From positions 1 to 54,605 of the forward strand of contig DAOVET010000009.1 in assembly GCA_030668825.1 (NCBI GenBank): a DNA stretch of 54,605 bases, in the 5' to 3' direction. The DNA is from Candidatus Heimdallarchaeota archaeon. GTDB taxonomy: Archaea; Asgardarchaeota; Heimdallarchaeia; Heimdallarchaeales; Heimdallarchaeaceae. Position 1 is the stretch's first letter. Each line of letters opens with the position of its first letter. The position numbers and the translations under genes are program-made. Below are positions 1 to 54,605 of the stretch, one piece after another. The notes under the pieces are model-generated. The model saw nothing but the letters and a program-made list of their open reading frames with translations, had not been told where the DNA came from and ran no database searches.

Positions 1-32
1 TTATTTAAAAGGGGATAGTATATTTAAAAACC

Positions 33-773
33 ATGAGCGATTCTATTCCTATTTTTTTCGATTTTGGAGGAACTTTAGTTGATACTCTAGAAGTAACTCG
101 TCAAGTTTTCAAAGAAGCTTTTGGAAAAGATTTCCCTAGCACCAAAATTAAACAGATGTACAAAGATGCATCCAGAAAAGGACAAAGTATGTCTATGTTT
201 TTCAAATATCCAGTAAACCCTATTAAACTCTTGATTAAGAAAAACAAAATAGCCTCTCTTCAGAAAAAAAAATTCATGGAAATAGTTGAATTATATCCTG
301 AAATACAAGAAACTTTGTTTAAGATCAAAGAATTAGATGAAAATATTTCACTCATTTTGGTTACACAGAATCCACTGATGGAAGATGAAACTGCTTCCAA
401 TGTCCTGATGGAGAAACTTTTTGGTAAAGATAATCCTTTTGACCAGCTCTTAGCTGGAGATGACAAATTTGAGTTAATTGTTCACAACTTCGACCCAGAT
501 GCAATCGCTAGAGGGATTTTTGTTGGTGATTTACCAAATGATGTTTATGTTTCTGAAATGTTAAAAATTCCCTGTTTTGGAGTAACTTGGGGCTATTCAG
601 AAGAAGGGGAGTTGGACACACCATTTATCGTTGATGAAATATTAGAGCTAATAGAAATGGTAGAAGACCACCTAGAAGATTTAAAAGAGGAAACATTAGA
701 AGAGATAGAAGAAGTTGAATTTGAAGAAATAGAATTCGAAGAGACTGATGATTTTGAATTAGTTGATAAATAA
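33..773 (+). CDS. HAD-superfamily hydrolase with acidic C-terminal tail
   Basis: Motif I FFDFGGTL, motif IV VGDLPND, GVTWG; E-rich tail. Confidence 0.85.
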   Translation: MSDSIPIFFDFGGTLVDTLEVTRQVFKEAFGKDFPSTKIKQMYKDASRKGQSMSMFFKYPVNPIKLLIKKNKIASLQKKKFMEIVELYPEIQETLFKIKELDENISLILVTQNPLMEDETASNVLMEKLFGKDNPFDQLLAGDDKFELIVHNFDPDAIARGIFVGDLPNDVYVSEMLKIPCFGVTWGYSEEGELDTPFIVDEILELIEMVEDHLEDLKEETLEEIEEVEFEEIEFEETDDFELVDK

Positions 774-780
774 AAAGAAA

Positions 781-1113
781 CTATTCATAGATGTCTAGTA
801 TGAATTTTGCAACTTCTTTAGCAACTCTTGAAATTTTATCTTTATTTGTTTCTATTAATTTTGCAGATTCTTTTTCAGCTTCGATTATTAAATGCTCGAA
901 CTGTTTTGTATCTCTTGCTTCATCAATTTTCTTTTTGAGTATCTCTCTCGCTTCATTTTTTGCTTTTTCCAACTTTCTTACTCTATCACTTCGAGCTTTT
1001 TCAATTAAAAAAGATGATTCATTTTTAGCTTCTGATACAATTTGGTCTGCTTGTTGTTCAGCAATCTTTATTTGTTCTATTATTTCTTGTTCTTTAGATG
1101 GCAAATATTTCAC
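781..1113 (-). CDS. atpH: A-type ATP synthase peripheral stalk subunit H (G-like)
   Basis: ~110 aa charged coiled coil (IIEQIKIAEQQADQIVSEAK) in the ATPase cluster; true start may be TTG at 1104 after a GGTGA SD. Confidence 0.75.
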   Translation of the reverse strand: MKYLPSKEQEIIEQIKIAEQQADQIVSEAKNESSFLIEKARSDRVRKLEKAKNEAREILKKKIDEARDTKQFEHLIIEAEKESAKLIETNKDKISRVAKEVAKFILDIYE

Positions 1114-2153
1114 CAGACATATCTTTTCTTACAAGTTATGTAAGAGGTCTACATTCTAAACTTCTTTCTATTGAAGACTTTGAAAACTTAATAAATAAAC
1201 CTTATGAAGCCTTCATAAATGATTTGACTTCTTTTGAAATTGGCGAAATTCTTAGGTTACAACCATCTTATCAATCTCATGAGATAGAACGTATTCTAAC
1301 AAGACAATTATTGGATCAATATGATTTTATACTTCGACACATGCCTAAATGGGGGAAAGAGTTTCTTGAAGCATATATGATTAAATTTGAGGTAATGAAT
1401 CTTCAGAGGGTTATTAGATATCTCTACTCAAAAGCTCAAGTCGATCTAAGAGAAATTATTAATTTACGAGCTCAAGAAATGCTTGGAAGAACTTCTTTTA
1501 TAGCAAAGCTTCTCCAGAGTGAAGATCTAGGCGTTTTTCTGGAAAAAATGAAACTAACAGAGTATAAGAAGGCAATAGAAGTATCTGAAATAATTTATAG
1601 TAAAGTAGGTGATATTTGGCCAATTGAGTTTGCTTTAAATGTCCACTATTTGAATTTGATGTTAGAAGAAGCTCAAAAACTTCCTAGAAATCAAAGAAAG
1701 GGGGCATTAAGCTTTGTTCATCAAGAGATGATAACAAATGTTCTCCTTGTAATAATAAAAGCTGATTTTGTGGAAGTTGATATAGATGAAGCTTTAGAGC
1801 TAATCTCTTTACCAAAAGATATACCATTCAGACGGCAGATAGTATCCCTTGCTAATGAACGAAGTTTAAACAATGATTTAAAAATTCTCAAATCCTTAGA
1901 TCAAATTAAGCTAACTGAAGGTATAGAGCGGTATGAGGAAGATGAAATGTTTTTACATATAGAGATTGCTTTGAGAGCGAGAGAATTAGAATTTGTAAGA
2001 AAGGTTTTCTATTGTGACTTTGGAATTCTAAGTATCCTCAGCTATCTTAAACAATATGAAGCTCAGATTCAGGATTTGAATAAATTGTTATATCTTAAGG
2101 AGTATAAGTTCCCCATTGAAAGAACCAGGGAATTAATTGTAAACCTTGTTTAG
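1098..2153 (+). CDS. atpC: A/V-type ATP synthase subunit C (d/AC39-like)
   Basis: N-terminal YVRGLHSKLLS, FEVMNLQRVIR, C-terminal ILSYLKQYEAQIQDL; 351 aa; context. Confidence 0.85.
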   Translation: MANISPDISFLTSYVRGLHSKLLSIEDFENLINKPYEAFINDLTSFEIGEILRLQPSYQSHEIERILTRQLLDQYDFILRHMPKWGKEFLEAYMIKFEVMNLQRVIRYLYSKAQVDLREIINLRAQEMLGRTSFIAKLLQSEDLGVFLEKMKLTEYKKAIEVSEIIYSKVGDIWPIEFALNVHYLNLMLEEAQKLPRNQRKGALSFVHQEMITNVLLVIIKADFVEVDIDEALELISLPKDIPFRRQIVSLANERSLNNDLKILKSLDQIKLTEGIERYEEDEMFLHIEIALRARELEFVRKVFYCDFGILSILSYLKQYEAQIQDLNKLLYLKEYKFPIERTRELIVNLV

Positions 2154-2163
2154 TTAAACCACG

Positions 2164-2643
2164 TCAAACAACAATATTTAGGAGTATGAATGCTATTAAT
2201 AATCCATAAATTGCTAAAGCTTCACCAAGACCTAAATAAATTAGGTTTGATGTGAATACATCTGCGTTTGCTGTTATTGATCCTATTGCTGCTGGTTCTC
2301 CTTTAGCTAGTGAAATTGCCGCTCCTAGATTAGATACAACCATAATGAACATTGCTGCTATGAATATCCAACCGTATATCAAACTGAAATCTGCTAATTC
2401 TAAAGTACCATCAAGATAAGGTTGAAGCTTCGTATACATTACGAAAGCTATTAAGAGTCCATATATAGCCAAAGCTTCAGCCAAAGCTAGATAGATCAAT
2501 ATGAAAATATTTAACTTCTCTTTCTCTGCAACTGCTGCAGCAGCTGCTTGAACTCCCTTTGATAGTGGAATACCAGCTCCCAGTATTGTTAGCATAGTTC
2601 CTGCGATTCCAATTATTCCTAATACATATCCTTCAATTGCCAT
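2164..2643 (-). CDS. atpK: A-type ATP synthase proteolipid subunit K/c, duplicated 4-TM form
   Basis: Two hairpins, each with EALAIYGLLIAF. Confidence 0.93.
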   Translation of the reverse strand: MAIEGYVLGIIGIAGTMLTILGAGIPLSKGVQAAAAAVAEKEKLNIFILIYLALAEALAIYGLLIAFVMYTKLQPYLDGTLELADFSLIYGWIFIAAMFIMVVSNLGAAISLAKGEPAAIGSITANADVFTSNLIYLGLGEALAIYGLLIAFILLNIVV

Positions 2644-4696
2644 ATTTACTCAAATCCATTTCTTTATTGAAAACAAAAATTGGTTTATGTTGAATTCCAC
2701 TTCCTTCATAGAATTTACTGAAGAATTCATAAAAATGTAATCTTAAAGTTTGAACAAAAACTAATAAACCTTCAAGAGCTAGAACAAAGATATTGCCAAT
2801 TACTAAAATTACTATTTTAAAGAGAATAAATCCAACTTGCTCAGCTAATGCATTGATAACACTTAGGAAAACTGCATGCGCAATGAGCATTGCGAGCATT
2901 CTCCCATAAGAAATAGTATTGCTTATAAAAGAACTAAATGATTCTAGAAGGTGTATTAATCCCATCCCCATCCCACTAAGAAAACTACGAAGAATATTTT
3001 TCCTTTTCTCTTTGAAAAGGATTCCCACAATCCCTTGACCAAAAAGTGTTAATCCTACTCCAATAATGACAGAGACAAGCCCAACTAGAAGAAAACCTTT
3101 ACCTGATGGATCAATTCCAATGTCTAGGATTCCCAGACTGGAAAGAAAATATATAATAGCTGCATAAAGAAAAACTTGAGGAGTTGTTTCTTCTATTATT
3201 TCCGCATACTCTTTACGTTTTATTTGATTTATAGCTCTAAGAAGTATTCCTAATATGACATGAAGAGCTCCTATGATTAAAGTTAAATTGAAAATTTCTA
3301 CTAAATCCTCAACTGGACTGAGGAAAGGATATTCTATTCCAAATAGATATACTGGACTATGATCTCCAGGTTCCCTGATTCCTAATAGTTCAACGAGATG
3401 AACACCAAAGGCTTCACCAAAAATAAATCCCATAATTGTCGAAGTAATTCCCATTACCAGTACAAGTAGAAACATTTGTCTAATACTTCTTTTCAGCCCC
3501 CTAGCTAATACTCCAGTTAATCCAATAACAGCAAAAATTAACCCGTGACCAACGTCACCAAACATAATTCCAAAGAAAATGCTAAATGTAAAAATTAAGA
3601 AAATGGTTGGATCAACCTCATTAGATGAAGGAAGTCCATAAAGACCTACGATGCTCTGAAATGCTCTTCTAAGAGGTTTCTTTGCTGGAACTACAGGGAT
3701 GTTTTTCATATCTTCTGAAGGTTCATCATATTCCAGTATTACCTCTGGAAACTCACCTATAGCTTCTTCAATTATCCCAACTTCCTTTTCTGATACCCAT
3801 CCTTGAAAAACTGTTGTTTTCTTGGTTTGCTTTGCAGAGACATATATACGTAAGAAGTGACTGTAGCTTTCGATTGACAATTTTATAGCAACAATATCCT
3901 CTTTATGTCTTATTGCAAATTGTTCTAGATTATTTTCGATTATAGATACTTCTGCACATGTGTTTTTGTATTCATTTAGAATTTCTTCCTCAATTTCAGT
4001 TCTATTTAAATGAATAGGACCTTGATAGTCGTATATATGCCATCTTATAATTGATAGTTCCTTGATAAGTTTGGATATTTCTCCTTTTTTACCTTTAGTA
4101 TAAACAAAATATCTATCTTTAACTAATGGAATTACTTCATGTTTCTTAAAATGGGATACAAAATCTTCTGCATCCTCAATTTTAGATGTTGTCAATATTC
4201 CCATTAATGTTTTCTCATCAGAATCTATATCATAAGGTCGTTCTTCTTCTAGAAGTCTAATACCTTTAGAAATTAGTTTGCTATTTTCGCACAATTCAAT
4301 AAGTTTTTTCAAATTATTCTTTAAATTCTGAATCTCACTATTTAACTTATCAATTTGATCTTCTAGTTTCGTTTCTATTTCTTCTAAATTCTCCCAGTTC
4401 TCAAAAATGGGTATTATCGTTTTCTGTTTTTTATAAGCTCTAGCTATTTTTTGTCTGAATTTCTCTTTCGGTTCAGGAATCTGGATTACAAAGTCTTTAT
4501 AAGCTGATTCTAATTGCCGAATTTTTTCCATTTTGGATGATGGATAAAAGTCTTCCAAACCTTTTATCGAAATATTATGCTTTACCATCAAACTTTCAGT
4601 CTCAGCTATTTTAATAACTACTTGAGGAAACAACTCTTTCGGTGTTATTATCGTAGCTTCCAACATTTTATCTGGAAATAAACCCATTTTTTTCAC
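2633..4696 (-). CDS. atpI: A-type ATP synthase subunit I/a
   Basis: GIMFGDVGHG, SNTISYGRMLA (essential Arg), QTLRLHFYEFFSKFY. Confidence 0.96.
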   Translation of the reverse strand: MKKMGLFPDKMLEATIITPKELFPQVVIKIAETESLMVKHNISIKGLEDFYPSSKMEKIRQLESAYKDFVIQIPEPKEKFRQKIARAYKKQKTIIPIFENWENLEEIETKLEDQIDKLNSEIQNLKNNLKKLIELCENSKLISKGIRLLEEERPYDIDSDEKTLMGILTTSKIEDAEDFVSHFKKHEVIPLVKDRYFVYTKGKKGEISKLIKELSIIRWHIYDYQGPIHLNRTEIEEEILNEYKNTCAEVSIIENNLEQFAIRHKEDIVAIKLSIESYSHFLRIYVSAKQTKKTTVFQGWVSEKEVGIIEEAIGEFPEVILEYDEPSEDMKNIPVVPAKKPLRRAFQSIVGLYGLPSSNEVDPTIFLIFTFSIFFGIMFGDVGHGLIFAVIGLTGVLARGLKRSIRQMFLLVLVMGITSTIMGFIFGEAFGVHLVELLGIREPGDHSPVYLFGIEYPFLSPVEDLVEIFNLTLIIGALHVILGILLRAINQIKRKEYAEIIEETTPQVFLYAAIIYFLSSLGILDIGIDPSGKGFLLVGLVSVIIGVGLTLFGQGIVGILFKEKRKNILRSFLSGMGMGLIHLLESFSSFISNTISYGRMLAMLIAHAVFLSVINALAEQVGFILFKIVILVIGNIFVLALEGLLVFVQTLRLHFYEFFSKFYEGSGIQHKPIFVFNKEMDLSKYGN

Positions 4697-5341
4697 CTAT
4701 GCAAACAGAATCTCATTTATTTTAGTCCTAATTTTATCTCTACTGGCTTTTAATGTATTTTCAATCGTATAATCAATCCTAGCTCTCTCTTGATCATCTG
4801 TGAGAATGAACCCTCCTTGTGTCTTTAAAAAAGAGAAATCTACTTTGAATTTTATATTTTCCTTTTGAGCTATATTTGATGTGATTTTATTTAATATCTC
4901 CTTATCCTTTTTGTCTGCAATAATTTTCATACTTTGTGCTGTGATGTTCCTTACTGTATGAATGAGAAGATTTTCTAAGTATTTTGAATATCCCTTGTTA
5001 TCTCTCAACACTAGCATTTCCTTTTCAACTTTTTCAAAGACCTGATCAATTATACTTTCTCTAGTTTGAATAACTATTTTCTTTGCTTTTTGTTCAAATT
5101 CAGTTTCTGTTCTTTTTTTAATGAATTTCAATCTTGGGGTTTCTTTATCTAACTCTTGTTTTTTAATTTCATCAACAAGTTTTATGGTTCCTTTTTCTAT
5201 CTCTTCAAGTTTTTGCTTAGCTTCCCTAAATATTAATTTAGCTTCTTCTTCAGCAGCTTTAGTAATTTTCGTAAGCAGATTTGTTAAAGGACTGTTTTCA
5301 GTATCTTCTTTGGGAAGCTCTTTGTTTTTCATTTTTATCAC
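4697..5341 (-). CDS. atpE: A-type ATP synthase subunit E
   Basis: N-terminal coiled coil, C-terminal GGFILT...RIDYTIE motif. Confidence 0.9.
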   Translation of the reverse strand: MIKMKNKELPKEDTENSPLTNLLTKITKAAEEEAKLIFREAKQKLEEIEKGTIKLVDEIKKQELDKETPRLKFIKKRTETEFEQKAKKIVIQTRESIIDQVFEKVEKEMLVLRDNKGYSKYLENLLIHTVRNITAQSMKIIADKKDKEILNKITSNIAQKENIKFKVDFSFLKTQGGFILTDDQERARIDYTIENTLKASRDKIRTKINEILFA

Positions 5342-5342
5342 T

Positions 5343-5771
5343 TTATACTGGAAACAGTAAGACAGGAATTTCTGCCAATTCTACTACATATCTAACATAA
5401 TTTTTCAATAGTCTTCTTGTTAAACTTTCCTTCCTTGTCCCCATAACTATGAAATCAACCTTTTCCATTTTAGAGGTTTCAATTATACTTTCGGCAACTA
5501 ATCCTTGTCTCAGCTCTGAAGTTATTAATAAATGAGTATCTGAAAAAGTAAGTTTTAGTTTTTCAAGAATATTATTATGCTCACTTCGATATTCTTCTTG
5601 AATCTTATCGACAGTTGTGTTTCTATAACTAGCAAGATGTTCTAGATTTTCTCTATCAATTACATATAACAGATGTATTTCAGTTACCCAATCTTGGAAA
5701 AAATCAATAATATGTGAAATTAATCTTTCACCACACTTAAAATCCCCTATTGCGACTAGTGCTTTTTTCAT
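5343..5771 (-). CDS. Universal stress protein (USP) family
   Basis: KKALVAI, IHLLYVID, DFIVMGTR, IPVLLFP; 142 aa. Confidence 0.88.
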   Translation of the reverse strand: MKKALVAIGDFKCGERLISHIIDFFQDWVTEIHLLYVIDRENLEHLASYRNTTVDKIQEEYRSEHNNILEKLKLTFSDTHLLITSELRQGLVAESIIETSKMEKVDFIVMGTRKESLTRRLLKNYVRYVVELAEIPVLLFPV

Positions 5772-6415
5772 TTATCTCTCCTCTTTAATTGATTTTTTAG
5801 TTCAATTTTTTGCTTGAGTTTCTTGATGGTGTAGATATTTTCCAACTCATATGATTCTAAAACTTCCTCAATGTATTTGACAATATTTCTAAATCTCACT
5901 CGATATACTTTGTCCAAGGCATTGAGACATAATTGTGTAGTTTGAAGATTGCGAATTACTTTGTATGCAAAATTCTCGATCTCTGCTAATTCAACAAGTA
6001 AATCAAATGTGTCACGAAATCTTTTTGCAGTTATCCACAGTAAGCTAGAAATACCGAAGAATCCATATGAAGGGTCAGGGAGGTTGGCTAATTGTAAATC
6101 AGAGTAAGCCACCCCCATATATTCAAGAGGGATAGAATTTATTATAACCTTTTTTGGGATTGTTTCACTAAAAACATTCATCATATCCTTTCCTAGTTCT
6201 GATTCAGTTTTGATGTATTCATAATAAGCTTCACTAAGATTTTCTTCAAATTTTTCTCTCATGGAGATCGCTTGTGATGAGATGATATGTAATTTCATTA
6301 ATAATGCTTCATATTTCTCTCTTAGTAAATCGTATGCTCTTTCAACTAGTTTGAGCTTTTTCTTGTATTTTAACAAGTTATCCTTTGTTGGAGGAACATT
6401 AATTGCTTCTCTCAA
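5768..6415 (-). CDS. atpD: A-type ATP synthase subunit D
   Basis: [24 protein letters not shown]; follows atpB. Confidence 0.9.
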
Positions 6416-7806
6416 ACTGAATCAGCTCCTTTATTTGGAATGTATTCCAGAATTAGATCTGTTGATACTTTAGTCAACTCAGTCTCTGGAAGATGAGATA
6501 ATAGTGACCATCCGAGATTTAAAGATTCTTCAATTGTTCGGTAATTATCCCCTTGATTCACATAATCTTCTTCAAATATATCTGCAAACTCGTGTAAAAT
6601 CTGGTCTAAGCGGTTTAATTCCTTTTTCCCTATTACCTCTGCTAGCCTTCTCTTGTCCAATCCTTCAGCATAAGAAGCATAAAGTTGATTACTTAAAGAA
6701 GGATGATCTTTTCTAGTATAACCTTCTCCAATTCCATCTTTCATTAAACGAGAAAGAGATCCTAAAACATCAATTGGTGGATAAATCCCCCTATAATGCA
6801 ATGAACGATCGAGGATAATTTGACCTTCTGTAATATATCCTGTCAAATCAGGAATAGGATGAGTAATATCATCATTTGGCATTGTCAGATTTGCAATTAG
6901 AGTAATGCTTCCTTGTGAATCTTCTATTATACCTGCCCTTTCATATATTGAGGCTAAATCTGAATACATGTAACCAGGATAACCTTTTCTAGAAGGAACA
7001 GTTTCTAGAGCAACTGAAATTGCTCTTAAAGCCTGACAATAATTAGTTATATCAGATAGTATTGCTAGAACATGGTAGTCCTTATCAAAGGCTAGGTATT
7101 CAGCTGTAGTCAATGCAACTCGAGGAGTAATAAGTCTCTCAGCAGGTGAATCACTTGCCAAATTAACAAACATTACAACTTTGTTTAGTGTGCCTGTCTC
7201 TTCAAATAAGCGCTGGAAATAGATGTAATCATCCATTGTTAACCCCATAGCACCAAAAACGATAGCAAATTTCTCTTTATCTTCTGTCTCTGCAATTCTT
7301 GCTTGTTTCACAATTTGACCTATCAGCCGGTTATTTGGTAGCCCTGCTCCAGTAAAGATCGGTAGTTTTTGACCTCTAACTAATGTGTTCATTAAATCGA
7401 TTGAAGAGATTCCTGTTTCGATATAATCTCTTGGATAAATTCTAGATGTTGGATTGATTGGAGATCCATTAATGTCCCTGTATTCATCTGAATAGATGCT
7501 TGGTAATCCATCCAGAGGTTCTCCTAGGGAGTTAAATACTCTGCCAATCATATCTTCAGCTACAAACAGCTGCATGGTTCTTCCAAAAAATTCCGTTTCA
7601 ATATCATCCTTTTCTACTTCATATGTACCTTGGTAAAGTAGTATGATGACTCTTTCCTCTTCAATTGCTAAAACTCTTCCCTTTCTAGTGGGTTTGTTTG
7701 GCAGCTTAACTTCTAAATATTCTCCCATTCGGATACCTGAAACTCCTTCTATGACAATAATTGGTCCTCGAATTTCTGATACTCCTTTAACTGTTATGCG
7801 AGCCAT
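6412..7806 (-). CDS. atpB: A-type ATP synthase subunit B
   Basis: [44 protein letters not shown]. Confidence 0.98.
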
Positions 7807-7809
7807 TTG

Positions 7810-9612
7810 TCACACCCTATATCCATATTTGGAACCTAGTTCCTCCATTTCCGTATGGATGTAATCTTCCATTTTGTTCATTTGTACTATGTTGTCGTTT
7901 GGGACATCTTCTTTCATTCGTTTTAGTATTTGAACTGATTTTAGTCCAATGATTAATGAGATTGGGCATCCATTCTTTATTAGAATCTCAGCTCTATTAT
8001 TAAACAGAAGCATAAGTTTCATCATTTTCATTTGCTTTTCTAAAGGGCAGAAGGAATCAATCTTATCATAGGCATTTTGCTGGAGAAATCCCTCTTTAAT
8101 TATATCTGCTACTAATATGATTAGCTGTTCATCAGCAGGTAATGCTTTTGAACCAATCAGTTCAGCAATATGCTGAAGCTCATCATCTTTTTGTAAAATT
8201 GTAAACATTTCTTGCCGATAACGACCCCAATCCTCCAAGCCCGACTCCAAAGCCCATTCTTCTATTATGTTTATATATCCAGAATAACTATATAACCAGT
8301 TAATTGAAGGAAAGTGTTTTCTATTTGCCAAATTAGAATCTAAGCCCCAAAAAGTCTTTACAAAACGTTTCGTGTTTGCAGTAACTGGTTCACTGAAATC
8401 ACCACCAGGAGGAGAAACAGCTGCAGTAATGTTAATTGAACCTTCTCTATATGGAGAACCTAATGTAACAACTTGACCAGCTCTTTCATAGAAATCAGCC
8501 AATCTGGCTCCCAAATATGCTGGATAGCCTTCTTCTACAGGCATCTCTTCTAATTGTCCAGCAATTTCTCTCAGAGCTTCTGCCCATCTACTTGTACTAT
8601 CTGCAGTTAGTAAAACATTGAATCCTTGATCTCTATAGAATTCAGCCATAGTTATTCCCATGTAAATTGAGGCTTCTCTGGCTGCAACTGGCATATTAGA
8701 AACATTAGCGATTAGAAGTGTTCTATTCATGAGGGGGTTTTGAGTGTGTGGATCTACAAGTTTAGGAAATTCTCTCAAAACATCAGTCATTTCATTTCCT
8801 CTCTCTCCACAACCAATGTATACAACAATATCCGCATCACTCCATTTGGATAATTGGTGCTGAAGGATGGTCTTGCCAGTTCCAAATCCTCCTGGGATTG
8901 CTGCGGTTCCACCTTTGGCTATCGGGAAGAACATATCTATTATTCTTTGGCCTGTTATTAGAGGTTCGTGCACAGGTATTTTTTTTAGGAATGGTCTGGC
9001 AATTCTTACTGGCCATTCGTGCATTAAAGTTAATTCTTTCTTACTTTTATCTGATCCTTTTAACTCAACTATAGGATCTGTGATCTGAAATTCTCCCTTT
9101 TCTTGAATGGATAGTAATTCCCCATTTGTTTTTGGAGGAGCGATAATATTACACTTTATAGTTTGTGTTTCTTGAACAGAGCCCAGCACATCACCTCCTT
9201 TCACCAAATGACCTTTTGTTAACTTTTTATTTGGTTCGAACAACCATTTCTTATCTCTGTTTAAAGCATTAATATGAATTCCTTTTTGGATAAATGAAGA
9301 AGAAGATGTCTTCTTTATTTGCTCTAATGGTCTTTGAATTCCGTCAAAGATATTAGATAATAATCCAGGACCAAGTTCAGCTGAAATAGATTTTCCTGTA
9401 AGATAGATTGGATCATTGATTTTCAATCCCTCAAGAGGTTCATAAACCTGGACTGTAGCCAAATTTCGTTCAATTTCGATAATTTCACCTATGAGTTTCT
9501 CTTCTCCAACATAGGTTATTTCTCCCATCCTATATGAAGAAAGACCTCTTACTTCTACAGTAGAACCTTTAATAGTGACAATTCTGGCTCTTTCTTCATC
9601 TGAATTTGTCAT
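7810..9612 (-). CDS. atpA: A-type ATP synthase catalytic subunit A (no intein)
   Basis: Walker A GGFGTGKT, GCGERGNEM, DSTSRWAEALRE. Confidence 0.98.
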   Translation of the reverse strand: MTNSDEERARIVTIKGSTVEVRGLSSYRMGEITYVGEEKLIGEIIEIERNLATVQVYEPLEGLKINDPIYLTGKSISAELGPGLLSNIFDGIQRPLEQIKKTSSSSFIQKGIHINALNRDKKWLFEPNKKLTKGHLVKGGDVLGSVQETQTIKCNIIAPPKTNGELLSIQEKGEFQITDPIVELKGSDKSKKELTLMHEWPVRIARPFLKKIPVHEPLITGQRIIDMFFPIAKGGTAAIPGGFGTGKTILQHQLSKWSDADIVVYIGCGERGNEMTDVLREFPKLVDPHTQNPLMNRTLLIANVSNMPVAAREASIYMGITMAEFYRDQGFNVLLTADSTSRWAEALREIAGQLEEMPVEEGYPAYLGARLADFYERAGQVVTLGSPYREGSINITAAVSPPGGDFSEPVTANTKRFVKTFWGLDSNLANRKHFPSINWLYSYSGYINIIEEWALESGLEDWGRYRQEMFTILQKDDELQHIAELIGSKALPADEQLIILVADIIKEGFLQQNAYDKIDSFCPLEKQMKMMKLMLLFNNRAEILIKNGCPISLIIGLKSVQILKRMKEDVPNDNIVQMNKMEDYIHTEMEELGSKYGYRV

Positions 9613-9704
9613 TTGTGCAATTATAGCAGATGTATAATAAATAGTTTACTAATTGACTACGTCAGAACGCAAAGCTTTAAACAAACCAACTGGATGTAAT
9701 TTTA
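9613..9704. promoter_or_regulatory. Divergent archaeal promoters for atpA and atpF
   Basis: CGCAAAG-CTTTAAA (BRE/TATA-like) ~25 bp before atpF ATG; TTTATTAT on minus strand ~25 bp before atpA ATG. Confidence 0.55.
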
Positions 9705-10016
9705 ATGTCAGATCTGGAGTCATCAAAGAAAGCTTTTGTGATTGGAGCCAGAGAAACTGTAAGAGGTTTTAATTTAATAGGTGTTCCAGGTCAGGAAGTA
9801 TTTACACCTAAAGAAACTCTTGAAAAACTGGAAGAAGCTCTGCAAAAAGATTACACTTTGGTCATTATTTCCGCTTCTGTGATTATAGGAGTGGAGGAGA
9901 CTATTGAACAGATTAGATTAGAAAATGCAACACCAATAATTGTTCTTTCGGATGTTAATGTGAAAATTGATCCTAAAGAATTAGAAACAAAATTTAGAAA
10001 GTTCATAGGCTATTAG
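9705..10016 (+). CDS. atpF: A-type ATP synthase subunit F
   Basis: VIGARETVRGFNLIGV, C-terminal RKFIGY; 103 aa. Confidence 0.92.
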   Translation: MSDLESSKKAFVIGARETVRGFNLIGVPGQEVFTPKETLEKLEEALQKDYTLVIISASVIIGVEETIEQIRLENATPIIVLSDVNVKIDPKELETKFRKFIGY

Positions 10017-10026
10017 AACTTATTTC

Positions 10027-10758
10027 TCACTTCTTCACGCAGTCTACTCCGTGCACTTTTTCAACTATTTTGAATCGAAGTTTCTTATAAATTCGTACTG
10101 CTGGTAAATTTGTTTCCTCAACCCAAAGAGTTATTTTTTCAATGCCTTTATCAAAAACAGCCTCACACATTTTTGAGCTTAAATCAGAGCCCATACCTCT
10201 GTTACGATTTTGTTTACTGACCCAAACTCCTCTTATTATTGCAAAAGAGAATCGGTCATTTTGTACATAATGCGGAGTGAAAGCACATCCAATTAATTCG
10301 TTGTTCTCTATTATTCCTACTCCTCCTAATCCTTGGGAGAAGAGAATTCTATGTTTTAATCCAAGAAGTTTGGCATCTTCTAGGAGCAATTTTCTAGATT
10401 GATATACCTTTTGCGGAATAAAATTTTCTCTATCTAGTTCCATGCAAACAAATGTATTAATATCTTTATTCTGTACAGATTTATCCATGGGGATGAACTT
10501 TGTGAAAAGGTCTTCAACGAGTTCCCTCCATTCTATATCAAAAGAAAGACTAATTTGTCCCTTTGGGTTGAAATTTTCTAGTATTTCTTTATTTGGAGGT
10601 CCAAAAACTGTTGTATGCAAGTCATAAGAACATCTGAAGGAAGCACCAAGGTTATCTATGATCATTATTTCTGGACAAGTATAAATATCCCATATCATAT
10701 ATCCTAATCTAGCGATTCTAGTTTCAGATGCTTTAAAGAAATTCTCAAACTCTTCCAT
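10027..10758 (-). CDS. GNAT family N-acetyltransferase
   Basis: VWVSKQNRNRGMGS, NLPAVRIYKKLRF. Confidence 0.88.
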   Translation of the reverse strand: MEEFENFFKASETRIARLGYMIWDIYTCPEIMIIDNLGASFRCSYDLHTTVFGPPNKEILENFNPKGQISLSFDIEWRELVEDLFTKFIPMDKSVQNKDINTFVCMELDRENFIPQKVYQSRKLLLEDAKLLGLKHRILFSQGLGGVGIIENNELIGCAFTPHYVQNDRFSFAIIRGVWVSKQNRNRGMGSDLSSKMCEAVFDKGIEKITLWVEETNLPAVRIYKKLRFKIVEKVHGVDCVKK

Positions 10759-10808
10759 TATATTTTAGATATTTGAAGGGAGTATAAATCTTCTTCTAAA
10801 AATCAGTG

Positions 10809-11750
10809 TTAAACATATTTTGGACCATACAGTTCTTCATCAAGTTTGTTTAGGTAATCTTTGTATTCTTGATTATTAGCGATCTCAAAGGCTTTCTTTA
10901 CTCTAACAGTCCCCTCATATTTTTGACCCATTTTGATTAGAGCTTGACCGGAAATAAATAGTGCTTCATCATTTTCTTTTGACAAAGTTAATAACTCATT
11001 GCACAGATTGAATGCTTTCTGTATGTTACCTTCAGCTAGATATATTTTTGATAATTTATTATAGATAGACGCGTTTACAGGTCGTGTTTTTTCTTCTACT
11101 TGTAATGCTTGGAGATATTTCTCCTTTGCTATATCATGATGCCCCATGAAGTGATAGAGATCACCGAGTTCTTCATAAAGATCCTGATTAACAGGTTCAA
11201 GCTCAATAGCTTCATTGTAAGCATCAATTGCAGAAACGAAATTTTCAAGCTCTTTATAACTTCTTCCCAGTAACCTCCAAACCATAATGTCTTCCTTTTT
11301 AGTTCTCAAGTATGTTTCAAAACTTAGTACAGCTACTTGATACTCTCCCCGAGCCATTGCCAGTTTTCCTCTTCCAAGCCAAGATTGGGTGGCTCTCGAG
11401 TTCAGAGATGTAGACTTAAAATAATAATTTTCAGCAATCTCAGTCTGATTACGGATCCTATAAATCTCTCCTAGAAGTTCATAAGCTTCCCAATAATCAG
11501 AATCTTCGGCTATAACACTGGTCAATTCAGAGATTGAATCATCGAATTTACCCATTAAATAACAGACTTTTCCTTTGAGATATTTTAAACTAATATCATC
11601 ATATTTTGTGATTGCTCTAGTTAGAAAAGATAGAGCTTCCCCATATAGGCTATTATCAATTAAGCTTTCAAGTAACTCAATCTCGTATTTTTTTTTGTCC
11701 TCCCCTGTTTCCAACCCCAAGAAACCACCTTGATTGTATTGATTTCTCAA
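10809..11750 (-). CDS. Tetratricopeptide repeat protein
   Basis: Repeated TPR units (LLGEIY, AIDAYNEAIELEP, LGDLY). Confidence 0.9.
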   Translation of the reverse strand: MRNQYNQGGFLGLETGEDKKKYEIELLESLIDNSLYGEALSFLTRAITKYDDISLKYLKGKVCYLMGKFDDSISELTSVIAEDSDYWEAYELLGEIYRIRNQTEIAENYYFKSTSLNSRATQSWLGRGKLAMARGEYQVAVLSFETYLRTKKEDIMVWRLLGRSYKELENFVSAIDAYNEAIELEPVNQDLYEELGDLYHFMGHHDIAKEKYLQALQVEEKTRPVNASIYNKLSKIYLAEGNIQKAFNLCNELLTLSKENDEALFISGQALIKMGQKYEGTVRVKKAFEIANNQEYKDYLNKLDEELYGPKYV

Positions 11751-11797
11751 TTTAAAAAACTTTTCAAAGAATTTTAAGAAAATCAGATTTAAGAAAA

Positions 11798-13405
11798 CTA
11801 TTTAGATTCTCTTTTGATTAACTCTCTTTTAAGAACTTTACCTGCTGCACTTAATGGTAAAGAATCAACAAATTCGAAAGTTTTAGGGATTTTGTACTTA
11901 GTTATGGATTGCTTGATACAGAATTCTCTCATTTCATCTTCAGTGATTTTTTGTCCCTCCTTAGCAACAATAAAGGCCTTCCCAACTTCACCAAAGTAAT
12001 CATCTGGAACGGGTATTACAGTTGCAAGTGAAACTCCTGGGTGTTTGTAGAGTTCTTCTTCTACTTCTCTGGGATAAACCTTAAGTCCACCAGAATTGAT
12101 AACATCTTTGGATCTGTCAACAATAAAGAAATATCCTTCAGAATCTATTCGAGCTAAGTCCCCTGTTTTTAACCATCCATCTGAAGTAAAAACATTGGAA
12201 GATTCTAAACTTTTACCAAAGTATCCTTTCATAACTTGAGGACCTAAAATGACTATCTCACCAACTTTACCCTCTTCTACTTCATCGAGAGTTTCAGAAT
12301 CAACCAATCGGACCAATGTGTCAATGAGAGGTTTACCTATGGAATTGACAATCGCTTTGCCGTAAGGATTGATATGAGTAACAGGACTACATTCAGTTAA
12401 TCCATAACCTTCCGTAATCTCCACAGATGTCTTTTTCCTGAACTCTTCATGAACTTCTTTGGGTAATGCTGATCCTCCAGAAACGCAAACTTTTAGACTC
12501 TTTAAGTCATAACCCTCTATTTTTAATCGAAGAAGAGCTATGTACATTGTTGGAACACCGTAAAAAGATGTTGCCTTTTCCTCTGCCATTAATTTGAGCA
12601 AGCTCTCTGGATCAAATTTTGGAATTATGATAATCATTTCACCCCTAAAAAGTGGCGCTAGGAAACTGCATTGCAAGCCAAAACTGTGACAAATTGGTAG
12701 AGCTGAAACAACGCAACCAGTAAATTCTTGTGGTATTTCTTTTGCCCATTCATTAAATTGAAGAGCATTTGCGAGAACATTAGAATGAGTTAACATCACA
12801 GCCTTTGCTGAACCTGTAGTGCCACCTGTATAGAGAAGAAATGCTAAGTCTGACGCTTTACTTCTTATTTCTGTTAATTTTTCCTCTTTACTAAGAATGC
12901 TTGACAATAATACTAAATCAGAATCTTGACTTAGAGTGATATCTTCTCCTGATTCTTCAGGATCACTGACAAGAATCTTTGCTTTAAATTGATATTGACT
13001 AACTATTTCAGAAACTCTATCACAAAAAGAGAAATCTGTTATTAAAGCCTTTGATTCAGAGTCTCTTAGCTGAAAAGCAATCTCTCTTTGAGACAATCGA
13101 GTATTAATTAGAGTAACTTTAGCTCCTACTTGAAAAGATGCAAAAATTGAGATAATTATACCAATTGAATTAGGTAGCAATATAGCCACTGTTTCGTCTT
13201 TTTCTATAGAACTTGCATCCAAAAAATAAGCTAATTTGTTGGTCATTTCAATTATATCTTTAGTTTTATAATCCCTTGATCCCTCTTTGAAAAGAATCTT
13301 ATTATCGTCAAAACCTTTTGAAATTTCTAAAAAATATTCGAATACTGATTTATCTGGATAGTTTATTTTCCAAGGCATTCTTTCTCTCCAGCTTGATTCA
13401 CTCAT
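11798..13405 (-). CDS. Long-chain fatty acid--CoA ligase (AMP-binding)
   Basis: LLYTGGTTG, EGYGLTE, WLKTGD, DRSKD, GKVLK. Confidence 0.93.
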   Translation of the reverse strand: MSESSWRERMPWKINYPDKSVFEYFLEISKGFDDNKILFKEGSRDYKTKDIIEMTNKLAYFLDASSIEKDETVAILLPNSIGIIISIFASFQVGAKVTLINTRLSQREIAFQLRDSESKALITDFSFCDRVSEIVSQYQFKAKILVSDPEESGEDITLSQDSDLVLLSSILSKEEKLTEIRSKASDLAFLLYTGGTTGSAKAVMLTHSNVLANALQFNEWAKEIPQEFTGCVVSALPICHSFGLQCSFLAPLFRGEMIIIIPKFDPESLLKLMAEEKATSFYGVPTMYIALLRLKIEGYDLKSLKVCVSGGSALPKEVHEEFRKKTSVEITEGYGLTECSPVTHINPYGKAIVNSIGKPLIDTLVRLVDSETLDEVEEGKVGEIVILGPQVMKGYFGKSLESSNVFTSDGWLKTGDLARIDSEGYFFIVDRSKDVINSGGLKVYPREVEEELYKHPGVSLATVIPVPDDYFGEVGKAFIVAKEGQKITEDEMREFCIKQSITKYKIPKTFEFVDSLPLSAAGKVLKRELIKRESK

Positions 13406-13540
13406 TCTGAACCACTAATCATTTTTTAGTTGATACATTAATGAACTTTATTGCGTGTAACCGTTTTTCTACCTAATTTGTCGAAAGAAAACGTTGATAA
13501 ACTGTCACCTGGACACTCATTTGTGGAAGGTTAATGTAAA

Positions 13541-16291
13541 TTGTCCCCAGAAGATAGTAGGCGCAAAGAGAGTAAAAAATTAGAGAAAGACTATGATGAA
13601 GAGCTTTCTCAAATTGCGACTAAATATAATATTGAATTTGATAATGATAGAGAAACTCTTTCTATTAATTTAGCTCTAAAAGGACAAGAAGCTTTAACCA
13701 AAGGTCAAATCGAAACAGCAGAAGAAATATGTGATGTACTTTATAATCTCGCAAGTAAGTGGAAAGATGACTTTACAAAAATGAAAACACTACTACTAAA
13801 TGCTCAGATAGCAAACTACAAGGGAGAATCGCAGTTAGAACATCTTGAAAACGCTCTTTCCTTAGCTAAAAAAATCAAAATTATTGATATTGAAATTGGA
13901 ATAAGGGTTCAACTAGCTTTTGATTATTACAAAAGACGAACCTACAAGAAAGTTCTCAGAGAGATTAAGAAAATCCAAAAACATCCCGAGTTTTTCTCTG
14001 AAAATGCAACAATAGTTCTTGAGCTACAATCTAGAACCTATTGGGAAACAGATGAATATATCAAGGGATTTGACTCTACTCTTAAGTGGTTTGACGTTCT
14101 AAAAAACTCTCTAAGAGATGTACATTCGCTTTTTCTTGTTATTGTTTACCTTCTAACTGTAATGAATTCTTTAGATCTCCCATATGCTAAAAAGAAGCTT
14201 GATGAGATTAAGAATAGCATTTCAGGTCTTTTAATAGAATTAGGTTCAGCTTCCCATTTATTTTCAGAAATACTGATAAATATTGATGTTTTGTTTGCCA
14301 AATCCCTTATGCTTGTAGAACCCGAAATCTTGTATCAATTTGCAGATTTACTAATACAATCTTCCAGATGGAATGATGAGGAAAAGTACTTATTTTTGTG
14401 TCAAAAACTGTCAGATGCCTTTTATAATATTAACGACTTTAAAAAAGCTCAAAACTTAATGGAAAAAGCATATCAGTTTGCTAAAGAGAAAAAGTATTCC
14501 GAAATTGAATCTCTTATTAGATATAAAATGACAGAGATTTCCAGTTTGATATTTTATTTTATGTCTTTCAATCCTCTATTTGATCCATTTAGCGCAAAAT
14601 CTATTACAATAAATACTGATGATCTCAAGAAACAGTCGTATTTACAAGTCATGAGCCCCATTACGAATAATTTTCCTACAACTTCTTATTCACAGTTTCT
14701 AAGAATTATCGAAAAAGCTTCATATAGTTATATACATGAAAAATCACTGAAAATCGAAGGATTTACTGTTGAAGAAGAACGGTGTTTTTTCGTTCTTGAT
14801 TTAGAGATAGAAAACGAAAGAATAATGCTTCTTATGAAAGAAGATTTCAAAGTAGATCCTGCAGAATATAAGACATTACACTCAACTTTATCTCCCTATT
14901 ATTCAGTTATTGGTTTATTATCAGATGAAAGAAAAAGTACAATGAACGAAATTGATGAAATAGAAAAAGTTTTACTTAAAGTTCAAAGAGCTATCAATTG
15001 TCCTGCTTCTAAGGCTATTATTTACCTGCCTGAGAAAAATCCTCAACTAAATCTATTCCGATTTTATCTCCAAGAGAGTGGTTTTAGAGATCTTAAAGTT
15101 AAAATCTTGGATTCAGTCTTAAAATTAAAGACTTCATTTGATTTCCTGAAAATTCCTGATATTTTACAAATTTTTCAAGCAGATCCTATAACCATCTTTG
15201 ATTTATCTCTAAGAGATGCTGATAATCTGAACCCATTATCAAAATTAATTACTCATGCTTACGGATTCAATGTATCATCTGAAACAATGCACGATTTCTT
15301 CCAAGCATTAATTGAAGATTTCCTAAAGAGAAGTGATACTAGATTCTGGAAAGATTTTTACTATCAATATGCTTGGGTGCAAACTAAAGGAATATACCTA
15401 TCTCTATCAAATGAGTTCCTTGAGAAGAAAAAAGCTTTAAATGATAAATTGGTTGAAATTGCAAATAAACTAGGTGAGGGAGAGAAAATTTTGGAGAGCC
15501 TATATTATCGAACCTTTATGGGAATTGTTGCTAAGAGTGATAATTTCATGCAAGATTTCGAGGTTCTTAAATCAAAATTAAACGATCATGAAAGCAGGAA
15601 ATTTAGTGTTATATCTAAAATTATCCAGCTTTTTAAAGATGAAAATTTAGATGAGGAGTACAATCTGGTTGAAACTCTTAATTTGCTCTGTGAATTATGT
15701 GAATTCAAAGATTGGGATATTTTATTAGAATTATTTATCTATCTTCTTGGCGAGTTACAGGAGATTAAACCTCTATTTGAAATATGTAAAGAGAGAGATG
15801 TTAAAGACAGTGGAATATATCTGTACCTGCACCTAATTAAACACTTAATCAAAATTGAGAGACATGATTCAGCAAGTGAACTGCTAAGTTGGGTTCTCAA
15901 TACAATAAATAGTCGGAAAGAGAAGTTTCACTTCTCTAAACACATTTGGGATTATCTATTTGTTACAGCAAACATGTATATGTATTCCCTTACTAGTGAA
16001 GTTCCTGATGAAACCTTAAAGAAATTTGGTGTGGATAAAAATGACGTTATTCGAAGCTTATTAGATAAAAAAGAATGGATTACTGATCCTTTATTCCTTG
16101 TTGAAATTCTTAACGATTATATCTTAACATTACTTGATAAATCGAACTTCTCTGAGGCTGAAAAACATTATCGCTGGGTTGAGCAATTAATGTTCTATTA
16201 CTGGGATATATTCACGAATGAAAATAATAAAGATTTACTGAAAAACGTTAATGAAATTAAAAAGAAAATCGAAAGTCAACACTTAATATAA
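13541..16291 (+). CDS. Large hypothetical protein, alpha-solenoid/TPR-like ends
   Basis: 916-aa ORF with helical-repeat patterns; no catalytic motif recognised. Confidence 0.6.
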   Translation: MSPEDSRRKESKKLEKDYDEELSQIATKYNIEFDNDRETLSINLALKGQEALTKGQIETAEEICDVLYNLASKWKDDFTKMKTLLLNAQIANYKGESQLEHLENALSLAKKIKIIDIEIGIRVQLAFDYYKRRTYKKVLREIKKIQKHPEFFSENATIVLELQSRTYWETDEYIKGFDSTLKWFDVLKNSLRDVHSLFLVIVYLLTVMNSLDLPYAKKKLDEIKNSISGLLIELGSASHLFSEILINIDVLFAKSLMLVEPEILYQFADLLIQSSRWNDEEKYLFLCQKLSDAFYNINDFKKAQNLMEKAYQFAKEKKYSEIESLIRYKMTEISSLIFYFMSFNPLFDPFSAKSITINTDDLKKQSYLQVMSPITNNFPTTSYSQFLRIIEKASYSYIHEKSLKIEGFTVEEERCFFVLDLEIENERIMLLMKEDFKVDPAEYKTLHSTLSPYYSVIGLLSDERKSTMNEIDEIEKVLLKVQRAINCPASKAIIYLPEKNPQLNLFRFYLQESGFRDLKVKILDSVLKLKTSFDFLKIPDILQIFQADPITIFDLSLRDADNLNPLSKLITHAYGFNVSSETMHDFFQALIEDFLKRSDTRFWKDFYYQYAWVQTKGIYLSLSNEFLEKKKALNDKLVEIANKLGEGEKILESLYYRTFMGIVAKSDNFMQDFEVLKSKLNDHESRKFSVISKIIQLFKDENLDEEYNLVETLNLLCELCEFKDWDILLELFIYLLGELQEIKPLFEICKERDVKDSGIYLYLHLIKHLIKIERHDSASELLSWVLNTINSRKEKFHFSKHIWDYLFVTANMYMYSLTSEVPDETLKKFGVDKNDVIRSLLDKKEWITDPLFLVEILNDYILTLLDKSNFSEAEKHYRWVEQLMFYYWDIFTNENNKDLLKNVNEIKKKIESQHLI

Positions 16292-16549
16292 TAAGTATGC
16301 TTCTAAACAATTAACAATTTACATAATTTATTTTGTAAGAGTGTAATTAAATCAGCCTTACATCGACATTCTTGTTTGTTTCACTTTATAAATAGTTTTA
16401 GTATTATTATTCTACAATGCGTCTAATTCTAATTATGTTAAGGTTATGTCACTGTAATCCATAAAAATCTTTATGAATGATGGTACGATTGAAAGTGTGT
16501 AAAATAAATATTCCAATAATAGTTCATATCCATACTTGGTGTCAAATTC

Positions 16550-19159
16550 ATGTCTTCTGAACACGATATAGCTATAATCTCTGTGGGGTACAGGGACAGT
16601 CCTTTCACAAAAGAAATAATTCAAAATGACATAATCCCTTATTCCATTGTAGCTAATAACTCAAGTGATTTCCAAATCCATCACGCTGATCCCTCAAAGA
16701 TACTTCTTTACAGCCTTGAATTCACCAACATAATTGAAATTATTGCTAAGAAAAGCATGGATTCATTAGCAGTTTTCGAAACCCTAGGACAATTTTTTGA
16801 ATTTTACAATCCCTTACATCTTTCAACACTTAATTACCTAATATCAAAATATGCGACTAGTATAAAACCTAAAAAAAAGGGATACATGCAGGCATGGAAA
16901 AACATCACTACAGCCATATTTGACAGTGAATTTATTTACCCATTATTTGAAGAGAGTAGAATTTTCCATATTAAAGAAGGAGAAGTGGAAATTCCAGTAC
17001 GTCAATTCCTAATCTCTTCTGAATTAGAAGAGCAAAAAGGAAACTCAAAGAATAACAATAAAGCTCTAAATCAAGTTCTTGAAGATATTTCAGGTATAAT
17101 AGATCTTGAAGAAACTAGTAAAATGAAAATAAGCTCTAGTGCTGTAAGAAAAATCACATCAGCAACAGCTGTTATCATAATTCCAACAGATATAGTTTCT
17201 TTATTCATTTTGTTCAATTCCAATCACTTTAAAGAAACTTTACAAAAATCTGATGGAAAAATAGCTATCATTTCCCCATTCTGGCCTGGAAATGAGATTA
17301 GTAGAATTGAACGAACAATACTACAAAAAACAAATTTTGAAGCAAATCTTGTAAATGTTGCAAAATTGGTTAAAGACTGTGTGGATGCAGTAATAATTGA
17401 TACAAAAGACAGTGATTTAGTTCCTTCTCTTAGAGAAGAAGGGATTACTGTTTTAGTGGAAGATTTATCTCCAAAAAACCAATCAACACAAGAATTTCTG
17501 GATACAGTTCTGAAAAGTATTGACATTTCGTTAGATACAATCGCTATTGAACCTCAAGGTTTGATTGAAGGTTTAGGAGAAAAACTTGTCAATTTATTTA
17601 GAGTTCGAGAACCTAAACAAGAAAAAGAAGAAGTTAAGACTCTTGAAATCTCAATTAAAGAGGAAGATCTAGAACTTATAGAATCAATATTTGAGGAAGG
17701 AATTTCAGTAGATGAACCAAAGGAAATGGAAACTGAAATATCTGAAGATTTATCTGAATCTGATGCTCTTACCGACGAGTTTGAAATGGAAGTAATTGAT
17801 ACTGAAGAAACTATTCAAACAATACCTACTCCACCTCCAAAAGATGCAGGTGTGGATGGTGAATTTTATTACCAAAAAGCTGAAGGTCAGTTCGTACTAC
17901 CAGGTATTGAACAAATTACACAATTTGAATTGGAAGAACTAGATTCTTTAGATGTCGATGAACACATCATAACTTCTTTTATTGAAAGAGCAATGACAAG
18001 CAATGCAACAGGGGTGGAGGTTGTTTTTTCTGATTTGTTGTCTTTACAAAACAATCCTCTATTAATAGATAAGATCTTCCAAACGATACTCAAGCGATTG
18101 ATAAAATTTAGAGATTTAAATCCAGAAGAGAAAATTGCTGATATGATTACCTATTTATCAGCTCACAAGCCTGAGTATTATCACGAAAAGCTGAACAATT
18201 TGCTTGAAGATACTCTTAATTCTGAAGAAGAAAAAGAATTCTATCAGAATCTAAAAACAACTTCTCTAGTTGTTAGAAGTTCTTTACTTATTGCAGGAGA
18301 GGTAATTGAGAAATTCTTGCAAAAGAATATTGTCACTTCAGATGCTTATATTGAAGATAGACTGAAACGCATGGTTAATGCTTTTGGAGTTGCCAATATC
18401 GACTTATTACAATTATTATGCAGAATTCTTGTGAATATATACAAACAAGAATTGGAAAAGGAAGAATCAGATGAAACTATAACTCGAAGAATTATTTCAT
18501 TTTTGACTATGTTTGATGGACTTAGTGTAGCCATATCTTTGGTAACATTAGGGTCAGAAACAGCAGTAGAATCTATTACAGATGCCATTAAGAAAATGGC
18601 TTTGAATAACTCCTTTAAGAAGATAATTACAGATGTTTTAACTGTCTTCAACGAAGGTTCTTATGAGGATCTGGTGAAAGCTTTTCAAGGACGTATTTTG
18701 CCCGAAAACGTCGAATTTGAGATGATGAAAAAGAAATACATCACTAGTCTTTCAAAAGTGGGTTCAATACCATTAGAACTATTCGCTGAAAGAATTGGAT
18801 TATCAGTTGATAAAGCAGAAAAAATGATTTATGATATGATTTTGCAAGAAGAAATTCCAGCAAGAATCGAATTAGTTAGTGGAAGACTCTATATCGTTCA
18901 AGATATTGAAGAAGCTGAGGTTATAACAGAAGGGTCAACTGAAGAGATAACAAGAGAGACCAAGGAAACTCTTGAAAAAACTGATGAAAAAGTAGAACAA
19001 CTTGATCAGGAAGAAGTTACAGAGACACTCGAAGAACATCCTGAGCAAAAACGAACTAAAGAGATTTTAGAGAAAGAATTTGCTTGTACTCAATGCCAGA
19101 AATCTTTCAAGACAGAAAGAGGTTTAAAAATGCATGTAAGCAGGGTTCATAAAGAATAA
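16550..19159 (+). CDS. Multidomain protein: degenerate CofD-like domain, acidic linker, helical region, PCI-like winged helix, C2H2 zinc finger
   Basis: N-terminal ~325 aa colinear with CofD; SIPLELFAERIGLSVDKAEKMIYDMILQEEIPARIE; FACTQCQKSFKTERGLKMHVSRVH. Confidence 0.7.
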   Translation: MSSEHDIAIISVGYRDSPFTKEIIQNDIIPYSIVANNSSDFQIHHADPSKILLYSLEFTNIIEIIAKKSMDSLAVFETLGQFFEFYNPLHLSTLNYLISKYATSIKPKKKGYMQAWKNITTAIFDSEFIYPLFEESRIFHIKEGEVEIPVRQFLISSELEEQKGNSKNNNKALNQVLEDISGIIDLEETSKMKISSSAVRKITSATAVIIIPTDIVSLFILFNSNHFKETLQKSDGKIAIISPFWPGNEISRIERTILQKTNFEANLVNVAKLVKDCVDAVIIDTKDSDLVPSLREEGITVLVEDLSPKNQSTQEFLDTVLKSIDISLDTIAIEPQGLIEGLGEKLVNLFRVREPKQEKEEVKTLEISIKEEDLELIESIFEEGISVDEPKEMETEISEDLSESDALTDEFEMEVIDTEETIQTIPTPPPKDAGVDGEFYYQKAEGQFVLPGIEQITQFELEELDSLDVDEHIITSFIERAMTSNATGVEVVFSDLLSLQNNPLLIDKIFQTILKRLIKFRDLNPEEKIADMITYLSAHKPEYYHEKLNNLLEDTLNSEEEKEFYQNLKTTSLVVRSSLLIAGEVIEKFLQKNIVTSDAYIEDRLKRMVNAFGVANIDLLQLLCRILVNIYKQELEKEESDETITRRIISFLTMFDGLSVAISLVTLGSETAVESITDAIKKMALNNSFKKIITDVLTVFNEGSYEDLVKAFQGRILPENVEFEMMKKKYITSLSKVGSIPLELFAERIGLSVDKAEKMIYDMILQEEIPARIELVSGRLYIVQDIEEAEVITEGSTEEITRETKETLEKTDEKVEQLDQEEVTETLEEHPEQKRTKEILEKEFACTQCQKSFKTERGLKMHVSRVHKE

Positions 19160-19242
19160 TATAGCTCATGGAATAATTTTCTATTCAACTAAAAGTTTTA
19201 TTTTTAAGATAGATTTTTTTATTTGGTCAAAGATGTTTATTC

Positions 19243-19758
19243 ATGAGAAAATTCCAGATTGCTGTAATAGGTTCGGGGAATATCTTAGAAGATTCAGAAG
19301 AGTATTTGTTAGCAAAAAAATTGGGGAAACGATTAGTTGACAAAGATTTCATAATTTTATGTGGAGGATTGAAAGGGGTGATGAAAGCTGTATGTGAGGG
19401 AGCTAAGGAATCTAAGAAGTATTCTTATGGGCAGACAATAGGCATTCTTCCATCATTAGATAAATCCTCTGCTAATCCTTTTGTTGATATACAAATCTCA
19501 ACTGGAATGTCCAACGCTAGAAATCAAATAATCATTGCTTCCGCTGATGCAGTTATTGTGGTTCGTGGAGGTGCGGGAACTTTATCTGAAATTTCATATG
19601 CCTGGCAAATGAATAAGACAATAATTTCACTCAAGAAATCGGGAGGATGGGCAGAAAAACTAGCTGACTCAAAAATAGACGGAAGTAGAAAAGATAAAAT
19701 TATCTCTGCTTCATCTGTAGCAGATGTTTTGAAGCACTTAGAAAAAATCATAATCTGA
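19243..19758 (+). CDS. TIGR00725/LOG-like (SLOG) nucleotide-binding protein
   Basis: IAVIGS, CGGLKGVMKAV, ARNQII, GGAGTLSE. Confidence 0.88.
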   Translation: MRKFQIAVIGSGNILEDSEEYLLAKKLGKRLVDKDFIILCGGLKGVMKAVCEGAKESKKYSYGQTIGILPSLDKSSANPFVDIQISTGMSNARNQIIIASADAVIVVRGGAGTLSEISYAWQMNKTIISLKKSGGWAEKLADSKIDGSRKDKIISASSVADVLKHLEKIII

Positions 19759-19803
19759 TTATGCTATCAATAGACTTTAAAGACTAAGTACGAGTGTAAT
19801 TTT

Positions 19804-20805
19804 ATGCTAATTTGTTTGTTCAGGTTAGAGGATGTTGGTCCAAACTTAGTCGAAATGGTATTAGACAGAAATGTTGAATTTGATCAGGATACAATAGATA
19901 AATTCACATTCTCAGGATCAGTTACTTATTCTCTAGTTTTTCAAGGAATGATTACCCTTGATGACATGGCTTCAGAACTTTATGGTCCTTTTCCATTTGC
20001 TTTTTCTTCAGGTTTTGTTCAATATGCCTTTTCATTTATTGCTGCTGATAAGACTATGAAAGACAAAAGGATGAAAGAAAAAACCCTAGGTTTAATTATT
20101 ATGCTTGTACCAGAAATGGTTTCAAAGATAGATACCTTTAGAGAAGAACTAGCTAAGGTTCTTTTATATAAGTTTCATAAAGTTTACAAAATAAGTCAAG
20201 TTAACAAAGTTTTCCTACAAGATATCATTAGCTCCTATAATAAGATATTACAGGACCTCCTAAGTTTTAAGCAAGCAGATTTATTATCTGAACAGATACT
20301 AGAGTTTCTACAAGTAAAAGAAAAGCCCAAAAAGAAAAAAACCATTATTGATATTGGAGTTATATATCCTAAAGAACACACTAGTTTTATCAAGAAATAC
20401 TATGCTTCCTTATTGGGTTCCTTACCTTATACCGAAACCGCTTATTCGAAAGACAAAGCAGTAATCAAAACTCAAACACATGAGTTTAGTTTTGTTATGG
20501 ATTCGAAAGTTGAAGATAATTATTTGAATAAACAAAGTGCATTAATTCTCTTAGCAAATGTTAAAGGAAAGAAATACTCAACTCTTTATCAAGTGTTAAA
20601 AGAACTCAAGTCTAAACCTAAGATAGCATTAGTCGTTTCCCTTCCAGACAATATTGAAAAAGCAAGTGGTGAGTATGCTAAATTCTTTACAGGTCTTCAA
20701 AGATACATTGGTGATTTGCCCTTCTTTTCTGCAAGTTTTAGTACAAATTATGAGTTTAAAACAAAAATGTTAGAAGCTCTTTTTTGGACACTTTCACCAG
20801 ATTAA
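19804..20805 (+). CDS. Hypothetical: longin/uDENN-like N-domain plus degenerate small-GTPase-like C-domain
   Basis: LFRLEDVGP, YGPFPF, MKDKR; C-half alternating beta/alpha ending LPFFSAS. Confidence 0.5.
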   Translation: MLICLFRLEDVGPNLVEMVLDRNVEFDQDTIDKFTFSGSVTYSLVFQGMITLDDMASELYGPFPFAFSSGFVQYAFSFIAADKTMKDKRMKEKTLGLIIMLVPEMVSKIDTFREELAKVLLYKFHKVYKISQVNKVFLQDIISSYNKILQDLLSFKQADLLSEQILEFLQVKEKPKKKKTIIDIGVIYPKEHTSFIKKYYASLLGSLPYTETAYSKDKAVIKTQTHEFSFVMDSKVEDNYLNKQSALILLANVKGKKYSTLYQVLKELKSKPKIALVVSLPDNIEKASGEYAKFFTGLQRYIGDLPFFSASFSTNYEFKTKMLEALFWTLSPD

Positions 20806-20817
20806 TTTGTGCTAAAT

Positions 20818-21915
20818 TTACATTATTTTAATTGACTTCTGTTTAATAATTTCTTCTTGTATATCAGCACCTATTCCAAATCCTTGAGGAACAGATATTG
20901 TTCCATCTTCATTCAATTCGAAGATTGGATCTATAATATAGTCGGTATAATATCTAGCACTTTCACTTATGTCGTTTGGTAATGAAAAAGTACTCAGACT
21001 TGCAACTGCAACATTCTTAGCCCTTCCTATTCCTGTCTCTAACATCCCTCCACACCATAAAGGAACTTTAACTAATTCTGATAATTCGTGAATAAGTAGA
21101 GTTTCAGTTATTCCTCCTACTCTTGCAGGTTTTACATTAATGATTTTGCAAGCATCTATTTCAACAGCAACTCTTGCATCGTCAACACTTTTTATCGATT
21201 CATCCAAGCATATTGGAGTAGCCAGCTCCTTCTGAAGTGAAGCATGGTCGATAATATCAAAATACTGTAATGGTTGCTCGATCATCATTAGGTTATATCT
21301 ATCTAAGTTAACGAAAATGTCCTTATCTTTTAGCCTATAGGCACTGTTAGCATCTACCATTAAAGGTATATTTGGATACTGATCTCGTATTCGTTTAATT
21401 ATTTCAACATCCCATCCTGGTTCAATTTTAATCTTAATTCTTTGATAATTTTTTTCTAGAGCTGCTTTAATCTTATCTAGAAGAATATCAGGATCTTGTT
21501 GAATTCCTAATGAAATTCCTGAAGGTATCTTTTCTTTTGTCCCTCCAATTAATTTTTGTAAGGATTTCTTATTTAATCTACCAAAAAGATCCCAAATAGC
21601 ATCTTCAACACATGCTTTTGCCATTTGATTACCTTTTATACTTTTGCAGATGTCCTTGAACTCTTTAGGATGAAGTAGTTCCTTTTCTTTAATCCAAGGT
21701 ACAATGAATTTTGAAATTATGTGGGTGCAAGAACTAATGGTTTCTCCAGAGTACCAAGGACCGTTCTCAGATACACACTCTCCCCAACCTTTCTCACCTT
21801 CAGACTCTAAACAGACAAGTAGCATTTCACGCTCTTTTGTTTCTCCAAAACTTGTTCTGAATGGGTGTCGTAAGTTCATTTTAATTAGGTAAAGACCAGC
21901 TTTTTCTATTTTCAT
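20818..21915 (-). CDS. N-succinylamino acid racemase / o-succinylbenzoate synthase (NSAR/OSBS, enolase superfamily)
   Basis: PFRTSFG, KIKI, VDANSAY, IEQP, LDES, NVKPARVGG, WCGGMLETG. Confidence 0.9.
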   Translation of the reverse strand: MKIEKAGLYLIKMNLRHPFRTSFGETKEREMLLVCLESEGEKGWGECVSENGPWYSGETISSCTHIISKFIVPWIKEKELLHPKEFKDICKSIKGNQMAKACVEDAIWDLFGRLNKKSLQKLIGGTKEKIPSGISLGIQQDPDILLDKIKAALEKNYQRIKIKIEPGWDVEIIKRIRDQYPNIPLMVDANSAYRLKDKDIFVNLDRYNLMMIEQPLQYFDIIDHASLQKELATPICLDESIKSVDDARVAVEIDACKIINVKPARVGGITETLLIHELSELVKVPLWCGGMLETGIGRAKNVAVASLSTFSLPNDISESARYYTDYIIDPIFELNEDGTISVPQGFGIGADIQEEIIKQKSIKIM

Positions 21916-21970
21916 ACTAACAACCTAGCTATGAAATTCATTTATAGTTTCTCTATAAAATATTATCTCT

Positions 21971-22804
21971 TCACTTTTTAAGGATATGAAAGCATCTCAT
22001 TGACTTATTTTCTTTCATTATTACAAAATCAAATATTTTATAGCCTTTACTGAAATAATTTTTAAAACTGTCTCTAGTTTTGTTTCTCCATTCTATTGCA
22101 AGATTTTTGTTTTTAGCTAAATATTCAATAATGTTACTTGGAATTTCGATTGCTAATAGAGAATTTGGGTTTGTTAAATTCATTTCAGTAATTTCTAGAA
22201 ATATTCCTTTTCTTCTTGTTTTTAAAACTGAATGATTCTCATTTGAAACAATTTCGGTGAAATCTTGTTGTTTGTGAGCCAGGTATTCTTTTACATGATC
22301 AGAATCAAGATACCAATTACAATATAATCGATCTGTCTCCAGTCCTACGTTGAGTGCATCCTTCATCTCCCCCCAATAATTTACATTATACGTTGCACAA
22401 GTAGCACCAAGCTTATGTAAATTTAAATAACAATTTTTTGATTGTAATGGATCAAAAGTCCAATTGATAAGCTTATATCCATTTTTCAATGCCCAATTTC
22501 TTTGCTCTAATTTGAGCTGAAGTCCAATCCCTTGATTTTGATATTTCTCTCTAACAGCGTTGTGATGGGAATAAATGAAAACACCATAAGGGTCCTTGTT
22601 TCCTACCCACCCCCATACATAACCAATAAGTTCTTCTTTTAGGTATGCACCAATAACTACACCTCCACTCTTCAGAGTTGCGTAAATTAGTCTTTTTGGG
22701 ACTAGCTCAACATCTGGCATTTTCCAAGCATCGCGTTGAATATCTTCTAAATCAGGATATTCGGCGAAATTTAATAGTTCCCTATATTGAATGACTTCTT
22801 TCAT
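21971..22804 (-). CDS. GNAT family acyltransferase, probable D-amino acid N-succinyltransferase
   Basis: YSHHNAV, QGIGLQLK, WTFDPLQSKN...NLHKLGA, TDRL; adjacent to NSAR. Confidence 0.8.
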   Translation of the reverse strand: MKEVIQYRELLNFAEYPDLEDIQRDAWKMPDVELVPKRLIYATLKSGGVVIGAYLKEELIGYVWGWVGNKDPYGVFIYSHHNAVREKYQNQGIGLQLKLEQRNWALKNGYKLINWTFDPLQSKNCYLNLHKLGATCATYNVNYWGEMKDALNVGLETDRLYCNWYLDSDHVKEYLAHKQQDFTEIVSNENHSVLKTRRKGIFLEITEMNLTNPNSLLAIEIPSNIIEYLAKNKNLAIEWRNKTRDSFKNYFSKGYKIFDFVIMKENKSMRCFHILKK

Positions 22805-22814
22805 TTCTTACTAC

Positions 22815-24107
22815 CTATTTCTTGTCAAAGGACAGTGATTGAACCGTTGGATTAGAAAGAGATTCGAATAAGATTATGGCAAAAGCATTGCCTAAATTAC
22901 TTGGAGTTAATCTTTCTCCTTTAGTTAATCTACGTATTTTGAATTTCAATTGTTGAATGATTGTTTCCTTGTTTTCTTCAATATATACATAAGGATCAGA
23001 TACGAATTTCGCATACTGACGAATGTCTATAATTGGTAAGGCCATTTGAGGATATTCTTCAAAAATACTGAACCACGTTTCAAGTAAATACTGCATATAT
23101 CTCTGTTGATCTGCTATATCTTGAACTCCAAATTCTTCAATTGCTAATCTTTTCAAAACTCTCTCGATGTTTTTCTCGAGATTTTGACGCTTTATTTCTG
23201 TCAATTCTCTCTGAAGTTTTAAAGTTTCAAATAGTGTTTGTTCAATAGCTGCTAGTATCTGTTCAATTCTTCCCTGGTCAATTTTTATTTGATCAAGTTT
23301 TTGATACTCTTGTTTTACAATTGCATATTTCTCTTCAAGTTCTCTCTTTCTCTTTATTATCAGTTTTTCAAAAGTATCCTTCAAATCTTGATAGTAAGGT
23401 TGAATCAGGTTCATCTGAATTAAATCAAAGAGAACTTCATCTTTATCCCCTATAGGATAGTTTGTAAGAATCTTTTGATAGATTTTTCCTGTGGGTTTGG
23501 GTATTCTCTCAAAATCTTCTTCTTGAATTATTTTTTCTAAAGCATGAGCGAATATTGACGCAATAAAACGCAAATCAATTGAAAATTCCCCAACTTCAAA
23601 ATATAGATATGCCTCAGTAAGAGCATCAATAAAGTTACGAAAAACTAGAATAGATTGAACTATATTGTCTTCAATATTCAAACTACTCAATTCAATAAAA
23701 TGATGAATTATGTGTTTAGAGGAATTCATCACAGCTTTAATACAATTTACAAAGGACGCCAATAGACCCACAAATTCATCATCAGTGCAACTCATTTTCT
23801 TATTAGTTGCTTCAAGTAGAGCTGAAATATCTTCAGCATAAGCCAGAGGTTCATATTTCTTGATTAAATCATCAGTAATTATGATTCCATAAATTGCCAG
23901 AGCCATATCTTTTTTCTGTGGAGATAAGAAACCAATTTCGGTTTTTAGTTCTTTCCTAAGTTCATTTAGAAATGTAGGTTGTGTTAAGATGAAGTGACGC
24001 ATTTTTGCTTCTAAATTTGAATAAAGGGCACTGAAATCATTTACTATCTCAACAACATCTTTTGAATTATATCTTAGCTCTTCTGTATTGAAAATATCTC
24101 CACTCAA
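22815..24107 (-). CDS. Hypothetical all-helical coiled-coil protein
   Basis: 430-aa ORF with a heptad-rich central region. Confidence 0.6.
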   Translation of the reverse strand: MSGDIFNTEELRYNSKDVVEIVNDFSALYSNLEAKMRHFILTQPTFLNELRKELKTEIGFLSPQKKDMALAIYGIIITDDLIKKYEPLAYAEDISALLEATNKKMSCTDDEFVGLLASFVNCIKAVMNSSKHIIHHFIELSSLNIEDNIVQSILVFRNFIDALTEAYLYFEVGEFSIDLRFIASIFAHALEKIIQEEDFERIPKPTGKIYQKILTNYPIGDKDEVLFDLIQMNLIQPYYQDLKDTFEKLIIKRKRELEEKYAIVKQEYQKLDQIKIDQGRIEQILAAIEQTLFETLKLQRELTEIKRQNLEKNIERVLKRLAIEEFGVQDIADQQRYMQYLLETWFSIFEEYPQMALPIIDIRQYAKFVSDPYVYIEENKETIIQQLKFKIRRLTKGERLTPSNLGNAFAIILFESLSNPTVQSLSFDKK

Positions 24108-25304
24108 TTAAACCACACCTCCAAAAATGGAAAAAATCCTCTCGAGATTTTCGATAGTTTTTAATTCTCGAACTTTAACATATGGAGTTACTTTCCAGCC
24201 CTTTAATTCTGTTTTTTGAATTACTTTCTTTGGATCAAATTCCCCTGAAATACCATTCTTTACATCTCTCAGAATAACTGGAAGTGATACTGCTGATATA
24301 AGATTTGAGGATTTATATCGAGTGTCTGTTATGCATGCAAATATTGTTATTTCATTTTCTGATTTGCATTCAAATTCAAAGAAAATTCTGACTACATCAT
24401 TAGTATCCTTTATCCTATAATGTGCAATTGATGGAATTGATATTTTTTTATTAAGTTTAAGTTCAGAAAGTTGATTTAAAAGTAGAATAATTCTTCTTGG
24501 TACAAATGAGTTCTGGATAAATTCAAATATTTTTTTGGGTGAAACTTCATCTTTTGATATTACAATTTGATCAAGGTTTTCTGGATAAACGAAAGAAATA
24601 TTTTCTATTTTGAGCAATGGTGGTGCTAGAACTATCTCTCCACCACAATCACATTTCATGAGAGTTTCATCTCTATTATCAGAATATATTCTACCACATT
24701 TTCCGTTACATTGTTCTAAATCTTTCTGAATAAATGTGTTCATAAACAGAGCAGAAGTTATAACGGGAGTTATGCTAGATTGTTCTATTCCCCCTCTAAG
24801 ACTTGCTTCTTGACATATTTGCCAATGATAAAACCTTCCCAACATTTCAAGGTTTTTTTCTATTTCATCTAAAGAACTATTTTGAGTTAGAATTCCATCC
24901 TCAATTTGATGTTCAACTCTCTTAACAACGCCCTGTAAAGCATCCAGAATTCGATTGGTTTCAATTGATGCATTTGTCAAATTAATGTCATTGAAGTATG
25001 AGAAAAACAAATTAAAGAAGAAGATATCATCTTTGTCTTTTAGTAATGCTATTCCTGATTCTTGACCTTTTAGATTGTCAATGGGTAAAGAATTGAGTTT
25101 TAGACCTTCAAGAATGATATTCTTTTCATAAAAACAATCAGAAAATTTAACGTCTTTGAAAAGCTTAAATAGTTGCTTTTTGATATTTACAGAAGAAGTA
25201 GACTCATTTGTTTCAAATGCTTCAAAAAAGTGAACAGGTAATTCCAAATCCTTTTCCAAGAGTTCACAAGCAAGAATATTGTAAATATCTCTCATATCTT
25301 CCAC
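24108..25304 (-). CDS. Hypothetical protein with internal zinc ribbon
   Basis: CNGKCG...KCDCGG; abuts the downstream gene. Confidence 0.6.
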   Translation of the reverse strand: MEDMRDIYNILACELLEKDLELPVHFFEAFETNESTSSVNIKKQLFKLFKDVKFSDCFYEKNIILEGLKLNSLPIDNLKGQESGIALLKDKDDIFFFNLFFSYFNDINLTNASIETNRILDALQGVVKRVEHQIEDGILTQNSSLDEIEKNLEMLGRFYHWQICQEASLRGGIEQSSITPVITSALFMNTFIQKDLEQCNGKCGRIYSDNRDETLMKCDCGGEIVLAPPLLKIENISFVYPENLDQIVISKDEVSPKKIFEFIQNSFVPRRIILLLNQLSELKLNKKISIPSIAHYRIKDTNDVVRIFFEFECKSENEITIFACITDTRYKSSNLISAVSLPVILRDVKNGISGEFDPKKVIQKTELKGWKVTPYVKVRELKTIENLERIFSIFGGVV

Positions 25305-25435
25305 ACAGAATTCTCCTTATCTTTTTCAAGTGCTAAATTTTTTTTACTTAATTATAGTATAGCCTATATACAGTTGAAGGGTTTTTCAACTTTTACATAA
25401 TTTTCGAAAATTATTGTGAAAACTACACAAAAAAA

Positions 25436-25960
25436 CTAATCTACAGTGATTGACTCGCTTTCAATTGCGATTGTAGCAATTTTTTTGAAAGCTGTGAAAA
25501 GATTTACTTTAGCCTTAGCGGAGACCTCAAAATAAACTGTATTGATATTTTCAGCATATCGAGTAGCTTCTTCCTTTGTAACCTCTCTAGATTCCTCCAA
25601 ATCCAGTTTATTACCTATAATAACGACTGGAATATTACCAACAGTTTTCTTTAATAATTCATGCCAAAAATCTAGTTTGTCAAAACTTTCTTTTTTAGTT
25701 ATATCAAATACTAAAGCAGCAACAACAGAACCCATGAAATAGGTAGGTAAGATAGGAAGAAACTTTTCTTGTGATCCTGAATCTCCAATAATTATCCTTA
25801 TTTCTTGACCCTCTATTATAGTATTCCAAATAAGGAAATTGGCTCCTAAAGTAGGTTGATGAGAAATTGGAAAAGCATCTTGAGCTTGTCTTAGAGCAAT
25901 GGATGTTTTTCCAACTCCAGGTTCTCCACACAGTGAAACTTTGAAGCTTGATTCAGTCAT
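25436..25960 (-). CDS. Rab/Ras-like small GTPase
   Basis: G1 GEPGVGKTS, G2 PTLG, G3 variant DSGSQE, G4 NKLD, G5 SAK; no CaaX. Confidence 0.93.
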   Translation of the reverse strand: MTESSFKVSLCGEPGVGKTSIALRQAQDAFPISHQPTLGANFLIWNTIIEGQEIRIIIGDSGSQEKFLPILPTYFMGSVVAALVFDITKKESFDKLDFWHELLKKTVGNIPVVIIGNKLDLEESREVTKEEATRYAENINTVYFEVSAKAKVNLFTAFKKIATIAIESESITVD

Positions 25961-26063
25961 TGCTTCTAAACATCTCTTTTCATTACTTTAAAGCATTATT
26001 ATAATCCTAAAGGGTAAAAAGAAAACCATTTATACAGTTATTGAAATCACATGTTGACTGAGC

Positions 26064-26249
26064 ATGTCTGAAAGAGAGCAATGTGGAGATTATGAAATTT
26101 ACCTTGACAACCAGGATTGGTGGGTAATCAAGAGTTTAATTTCTGGGACTATTTTAGGTAAATTTTTAAAGAAAGAAGATGCCCTGAATAAAATCGCTGT
26201 TTTCATTCAGAGTGATGATGAAAGAACCGAATCCGAATCAGTTTGTTGA
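26064..26249 (+). CDS. Small protein upstream of rSAM/SPASM gene (possible substrate or partner)
   Basis: 61 aa; TTTATA ~30 bp upstream; overlaps next gene. Confidence 0.55.
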   Translation: MSEREQCGDYEIYLDNQDWWVIKSLISGTILGKFLKKEDALNKIAVFIQSDDERTESESVC

Positions 26250-27694
26250 GAAAGATGCATTTAAATGATTCATGCTTTCGAATAATTCACAAAAACAACA
26301 GATGTCTCTTGTTAGATTGTTCATCTCAGATTTTCTGGATCTTGGAACCAAACTCAATTCCAAAGGAGCTCTTTAATCAACAACTGAATTTACAAGTTTT
26401 AGAGAAGAAACTTTTGAGATCTGATGATTCTTATTTGCAACAATTAAAAGAAAATGTTGAGCTCTTAAGAAAAATGAATTTCTTTGTTCCATTGAAGGGA
26501 GGTATCAAGGAAAATAACTCCTATCAAAGTTCAGATATAACTCAGATTTATGTGAATCCATCTTTGGACTGCAATTTGAACTGTTGGTTCTGTTACGCAA
26601 AAGATGCGAGAAAGAAGAACGATTCAAAATTAGATTTTGAAGGTATAAGCAAAATAATCATACCTATTCTGGATTATAAGAAAGAAAACAATTTTTCAGA
26701 TTCCATCGGCTTTTCCATTGGTTTTACTGAAGAGTTAACCCTCAATTTCCAACTTTTTAAGCGGATTAAAAGCTTTATATATAAAATAAAGAACCAATAC
26801 GAATTCTCTATATTCCTTTTTCTACCTTCAACAAATTTAATGCAAGTTACAGAGGAGTATGTAGATTTTATCAATGATTACAAGCATCTAACTGTTTCTA
26901 TTGATTTAGACAACAAGAATCAAGTTAACAATGTAGTTCAAAACATTGAGAAATTCAAAAGAGATGTTGAAAAAAACTTGATCATACCTATTCATTCAAA
27001 AATCGAAAATATCTATGATATATACTCTAAGTTCTCAAATTATTTTGATTACATCTCTCTGAGACCTGTGAGAGTTAAAATAGATTCAGAATATCCTTGG
27101 ACATTGGAAACACTAAGCAATATTAAGATGGAAATTTCTAAACTATTTAAAAAACTGCTCTTATTGGATGATGAAAATCTTCTTTCATTTTTTGAAAAAA
27201 TAGGACCAACTGATTATTTTGCGCGATATTTTCATCGGATTATTGAAAGGCAGAAACTGGATGAAAGATGCATTGCTGGGAAAACTGCATTTGCTATAAG
27301 TTCGGTTTTGGAAATATCTCCATGTTCAAGTTTGTCTGATTATGAAGGTTTATCTGTTAAAATCTCTGACTTTAATATTCAAGATGCACTTGAAAAATTG
27401 AGAAAAGAAATACCCAACTACAAAGAAACAGAGTGCTCAACTTGTTATATTCAAAGTTATTGTGGTGGTCCTTGTATGGATTGGGTTGTTAAACTAGATG
27501 ATCAAAATCTACTCCATCCAAATAAAATAGAATGTGACTTTAACAAGCACATTGTTGACGAAACTCTATTTTTCATCTCTGATTTGATTGAGGATAGAAA
27601 AACATTATTTGATTTAATTGTCAAAGAAAAAAAATTGAGGAATAGATTGAACTATCCCTTGGATTTTAATCAGTTTTCGAAGTTTTTTAGTTGA
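26243..27694 (+). CDS. Radical SAM/SPASM domain protein with putative N-terminal RRE
   Basis: CNLNCWFC; SPASM CIAG...PC...CSTC...CGGPC...C. Confidence 0.88.
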   Translation: MLRKMHLNDSCFRIIHKNNRCLLLDCSSQIFWILEPNSIPKELFNQQLNLQVLEKKLLRSDDSYLQQLKENVELLRKMNFFVPLKGGIKENNSYQSSDITQIYVNPSLDCNLNCWFCYAKDARKKNDSKLDFEGISKIIIPILDYKKENNFSDSIGFSIGFTEELTLNFQLFKRIKSFIYKIKNQYEFSIFLFLPSTNLMQVTEEYVDFINDYKHLTVSIDLDNKNQVNNVVQNIEKFKRDVEKNLIIPIHSKIENIYDIYSKFSNYFDYISLRPVRVKIDSEYPWTLETLSNIKMEISKLFKKLLLLDDENLLSFFEKIGPTDYFARYFHRIIERQKLDERCIAGKTAFAISSVLEISPCSSLSDYEGLSVKISDFNIQDALEKLRKEIPNYKETECSTCYIQSYCGGPCMDWVVKLDDQNLLHPNKIECDFNKHIVDETLFFISDLIEDRKTLFDLIVKEKKLRNRLNYPLDFNQFSKFFS

Positions 27695-28108
27695 TTAAGG
27701 TAGCCAGCCAATTAAGGTTGGGAAGTCTGAAGGACTAAATAGAGTAACTTGGAAAGCATAAAGAATTACCAGAAGTAACCAACTTAGAGCAAACCAAATA
27801 ATCATTGTACCGAATGTTGCATAAAGCGCTCTTCTTTCAGATATTCCTCCACCTAATACCCATATTATCCAGCAGATAAGAAATATGATTATTCCAAAAG
27901 TAATAGCTCCTGCACTTCCAATAAAGTTGAAATTCACACCGAATACCCATGCAAGAGCAGCGACTACAGCCATTATTAAATTCAACCAACTCCATTTCTT
28001 TACTTCTCTTCTAAACATAATTGAACACATTATTGCTGCAGCTATGTAAAAGAGAACTGAGTTAATTATTATCACAATTATTATGTGAACACTAGGACTT
28101 AATGCCAT
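27695..28108 (-). CDS. Small 4-TM membrane protein
   Basis: Four hydrophobic segments. Confidence 0.7.
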   Translation of the reverse strand: MALSPSVHIIIVIIINSVLFYIAAAIMCSIMFRREVKKWSWLNLIMAVVAALAWVFGVNFNFIGSAGAITFGIIIFLICWIIWVLGGGISERRALYATFGTMIIWFALSWLLLVILYAFQVTLFSPSDFPTLIGWLP

Positions 28109-28192
28109 ATCAGCTGTAAAGACAATTGAATAAATAAGTTTTATTCAGAAAAGCGTAAACTTAACTATTTTGAATCCTATGTATGATAACAA

Positions 28193-29326
28193 ATGTTCGT
28201 TCCACCAAGAAGAAACCATCATCAACAAACCTGCACAATTTGCAATCAACAACAGACAATCTCTTCTTCCCTAGGTGTCTGTAAATCATGTCTTACTAAA
28301 TATGAAGCTGAATCGAAGGATTTGATTGAACAAGCACATTTGCATGCAAGGGGAAAATTTTCTCTTCCACTTTATCCTCCAAAGGGAGATTCCTTCTCTT
28401 GTGATTTGTGTAATCATAAATGCAGTTTTTCTGATAATGACCTCAGTTATTGTGGTTTAAGATATAGTAAAGACGGGAAATATGTTTCATTATCCACTAA
28501 GAATTTGGCTACTTTGGATTATTATTTTGATCCATTACCATGCAATTGTTGTGCAGCATGGTTCTGCCCAGCTGGAACAGGGAATGGATATCCTAAGTAT
28601 GCATATAAAAGCGAGAAGGAAGTTGGATATAATAATCTATCAATATTTTTCTATGGCTGCTCCTTTGATTGTTTATTTTGTCAAAATAAAAATCATAAGA
28701 ATGTGAAAATGGGTTCAAAAGTAACTATCGAAGCACTAGTTTCAGCATTCAAGAACAACTCTAAGGTTTCGTGTGTTTGTTTCTTTGGAGGATCACCAGA
28801 ACCACAATTCACCTTTGCTCTGGAGCTGTCAAGAAGAATTGTTGAGGTAGCAAAATCAGAGAAAAGAATAGCTAGAATCTGCTGGGAATGGAATGGCTTT
28901 GGAAATAAGAAATATATTGAGCAAGCAGCTCAATTATCTTTGCAATCAGGGGGGAATATTAAATTTGATTTAAAAGCATGGACACCTCAAGTTCATAAAG
29001 CTTTAACTGGGGTGGATAACAAAAAAGTTCTAGAGAACTTTGAGTTTGTAGCAAAAAACTTCTTTGAAGAAAGACCTAATTTACCTGTTCTAAATGCAAC
29101 AACACTATTAGTTCCTGGATATATTGACGAGTATGAAGTAGAAAAAATTGCATCTTTCGTCTCAGAACTTAATCCTGATATACCTTATTCTTTATTAGGT
29201 TTTTATCCCCATTTTGAATTCTCAGATTTACCTTTGACCACTTTATATCATGCAGAGAGATGCTATGAAGTAGCTTCAAGACATTTAACAAATGTGAATA
29301 TAGGTAATAAACATCTTCTGACTTAG
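28193..29326 (+). CDS. Radical SAM protein, AmmeMemoRadiSam/PFL-activase-like family
   Basis: CDLCNHKC...CGLR, GCSFDCLFCQN, FDLKA, TLLVPG, NVNIGN. Confidence 0.88.
   Translation: MFVPPRRNHHQQTCTICNQQQTISSSLGVCKSCLTKYEAESKDLIEQAHLHARGKFSLPLYPPKGDSFSCDLCNHKCSFSDNDLSYCGLRYSKDGKYVSLSTKNLATLDYYFDPLPCNCCAAWFCPAGTGNGYPKYAYKSEKEVGYNNLSIFFYGCSFDCLFCQNKNHKNVKMGSKVTIEALVSAFKNNSKVSCVCFFGGSPEPQFTFALELSRRIVEVAKSEKRIARICWEWNGFGNKKYIEQAAQLSLQSGGNIKFDLKAWTPQVHKALTGVDNKKVLENFEFVAKNFFEERPNLPVLNATTLLVPGYIDEYEVEKIASFVSELNPDIPYSLLGFYPHFEFSDLPLTTLYHAERCYEVASRHLTNVNIGNKHLLT
29201..29320 (+). repeat. Direct repeat copy 1 (3' end of intact rSAM gene)
   Basis: Matches 31374-31493 at 112/120 nt by manual alignment. 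Confidence 0.95.
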
Positions 29327-29518
29327 TTTGTAGTTTTCAAAAAAGATTTCCACATATCAATTTACTAGAAGTAAATTTGCTTGATACTCAATATTGGTAG
29401 GTGAGATTTTTCTCGTAAAATATATTTTCATAAGCAGCAGATAAGGAAGTGTTGAAATTTAAGTTGTATTTATTACTTCCTTTTAATGCTAGAACTAAAA
29501 AAAAATGAAGCTAATTTT

Positions 29519-29992
29519 TTAACGTATTTTCTTAACAGTAATCACTGTGAAAATACTACTTAATATCACAGATGGTCCTAGAATTATAAAAAACGCAATT
29601 AAATCTATATATTTATTACTTGGTAACACTTTATCATATAAAACTGCCATTATTCCAAAACCAATTCCAATACCAATGAGACCAGTTATTGAAAAGATGA
29701 ATGAAATAAATTTCGCTTTAGGTTTGTTGAAAGTAAATGCAAATATGATCAATGTTAATACTAGCGGAATAATTGTATAAATTAACCACAAAACAGTAGT
29801 AGTAATAATTTCAAAAAAATTTTCTGTTGCATTTGAAGCACTTTCCAATCCAATTAATAGAAAGAATTCTAATAAAAAGAAAAGAAAGAAAAATGATACC
29901 AATCCAATTAAACTTAGATACTTAGATTGGGGAGAGAACATTTCTGAAAAAAAGGATTTTTTATCTCTTCGCTCTTTAGTTAAATCAGTCAT
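29519..29992 (-). CDS. 4-TM membrane protein (island cargo)
   Basis: Four hydrophobic helices; starts 4 bp after the secreted-protein gene. Confidence 0.7.
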   Translation of the reverse strand: MTDLTKERRDKKSFFSEMFSPQSKYLSLIGLVSFFFLFFLLEFFLLIGLESASNATENFFEIITTTVLWLIYTIIPLVLTLIIFAFTFNKPKAKFISFIFSITGLIGIGIGFGIMAVLYDKVLPSNKYIDLIAFFIILGPSVILSSIFTVITVKKIR

Positions 29993-29996
29993 TATA

Positions 29997-31268
29997 TCAA
30001 GCTCCTAGGAAACCTATATGAGTATAAACTTCTGGACTATAACCATTCTGAACTAACCAGTCATCAGCAAATAGTGAAACAAGATTTAGCACTTTAGTAT
30101 TGTATGAATAATAATCAAAGTATTCATGAAAACTCATTAATGTAGCTTCTATTTCACATCCACAAACACCTGAAATTTTATTATAATCTATTTCAAAAAG
30201 ATCAAATATTTCTGCTGATAGCTTATTGTTTGTTAATGGTATATGTATATAAGCTATACCATTATTAGAATTATATTCTAGCTTTAAAGATCTAATGTTC
30301 CATTTATAATCACTAGCCATTTGTTGAAATATATCTATACTTACTGGTTTTTTAAATGATAATAATGCAGTTGTTTTCTTAGTGGGATTTTCAGATATTT
30401 TCTCATTCAATTTTTTAATACATAACGCATTAAAAGCATTTATTGAAGAATCACTATCTAGGTTTATAGCTGATATAATTTTAAATTTATCAACAGTAAT
30501 TTGCCTTATTTCGATTTCAAAGTTAAAAATTGGACATTTTATTGTAATCATTGGTTTTGAAGGATAAATCGATAGAGGAAGATCCTCATATTTTGTTGTT
30601 TGTGTTTGTTCATTATAGTTGCTATTGCTACATAAAGTACCACTTCCTCCTCCACTACCTGGATATATTGTAAACGAGAAAGTTTGTCTCAAAAGATGGT
30701 CATAATCAGCAGCACCTCCTGTAAAACCATCTACTTCAGATGTCAACCAGTGAGAGTTTGAGTAAGTTCCAACTCCTAGCCCATCTAAAGAATCCCAAAG
30801 AGACCATACATAATAATAGTATTCAGGGAGGAGATTCACTTCTGGATCTCTTACATGTAACTCCCATTCAGGATCATCTTCTACTTCGTAGTCTACAAAA
30901 GTATCTTGTATATTTGTATAGTAGAAACCTCTATAATCAAAATAGTGCTGATTTGATCCAGATATAATTCTTTCTTCAATCTCGTGAACATATCTCGCCC
31001 AGCGTCGCCACCATTTTGAAAAATAATCCTGAAACTCTTGATCTACTTTAAAACTTGAGTAGAGCTTTAATGTAGGATACGCATATGTTTGTCCTTCAGG
31101 AATAAATGTATCATAAAATTCCGTTTGCATATAGTACATGTATGGTGAAAACTCAAAAGTATGTCCTTCATTATTGTCTTTTCGAGCTGCATTTATGTTA
31201 TTAATACTACTTATTAAAAAACAAAAAAATAAGAAATTCACGTATATAATAATTCTTTTAAATTTCAT
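29997..31268 (-). CDS. Secreted two-domain hypothetical protein (island cargo)
   Basis: Signal peptide MKFKRIIIYVNFLFFCFLISSINNINA; aromatic-rich N-domain; GSGGGSG linker. Confidence 0.7.
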   Translation of the reverse strand: MKFKRIIIYVNFLFFCFLISSINNINAARKDNNEGHTFEFSPYMYYMQTEFYDTFIPEGQTYAYPTLKLYSSFKVDQEFQDYFSKWWRRWARYVHEIEERIISGSNQHYFDYRGFYYTNIQDTFVDYEVEDDPEWELHVRDPEVNLLPEYYYYVWSLWDSLDGLGVGTYSNSHWLTSEVDGFTGGAADYDHLLRQTFSFTIYPGSGGGSGTLCSNSNYNEQTQTTKYEDLPLSIYPSKPMITIKCPIFNFEIEIRQITVDKFKIISAINLDSDSSINAFNALCIKKLNEKISENPTKKTTALLSFKKPVSIDIFQQMASDYKWNIRSLKLEYNSNNGIAYIHIPLTNNKLSAEIFDLFEIDYNKISGVCGCEIEATLMSFHEYFDYYSYNTKVLNLVSLFADDWLVQNGYSPEVYTHIGFLGA

Positions 31269-31340
31269 TTTACTCCAAACTCCGTCTTCTTACTATTCGT
31301 TGACTTAACTAAAGCTATTTAACTATATTAATATAGCTTG

Positions 31341-31499
31341 CTAAATCCTAGCACGTTCTGTTCTTTGTTGGATTTTTATCCCCCTTTTGAATTCTCAGAT
31401 TTGCCTTTAACCACTTTGTAACATGCAGAGAGATGCTATGAAGTGGCTTCAAGACATTTAGCAAATGTGAATATAGGTAATAAACATCTTCTCTGCTAA
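31341..31499 (+). pseudogene. Orphan degenerate copy of rSAM gene 3' end (direct repeat copy 2)
   Basis: LNP...SLLDFYPPFEFSDLPLTTL*HAERCYEVASRHLANVNIGNKHLLC*, with a TAT>TAA nonsense change. Confidence 0.92.
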
Positions 31500-31551
31500 T
31501 GGTTGGTTATAGTTACCAATTCTTTTATACTTAAAACTACTAGAATATACG

Positions 31552-32208
31552 ATGAAGTTTTCATTGAAATTTAGATTTTAGTTAATTTCGCTGTTATTAG
31601 TAATTCCAATTGTAACAAATAAGTCATTCTCATATAAGTATGAAAATTTAAATGTTGTTCAAACAAGAATACCAGATCTAAGTTGGCCTCCAGAATCTGA
31701 ACTAGGAAATCCAAAATATGGTGAATATACTGAATTCTTTTGTAGTATAAAATATGAGATTATTAATAATAATTCTGAATTTTCAGTTTATACAGCTGCA
31801 TTTCCATATTTTATTCCACGAATAAATGCTAGTTTTGTTGACCCAATTTTAGAAGTTGGAATTAGTTATATCTTCCTTGCTGCTTGTGGATATATCAAAA
31901 TCAAGGAAGGAATTGATGAAAAAAATAGTGGTATCAATTTCGTTGTGGAAAACTATTACAATGAGACCTTGCCTTTAGGGAATTACACTCTATGGTATGA
32001 TGTTACACATGCTGATGAACTTATACTATCTCCGTTTTATTCATTTATTAATGTTACAGAGAATCAAATCTTAATAACTCACCAAGGTACTAACAAGACT
32101 TTAACTTATCCTGAACTAGTGGAAACCAATATAACAAATTATTGTCTTGTTTCCACAATAGCAATCTTAGTAGGTTGTTTGCTTGTAAAAAGGAAAAAAA
32201 ACTATTAA
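31552..32208 (+). pseudogene. Cell-surface protein gene (218 codons) with in-frame TAG at codon 10
   Basis: ATG at 31552 is in frame with ORF 31945; signal peptide MKFSLKFRF*LISLLLVIP; C-terminal TM plus KRKK. Confidence 0.8.
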
Positions 32209-32210
32209 AT

Positions 32211-32648
32211 TCACCCAATTAACTTAAGAAAATGACTTTCACATTTGTTTTTGCAATCACTATTACCAAATCCTAGAATTGGTGAAAATTCGTTTAGCTT
32301 ATTTATGGTTTGATATATTTCACATTCCTTTTTCTGGTTTATGGAAACTGCGATACCTAGAATATCACTTGCTTTGTGCATTGTAACTTGGTCTATATGC
32401 CAATGCTTCTTCTTTTGTTTTCTAATATGTCTATGTAAACGTGAAGTTAAACCTCCAGCTCCAAAAGCACTTCCCACATAGATATAAAACCCTCTTTCTA
32501 ATTCAATTTCTTCTTCTCTAATATTAATTGTAATATTTTCTGAAATATGCAAAAATAATATATAAGTACCACTTAACCCTTGTGTAAATTCTATAAGAGG
32601 ACCTGTAAGAATAATTATCCCTCTTCTAATTCTAGTGCTTTTTCCCAA
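32211..32648 (-). CDS. GIY-YIG (Uri/DUF123) endonuclease
   Basis: GTYIL, FYIYVGSA, RLHRH, HWHID, GFGNSDC...CESH; start probably downstream of the annotated one. Confidence 0.88.
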   Translation of the reverse strand: MGKSTRIRRGIIILTGPLIEFTQGLSGTYILFLHISENITINIREEEIELERGFYIYVGSAFGAGGLTSRLHRHIRKQKKKHWHIDQVTMHKASDILGIAVSINQKKECEIYQTINKLNEFSPILGFGNSDCKNKCESHFLKLIG

Positions 32649-33652
32649 TAATCTAGTGCTTTCTCTTCTTCTCCAAGATCTTCTGAAATATCTCCAAGCA
32701 TTCTATATAATCTGGCTTCTGTTTTGTTATATCGCAAAGCATCTTCTAGATAGGAGATTGCCTTTTCATTGTCTTTTGAAGCCCAAGACAGAGAAGCGAG
32801 TGACATAGATGCTTCCAAGAAGGATGGATCTCTGCTTAAACATTCTTCATAATATCTTATAGCTTCTTCAATATTAGCTAAGGAAGCATAGATATTTGCT
32901 AAATTAAAGAATCCTAACACATTATCAAGATCTAATTCAATAACTTTGGAGAAGGAATCAATTGCCTGTATAAAATCTTGTTTTGCTTCTAAAGTCTTCC
33001 CTAGTTGAAACCAAGCTTGTAAATTCTCTTCATTAATTTTAGTTGCTGATCGAAAATAATCTTCAGCTCGATCATAATTGTCTAGATCTAAGTAAGTATC
33101 TCCAATCTGCATGAGAATCTTTTCATTTTTTGGGTCGAGTTGCTCAGCTTTCATTAGATTGTTCCAACTCTCAATCTCATTGCCCATCTTCTTGTAAATG
33201 GTTGACAAAATACTATAAACAGCTATATTTTCTTCAAATTCAAGGAAATTTGTAAATGCTTTAGTTGCATCAAAATATTCGCCTATTTCAAAATATAAAT
33301 CTCCAATTTTGTTCCAGAGAAGGTATCGTTTAGGATCTAATTCACATATTTTTTTCCATGAAGTGAGAGCTTGATCCCAGTTCTTCAAACTATAATAGGC
33401 ATCTCCCAGAAGTTCTAATGTTTCTAGATTTTCAGGATTGATTTCAATTGATCGAGTAAGATAATCGATAGCAAGTTGTGAATTACCAGTTAGATGATAG
33501 ATCTTTGCAATAAAATTTAGAAATGAAACTTCATTTTCATAATAAGAAACTTGGTTCTCCAAGAGCTCGATAGCTTCCGCAATCTTATCTCTTTCAATCA
33601 ATCTTTCAGCTTCATCGAAGATAGCGGTTAAATCATTTTCCTCGAACATCAA
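32615..33652 (-). CDS. Tetratricopeptide repeat protein
   Basis: About 9 TPR units. Confidence 0.92.
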   Translation of the reverse strand: MMFEENDLTAIFDEAERLIERDKIAEAIELLENQVSYYENEVSFLNFIAKIYHLTGNSQLAIDYLTRSIEINPENLETLELLGDAYYSLKNWDQALTSWKKICELDPKRYLLWNKIGDLYFEIGEYFDATKAFTNFLEFEENIAVYSILSTIYKKMGNEIESWNNLMKAEQLDPKNEKILMQIGDTYLDLDNYDRAEDYFRSATKINEENLQAWFQLGKTLEAKQDFIQAIDSFSKVIELDLDNVLGFFNLANIYASLANIEEAIRYYEECLSRDPSFLEASMSLASLSWASKDNEKAISYLEDALRYNKTEARLYRMLGDISEDLGEEEKALDYWEKALELEEG

Positions 33653-33754
33653 GATTTAAACAGAAATCTTCCCTTAAGAATATTGCGAAATAATGTTTTC
33701 TTTAGAACAGAAGTACAGAAAATTTTAAGTTCAACATTGGATTTAGTATTATAG

Positions 33755-34651
33755 ATGTTTCAGGTTGTTGCTAAAAGGGATGATGAAATAGGATATCAAA
33801 TTTCATTTTCAGATTTACCTGCTGAATTATCAAGGGATTCTATCGTTTTCATGCCTGAATTGTCTACAAAACAACAACAACACACAAAATATGTTTCTAA
33901 ATACACTCATACGACAGGTTATGTGATTGTAAAACTTGTTAGAAGTGATGGTTTTGATCCCTTCGGAAGACCAAAGTCATTATCTCACAGTTTTGTCATT
34001 CCTTCTGAAGAATATAACACCAATTCTTTACTTTATTACACTTCTCCTCTTCATCTCACACAGTTATTCGATGATATTAATCAAGAGGATAAAATTATCT
34101 CCCCTTACGCATTCAAAAATACGGAAAATAAAATTCTAGAAAAAATAGATTTAACTCTACTGAGAGAAATAGTTATAGCAGTTATGATCGAGCCAAGAGT
34201 TACACTTCTGCCTGATTTAGATGCACTAGGTGTTCTTGAGCTCTCAAGTTTAATAGACAAAGTTATACCTTTTGAAGCTTCTTATGACTTTTCACTAATA
34301 ACTTATTCAGATAAAAGCTGCAATAAATTCCTCGTTCATAATGTACTATATTTCTTCGGTAAGAATCAGAAGATAAAGGGAGGAATCAGCTTAAGAAATG
34401 TGAGTTCTAAAGTTAGAAAAATAGCTAAAGAAGAATCTGATTACCTTGACAATTTCATTGAAATGATTATCAAAGAAGAGTATGAACAAATCTTGGAAGA
34501 ACATGCAAAATGGGTAATTGGAATGTATTATAACGACCATAAAGATTTACAGAAGCTGTTTACCAAAAGATATCAACTAGATATCCCCTTCTCAAGGCGA
34601 AATAAGTTTCATGCTCGGCTGGTTAAATCTCTAGCTTCATTCGATAAGTGA
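33755..34651 (+). CDS. DENN/GAP1-N2-like domain protein
   Basis: GYQI..., DPFGRPKSLSHSFVIP resembles the DxxGR...SH motif of GAP1-N/uDENN. Confidence 0.5.
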   Translation: MFQVVAKRDDEIGYQISFSDLPAELSRDSIVFMPELSTKQQQHTKYVSKYTHTTGYVIVKLVRSDGFDPFGRPKSLSHSFVIPSEEYNTNSLLYYTSPLHLTQLFDDINQEDKIISPYAFKNTENKILEKIDLTLLREIVIAVMIEPRVTLLPDLDALGVLELSSLIDKVIPFEASYDFSLITYSDKSCNKFLVHNVLYFFGKNQKIKGGISLRNVSSKVRKIAKEESDYLDNFIEMIIKEEYEQILEEHAKWVIGMYYNDHKDLQKLFTKRYQLDIPFSRRNKFHARLVKSLASFDK

Positions 34652-34762
34652 GAATAATTGTTGTCGTTCCAGAAAATTGATACAAGAATGGGTTGATTGT
34701 ATTCTATTCTTAGAAAAAGGATTTAGGTTCTGTTTTTGAAGCAGATACCTTTCTTGGTTCTA

Positions 34763-35170
34763 TTAAGGTGAGTATTTTGTTTGTACTTCTTTGAATGCTT
34801 CTTTACATTTTTCCTCAGTTAAATTAGAAATAGCATATTCCATGTTTTTACTTATTCTGTTGATTAGTTCGATCAATTTTAGTTTAAGCTCTTCAACTGA
34901 CATGCTAGAGTAAAGATATTTGAATCCTCCTCTCTCCAAGTTTATCTTTGTTTTTCTAACAATACCGATACCCATCAATCTCTGTATAGATCTTGAGATT
35001 GTAGCCCTGTCTTTTGGGATGATTTTAGCAATTCCCTTTATATCAACAGGTTGGATATTTTTTATACACATCATAATCTCTAATTCATTTTCAGATAACG
35101 CGTATGCTGCTTTGATAATTTCAAAGCATGTAATATCCTTAGAATCAAAAGAAGAAAGAGGGAAGGTCAT
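34763..35170 (-). CDS. Winged-helix transcriptional regulator (COG3355/TrmB-like)
   Basis: KDRATISRSIQRL, RGGFKYLY. Confidence 0.85.
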   Translation of the reverse strand: MTFPLSSFDSKDITCFEIIKAAYALSENELEIMMCIKNIQPVDIKGIAKIIPKDRATISRSIQRLMGIGIVRKTKINLERGGFKYLYSSMSVEELKLKLIELINRISKNMEYAISNLTEEKCKEAFKEVQTKYSP

Positions 35171-35180
35171 TTTAATCAGC

Positions 35181-35561
35181 TCAGAAAGTATATGTTACGT
35201 CAGCTTCTAAAGATTCTGTAACTAAGTACATTCCACCTACAATATCATCAACTTCATCAATCAAATCTTCGCGAGTAAGATTGTACATATCCAAAACTGG
35301 ACTGCAGACGTATATTTTAACCCCAGCTTCTTTTGCTTCTTGAATGGTTTCAAGAAGAGTATTCTCTTTACCAATTGCTTTTAGCTTATCAGGTACTCCC
35401 TTCTTCAGAAGTAAACCAGCTGACATAGTATATATCATCTTAGCTTCTGCTTCAAGTAAAGCTACTAAGGTTGCTAAATGAAGAGGGGGTTCCAATCTGT
35501 CTTTAAACTCTTCTCCATGAGTTACTACAAATATAACTTTTTGAGCTGACAAGATTATCAC
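35181..35561 (-). CDS. DsrE family sulfur-relay protein
   Basis: FVVTHG, AKEAGVKIYVC, SLEADVTYTF. Confidence 0.85.
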   Translation of the reverse strand: MIILSAQKVIFVVTHGEEFKDRLEPPLHLATLVALLEAEAKMIYTMSAGLLLKKGVPDKLKAIGKENTLLETIQEAKEAGVKIYVCSPVLDMYNLTREDLIDEVDDIVGGMYLVTESLEADVTYTF

Positions 35562-36035
35562 CTAAATATACAAAGTAATGTCGGCATCAGAAGCGAATTC
35601 TAACATAGCTGCTGCACCACCAACTTCACATTCATCAATGAGCTGTTTTCGATTGATCTTCATGACATCCATAGTCATTTGACATGCAATTAGTCTGACA
35701 CCTGCTTCAATAGATAAATCCATGAGCTCCTGAAGTTTAGCAACATTTGCTCCTTTCATCCAGCTTTTCATCATTGCTGTAGCCACATCAGTCATACCTG
35801 GTAACATACCAACTATTTGTGGTATCGGCATAGGCATTGCTGTTTCTCCAGCAGGAGTTACTTTCAATTTATTCAATTTATTCTTCTTTAACATATTTAA
35901 ACCAAAGAAAGTAAAGAAGATACCTACTTCATAATCCATTGCAGCTGCAGTTGAAGCCAATATAAGTGGAGGATAAGCTCCAGGAATATCAGCTTTTGAA
36001 GCTATAATGGCCAATTTTTTCTTTTTTTCAGACAT
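35562..36035 (-). CDS. DsrE2/YrkE-like sulfur-relay protein
   Basis: ILASTAAAM, FFTFFGL, IACQMTMDVM. Confidence 0.9.
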   Translation of the reverse strand: MSEKKKKLAIIASKADIPGAYPPLILASTAAAMDYEVGIFFTFFGLNMLKKNKLNKLKVTPAGETAMPMPIPQIVGMLPGMTDVATAMMKSWMKGANVAKLQELMDLSIEAGVRLIACQMTMDVMKINRKQLIDECEVGGAAAMLEFASDADITLYI

Positions 36036-36048
36036 ATTTTATTCCTCT

Positions 36049-36288
36049 TTATTTTGTTCTTTTAATTATATAGCGATAAATCTCGTTTTCAATAGATCGA
36101 TCTGCTAATTCGTGTCCTGTAGAATTTGTCCAAGCTTTGAAGTCTGCAACTGATCCAGGATCTGTGGACAGAACTTCTAAAAACTCTCCAATTTCAATTT
36201 CTGCTATTGCTTTTCTTGTTTTCAATATAGGCAGAGGACAACTAAGATGCTTTGCATCTAGTGTTTTTGCGATTTTTATATCAGACAT
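36049..36288 (-). CDS. tusA: TusA family sulfurtransferase
   Basis: LDAKHLSCPLP, STDPGS. Confidence 0.92.
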   Translation of the reverse strand: MSDIKIAKTLDAKHLSCPLPILKTRKAIAEIEIGEFLEVLSTDPGSVADFKAWTNSTGHELADRSIENEIYRYIIKRTK

Positions 36289-36299
36289 TTTTTTTCACC

Positions 36300-37442
36300 T
36301 TACAAATAGCCCCTTATTAGAGCTTTAAAGTATACAATTTTGAATGATTTCTTGAATAATCCATATAGAAATAGGTTGTGTAAACCAATTTTTCTTGGTG
36401 GATATTTATAGCTGAATACTAACAATAATGATCGACGAAATGATGTTACAACAAAACAAACAGTAAAGCCATTGTATTTCTTGGTTGGTTCCTTCCCGTC
36501 TATTTCAAGTATCAGATTTTTTATTAATGCATCTGATGCAAAATGTGCAGCTGCTCCTGATTTGGAGATTGGTAGATTTGTGCAATCACCAATAGCATAC
36601 ATATTTTCATGATCGTTTACTTTGAGTGTAAATTTATTTGCAGAAACAAAACCTTCTCTATCTCCTAAGCCAGATTCAATAATGACTTTGTGACCTTTAT
36701 GCGGTGGAATAAGTACCAACAGATCATAATCAATCTCTTCTCCTTCAAGTGAAATAATTTTACTATTTTTTTTATCAACAGTCTCATAGTTAAAAAATTC
36801 ACCAAATTCAATTCCTCGTTCATCAAAGTTTTTTTGAACTTTTTCAGATACTCTGGGTTCAGGATATGGACGCATAAGTGGATACAAATATTTTATCGTT
36901 GTTTTATCTCGTAAATTCCTTTGTCTTAGAAATTTTTCTAGTACGAAGGTAAATTCTGCGGGGGCTGGTGGGCATTTGTATGGTACTGTAGTTGGAGATA
37001 TTACAATTGTACCTCCTTTGAAGTTCTTTAGAGCTTCTTGGAGTTTTTTTGTTGCATCTAACAAGTAGAAATGATGTATATTCTCATCATCATAGGCATT
37101 AACGCTCTCTACATCCATTTTGGCACCTGTAGCTAAAACGATATAATCATAATGAAGAGTATCTCCGTTTGCTAAAGCGATAGTTCTCTTTTCTGAATCA
37201 ATTTTCAATGCTGTTGTACGTAACCAGTTTACTTTACCGCTTAGAACTTTGTTCATAGGTTTGATGAATTTTGATTGTGGAGTGTTTTTAAATCCCAAAA
37301 AAACGAATTGAGGTTCATAGATATTGATTTCTTTTGGTTCTATTAAAATAACTTTGGCATCCTTTCTGCGCAACTTCTTTGCTAGTTTATTAGCAATTGA
37401 AATTCCAGCGAAGCCTCCTCCAACAATTACGATATTTTTCAT
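36300..37442 (-). CDS. Sulfide:quinone oxidoreductase-like FAD oxidoreductase
   Basis: GGGFAG, LATG, YKCPPAP, YAIGD...KSG, C-terminal GFTVCF. Confidence 0.85.
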   Translation of the reverse strand: MKNIVIVGGGFAGISIANKLAKKLRRKDAKVILIEPKEINIYEPQFVFLGFKNTPQSKFIKPMNKVLSGKVNWLRTTALKIDSEKRTIALANGDTLHYDYIVLATGAKMDVESVNAYDDENIHHFYLLDATKKLQEALKNFKGGTIVISPTTVPYKCPPAPAEFTFVLEKFLRQRNLRDKTTIKYLYPLMRPYPEPRVSEKVQKNFDERGIEFGEFFNYETVDKKNSKIISLEGEEIDYDLLVLIPPHKGHKVIIESGLGDREGFVSANKFTLKVNDHENMYAIGDCTNLPISKSGAAAHFASDALIKNLILEIDGKEPTKKYNGFTVCFVVTSFRRSLLLVFSYKYPPRKIGLHNLFLYGLFKKSFKIVYFKALIRGYL

Positions 37443-37453
37443 TTATTATTCCT

Positions 37454-37693
37454 CTAGTGAAGTTTCTTAACGATATATTTGTCGTGATCTTCTAGGTTGA
37501 TGATTTCAACTAATTCATGATTTGCTTTCTTAACCCATGCTGGAACATCAGTACGGGTTCCTTCATCAGAACTAAGAAGAGCTAAATGCTCGCCTACTTC
37601 AGCCTGACGAATCATTTTAATCAACTCCATCATTGGACCTGGGCAGAAAGAACCCCTGGCGTCTACTTCTATTGCTATTTCATATTCGGTCAT
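37454..37693 (-). CDS. tusA: TusA family sulfurtransferase
   Basis: VDARGSFCPGP, DVPAW. Confidence 0.92.
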   Translation of the reverse strand: MTEYEIAIEVDARGSFCPGPMMELIKMIRQAEVGEHLALLSSDEGTRTDVPAWVKKANHELVEIINLEDHDKYIVKKLH

Positions 37694-37754
37694 ACATTCA
37701 CCGTTGTTTTCGATTATGACACATCAATGCACATCCGTTTTTAAGCATTTGCTT

Positions 37755-37764
37755 TTGTATACAA
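37755..37764. promoter_or_regulatory. Palindrome TTGTATACAA just upstream of the sulfur-operon TATA-like box
   Basis: Perfect 10-bp palindrome; GGTGA SD before tusA start. Confidence 0.35.
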
Positions 37765-37849
37765 TGTTGTTTTCATATATTTCTCATGACTGATATTCGG
37801 ATCTCATTCGTGAATAGAGAAATTAATAAAGTCTAAAGTCCATCACAAA

Positions 37850-39547
37850 ATGATGAACAAGAGAGTTAAAGCCTATTCATTTTTCATTATAGTTCTGATT
37901 CTTAACTCACAAAGTCTTACACAGATGATCTCTTCAGCGTCTGTTTTTCATAGAGTAAAAGGCGACGATTCTGTTGTTTATAGATGGATATGGGAGGAGC
38001 TAGAAGGTGCACCTGGAGCAATTAACGGTGATGATGTTGTCTTTTGGGGAGATAGTTTAGGTCCTTATCACAATTATACAGAAATATCTTCAAAATTGAC
38101 TAACCTTAATTCAACATTTCCAGAATTCATTGATTTATTTTCAATCGGTCAAACCTGGCATGGGCGAGAAATCTGGTGTGTTAAGCTTACTAATGAAACA
38201 GTTACCACTTCTAAAACAGAATATTATATTGTAGGTGAACATCATGCTCGTGAGCTAATTTCAGTTGAGAACTGCCTGTATTTTATCGATAAAATCATCT
38301 ATGAAACAGGCTTTGGTCTGTATGAAAATCTTCTGTCTTCAACTGAAATTTATGTCATTCCAATGCTCAATCCAGATGGTCTATCAATCATGCATTTTTA
38401 TCCAGAACAAAGAAAGAACCTTCGACCTATTGATGATGATGGAGATAATGTTACAGATGCTAATCTAGATGGCTTCCTTGATGATGAACTGGAGCGAATA
38501 TATTTCTGGAATGACACTACAAATATATCAGAAATACTGCAAGAAGACCTAGATGGTGATTTATCAATAGCTGAGGATTTACCAGGGGGGGTAGATTTAA
38601 ACCGAAACTATGGTGCATTTTGGAATGGAACAGGTTCTTCTCCTGATGAAATTGATCCGCTGTATAGAGGACCAGAACCCTTCAGTGAAAATGAAACTCA
38701 AGCTCTTCGCGATTTCATGCAGCAACACTATTTCAATTTTGCTTTAAGCCTTCACAGTGGTATTAGAGCTATAATCCCACCTTGGGGCTACAATGGTTCT
38801 CTACCTTCAAAAGATGAAGCAGAATTTAATGCTCTAATGTTTCAGCTTAAATCCTTAACACTCTATCCGTATTGGAATGAAACTGGAGGTTATCTAGCAA
38901 ATGGTGTGTGGGAGGATTATAGTTATCTATATCATGATATTATTTGTTTTACTTTGGAGGTTTATGAATCCGTCTGGAATGGGTATTACTTTGATTACTT
39001 CAATCCCTCAGGAGATGGAATCCTTAGTAACTGTGAAAATGTATTTAATGCTCTAGTTTTCATGGCGGAAGGTCCTCAATTAACATATTCAAACAGCTTA
39101 CCTTCTATAAAAGTCACAAATCCAAGAAGTCCCAACCAGGTTTTCGAAAATTATACGATTAGCTGGTCAATGTCAGATGAAGATGAAGACAGTTTGAATT
39201 GTTCTGTAATGGTATCTCCTGATGGGTACGATTGGACTGTATTGGCAAGTAACCTTATTAACGAAACAAGTTTTTTCTGGGATGTTCATGATTTTCAACC
39301 CGGATTTTACTATCTCAAAGTTGCAGTTTCTGATGGAAAAAATTGGATAACAGATACTGGTGAGATAAGATTAAACGTTAACAAAGAAGCTGAAGGATCC
39401 CAATTTAGTTTCTGGTTATTAGCAATTCTGTTTGGAGGGTTAGCTACAATCTTCATATTCTTCAATATCCGTAAACAAAAAGGTGTTAGCAAAGTATGGA
39501 GCGGAGAACTTTACGAAGATGAACAGATAGAAGACGGTGAAAAATAG
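37850..39547 (+). CDS. Secreted, membrane-anchored M14 zinc carboxypeptidase
   Basis: Signal peptide; HHARE, RKN, DLNRN, LSLHS, TLEV; Ig-like domain; C-terminal TM. Confidence 0.92.
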   Translation: MMNKRVKAYSFFIIVLILNSQSLTQMISSASVFHRVKGDDSVVYRWIWEELEGAPGAINGDDVVFWGDSLGPYHNYTEISSKLTNLNSTFPEFIDLFSIGQTWHGREIWCVKLTNETVTTSKTEYYIVGEHHARELISVENCLYFIDKIIYETGFGLYENLLSSTEIYVIPMLNPDGLSIMHFYPEQRKNLRPIDDDGDNVTDANLDGFLDDELERIYFWNDTTNISEILQEDLDGDLSIAEDLPGGVDLNRNYGAFWNGTGSSPDEIDPLYRGPEPFSENETQALRDFMQQHYFNFALSLHSGIRAIIPPWGYNGSLPSKDEAEFNALMFQLKSLTLYPYWNETGGYLANGVWEDYSYLYHDIICFTLEVYESVWNGYYFDYFNPSGDGILSNCENVFNALVFMAEGPQLTYSNSLPSIKVTNPRSPNQVFENYTISWSMSDEDEDSLNCSVMVSPDGYDWTVLASNLINETSFFWDVHDFQPGFYYLKVAVSDGKNWITDTGEIRLNVNKEAEGSQFSFWLLAILFGGLATIFIFFNIRKQKGVSKVWSGELYEDEQIEDGEK

Positions 39548-39627
39548 TTTTCTAGCTGTGTAGCTAGCAAATTTTTTAAATTAAGTAAATAAGATATATT
39601 AAAGGAAAGGGTCAAAGGGGTTTCAAA

Positions 39628-40770
39628 ATGCATGATCCATTGTATGTAACACTGAAGTATGTAGTGGCAGCAGCTCTATTCTTAGGCTTTTTAGTTGCTA
39701 TTTTCTTTGGGCGAAGAAGACAAAATCCCTTCTATATTCCTTGGTCTGTTTTTCTGCTTACTTTTGGTTTATTTCAAGTCATGGATGCACTAAATAATCA
39801 ATTTGGAGTGTTTCAGAGAATCGAGAATGGGTTGCCGCCAGTAGGTAATGATACATTGCTCTTTCGTATTCTTAATGTTACTCAAGCCCTAGCAATGATA
39901 TTTCTTTTTGCAGCAAGTTTAGAACAATCAATGATTGTACCACCAAGAGCAAGCCGAATTATTGCAGCAAGTTTAACTATTTTAGTTCTGTATTTCATAG
40001 TTATACCTTTAGAAAACACTCTTTTCAGCTTTGGAACTCTCACAATTTCAATATATAGCACATTGATAACGGAATTCTATGGGTTCATTTTCGGATTCAT
40101 TGTAATATGTAGTTCTTTGTTATTGATTCCAGTTTTTATCAGATATGTCAAACTATCAGTAATTTCAAAGAACAGAAGGATAAGATGGAAAACTTACATT
40201 ACTCTACTAGTGTTTTTGATGTTGATCGGGTTAGCTTTTCTTATGACTGTACGAAGAAAAGTAAGTGAAAATGGGATGAATGAAGATACTTTTGATCTTT
40301 TTGAGATAATTTACTCATTTGTTGTTGTATCACTTATAGTAATTTATCAGAGTCAATCCGTTTCCCATGGTATTGAAACAATCCTAGTCGTTGATAAAGA
40401 AGGTAATCCCCTCTTAGGTTATTCTCCTTTTAGAAGGAGTAGAATCTCTTTTGAGGAGAAAATCATTGCAGCATCCGGATATCTTTCTGGTCTTTTTCAT
40501 TTCATCCAGGATTATGTGGCAACTACAGACAAAGAAGAATTCAAAGAAATTAAAACTACTTCATCAACTCTCTCATTTTATGCTGGGGAGAAAATCTTTA
40601 TGATTATTCAAACAAAAATCTCTGGCAACAAACTAGATAAATCTGCTAATATAACTCTCACAGAATTAGATGAGTTTTTAGCTGATTTTGAAGCAAACAA
40701 ATTGCCAACAGAAAAACAAGTTGATGAGATGATTAATCTGTTAGAGAAAAACTTCTATTTGATTGCTTAA
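39628..40770 (+). CDS. 7-TM membrane protein fused to a C-terminal longin/roadblock-like domain
   Basis: Seven hydrophobic segments, then ILVVDKEGNPLL...ASGYLSGLFHFIQD...FKEIK. Confidence 0.7.
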   Translation: MHDPLYVTLKYVVAAALFLGFLVAIFFGRRRQNPFYIPWSVFLLTFGLFQVMDALNNQFGVFQRIENGLPPVGNDTLLFRILNVTQALAMIFLFAASLEQSMIVPPRASRIIAASLTILVLYFIVIPLENTLFSFGTLTISIYSTLITEFYGFIFGFIVICSSLLLIPVFIRYVKLSVISKNRRIRWKTYITLLVFLMLIGLAFLMTVRRKVSENGMNEDTFDLFEIIYSFVVVSLIVIYQSQSVSHGIETILVVDKEGNPLLGYSPFRRSRISFEEKIIAASGYLSGLFHFIQDYVATTDKEEFKEIKTTSSTLSFYAGEKIFMIIQTKISGNKLDKSANITLTELDEFLADFEANKLPTEKQVDEMINLLEKNFYLIA

Positions 40771-40814
40771 TTCACGCACTAAAACTTATATCCTAAAAAT
40801 CATATACTTCTTTA

Positions 40815-42131
40815 ATGCTATCCATTACTTTTGTTCTAGGGACTAGACCAGAAATAATCAAATTAGCGCCAGTTATCCTAGAGGTTGAAAAAAGAAAGAT
40901 TAAGCATACTATTATCCATACCGGACAACATTATGATAAGAATCTATCAGATGAGGTATTTGATTCATTAGATATTTGCACACCTTATATCAATTTAGAC
41001 GTTAGAACGAAAATTCCACATAAACAACTTAGTGAGATGATAGCAAAAATCGGAGAAACTATTCTGGAATTGAATCCCTCTATTGTGCTGTCTGTAGGAG
41101 ACACCGTAAGTGTACTTGCTAGTAGCTTGGCTTGCATTCAAAATGAAATTCCCTTTGGTCATATTGAAGCTGGTTTACGGTCATATGATTTTACAATGCC
41201 TGAGGAAATAAACAGAAGATTGGTTGATCATATGTCTTCAATACTATTCGCTCCATCAGAAAGAGCAATCCTTAATTTAAATAATGAGGGAATAGATCCT
41301 AAAAGAATTTATCATACAGGAAACACAGTCATTGATTCTATAAGAATATTTAATGAGTTAATCCATGAGAAAAAAACAGACTCAGCTGACAATATATTAG
41401 AAGAAATCAAAGAACCTTATATTTTAACAACAATTCATAGAATAGCAAATGTTGAAAATAAAACCAATCTTGAAGAAATAGTAAAAACATTAGTTAGTTA
41501 TAATGAACACTCAATTGTCCTCCTTATTCATCCAAGAACAAGGAAGAAACTAGAAGAATATGATCTTCTACAACAGTTGAGTCAAAATAAAAAAGTTCAT
41601 CTTTACACTCCTGTCGAATATCTTTCGCTTTTAAAACTGTTGAAACATGAAAGATGTTTGTTTGTGCTGACTGATTCAGGAGGATTACAGGAAGAAGCTT
41701 CGTTTTCAAGAAAACCCTGTATAACAATTCGTTCTAATACAGAAAGACCAGAAACAGTTGAACATGAAATAAATTTCTTAGTGAAAACAAAAGCATCTAC
41801 AATAATAAAAACTATTAAACAGGTTCTTTCTGAGGATTTTGAACATAGATTTAATTCATTTGGTTCTCCTTCTGGAAAGGGATATGCAAGTCAGAAAATA
41901 ATCGATTTAATAGAAGCAAATTATGAGTTTCTTTCTCATAAATCACCAGAAAATTATAGATCTGGTTCAAAATCATTTTACATTCTGGAACTAGGCGCAT
42001 CTATGGAAAAGGATACTATTGAGGAACAATTTCGGTGCCAATTAATAACTGCGTTTGATGAAAATGGTCATCCTAAATTGATCAAAAATAAAATGAAAAA
42101 AGGGGACAGAGTTAGGATTTTGAGGGATTAA
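40815..42131 (+). CDS. wecB: UDP-N-acetylglucosamine 2-epimerase (non-hydrolysing)
   Basis: GTRPEIIK, HTGQHYD, HIEAGLRS, PEEINR, TDSGGLQEE, TERPE. Confidence 0.96.
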   Translation: MLSITFVLGTRPEIIKLAPVILEVEKRKIKHTIIHTGQHYDKNLSDEVFDSLDICTPYINLDVRTKIPHKQLSEMIAKIGETILELNPSIVLSVGDTVSVLASSLACIQNEIPFGHIEAGLRSYDFTMPEEINRRLVDHMSSILFAPSERAILNLNNEGIDPKRIYHTGNTVIDSIRIFNELIHEKKTDSADNILEEIKEPYILTTIHRIANVENKTNLEEIVKTLVSYNEHSIVLLIHPRTRKKLEEYDLLQQLSQNKKVHLYTPVEYLSLLKLLKHERCLFVLTDSGGLQEEASFSRKPCITIRSNTERPETVEHEINFLVKTKASTIIKTIKQVLSEDFEHRFNSFGSPSGKGYASQKIIDLIEANYEFLSHKSPENYRSGSKSFYILELGASMEKDTIEEQFRCQLITAFDENGHPKLIKNKMKKGDRVRILRD

Positions 42132-42132
42132 C

Positions 42133-43122
42133 CTACCAGTTCATTATGCCTAATGCTTTTAGAAGGACTCTCAATGCTGCGAATGTTGCTAATGCCCAAA
42201 ATCCAGTTAAAATTACTTCTGATTTAATTTTATGAAGGAATCTGGGAACAATATTTGCAGTGATAATAGCTCCAGCAGCCATCAGAAAAACAACATCCCA
42301 CTGAATCGATGCTGCTGCAAAAGTATCTGGACCAAAAATATCTAACGACCTTATGAGTACTGCAAATGGAGTAGCAAAGAGAATTATAAAAGTCGAAGTG
42401 GCTGTTGCGACTGCAGCTGGAACACCAAGAGCCATTGTTAGTATTGGGACATATATAACTCCACCACCGAGTCCAAGAGTAGCACCAATAAAACCTCCTA
42501 ATGCTGCAATAAATACTCCTGGAATAAGTTTAGCTCTATAATTGAACTTAACACCTCTTTTATCTTCAAAATTTCTATAAAAGGCTGTTTTTCTCCACCA
42601 AGGTCTTTGCATTTGTTCTTGGTCGCAATCTTCTTCTAAAAATTCTTCATCTTCTGGAATCCAACCCTTCCGTTTTTTATTCCGTGCTATAAAAATCGTA
42701 GCAAATTTATACACGGCGATCGCGATCATTGTTGCTCCAAAGATAATTTGAAAAACGTCTTTATTGACATCTTGTATTTTTAACCATTGTGAGAATAATG
42801 CTCCAGAAATAGCTCCTGGGATTGCAAAAATCATAAATCTAAATGCTATATCATAATCAATTCTTTTTTCTCTAATGTAAGAAATTGAACCACTAAATGC
42901 TGTAAAGATAATTACTCCTAAAGATGTGGCTGTAACTGTAGCACCAAGAAGTTCTGTATCTCCTCCTATTTTTTGTAAGAATAACCATTCAAATGCTATT
43001 AACAAGATTGGTACATTCAATAATCCTCCGCCTATACCAAATGTTGGGGAAACAGCACCACTTACGAGTCCTGCAGCAAAAAGCGCAAGATAAACCCACC
43101 ATTCAAAATTTTCGAACAACAA
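42133..43122 (-). CDS. TauE/SafE family sulfite exporter
   Basis: Duplicated GIGGG/GLGGG motifs, ATATS, multi-TM. Confidence 0.9.
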   Translation of the reverse strand: MLFENFEWWVYLALFAAGLVSGAVSPTFGIGGGLLNVPILLIAFEWLFLQKIGGDTELLGATVTATSLGVIIFTAFSGSISYIREKRIDYDIAFRFMIFAIPGAISGALFSQWLKIQDVNKDVFQIIFGATMIAIAVYKFATIFIARNKKRKGWIPEDEEFLEEDCDQEQMQRPWWRKTAFYRNFEDKRGVKFNYRAKLIPGVFIAALGGFIGATLGLGGGVIYVPILTMALGVPAAVATATSTFIILFATPFAVLIRSLDIFGPDTFAAASIQWDVVFLMAAGAIITANIVPRFLHKIKSEVILTGFWALATFAALRVLLKALGIMNW

Positions 43123-43227
43123 ATATTTGCACCTTTTTTATCTGAAACTCAATTAGACGAGTTGTTTAAAACTTTAGTGCAAGAACAAATTCAGTTTGTA
43201 GCAGAAATGATTTTAAACTACTAGGAT

Positions 43228-44100
43228 ATGCTTGTAACAATGAGTTTAGATGATGAATCCTCTTTAGCTGAGCATTTTCTTTCACTTATAGAAAAGAAAA
43301 CTATCTGGGAATTAGATATGATTTGTTCAATACTAAATATAAATGTTGAAGACTTCATGGGATTTATAAACAAATTTCCAATGGCTTATGGATTATCAGT
43401 ACAAGGTAAGAAGTTCTATATTACTCCAGAACTAGTGAATGATGCAATGGGGGAGATTAAACAATCATTTGTCGAATGGTATCAACGAATTGCTCCAGAT
43501 GGATTTTCTCAAGTTGTTCAAGCATCAATCCAGAAAAGAAGTGAAGAGATTCTAAGAGATACTCCAGAGAGAATCTCATCGAAAATCAAAATTTCTGTAT
43601 ATGGAAACAATCATGTAGTAGAACATGTATTAAATGAATTTCTTTCAAGAGTGGGATTACAACCTTCTTTCGACTATACTGGAGGATATGAGCCTGTTGA
43701 TTTTCAGAAAAATATTGGAAATGATATATATAATTGTCAGTTTATGCTGATAAACTATAATAGGGATATGCTCTCTTTGGCTAATCTCTTATTTGAAATG
43801 CCTGAAGCGTTTTTATTCATCTTTAACCCTCTAGATCAATTACAAATTGACAGATTAGTGAAAATGATTAAGATTTTAATCTCAAAGAGAAAAAAAGACC
43901 TCTTTATCACTTTTCTTGCAAGTGTCAAACCAGATATTTCTCAAGAATCTTTGAGCGATGTTGCAAAAACTCTCTCATACTTAGTTGAGTATCTAGAAGA
44001 GAAACCTCATTTCAAAGTATCTTTTGCTATTCTATCATCTACTAATCAAATTGAGAGAAAAATTGCTGATCTAATCCAATCTGCTAGAATGTTATTTTGA
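43228..44100 (+). CDS. Winged-helix-like N-domain plus degenerate Rab-like pseudo-GTPase
   Basis: C-half colinear with Rab fold but G1, G3, G4 and G5 lost. Confidence 0.55.
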   Translation: MLVTMSLDDESSLAEHFLSLIEKKTIWELDMICSILNINVEDFMGFINKFPMAYGLSVQGKKFYITPELVNDAMGEIKQSFVEWYQRIAPDGFSQVVQASIQKRSEEILRDTPERISSKIKISVYGNNHVVEHVLNEFLSRVGLQPSFDYTGGYEPVDFQKNIGNDIYNCQFMLINYNRDMLSLANLLFEMPEAFLFIFNPLDQLQIDRLVKMIKILISKRKKDLFITFLASVKPDISQESLSDVAKTLSYLVEYLEEKPHFKVSFAILSSTNQIERKIADLIQSARMLF

Positions 44101-44856
44101 TTTTAATTTTGTTTTAGGTTTAGGTTTAGGTTTTGAGATATATTTCTCTTCAAGGTAGTCTGCAAGCTTAGGATAATTTCTGAATGCAGGAAATAACTGA
44201 TAAAAACCTGCTGCAAGAAATAAAAGAAAAATACCCGAGAAAGCCATACCTATGTAATTTAGGACGTTAGTAACAACAGCATCTGTAACACCTTCACTTA
44301 ATAATTTACTCGTAACAATGAAACTAGCAACATATATGCTGTATGCAACTGCTTGAACAAGAAATGCGATAGAAATCAATGGAAGAGGATTTCGTGGTAT
44401 AAGTTTTCTGATAAATGCTGAGACAAGATCCTTATAGAAAAAATAGAAACCTGTTGCAAGAGTTATACAAGATAAGATCAAGATAGCATTACCTATGTAA
44501 ACCATAACTACACTTGTTATCCAACGTACAAGAATCAAAACCAACTGGGCTATGAATAAAGCAGCACTACCGCCAACTATTGTAAATGCTGCGATTTTCC
44601 CTTTTTCCCATTTAACAACTGGATCGTATGTCAAGTTATAAATGCCCCAACTCATTCCGATGAGGCCTAGAACGATTGGAATAAAGAGAAGATGTGCATC
44701 TATCCATCCTGGCAGAATCGTATCTAGAAATAATGCTGTAAGTGCGGCAAGAAGCCCATAAAACAGAAATACCATTACTGAACTATTTAGAATGAGTTTT
44801 GAATGCTGCTGACGATTAATTCTACTCACCTTCCATTTTGCTTTCTTGTTCTTCAA
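44092..44856 (-). CDS. 6-TM membrane protein
   Basis: Six hydrophobic helices; Lys/Pro tail. Confidence 0.75.
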   Translation of the reverse strand: MKNKKAKWKVSRINRQQHSKLILNSSVMVFLFYGLLAALTALFLDTILPGWIDAHLLFIPIVLGLIGMSWGIYNLTYDPVVKWEKGKIAAFTIVGGSAALFIAQLVLILVRWITSVVMVYIGNAILILSCITLATGFYFFYKDLVSAFIRKLIPRNPLPLISIAFLVQAVAYSIYVASFIVTSKLLSEGVTDAVVTNVLNYIGMAFSGIFLLFLAAGFYQLFPAFRNYPKLADYLEEKYISKPKPKPKTKLKSK

Positions 44857-45541
44857 TTTTCTCAGTTTTTATTGCGTTTTCTTGTTCTCCATGTTGATTT
44901 TCAACTATATATCCCCCCACCTGTATCATGTTCGTAATCGATGCCAAGCCAAAAAAACCTAATATTATTAGAAATGCTGCAAGCAAGAAAAGTGATAATG
45001 AGAGGTTTAGAATCCATAAGTCTAGTGACGAAGGATAAATTAGGACATTACACCAATTAATAATAGAGGGAGCTAATAGAATGACCATTCCAAATGGAAT
45101 ATACCATTGCCCCTTTCTGGGGATATAATCATTTTTGTGAAGGGAGTCCAATGTAAATTTGAGAAAGATGAACCCAACAGTAATTACTATATAATAAGTA
45201 ATTAGAAAAACTAAATTAAAGTATATGAAGGGTTTTGTATTCCAACCAATCTTTACGCTTACATATGACAAAATTATTCCAACAATTTCAATAACTGATG
45301 ATGTTATAAGAAAAATGCTTGCTAGTTTCCATTTTTCTATTTTCCTCAATGATTTTCCAAGTCTAACCAAACCTATTGAGAAAAGTATTAGTGCAAAATC
45401 AAAAGCAGCATCTATAATTACTACAATAATAAGATTATATTCTGCAAATAATAAATTACTTGCAACTCTCAACATTTGTATTATTGTTAATAACCATGCA
45501 CTATAGACTAAATGTTTGGCTATATCGATTCTGTCATTCAA
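44822..45541 (-). CDS. 6-TM membrane protein
   Basis: Same layout as its neighbours; shared RKGQ-x-x-P-x-G motif. Confidence 0.75.
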   Translation of the reverse strand: MNDRIDIAKHLVYSAWLLTIIQMLRVASNLLFAEYNLIIVVIIDAAFDFALILFSIGLVRLGKSLRKIEKWKLASIFLITSSVIEIVGIILSYVSVKIGWNTKPFIYFNLVFLITYYIVITVGFIFLKFTLDSLHKNDYIPRKGQWYIPFGMVILLAPSIINWCNVLIYPSSLDLWILNLSLSLFLLAAFLIILGFFGLASITNMIQVGGYIVENQHGEQENAIKTEKIEEQESKMEGE

Positions 45542-45545
45542 TTTA

Positions 45546-46604
45546 CTAACCCTTCTTCAGATATGGATTAGCCTCTCCACAATCGCCACAGAAAGCTGCA
45601 TCATCATCTAGCTCTAGACCACATTTAATACAAAACATCTTCTTTGGCAAAGCGGGATCATCTAGTAATATTTCTTCAATAGGTTCTTGTGTTTGAGAAA
45701 CTGGCTTAGCTGGGGGTGGTGGTGCAAATCCTCCGAATAATCCTCCCCTTCTCCCAAGCATTCCTCCTCCTTGTTGTCTGGCTTCAGCCCGTTGAGCTTT
45801 AGCTTCTTCTATCCTTTGAAATAGCTCTTCAGGAATTTTATCCAGAGTTGCAAAAGCTCTTCGTAGATACCAGAAACCTAACACAATCATGACAAGATTC
45901 CCCATACTAAAGAAGTATTGAACCCAGAGAAGAATTTGAAATCCTTCTTCAATTACTAGCTTTTCACCTACATAATACGCATAGGTATCCTGAGGAATAA
46001 TGGTTTCTATGGTTAAATAAATGAATAACAATGCAAAACCTAAAGGAAGTGATAGTTGTCCTTTATAGATATTTCTTCTTTGAGTTGCATAACTATCAAC
46101 TGCTGTTTTAAGTTGATAGAACCCAAAGGTGAAAGCTGCAGCTGAAACGATATAAGTGATATTTACAGACAGTAGTCTTAAGGGATTTGAACTAACCAAA
46201 AGCCCTGTTGCATAAAAAATACCCGATATTCTTGATAGCAGTAGTCTTAAGTGATCTGAACTAACCAAAACTCCTACCGAATAAAAAATAGTTAATATAT
46301 TTGATACAAGGAGAATTATGGCAGCTGAACCAATTATTATACTTGTAAAGAATATAATTTTGTTTTCTTCTTCCTTATGGAATAAAAATAAACCATATGC
46401 TAACCATACCAATGCTAGGCCTTGTAATAAATTAAGTGCACTGTCGACATATAAAATTGCAGGACCACTACCTAACAAATAAATAAACATACTTATCATC
46501 ATTGTTAAAACATAAATCAAAGATGAATTTGTAATATGTTTTCTGGTTGTATTTTTTATACCTGTTTCTGGTTGTAGCTCTGTTTCACCCATCATCCTAA
46601 TCAT
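45546..46604 (-). CDS. Multi-TM membrane protein with C-terminal zinc ribbon
   Basis: TM helices, G/P-rich linker, FCIKCG...FCGDCG. Confidence 0.8.
   Translation of the reverse strand: MIRMMGETELQPETGIKNTTRKHITNSSLIYVLTMMISMFIYLLGSGPAILYVDSALNLLQGLALVWLAYGLFLFHKEEENKIIFFTSIIIGSAAIILLVSNILTIFYSVGVLVSSDHLRLLLSRISGIFYATGLLVSSNPLRLLSVNITYIVSAAAFTFGFYQLKTAVDSYATQRRNIYKGQLSLPLGFALLFIYLTIETIIPQDTYAYYVGEKLVIEEGFQILLWVQYFFSMGNLVMIVLGFWYLRRAFATLDKIPEELFQRIEEAKAQRAEARQQGGGMLGRRGGLFGGFAPPPPAKPVSQTQEPIEEILLDDPALPKKMFCIKCGLELDDDAAFCGDCGEANPYLKKG
46170..46290. repeat. In-frame 69-bp tandem duplication (23 aa)
   Basis: CAGTAGTCTTAAGnGATnTGAACTAACCAAAA at 46170 and 46239. Confidence 0.85.
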
Positions 46605-46696
46605 ACCTTGTGAATGTATTATTTAAATTTGTGGAGTTATGATATTTTTGATTCGAGGAAAAAGGAAAGTATATAAGTACTCCCAAATACTCTTTT

Positions 46697-47266
46697 TTGA
46701 TGAGACTTTCATCCTCTTTATCACTGGTAGCATGCTTGACGGCGTTCTTTAGTTTATTAACACCAGTTTTCTTTGATAAACAAGGATATGCTCAAACTTG
46801 GATTGATATTCAAGAATCTCCTCCTCTATGGATTTTTATAATTGCCACTTTCTTAGTAGCTGCTCATGATATCAAATGGTTTGAAGGGATAAAATTTATT
46901 CGTAAATCAGATTTCAGATTATTTAGACTTCTTTTGGTTATTATTGGCTTTTTGATGGCTTTTGCTATGGAATTGTCTGTTAACGTTCGATTAACTCCTT
47001 ACATTTTCTGGCAGCAGAGTCTTTTCTTCCAATTACCTTACAGATCTACAGTTATGCTTCAATATAATATCCTGTATTATGTTTTTCAGAAAGCAATTGT
47101 AGAGACCGTAATATTCAGAGTTAGTATAGCGTATCATTTAATTCGTCTCTGTCGATTAATTTTGATTTTTGTATTCATCTTCACTATTCTGGAAAAAAGT
47201 CCTCGAAAATCAAGGATAACGACAGAACAGGTTTATAGGGATTATCTGGGAAAATCTCAGCCTTGA
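46697..47266 (+). CDS. Membrane protein, hypothetical
   Basis: About 4 hydrophobic segments. Confidence 0.6.
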   Translation: MMRLSSSLSLVACLTAFFSLLTPVFFDKQGYAQTWIDIQESPPLWIFIIATFLVAAHDIKWFEGIKFIRKSDFRLFRLLLVIIGFLMAFAMELSVNVRLTPYIFWQQSLFFQLPYRSTVMLQYNILYYVFQKAIVETVIFRVSIAYHLIRLCRLILIFVFIFTILEKSPRKSRITTEQVYRDYLGKSQP

Positions 47267-47318
47267 TGCAAATAGTTTTTATTTCAGTTAATTTCTTGAT
47301 AAATAAGCAAGAAACAAT

Positions 47319-48389
47319 TTGATAAGCATGTCCTCTCCTTTATTTGTACCATATATAGCATTATTAGTCCTAGATGAGACTGGAATGACTCTACGATGCA
47401 CTAATCCTATTCCTGATATTTCAAATGAAGAAATAATAGGAATAGGAAACTTCTACAGTCCTGTAGTTTCAGCATCATCTCCTCATCTAGAAATATATGG
47501 TCCTTTACCTATTCCACATCATGAGAAATATCACTTGTTAATAGTTACTTTCAGAAAGTATGATTCATTAGTTTATGATCCGCGAACCAAAGATAAGAAT
47601 GTACTATCTTTTTGTCAATTGCTTATTTTTTACAAAAAAGAATGTGATGAAAAGGTAAAATTCGGTCACAGTCAGATATTCACAACTGTAGATGTTTTTC
47701 TTCAAGAATTTCAAGATGTTGCAGAAGTGAGAGATGAAGAGCTGCTCAAATTGAGTGAAATATTAATTGAAAATGTTATTCTTGATGATCAGATTAAATC
47801 TAAAAGCATTGAGGATATTGTAAGAGATATTGCTTCGCGGTTTAATACAATACAACAAATATCTAACCTATTAAACCGTAGAACAAAAATTGGAATTATT
47901 TCCTCTGATTCATTGTCATATAATCTGATTATTCAATCTCTTTTCCACTATCAGAATATAGATTTCATCTATCAGCTAGATAGAAACGAATTCATTACAA
48001 GAATTGATACTTACTTCATGAGGATAGTTTTAACTTTGCTTTTTGATTTAGAAATGATTGAAGGTATAGATTTCTTCAGGGAAATGGATTATTATGTGTA
48101 CATAGCTTCTTGTGAAGAAGAGGGAAGTTGTCAAAAGCACATCGATAACATAGACACTATGTTTAAACAAGACAGTAATGCTAAAATCTTTTTTGTGACC
48201 ACAGAAAGAACAGAACAATTATCCTTGGAAAAAAAGAAGTTTTTATTTCAAGAAAGTGAAAATAGGAAGAATCTTAAACTGATGATTTCAGTTGGAGATG
48301 TATTTAGAACACTTGATAATGCAATATATCTAATCTTAAGTGATATACTGGAACTGAGAAAAATCATCTTGAGTCAGAGCAAGGGATAG
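47319..48389 (+). CDS. Hypothetical: longin/uDENN-like N-domain plus degenerate GTPase-like C-domain (paralog of 19804)
   Basis: LLVLDETG, YGPLPIP, VYDPR; KIGIIS...YYVYIAS...KIFFVTT. Confidence 0.5.
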   Translation: MISMSSPLFVPYIALLVLDETGMTLRCTNPIPDISNEEIIGIGNFYSPVVSASSPHLEIYGPLPIPHHEKYHLLIVTFRKYDSLVYDPRTKDKNVLSFCQLLIFYKKECDEKVKFGHSQIFTTVDVFLQEFQDVAEVRDEELLKLSEILIENVILDDQIKSKSIEDIVRDIASRFNTIQQISNLLNRRTKIGIISSDSLSYNLIIQSLFHYQNIDFIYQLDRNEFITRIDTYFMRIVLTLLFDLEMIEGIDFFREMDYYVYIASCEEEGSCQKHIDNIDTMFKQDSNAKIFFVTTERTEQLSLEKKKFLFQESENRKNLKLMISVGDVFRTLDNAIYLILSDILELRKIILSQSKG

Positions 48390-48479
48390 TTTGTTCTAAT
48401 CTGGAATCACAGCGATTAGCTGTGCATTTAACCCCAACCTACTCCCAACAACTGGACCCATATAACCTATGAATGACTT

Positions 48480-48593
48480 GCTAATTTTCATCCAAAGTCA
48501 GAAGTTGTTAGTTTTGGTGATGTTCATCGATTTATCGTGGGTAATGAAGATACAATTGTTGAAAATATTGAACGTTTCATCAAAGCAATTTAG
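48480..48593 (+). pseudogene. Orphan 3' fragment resembling an LLM-class oxidoreductase C-terminus
   Basis: RFIVGNEDTIVENIERFIKAI* resembles IVGTPDEVIEKIEEFIKAG. Confidence 0.45.
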
Positions 48594-48628
48594 AATTTAT
48601 AATAAGTTTTTTTTCAATGAGACAAACT

Positions 48629-49363
48629 CTAATTCTTGTTAACTCTTTTTTTCATCCATTCTCTTATTTCTTCAAAGAGCTGGTATCGACCTGCATCTTT
48701 GGGAATGACATGACCACCTTTGTCTATCCAAACTAGAGTTTTATCAGTTGAGTTAACCTTTTTGTAGATGTATTCAGCATGATTAGAAGGAACACTTGGA
48801 TCCTTCTTACTCTGAATTACAAGTATGGGTACCTCGATTTTAGGGACTGATATTTTCACTTCTCTAAGAAGTTTGTAAAGCTGCTTAATACTTCTTATGG
48901 GGTAGTACCCATAGCTTTTGTGAGTTGAGAGTGATTCCAGATCTTCCCATCCTTTTTCCCTTGTTCTATGCTTAGGATAAATTAAGCCTAGAAAAGGGAC
49001 TGCAACAATAAGATACATTCTCCAATCTGGCGACTTATATGGTGCAGCCATTGGTATTATTCCTGCTAAATCACTATTTCTTGCTCCCAATACTAAAGTA
49101 ATAGCTGCGCCCATTGAGAGACCGCAGATATATACCTTCTCAAATACTGCTTTAAGTTCATTTAGCTTTGCTTGTGCATAGTCTATCCATTCAGTCCAAT
49201 TGTTTTTATTGAGATCTTCAAGTGATGTTTCATGTCCTGGAAGAGTGATATTTTCAACAAAGTAATGTTGTTCTCTAAGATAAGTAGCTAGAGGTTCCAT
49301 TTCGAAATGCGTTCCAGTAAATCCGTGTATTAGAAGAAAGCTGATTTTTGAATTTTCACTCAT
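48629..49363 (-). CDS. Carboxylesterase (alpha/beta hydrolase, Est30/YvaK-like)
   Basis: IHGFTG, GLSMG nucleophile, DPSV, GHVI triad. Confidence 0.93.
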   Translation of the reverse strand: MSENSKISFLLIHGFTGTHFEMEPLATYLREQHYFVENITLPGHETSLEDLNKNNWTEWIDYAQAKLNELKAVFEKVYICGLSMGAAITLVLGARNSDLAGIIPMAAPYKSPDWRMYLIVAVPFLGLIYPKHRTREKGWEDLESLSTHKSYGYYPIRSIKQLYKLLREVKISVPKIEVPILVIQSKKDPSVPSNHAEYIYKKVNSTDKTLVWIDKGGHVIPKDAGRYQLFEEIREWMKKRVNKN

Positions 49364-49500
49364 ATTAGACTAAAAAAACACTAATTAATAAGAATTGTTG
49401 ATTAGAATTCACATCCAATCATTAAGTAGAAAAACCTTCCTTAACTTTTTAACTCTTTGTTACAAATAAATACTATGAAGTAATCTTGATAATTAAATAT

Positions 49501-49680
49501 TTACATGAAGTCCTCTAATCCTGATTGTTTCTTGGTTCTCTGAAAATCCTTCAGTTCCTCATCCTTCTGATCAATGAACCATTATTTAATCAGCTTAGAT
49601 TCAGGATCAACAACAGATTTAGGTATCCAAATAGGATTGTCAGTTAAACCATCAATGATAACCATAAAGAATGAACCCCA
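49501..49680 (-). pseudogene. Orphan 3' fragment ending in a PIP-box-like motif
   Basis: ...NPIWIPKSVVDPESKLIK*WFIDQ...KKQSGLEDFM*; internal stop at 49582-49584. Confidence 0.6.
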
Positions 49681-49793
49681 TAGAACAGAGCCCTTTAATT
49701 ATTGGGCTTTCTTAAAACTTAACATCTACATTGCTCTGTCCATCAGAATCAGTTTTTTTTCCAGTAGAATTCTGGTGTGAGATACAGGGATTC

Positions 49794-50057
49794 TTATGAA
49801 ATTATTATTGTTTTCACTAAATTGGTTTGAACTAGGAAATTTTCAAGGTCTGTATTGACGTTATAATAAGTGAGCACAAAATTAATTGTTGAATCTACAA
49901 TAAATGAAGTGTTGAGAAAACCTCTAATTTGATAATTACCTGAGTTTTGGAGAGTAAAAGAGTAACCTTGTGATTTATTTGAGATTAAGTATTCCAATTT
50001 TGGTTCTTCTGCAATGATTTCAATATAACTAAATAATCTAAATGTGTCAAATAACAA
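49794..50057 (-). pseudogene. Probable fragment of a beta-sandwich surface protein
   Basis: Beta-strand-rich (SFTLQNSGNYQIRG); no signal peptide or clear start. Confidence 0.3.
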
Positions 50058-50060
50058 ATT

Positions 50061-50421
50061 ATTGTAAATGCTACAAGTCGTTCCTTAAAGTTACCTCTTG
50101 TAGAACTAAAACTTATTCCATCTTTCAATTCATATATTCTACTAGGAATACCAATTTCTGATAGAAGCTTTTTGCAAGAGTTTACTACTTTTGGATATTT
50201 AGATCATATAGCTTTTACTCTATTTCCATTTATTTTGAATCTTATTGGTCTTATGAAAATATTCTTATCAAGATGTGAGTTTTGCTTAATGAAGTCGTTC
50301 CAATCATATAATAATTCCGCAACTATTTCATCAGAGTGACCTCCAGCTTGCGATCTAGCAACTTTGATTGGATTAAGAGTTTCTTCATCAAAGAAAACAA
50401 AAGGTGAATAGTACTGGCAAT
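50061..50421 (-). pseudogene. Interrupted ORF remnant with a LAGLIDADG-like segment
   Basis: ~120 codons, one TGA at 50204-50206; SKYPKVVNSCKKLLSEIGIPSRIYE. Confidence 0.35.
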
Positions 50422-51477
50422 CTATTGTAATTCAATAGTTTTTACCCTCTTTTTTTTCCTATTTAGTATTACTACTGCAAAAATGAGAGTGGGTAAACCA
50501 ATTACTAAAAATGGGAAGTCAGTATTATTACCAGCATAAGCAAGCGCTATGAAATTATTAACATACCAATTATTAGCAATGATCGTGTCAAAGACTTTAT
50601 GAACTATCTTCATTTCATCTTCAGTGAAACCAGACTTATAATAGATTTTAATATCTATCACTCCTAAATCCCAACATTCTGAATAAAAAGAATATGTTTC
50701 ATTAAAAACTAATGGTTCTGAAAGATTAAGTAGAGGTAAATCTTCCTCTTCAGCCCAATTTGATTCTGGCCAATTCATGCTAAGATTATTGATCCCAAAT
50801 ATCACATTTTTTAGTGAGAGAAGGCTAGAAATTAGAATGTCATGAAATTCGTTATTTTCTATCCATTTTTCACCTTCATTTATGAATTTTGATGCCATAA
50901 TCCCATCCTTTGATTGGAAGTCTAAAATAGTCACATTACCACCAAGATGGCTTTCATTAAATGTCGAAAATTCTGTGTGATCAAGTGGTGCTAGATATTC
51001 TGCAAAAGCATATCCAAACTCAGAACTATCTGCAGGGATAATTGAAGGAACTACTTCTTCTACGTACCACCAGCGGTCATTATCAGAGTCAATTATGCTA
51101 GACAGTTGTTCATACATAGTTTTATCATCATGAGAGACATTTGCTAACAAGAAGTCTACTTTACCAGGTAACACGGTATCATTATAATTATAGACTAAAA
51201 TGTCATCTAAACCAGAGATTTGATGGGTTAACCAATTCAAATCCTCATTAATTCTATTTATTAGTATTTCATTCTCCTCATGTGTTTGACTGGTTTCATT
51301 GAAAATTAATAGTAGTGCTGTAAGATCCTCCTTTGTCAATCCATTTAGTTCTATAGAAATTAAAGAGTAGATAGATGGAATATCCATACTATTCACTGTA
51401 TTTATATTAGGGACAGAGAAAGAAGAAATAAGTAAGAACATGAACAAGCAGATGAGAGATGTTTTTTTCTTTTTCAT
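50422..51477 (-). CDS. Secreted acidic protein with C-terminal membrane anchor (island cargo)
   Basis: Signal peptide; TDFPFLVIGLPTLIFAVVILNRKKKR. Confidence 0.8.
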   Translation of the reverse strand: MKKKKTSLICLFMFLLISSFSVPNINTVNSMDIPSIYSLISIELNGLTKEDLTALLLIFNETSQTHEENEILINRINEDLNWLTHQISGLDDILVYNYNDTVLPGKVDFLLANVSHDDKTMYEQLSSIIDSDNDRWWYVEEVVPSIIPADSSEFGYAFAEYLAPLDHTEFSTFNESHLGGNVTILDFQSKDGIMASKFINEGEKWIENNEFHDILISSLLSLKNVIFGINNLSMNWPESNWAEEEDLPLLNLSEPLVFNETYSFYSECWDLGVIDIKIYYKSGFTEDEMKIVHKVFDTIIANNWYVNNFIALAYAGNNTDFPFLVIGLPTLIFAVVILNRKKKRVKTIELQ

Positions 51478-51496
51478 TATTCGTCTTCCTATTTAA

Positions 51497-52630
51497 TTAT
51501 GGCGGATGACATAAGTAAAGCGCTGTCTGCAAATCGTTGAAATCCATTGGATTTTGATCCCAACCTGGATAGTTTGTGGTAATCCAATTATAAGCGGTAT
51601 CAAACGCTGTGTCTGAATCAGAATAATAATTATAGAACCTTTGACACATTTTTCGTAGAAAAGGGCTATACATATGATCTATTCTGTATGCTAGTGACCA
51701 ACTAGGATCATAACCCATTAGCTGGTGCCAAGCACTTTCGTCCCACTCACAAGCTACCATCACATGCTTTTTGTTGGTTAATTCTTTTCCTCTGTAGAGA
51801 AACCCTTCTGAATGGCAACTATCCATGATATATATTAAGTTATCAGTTTCTAAATCAGTTAACCAACCTTTCAGTTCGATAGCAGCAACACCCTTATAGT
51901 AAGGTGTCCACCCTAATTCATGAAACCATGTGGTTGTATGAGAATGTGTCCACGCATCCCAATTTGGTGGTGCACCCACAGCATGTCCATGTGCTGAAAA
52001 TAGAACTACTACAATGTCTTTTTGTTTTTCTTTTGTATCTAAAGTATCTAATATACTAATTACATCATCATCGTCCCAATCATAATGAGTAGCGAAATAA
52101 CCAGGGATGTATTTCGCCCTATCGCTTAGAAGCATATCTCTAAATGGTTCTATATTACTTCTCCATCTATATTGCCAAGAATATTCATCATCGAAATCAA
52201 ATCCAAAACCAACGAAATGACACATGGGTGGATCTACTGTGAATGATACACTATCCATAACAACACTTTGAGTAATTATGCTAAAAGGACTAGGACCCCC
52301 ACTGACTGAAACTGAAACAGTAAAAGTATGTAATCCTCTACCATACTTATCTATAAAGTTCTTTGCATCATATTGAATATTTGCTCCTACATGATGGAGA
52401 GAGTAATCTAACTGTCCATCAATATATGTTTTATATGATTGATATGAACCAACGATGATGAATTTGAAAGTGATATAATCACCGTTTAAGAGACCGTTAA
52501 ATTGTTGACCATTAGTAGGTTTCTGAATAGTGGTTGATGTAGCTCTTACTTCTTTAATGAGAATTGTGCTACTAAGAAATACGATTGTAAAAAAAACAAA
52601 AAAAGCTAATCTATATTGCTTTTTTTTCAT
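51497..52630 (-). CDS. Secreted caspase-hemoglobinase-fold (clan CD, C13/C14-like) cysteine peptidase with N-terminal Ig-like domain
   Basis: Signal peptide; VVLFSAHG and YIMDSCHSEGF His/Cys dyad; GGAGG SD. Confidence 0.78.
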   Translation of the reverse strand: MKKKQYRLAFFVFFTIVFLSSTILIKEVRATSTTIQKPTNGQQFNGLLNGDYITFKFIIVGSYQSYKTYIDGQLDYSLHHVGANIQYDAKNFIDKYGRGLHTFTVSVSVSGGPSPFSIITQSVVMDSVSFTVDPPMCHFVGFGFDFDDEYSWQYRWRSNIEPFRDMLLSDRAKYIPGYFATHYDWDDDDVISILDTLDTKEKQKDIVVVLFSAHGHAVGAPPNWDAWTHSHTTTWFHELGWTPYYKGVAAIELKGWLTDLETDNLIYIMDSCHSEGFLYRGKELTNKKHVMVACEWDESAWHQLMGYDPSWSLAYRIDHMYSPFLRKMCQRFYNYYSDSDTAFDTAYNWITTNYPGWDQNPMDFNDLQTALYLCHPP

Positions 52631-52648
52631 AGTTTAATTTCCTCCGTC

Positions 52649-52686
52649 TATACTGTTTTTCAATTTTGTTTTCTACAAACAGTATA
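52649..52686. promoter_or_regulatory. Perfect 10-bp inverted repeat between TATA and SD of the peptidase gene
   Basis: TATACTGTTT-N18-AAACAGTATA. Confidence 0.5.
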
Positions 52687-53024
52687 CTGCTTGTACAAGG
52701 TTTATTTATATATTTAAACTTTACCTACCACTTAGTACTTCCTCAATGAGTGCTACCATGTATCACCTCCTTCTGGATGTTGAAGCCATATACGGATTCG
52801 AGGTGAATTTCCCAGTTTAAATAGTGGTTAGTTCTGTCGAAAGTTCTATTAGACTATGTAATTATTAGAGGAAGGAAAAGAGAAAAATCAATACTAGAGG
52901 AAGAGAAAGCCAGATTTTTGTTGGAGAATAAAAGTCGAAAAGAAGGATCGACTTTGAAAGCTTGTCTTTAAAAGTAGATTACTAGTACTGAAATTTCAGC
53001 CTTCTAAACTCGTTTTTATTACTA

Positions 53025-53109
53025 AAGTTGTTTATAAGAAACGACTGTATTGAGAAAAGTCGTCTAAAAGATACGATGTAGTGATATTAAGTCGTCTTGT
53101 GGACACGAT
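53025..53109. repeat. Three 21-bp quasi-palindromic units at exact 32-bp period
   Basis: AAGTTGTTTATAAGAAACGAC (53025), AAGTCGTCTAAAAGATACGAT (53057), AAGTCGTCTTGTGGACACGAT (53089). Confidence 0.8.
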
Positions 53110-53111
53110 CT

Positions 53112-53210
53112 GTCTGTGGTAGTATGTTCTTGCTACCTGGACAACCTCCAGTTCCAGCTGCTAATAAAATGGACTATACAGAAGATGGAGAAATTATAGG
53201 GTTAAACTAA
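53112..53210 (+). pseudogene. fhs: Orphan 3' end of formate--tetrahydrofolate ligase
   Basis: [32 protein letters not shown] matches the Fhs C-terminal pattern (LTGDIMTMPGLPKxPAAxxIDxDEDGxIxGLF). Confidence 0.78.
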
Positions 53211-53541
53211 CCCTACTTTTACCATTTTTAAAAACTCCAATTCTGGAAGATATATTCTATTATATCTCCAATTTTTTTACTCTCTTGTTTGTTTAGTATC
53301 AACCTACAAAATTCGTTGATTATTTTATCTACATAGTATTGAAATAGGTTATTGTGACTTGGAAACCCTGAAGTCTTAATATTAAAAACTATATTATGTC
53401 ATTTATAGTCAAGAAAATACAAATAAGATTCATAGACATCAATAATTTCCCCTGCAATTCAATAACTAAAATATTTTCAAGTTCCTGTTCAAACTGTTGT
53501 TATACCTTTTCCCACTCTTTTTCTTTTTTTCATAATCTTTT

Positions 53542-53805
53542 CTAGGATAGTGCAGTCATCAAGATAATACTTGTAAGTCTCTCGTATTTTTCTTTTAAAC
53601 TATTTAATTTTGTTTGAGCGTAATTAATCCAATCTGTCCAGTTGTTTTTATTAAGTTCTTTAATAGTTGTTTCATGACCAGATAGAGTGATATTTTCAAC
53701 AGCATAACCTTGTTTTTCAAGGAATTCAGCTAAAGGTTTCATTTCAAAATGTGCTCCAGTAAAACCATGTATTAAAAGAAAGCTGATTGTTGTAATCTCA
53801 CTCAC
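53542..53805 (-). pseudogene. Truncated 5' duplicate of the carboxylesterase gene
   Basis: 52/77 aa identical to the 48629-49363 N-terminus; ends before GxSxG. Confidence 0.92.
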
Positions 53806-53836
53806 AAAATAATGAATAATAACTGATTAATAAAAA

Positions 53837-54523
53837 TTGTTAATCATATTGACTCTAAACTTATTAGAAAGAAGAAAAACTCATAAACAAGGAAGAAGAT
53901 TAATTATTGTGATAGACCCTAGAATTTTCTGGACCTTAATAGGTATACTCTCTTTTCTAGTTTCCATAAGAGCTATTATTACTATATACCGCGGAATAAG
54001 ATATGAATATTTGCAAGTTTCAGGTTTTGCTCTACTTATATTATCTTTAACTCTAACTGGATCATATTCTTATATCTACTATGTAGGAAATGAAGAAATC
54101 GTCTACTTATCATTAAGTTTAACCTTAGCCCTTCTTTCAGTGGTCCTCATTTTAGCGGGTACTCTATCTTCTAGTCGACGATGGGTTAGACGAAGAGGGA
54201 CAGAAAATCTGAATAGATTCACCAATCTCCTTATCTTTGCTTACATCCGAAATCCAGTATCTTTAGGTATGATGCTTATTTCAATATCAATGATATTCTA
54301 TATTCATTCATTATTATCTAATATACTTGCAGGTGTTGCTTTTTTGTTTTTCATGTTTTCATCGTTTGAAAAAGACACTTTTTTCAAAGAGCTGTATGGA
54401 TATCCATACAAAGTATATTCAAAAACAGTTCCAAGATTCAACTTTGTTCATGGATTAATTAAAGCGATTATTGTGAACAAAAAAGCTCAAGATGAGAATA
54501 GAGGTAACCTCTTAGATTCATAA
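53837..54523 (+). CDS. ICMT/PEMT-family membrane methyltransferase-like protein
   Basis: YIRNPVSLG, FEKDTFFKELYGYPYKVYSKTVPRF; start probably downstream of the annotated one. Confidence 0.7.
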   Translation: MLIILTLNLLERRKTHKQGRRLIIVIDPRIFWTLIGILSFLVSIRAIITIYRGIRYEYLQVSGFALLILSLTLTGSYSYIYYVGNEEIVYLSLSLTLALLSVVLILAGTLSSSRRWVRRRGTENLNRFTNLLIFAYIRNPVSLGMMLISISMIFYIHSLLSNILAGVAFLFFMFSSFEKDTFFKELYGYPYKVYSKTVPRFNFVHGLIKAIIVNKKAQDENRGNLLDS

Positions 54524-54605
54524 GAAAAAGATATTTGGGCTATTCTTAATCTACTTAATTATATCAGTAAGTATAGCCGGGCATATATCGGTTATACCAT
54601 CAATT

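Follow-up and report, generated by a model that had tools for sequence, protein, structure and literature searches.

A remodeled CofD-superfamily domain joined to a PCI module and a C2H2-type zinc finger in Heimdallarchaeia

What is a copy of an F420-cofactor enzyme doing at the head of a protein that continues into a eukaryote-style scaffold module and ends in a zinc finger? This question is raised by an 869-aa protein (P0001) of a Candidatus Heimdallarchaeota archaeon, encoded within a stretch of 54,605 nucleotides of contig DAOVET010000009.1 (assembly GCA_030668825.1) that was analyzed as a whole and is referred to below as the window (Table 1). An earlier, sequence-only reading had described a single open reading frame (ORF) encoding a head with the CofD fold, followed by an acidic linker, by a helical region with a winged helix of PCI type and by a C2H2 finger, and both the limits of the ORF and the order of its parts proved to be correct. 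The protein combines a strongly remodeled copy of an F420-cofactor enzyme with a PCI scaffold module of eukaryotic style and a zinc finger of the DNA-binding type, and in the literature searched we found no description of a CofD-like head combined with a PCI module and a zinc finger. The architecture is present in 29 of the 30 genomes of the same family (Heimdallarchaeaceae), where full-length orthologs have 56-99% identity, and divergent forms are found throughout the class.

Table 1. Features of the 869-aa ORF and its neighbors, in coordinates of the window.
Feature	Residues	Position	Strand	Basis or remark
Upstream 916-aa TPR-like solenoid gene, candidate partner		13541..16291	+	Same strand, directly upstream in 23/33 loci
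Whole ORF (P0001)	869 aa	16550..19159	+	CofD-like head, acidic linker, PCI module, acidic linker, C2H2 finger
CofD-superfamily domain, remodeled	1-335	16550..17554	+	hhalign, Foldseek, sub-threshold TIGR01819, invariant columns
Degenerate glycine-rich loop SVGYRDSP	11-18	16580..16603	+	Replaces CofD SGGTGTPK; only G13 (second G) kept
NNSSD-F...HADPSK, remnant of CofD NTGDD/SPDxD metal site	36-50	16655..16699	+	Alignments
PTDIVS, replacing CofD PSNPxxS	212-217	17183..17200	+	N-to-D change universal in PCI-linked clade
Linker 1, acidic, predicted disordered	346-454 (109 aa)	17585..17911	+	Composition; poorly conserved, gapped in alignment A1
Short conserved motif LTDEFEMEVIDTE within linker 1	407-419	17768..17806	+	Kept as far as Heimdallarchaeum orthologs (xFEMEV) in A1
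PCI helical solenoid	461-718	17930..18703	+	AF2 model helices 7-257; Foldseek and VIA alignments over 350-450 columns of PCI subunits
PCI winged helix	719-785	18704..18904	+	Pfam PF01399; CSN7 4d10_G match
Acidic linker 2, low confidence	786-842	18905..19075	+	21 D+E vs 8 K+R; pLDDT <50 at model residues 336-386
C2H2 finger, F-x-C-x2-C-x3-F-x5-L-x2-H-x4-H	844-867	19079..19150	+	Pfam zf-C2H2 family matches, pattern
Downstream 333-aa gene, co-conserved neighbor		19804..20805	+	20/33 loci

The head belongs to the CofD superfamily but has diverged within it, and its similarity to CofD is far above chance. All six of the CofD motifs quoted earlier are present in the translation, namely IAIISVG (aa 7-13), IVANNSSDF (33-41), IYPLFEE (129-135), VIIIPTD (208-214), IISPF (240-244) and VDAVIIDTKD (278-287), and a profile-profile comparison with 24 CofDs by hhalign matched aa 6-324 of the head to CofD 1-308 over 286 aligned columns (Prob 99.2%, E 1.7e-18). 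The best Foldseek match of the AF2 model of the head (pLDDT 83.8) was CofD of M. mazei (3cgw/3c3d/3c3e; E 2.8e-13, TM 0.67/0.76), followed by FbiA and then by UPF0052. Fold and full-length homology were thus both found, and a failure of the N-terminal domain to match the CofD fold, an outcome for which the sequence-only reading had asked one to look, did not occur. We also considered whether the head is closer to UPF0052/YvcK/GlmR than to CofD and rejected this, since the UPF0052 structures rank below both CofD and FbiA (E 1.4e-8 to 4e-5, TM 0.43-0.58) and the protein has no UPF0052-type NCBIfam match. The score against the NCBIfam CofD model TIGR01819 (29 bits, E 5e-7) does not reach its cut-off of 257.45 bits, and PF01933 gave no match to the protein at E values up to 1. 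The head also contains a helical insertion of ~20 residues (aa 156-178) that is absent from CofD and FbiA.

The catalytic motifs have largely been rewritten. If signature columns are taken as those at least 90% conserved in the 24 CofDs (n = 52, a definition derived here rather than a published one), the head retains 14 and has altered 38. The retained residues include G13, N36, D40, D47, P131, P212, S217, S242-P243 and D287, while GGTG, the D45 equivalent, LGDxD, FQE, PSNP, SIGP and SGP are lost; LGDxD has become LSTLN, FQE has become VRQ, PSNPxxSIGP has become PTD-IVSLFI and SGP has become SRI. The absence of the GGTG loop had been read correctly from the sequence. The companion claim, that conserved acidic residues are missing, holds for LGDxD and for the equivalent of FbiA D45, which is S39, and fails for D40 and D47, which align with FbiA D46 and D57, respectively, with an hhalign confidence that is moderate near aa 36-50. 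The metal ligands of FbiA are reported to be D45 and D57, the latter bidentate (PMC7253369). Both D40 and D47 are invariant across the close family, but conservation of the D57 equivalent does not extend to the distant PCI-linked subfamily, where E occupies the position at 35%. Residues D40, R151 and D214 are found at 100% in both PCI-linked subfamilies, and all or nearly all of the clade keeps D214, S217, S242-P243, R151 and E254.

The head is nonetheless strongly conserved. The family alignment A1 contains 49 invariant columns, 45 of which (D40 to F316) are in the head, and identity to the query among orthologs is 43-92% for the head vs 26-92% for the C-terminal part, so that, as judged by these alignments, the head is the best-conserved region of the 869-aa protein and appears to be under strong purifying conservation. 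When aligned with FbiA, its invariant residues fall on segments 69-102, 145-189 and 239-254, which PMC7253369 describes as the segments that build the deazaflavin pocket and surround GDP. Most of these residues have polar or charged side chains; by the same alignment they are located in the former active-site segments, not in the dimer helices, and they may line a single cleft. To judge from motif loss alone the head might be called a "dead" enzyme, and it could conceivably be an F420-pathway enzyme turned ligand sensor, as was suggested earlier; a new activity is also conceivable because the head is the best-conserved region and has invariant polar residues of its own.

Beyond the head there is an acidic linker, as had been claimed (39 D+E vs 9 K+R in aa 346-470). 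The DSS1/Sem1-like acidic motif PF05160 had no match in the genome at E values up to 1, the 869-aa ORF included. The middle of the protein is a complete PCI module consisting of solenoid and winged helix. Residues 724-782 (nt 18719-18895) match Pfam PF01399 (PCI) with 30.6 bits, above the cut-off of 22, which bears out the winged helix previously placed at ~18720-18905, and a PCI profile scan of the genome gave 33.5 bits at 18716-18895. The AF2 model of the C-terminal part (pLDDT 77 overall and 80-95 across the PCI module) shows a bipartite helical stack with a winged-helix cap, and 41 of the 44 Foldseek rows listed are entries that contain the proteasome lid, CSN or eIF3, counted by entry and not by chain. 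CSN7 (4d10_G) superimposes on the module with an rmsd of 3.0 A over 120 residues, and VIA structural alignments gave Z values of 9-11.6, which lie within the background that the tool quotes for helical repeats. A search of PDB chains by sequence with the whole-family profile returned no match at E values up to 10, and hence the PCI assignment rests on one Pfam match together with the fold searches. The helical domain is a full PCI solenoid with its winged helix and not a generic HTH, the other outcome that had been named as one to look for.

The PCI module appears to be alone of its kind in this organism. The 869-aa ORF is the only one to pass the PCI cut-off in the 90.6%-complete genome, so there is no sign of a multi-PCI assembly like those of eukaryotes, and the two JAB/MPN ORFs are both on other contigs, so that neither is linked to the 869-aa gene. 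A second PCI-like ORF (at C20, 14.7 bits) was rejected as unrelated, with several winged-helix-like segments. A search for stand-alone PCI modules, sensitive to relatives that share words with the query, yielded 11 shorter proteins, of which five are labeled "partial" at source and the rest resemble truncated copies of the same family.

At the extreme C-terminus, the CxxC-x12-H-x4-H arrangement noted in the sequence-only reading is a classical C2H2 pattern (C846-x2-C849-x12-H862-x4-H867) with a hydrophobic core of F853 and L859, and it is modeled by AF2 as a beta-beta-alpha unit with a pLDDT of ~90. The Pfam zf-C2H2 families score 17.5-18.7 bits for the 869-aa protein, under their cut-offs of 22.6-27, while the finger of ortholog P0036 is above cut-off (PF13912, 27.5 vs 25). 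In other orthologs a helix-hairpin-helix (HhH) or a Lys-rich H1-like tail stands in for the finger: among 69 relatives the tail is C2H2 in 36, Lys-rich in 14 and HhH in seven, and members of the distant subfamily are without a nucleic-acid-binding tail. That orthologs swap the finger for HhH or Lys-rich tails points to nucleic-acid binding as the predicted function of all three.

The genes on either side are co-conserved. The upstream 916-aa neighbor is kept also beside orthologs at 29-31% identity and was not found beside the distant subfamily or the Sigyn-like loci; its TPR matches are weak, as are its Atlas leads, which are TPR-like. The downstream 333-aa protein had no Pfam match and no usable Atlas match. 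Neither neighbor family is a PCI paralog, a possibility that was rejected after hhalign comparison with the PCI module (Prob 0.1% for the 916-aa family and 0.5% for the 333-aa family). As to transcription of the 869-aa gene, none of the data sets listed as containing it is recorded as RNA, and two runs labeled "RNA-Seq" but flagged "probably DNA" gave five and three short contigs.

We propose, with a probability of roughly 40%, that the 869-aa protein has a non-canonical role as a modular regulator or scaffold that is metabolite-responsive and nucleic-acid-tethered, and is not an enzyme of F420 biosynthesis. The CofD-derived head would no longer carry out LPPG:Fo phospholactate transfer, and its remodeled active-site cleft would still hold a small molecule that is phosphorylated or of nucleotide type. 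What remains of the metal site (D40 and D47) would contribute to this cleft, together with the family-specific invariants E77, N87, E135, R137, H140, E147, R151, D185, D214, S217 and E254, on segments predicted to be equivalent to the Fo and GDP pockets of FbiA. The head probably dimerizes, by analogy with CofD and FbiA, and the long acidic linkers would connect it with the PCI module. This module may recruit protein partners, the first candidate being the co-conserved 916-aa TPR-like protein encoded upstream. The C-terminal finger would then anchor the assembly on DNA or RNA, and the net result would be a metabolite-responsive scaffold tethered to nucleic acid. A precedent within the CofD superfamily is GlmR/YvcK, reported to be a nucleotide-sugar-binding regulator (PMC5482804, PMC7525490).

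The retention of D40 and D47 and the strong conservation of the head fit an active enzyme equally well, and the head might instead be a transferase or nucleotidyl-phosphotransferase that has been neo-functionalized for a new substrate, in which case the only role of the PCI module and finger would be to localize it to a complex or to nucleic acid. We regard this as on the unlikely side but as a serious competitor, since in addition to the two aspartates it can draw on the near-universal D214, S217, S242-P243, R151 and E254, and since GlmR of Listeria, also of the CofD superfamily, is reported to be an accessory uridyltransferase (PMC10128056); the replacement of the Gly-rich, PSNP, SIGP and SGP loops argues against it, as does the variable D57 position in the distant subfamily. 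The original activity itself is a different matter. If the protein were a second, working CofD (2-phospho-L-lactate transferase) isoenzyme to which other domains are incidentally fused, the fold and the detectable homology would be explained, but this is hardly credible given the shortfall against TIGR01819, the absence of a PF01933 match, the 38 altered columns and the phylogeny, in which the PCI-linked heads form one clade apart from the canonical CofDs (SH-aLRT 99, quick tree). Moreover, the separate intact cofD that the sequence-only reading had proposed to look for was found on another contig, next to a gene that we take to be cofC-like, and 77 of the 83 genomes of the class encode canonical CofD. 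Being nearly universal there, it also makes co-occurrence with F420 synthesis uninformative.

Alternatively, the head could be a purely structural pseudoenzyme that serves for dimerization or docking and has no small-molecule ligand, in a protein that is a PCI-type scaffold or a wHTH/zinc-finger DNA-binding factor. CofD and FbiA are reported to dimerize via a conserved interface (PMC7253369), and in a single lineage within the class (L068) a homologous PCI module carries a PRC-barrel-like N-terminus in place of the CofD-like head, which means that heads are exchangeable. The polar and charged character of the invariant residues and their apparent location on former active-site segments rather than dimer helices speak against this reading, which we consider unlikely. 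Going beyond the proposed regulator or scaffold, the family could be an archaeal survivor related to the stock behind the eukaryotic PCI scaffold subunits. A complete PCI module would in Heimdallarchaeia already be a protein-recruiting platform, gated by the binding of a metabolite to its CofD-derived head and held on nucleic acid, and the conserved acidic-aromatic linker motif would act in cis much as the small acidic proteins that bind PCI do in eukaryotes. This extension is speculative and to our minds rather improbable.

The value of the 869-aa protein is that of a well-defined target rather than a solved mechanism. Its parts can be compared with known systems. It has the fold of CofD/FbiA (LPPG or EPPG:Fo transferase; TIGR01819, PF01933; PDB 3c3d, 6uvx) in common over the whole domain, but unlike these enzymes it has ~530 further residues fused to the head, belongs to a separate clade and scores far under the family cut-offs. 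It is a clear case in which the fold of a cofactor-biosynthesis enzyme has been recruited into a non-metabolic multidomain protein. The functional analogy that we favor for the head is GlmR/YvcK (UPF0052; PDB 2o2z, 2ppv, 2q7x), reported to be used in regulation and not in F420 synthesis, but those proteins are bacterial and stand-alone, have neither PCI module nor finger and are a weaker structural match than CofD.

With the eukaryotic PCI subunits (Rpn3/5/6/7/9/12, CSN1-4/7/8, eIF3a/c/e/k/l/m and the TREX-2 PCI proteins) the 869-aa protein shares the bipartite solenoid and winged helix. The RNA binding reported for some PCI domains (PMC3315329) may have a parallel in the predicted nucleic-acid binding of the tails of this family. 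Unlike those subunits, the protein is archaeal, is the sole PCI ORF over cut-off in its genome, has no linked MPN subunit and no sequence match to a solved PCI chain, and has both a zinc finger and a head derived from an enzyme. A full PCI module conserved in one family of Heimdallarchaeia, with divergent forms in the rest of the class, provides a concrete archaeal protein for testing PCI-mediated assembly. Finally, the finger has the consensus spacing, hydrophobic core and beta-beta-alpha unit of classical C2H2 fingers (TFIIIA/Kruppel-type), but unlike them it is single, at the extreme C-terminus, below the Pfam cut-off and exchangeable for HhH or Lys-rich tails in orthologs, and this systematic exchange of three nucleic-acid-type tails offers a testable functional handle.

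The fused gene is translated as a single 869-aa open reading frame, and all six motifs quoted in the sequence-only reading are found in the translation where they had been reported; the observations of that reading are confirmed overall and its interpretation is partly supported. The antisense ORFs that overlap the gene are of 63–101 aa and are without support. The gene lies on contig C116 of a 2.76-Mb genome that is 90.6% complete, and the nearest relatives of its product are annotated as Candidatus Heimdallarchaeaceae. An AT-rich spacer of 258 nt precedes it and an oligo-T-rich stretch follows its stop codon, features that would fit the gene having its own promoter and terminator. Near-identical copies (at least 88% of sampled words) are present in 11 cold-seep or marine-sediment metagenome runs from four studies (P1–P4), and three of the samples may be the source of the window.

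The N-terminal domain (residues 1–335) is a diverged CofD. The head is not called in a Pfam scan of the fused protein, and the NCBIfam model TIGR01819 (F420_cofD) matches residues 185–303 at an E-value of 5e-7 and 29 bits versus a cut-off of 257. When 33 aligned family members were compared profile to profile with 24 canonical CofDs (21 encoded by genomes in the same class, the other three found by searching representatives), residues 6–324 were placed on CofD 1–308 over 286 columns with a probability of 99.2% and an E-value of 1.7e-18. The AF2 model of residues 1–345 (pLDDT 83.8, pTM 0.87) has as its top structural match the CofD of M. mazei (3cgw, 3c3d, 3c3e; E 2.8e-13, TM 0.67/0.76), followed by the CofD-family transferase FbiA (E 1.6e-9), and UPF0052/YvcK structures rank below FbiA (E 1.4e-8 and weaker).

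Among the 52 columns that are at least 90% conserved in the 24 CofDs (joint MAFFT alignment), 14 are kept in the close family of full-length orthologues and 10 in the distant PCI-linked subfamily. The GGTG loop had been read as absent and the Gly-rich SGGTGTPK is indeed replaced by SVGYRDSP, while WF-LGDxD becomes PL-LSTLN, FQE becomes VRQ and PSNP becomes PTD-, and W-G, R100, SIGP and SGP are lost. The accompanying claim that the conserved acidic residues are lacking is only partly correct: it holds for the equivalent of FbiA Asp45 (S39 in the head) and for LGDxD but not for D40 and D47, since D47 is the equivalent of FbiA Asp57 and D40 adjoins the lost Asp45 position, in a region where hhalign confidence is moderate. 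According to the FbiA paper, the ligands of the catalytic metal are Asp45 and Asp57 (PMC7253369). The other CofD-conserved residues kept are G13, N36, P131, P212, S217, S242-P243 and D287. Conservation in the fused protein is highest in the head, which holds 45 of the 49 invariant columns of the full-length family alignment (D40 to F316), and the polar residues among them are D40, H45, D47, K50, E57, E77, N87, E135, R137, H140, E147, R151, D185, D214, S217, E254 and D279. By alignment, these would map onto the segments described for FbiA as forming the deazaflavin pocket (residues 69–102 and 145–189) and the loop enclosing GDP (residues 239–254; PMC7253369). The head may act as a sensor, as a catalyst or solely for docking.

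The PCI module in the C-terminal half is complete, in keeping with the winged helix and helical region proposed from the sequence. Pfam PCI (PF01399) matches residues 724–782 with 30.6 bits versus a cut-off of 22, and the AF2 model of residues 455–869 (pLDDT 77 overall, 80–95 over the PCI module) shows about 16 helices, then a helix-strand-helix-helix-strand-strand unit, a disordered stretch and a beta-beta-alpha unit. Foldseek against the PDB gave 51 matches to this model at E ≤0.001, and among the 44 listed, with alignments of 250–535 columns, 41 belong to PDB entries of the 26S proteasome or its lid, of the COP9 signalosome or of initiation complexes that contain eIF3, the others being two designed armadillo proteins and one unplaced chain. 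VIA-align Z-scores of 9–11.6 lie within what the tool gives as the common background for helical repeats (below about 13), and the compact matches comprise the last repeats and winged helix, e.g., CSN7 (4d10_G; rmsd 3.0 Å over 120 residues). Since these scores are near background and no solved chain was found by sequence with the family profile, the case for PCI rests on the Pfam match and the specificity of the Foldseek list. A generic helix-turn-helix domain is not supported. The fused gene is the only ORF in the genome over the PCI cut-off; two JAB/MPN ORFs are present, both on contigs other than C116.

The C-terminal finger is likewise borne out, as the tail reads F844-x-C846-x2-C849-x3-F853-x5-L859-x2-H862-x4-H867, a classical C2H2 consensus; Pfam finger models score 17.5–18.7 bits here, under their cut-offs, and an orthologue (P0036) passes PF13912 with 27.5 bits versus 25. 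Across the query and 68 relatives (P0001–P0069), the finger is present in 36 of 69 proteins, a Lys-rich tail of KKPxxTKK-type repeats (K+R at least 0.27) in 14 and a helix-hairpin-helix domain (PF14520; 31.2 bits versus 27 in P0057) in seven. Three Lys-rich tails were scanned, giving sub-threshold histone-H1-like HC2 matches in P0031 and P0044 and none in P0049. Four Sigyn-like proteins end 13 residues past the winged helix, and the remaining eight comprise four with other tails (P0040, P0051, P0052, P0064) and four in which the script did not locate the winged-helix end (P0053, P0054, P0055, P0067; three labelled partial). The main argument that the tail would bind DNA or RNA is that three unrelated nucleic-acid-type modules occupy the same position. 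P0040 (830 aa) has a hydrophobic, transmembrane-looking C-terminal stretch in place of a finger or basic tail.

The fused architecture is conserved in Heimdallarchaeial lineages. When the family profile was run against 400 genomes of the phylum, full-length matches were obtained for 29 of the 30 genomes in the query's family and strong ones for all four in a second family (f21), apparently that of the loci labelled Sigynarchaeum and Promethearchaeota. Families f2–f5 of the same class have weaker matches, with N- and C-parts in single ORFs of about 730–890 aa. Elsewhere in the phylum most of the other matches are canonical CofDs, as are some within the class: simple 300–360-aa ORFs whose match is confined to profile positions ~184–330. 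A head-only search of 1.84 billion representatives returned 43 proteins, and 12 of the 29 scanned have a PCI match, often with a sub-threshold CofD match as well. At two loci (L025 and one in the relative's genome G040) the fused gene takes the form of two ORFs that overlap or adjoin, or contains two in-frame TGA codons, which may reflect assembly error, frameshift or decay. Of the 83 genomes in the class, 77 have a canonical CofD above its cut-off, and the query genome has a separate, intact cofD on contig C61 (308 aa; GGTG, SPDxD, LGDKD, PSNP and SGP present; 245 bits to M. mazei CofD). We take a 206-aa ORF two genes away to be cofC-like, the row being completed by a 272-aa ORF that presumably resembles a TIM-barrel protein.

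In a quick, unrooted ML tree of 60 rows with five long branches flagged, the 24 canonical CofDs are separated (SH-aLRT 99) from 35 rows comprising 15 close-family heads, 18 of 19 distant-hit rows and two stand-alone paralogues from Sigyn-like loci; the remaining distant-hit row, P0105, is a long branch on the CofD side. The stand-alone copies (366–368 aa), which nest within the fused clade in this tree, lie two genes downstream of the fused gene, with a 505-aa octopine-dehydrogenase-like NAD(P) enzyme in between. A homologous helical and PCI module is also found in proteins of about 611 aa from family f7 of the same class, and since these carry an N-terminus with a weak PRC-barrel match instead of the CofD-like head, the head of the PCI scaffold seems exchangeable.

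Coordinates of the fused gene, its neighbours and related loci (counts are of 33 related loci, several of those without a neighbour being cut by contig ends)
Feature	Location	Strand	Context
Fused gene	window 16550-19159	+	
TPR-like gene, 916 aa	window 13541-16291	+	directly upstream, same strand, 23/33
SLOG cluster-4 (LDcluster4) gene, 136 bits	window 19243-19758		between fused and 333-aa genes, 10/33
333-aa gene	window 19804-20805	+	downstream, 20/33
DUF389 gene	L061 8541-9545; L026 8896-9864; L034 8309-9307		convergent to fused gene
Loci with stand-alone head paralogue	L030 8319-10961; L031 3500-6225		Sigynarchaeum-/Promethearchaeota-labelled
PCI module with PRC-barrel-like N-terminus	L068 3733-5568; L069 5905-7743		family f7
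cofD row	L001 8-2352		contig C61
Split or TGA-bearing fused gene	L025 6001-8698; G040 C23 18646-21035		

Co-conservation of the upstream gene includes orthologues at 29–31% identity; its product has weak TPR-type matches only, and with an HMM of its family no match was found next to genes of the distant subfamily or at the Sigyn-like loci. The 333-aa protein has no Pfam match and no usable Atlas match. SLOG domains bind nucleotide-derived ligands. The other neighbours (an AMP-binding enzyme, a TPR protein, an MR/MLE enolase-superfamily protein and a GNAT) suggest no pathway. A DUF389 gene lies just downstream of the fused gene at seven loci from distant lineages (L061, L026, L034, L062, L065, L066 and L025), and is absent from the corresponding place in the window.

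In the full-text literature searched, we found no description of a CofD and PCI combination in Asgard archaea, nothing on the fused family under Asgard eukaryotic signature proteins with PCI or Asgard PCI, CSN, lid or eIF3, and nothing relevant on prokaryotic or archaeal PCI domains with a winged helix. PCI, signalosome, eIF3 and CofD are absent from the main text of a 2026 preprint on Asgard structural clusters, the supplements of which could bear on the point. A 2018 paper describes PCI complexes as not known in archaea, and a 2024 ESCRT survey notes that winged helices resembling those of PCI occur in other Asgard proteins. The PCI match is not new, because public annotation already calls relatives "PCI domain-containing protein"; no description of the CofD-derived head or of the full architecture was found in the literature searched. 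The fused protein is a new domain architecture assembled from known parts.

Follow-up and report, generated by a model that had tools for sequence, protein, structure and literature searches.

A stranded copy of a dispersed element, with putative phased operators of a cas1 promoter, beside an orphan fhs 3' end in a Heimdallarchaeota contig

Why does an array of three similar sites stop exactly where a displaced 3' fragment of the fhs gene begins? The window, by which we mean the whole stretch of 54,605 nucleotides that was analysed, is all of contig C116 of assembly G000 (2.76 Mb in 138 contigs, 33% G+C, completeness 90.6%; genomes are labelled Gnnn and contigs Cnnn). Because its genes include an A-type ATPase operon, Ras-family GTPases, and a PCI-domain protein, the window can be taken as chromosomal DNA of an Asgard archaeon. 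The stretch was matched by 19 listed rows from 10 studies, 14 of the rows with at least half of its words and 4 flagged as possible sources. C116 probably continues into C18, as positions 54480-54605 at the contig end overlap C18:29943-29818 with 99% identity over 126 nt. A 69-nt unit also occurs twice in tandem at 46170-46306 (79% matches, score 176), in or beside an ORF at 45546-46604. A first-pass annotation had proposed that the array and the fhs fragment form an att site, or a Tn7-like terminus, of an uncharacterised element that targets fhs. The features of this region are listed below.

52802 to 53017, plus strand: upstream module, 85% identical to a paralog in G000:C109 and 78-80% identical to sequences in G037:C33 and G039:C221
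52816 to 52823, plus strand: TATA-like box within the module, about 20 nt upstream of box A
52836 to 52854, plus strand: dyad box A within the module, GTCGA-N9-TAGAC
52931 to 52955, plus strand: hairpin or dyad box B, AAAGTCGA-N9-TCGACTTT, the inverted repeat of the first-pass annotation
53013 to 53017, plus strand: T-run (T5) at the end of the module
53025 to 53109, plus strand: three 21-nt boxes with a 32-bp period, each with a dyad GTCGT/GTTGT-N9-ACGAC/ACGAT
53110 to 53235, plus strand: orphan fhs 3' end, with codons for amino acids 531-561, a stop codon at 53208-53210, and about 25 nt of conserved post-stop sequence
53229 to 53365, minus strand: 3' fragment of the gene convergent with fhs, which is the native downstream flank of fhs; this gene has at least 545 codons in G018:C218

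The three 21-nt units described in the first pass are real. They lie at 53025-53045, 53057-53077, and 53089-53109, start 32 and 32 bp apart, and are 76% identical to the middle copy. The originally proposed unit pattern matched three times in the window compared to 0.00 matches expected, and three or more matches arose in 0 of 100 shuffles; across the 2.76-Mb assembly, the only matches were the same three. As 32 bp corresponds to three helical turns, the boxes lie on the same face of the helix. Box instances from six aligned copies of the element gave the consensus AAGTCGTYT-N5-RA-N-WCGAC, with a dyad core of GTCG-N11-CGAC, and the geometry GTCGW-N9-WCGAC occurs five times per element, in the three boxes and in two module dyads (52836-52854 and 52934-52952). 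All seven copies that we identified have three boxes at the 32-bp period, and these copies are otherwise 70-80% identical. Pairwise identity over six copies was 78.4% in the boxes (741/945), 56.9% in the spacers (182/320), and 62.3% in the module body (1324/2125); the G011 copy, which was discovered later, was left out of these counts. The difference between 78% and 57% comes from few (6-7) and related copies, and is thus a description rather than a statistic over independent samples. Two marks by which phased operators are recognised can be read from these alignments, namely two or more similar dyad boxes at integral helical turns, seen in all seven copies, and boxes more constrained than the intervening DNA, seen over the six related copies.

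Where else does this sequence occur, and with what neighbours? The array and the inverted repeat at 52931 are parts of one non-coding element of about 310 nt (window 52802 to ~53112), whose module has a sharp left edge at 52800/52802. The inverted repeat is present as first described but belongs to a separate conserved upstream module and is not linked to fhs, and the module paralog at G000:C109:8689-8905 (85% identical) has no array. Over nine copies of the box B hairpin, 84.7% of cells were paired and 3 of 8 pairs had changed on both sides, giving a covariation of 0.316 compared to a shuffled mean of 0.166, a value reached by 2 of 500 shuffles. The symmetry of box B is kept through these double changes, with G037 as the one copy that lacks the 5' arm.

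Six further array-bearing copies with the same boxes and period were found in four other genomes of the same family (G037:C33, G039:C221 twice, G039:C313, G034:C39, and G011:C181), and none is beside fhs. G034 and G011 belong to the genus of the window, and G037 and G039 to a second genus. A scan for two adjacent units in one genome per species gave exactly one other record, a Heimdallarchaeota MAG, in which the module and three boxes lie between a gene for an FAD oxidoreductase and a PTE gene fragment, again without fhs. An order-wide DNA search of 47 genomes added three copies, all in G039 (same genus as G037), and the copies in G034:C39 and G011:C181 were reached by following the downstream ORF. 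Exact-pattern scans with two patterns gave 0 matches in metagenome contigs and 0 in viral contigs; diverged copies escape exact matching of this kind. The copies stand in unrelated contexts and abut truncated genes, including an Amidohydro_1 C-terminal fragment in G034 and a PTE 5' fragment in G037, an arrangement that looks like mobility. A methyltransferase gene in G039:C221 is enclosed by two copies in inverted orientation (L077 845-1084 and 2537-2777; 70% identity), whose cas1 sides face outward.

The fuller copies reveal what once lay beyond the third box. In G034, G011, and G039:C313, the order is a TATA-like box, the module of ~200 nt with its two GTCGA-N9-TCGAC dyads, the T-run, the three boxes, ~58 nt, TTTATATA, 24 nt, and an ATG start codon. 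In these fullest copies, TTTATATA is a second TATA-like box, placed between box 3 and the ATG of a cas1 gene. A third mark of phased operators, a core promoter alongside, can accordingly be read from the sequence in G034, G011, and G039:C313, and the window copy has no promoter. The 129-aa ORF that follows the element in G034:C39 corresponds to the N-terminal third of Cas1 (PF01867, E 1.6e-9, 37.8 bits against a cut-off of 22.3, model positions 9-106 of 283) and has weak Cas1 matches in NCBIfam. The same relic ORF is present in G039:C313, where it is cut by the contig end, and in G011:C181, where it is frameshifted; the 62-aa ORF of G039:C313 had no Pfam match on its own, and only its 129-aa ortholog in G034 matched. 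The link to cas1 holds in three copies, with a 37-codon remnant in a fourth. All relatives of this relic found in 83 genomes of the class are fragments or contain stop codons, and searches of the protein collection (longer proteins), of viral contigs, and of the 83 class genomes gave no full-length relative. PolB, cas2, cas4, HNH, and other hallmark genes were not found near any copy, no TIR or TSD was recognised around any copy, and neither cas1 nor a CRISPR array was found in G000.

What, then, is the fragment to the right of the array? In a tblastn comparison with the resident Fhs (C27:16869-18551), 53112-53204 matched amino acids 531-561 (31 aa, 90% identity, E 1.6e-11), within an ORF at 53097-53210. 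The Fhs C-terminus that had been reported after the array is therefore genuine, although 31 codons match rather than 32. DNA homology to fhs begins at 53110 and extends ~25 nt beyond the stop codon at 53208-53210, and the flank at 53229-53365 is 86-88% identical to G012:C41:25011-25267 and G018:C218:451-706, which follow a full fhs gene in G012 and a contig-cut fhs gene in G018. We also considered the array as decayed fhs coding sequence and rejected this idea, as homology in a four-way alignment does not extend upstream of 53110. The joint at 53109/53110 is spanned, with 0-1 differences, by contigs from four runs that belong to four studies, and the joint between array and fhs is therefore real and not an assembly chimera.

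Comparison with the other copies shows what was lost at this joint. After box 3, the fuller copies continue with YTGAATG(T)..., and G039:C221R matches the window up to 53108. The first 10 nt at the joint, CTGTCTGTGG, are exactly those of fhs and match the continuation of the G037 element, CTGAATGTGG, at 8 of 10 positions. The G037 element is itself cut ~12 nt further on, where it is joined to the PTE 5' fragment at a GTGGAA overlap; a full PTE gene lies 2 kb away, leaving a 175-nt direct repeat around the oxidoreductase gene and the element. Secondary joints of two different kinds thus occur just after box 3, one to fhs in the window and one to PTE in G037. The fhs fragment of G013:C19 has the same start codon as that of the window and an unrelated left flank. 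Taken together, the alignments give good support for reading the window array as a stranded, truncated copy of a dispersed element, and its adjacency to fhs as secondary.

Intact fhs of G000 lies at C27:16863-18566, on another contig than the window fragment, and three more fhs 3' copies lie downstream of it (C27:8602-8727, 14236-14300, and 14852-14913), for a total of 5 in G000. A 126-nt fhs 3' query matched 19 of 25 genus genomes, with at least two matches in 8; on this point the first-pass reading stands, as fhs 3' duplicates do mark a recombination hot spot in the genus. The extra copies are 0.6-6 kb apart downstream of the full gene in G001, G007, G012, G013, G008, and G036, end between stop+25 and stop+48, and start at clustered codons (~275, 484-494, and 529-548). 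Cargo between them includes NosD/beta-helix proteins, a copper ATPase with a TRASH regulator, a beta-lactamase-like protein, and transport proteins; among 33 proteins of the islands and their neighbourhoods, none showed a recombinase domain. The variable island downstream of fhs (G000:C27:8600-18566; L015, L017, L018, L019, L020, and L040) holds 2-5 serial fhs 3' copies. Thus, fhs is a hot spot for repeat-bracketed cassettes, and no integrase-based element was seen there.

Could the boxes nevertheless mark the end of an element that inserts itself at the 3' end of fhs, as arm-type or transposase sites? The array abuts the left edge of the fhs fragment, exactly where a P arm would be placed, on its right side the fragment runs on into the sequence that natively follows fhs, and the genus has many fhs 3' copies. 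Against this reading, 0 of the 6 other array copies adjoin fhs, the array is missing from all of the other fhs 3' copies examined in the genus, which number more than 20, and matches to the array pattern were no more frequent in the remaining 24 genomes of the genus than in controls. In intact copies, moreover, the array is internal and is followed by a promoter and cas1, and the TGT on the minus strand before box 3, which had been offered as a terminus, is not conserved in alignments of the other copies. G000 has no match to PF00589, PF16795, or rve (PF00665); its three resolvase-type matches are on other contigs. PF00589 matches occur in 13 of 25 genus genomes, never on a contig holding an fhs copy; the remaining 12, including G000, have no PF00589 match, and G000 lacks even an Xer-like recombinase. 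Paired attL/attR sites were not found at intact fhs; C27 has serial fhs copies without the array, and the window fragment, being on a different contig, has no partner site in cis. No rve transposase of the TnsB/TniA type was found near any copy, G000 has no inverted copy of the unit pattern that might serve as a second end, and the inverted pair of G039:C221, in addition to being only 70% identical, has the wrong polarity for terminal ends. A full-text literature search found nothing that was relevant, judged by title or abstract, on fhs as an integration site. We regard the reading as an fhs-targeting integrative element or Tn7-like terminus as largely refuted, and consider it very improbable. 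Parts of the first-pass proposal survive in altered form. An uncharacterised dispersed element does exist, and searches beyond the window yielded the six additional copies, but no rve gene was seen near them; the integrase-family gene carried by the fuller copies is solely a cas1 N-terminal relic. Likewise, relatives do have cassettes next to fhs, but these are repeat-bracketed, lie downstream of the gene, and contain neither the array nor a recombinase.

How did the element and the fhs fragment come to lie where they do? Both are within a larger insertion, whose parts are as follows.

49160 to 49402, minus strand: left copy of a 243-bp direct repeat, covering the 5' end and upstream region of an intact alpha/beta-hydrolase gene (48629-49363)
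49400 to 53601: mosaic insertion of 4.2 kb, absent at this locus in G012, G009, G013, and G018
49495 to 49669: multi-copy repeat within the insertion
49648 to 50065: C20-like piece within the insertion
50055 to 50403, minus strand: internal fragment of the fhs-convergent gene, within the insertion
50422 to 52630, minus strand: two genes for secreted proteins, within the insertion
53368 to 53501: piece resembling G012:C135, within the insertion, alongside the element and the fhs fragment with its flank
53602 to 53844, minus strand: right copy of the 243-bp repeat, which shares 76% identity with the left one, with the hydrolase promoter and a 5' fragment of the gene (ORF 53542-53805)

In G012, G009, G013, and G018, sequences corresponding to 46600-49399 join those corresponding to 53602-54605 directly, through a single alpha/beta-hydrolase gene. 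The insertion is a patchwork of at least seven pieces with relatives at different places, and both of its joints are bridged by contigs of independent runs. The right copy of the direct repeat is of an allele type seen in G013, and each of the two copies resembles a different allele from the genus. Excised or alternative forms were not found among the contigs of the four runs, an assay in which rare variants are dropped. The ~170-nt repeat at 49495-49669 has copies on C1, C20, and C49 and about 7 in G013, shows raised contig depth in all four runs, and may be a miniature mobile element. The two convergent-gene fragments (50055-50403 and 53229-53365, minus strand) are in an order that is circularly permuted compared to G018:C218. 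The secreted-protein gene pair (50422-52630, minus strand) has no Pfam match and recurs at ~90% identity in other contexts in G013:C44 and G008:C52/C2/C85; judged by this recurrence in G013 and G008, it appears to behave as a mobile cargo pair. Cassettes bracketed by direct repeats of 90-250 bp were seen in three unrelated cases (window 49160-49402/53602-53844, L067 7147-7322/9313-9490, and L099 10720-10811/~12575-12667), in which the bracketing repeats are the hydrolase 5' end, the PTE promoter and 5' end, and the 5' part of the module, respectively. This arrangement points to circular DNA that was inserted through homology (Campbell-type) rather than by a site-specific recombinase.

We are left with the function of the boxes. 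The explanation that we favour, and to which we give about an even chance, is that a dispersed element has left a stranded copy in the window, and that its boxes are putative phased operators for a dimeric regulator of the cas1 promoter. For the GTCGW-N9-WCGAC boxes themselves, a role as operators of the cas1 promoter is the most likely one, by analogy with known archaeal regulators. This reading is favoured because the boxes are dyads, recur every three turns, precede a TATA box, and are better conserved than the DNA between them, all of which fits archaeal Lrp-type regulators; these are described in PMC2995911 as dimers that bind cooperatively to regularly spaced sites with centres two or three helical turns apart and wrap the DNA. 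Such regulators act on sets of two or three boxes. From these similarities, we infer that one dimeric DNA-binding protein would assemble cooperatively on the phased boxes and control the cas1 promoter. The window copy is severed right after box 3 and joined to a translocated fhs 3' end, presumably by illegitimate recombination at the 10-nt microhomology, and the joined piece is part of the 4.2-kb patchwork that entered the alpha/beta-hydrolase gene between the 243-bp direct repeats. The window copy is probably inert, having no promoter and lying in a genome with neither cas1 nor CRISPR. Across the element copies, no regulator gene shows a consistent linkage. Several observations, this one among them, count against the operator reading. 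The unrelated contexts and truncated neighbours of the copies are suggestive of mobility. Further, cas1 of this lineage is a relic wherever it was found in the 83 class genomes; the putative target promoter may therefore be dead everywhere, which makes continued selection on the boxes puzzling. In addition, the breaks in the window and in G037 fall within ~12 nt of each other after box 3, a clustering that a recombination site would predict and that a plain operator model would not.

The main rival takes up these clustered breaks: a recombinase would bind the boxes as subterminal sites of a mobile element that encodes Cas1, either casposon-like or otherwise new, and DNA would be cut and joined just after box 3. 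Such an element would account for the Cas1-family gene linked to three copies and left as a 37-codon remnant in a fourth, for dispersed and non-syntenic copies in 5 genomes of 2 genera, for a sharp left edge beside truncated genes, for the two joints within ~12 nt after box 3, and for the inverted pair around the methyltransferase gene in G039:C221. PMC8730458 moreover describes many Cas1 homologs in Asgard genomes, some of them possibly on novel mobile elements, and mobile-element signatures are reported for CRISPR-Cas loci of Heimdallarchaeum in PMC8813620. However, homology among the copies runs ~100-150 nt beyond box 3 into the promoter and cas1, making the boxes internal, and they lie ~220 nt from the left edge. 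The G039 pair, with its cas1 sides outward and 70% identity, has the wrong polarity for terminal inverted repeats; there is no PolB, cas2, cas4, HNH, TIR, or TSD near any copy, and no intact cas1 of the lineage was found. We consider this rival unlikely. Its fullest form, in which the module, boxes, and cas1 would be what survives of one end of a Cas1 mobile element not yet described, with the boxes serving as integrase sites and strand transfer occurring after box 3, seems distinctly unlikely. Were it true, the window (fhs) and G037 (PTE) would preserve two joints of the element to host genes, and the same machinery may also drive the repeat-bracketed cassettes at fhs and elsewhere.

The element might alternatively act as RNA, with the module forming a small non-coding RNA that runs from the TATA-like box to the T-run and the boxes forming downstream hairpins. 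A TATA-like box ~20 nt upstream of box A, the T5 run at 53013-53017, the module hairpin with changes on both sides, and, on our reading of the alignment, G-U pairing kept in some box variants are consistent with transcription of this kind. Predicted folding of the array is nonetheless unremarkable (z -1.89 for the plus strand, -0.97 for the minus), consensus folding of the module gives a covariation term of +0.46 and no support overall, consistent pairing in the boxes is limited to a core of 4-5 bp, and there is no Rfam match; no tRNA or known RNA family was found in the window. A role as RNA is accordingly improbable in our estimation. Finally, the array could be functionless DNA, a decaying local triplication that has been carried about by rearrangements. 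Its surroundings are indeed a junkyard of gene fragments, and the associated cas1 is dead wherever it is seen, but all 7 copies retain the three-box layout and the 32-bp period, with boxes clearly better kept than spacers, and we find this account quite improbable. Operators of a cas1 promoter remain our preferred role for the boxes.

No new fhs-targeting integrative element or Tn7-like terminus remains at this locus. What remains is a small family of conserved cis-elements, in the archaea closest to eukaryotes, that is tied to one among many Asgard Cas1 lineages still in want of an explanation. If the boxes are operators, then they provide a handle on the regulation of an Asgard cas1 (or Cas1-solo) gene; if they are recombinase sites, then they are the mark of a new Cas1-based mobile element. 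The recurrence of cassettes between 90-250-bp repeats of host gene ends (fhs 3', hydrolase 5', and PTE 5'), with no recombinase, also bears on how Asgard archaea gain genes.

How do these boxes compare with known systems? Regularly spaced repeats near cas1 recall CRISPR arrays, but a CRISPR array or remnant was rejected: 21-nt units with 11-nt gaps differ from repeats of at least 23 nt with spacers of similar or greater length, and in G037 and G039 the genuine CRISPR repeats, which are 30-38 nt long with a period of ~70, are unrelated to the boxes in sequence. In the attP and attR sites of tyrosine integrases, arm-type sites lie beside the core, and duplicates of gene 3' ends accumulate at hot spots such as tDNA islands and tycheposon-like arrays. 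The window resembles this pattern in that repeated sites adjoin a 3' fragment displaced from its gene, as does the genus in its serial fhs 3' copies downstream of fhs, but here an integrase is absent, the array is not seen together with fhs copies elsewhere, and the fragment has no partner site in cis. Transposon ends of the Tn7 and Mu type have three or four transposase sites, and the window likewise has three similar phased sites near a joint with foreign DNA. It has no rve-family gene, conserved TGT, second end, or short target duplication, however, and homology in fuller copies runs past the supposed end. Casposons and Cas1-solo elements, as treated in PMC8464041 and PMC8730458, resemble the element in having a linked Cas1-family gene and dispersed copies. 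Casposons are characterised in the former by PolB, TIRs, and a 13-15-bp target duplication, none of which was found here, where at most 110 N-terminal residues of Cas1 remain. The Lrp-type operators of Ss-LrpB and Ptr2 differ from the boxes in that the sequence GTCGW-N9-WCGAC is apparently unrelated to theirs, no regulator gene is linked, the cas1 target is known only as a relic, and the window copy has lost its promoter. Cooperative binding of dimers with DNA wrapping is the established mechanism in those systems, as set out in PMC2995911, and it is with their operators that the boxes of this element share their layout of several imperfect dyads on one face of the helix, with centres three turns apart, upstream of a core promoter.
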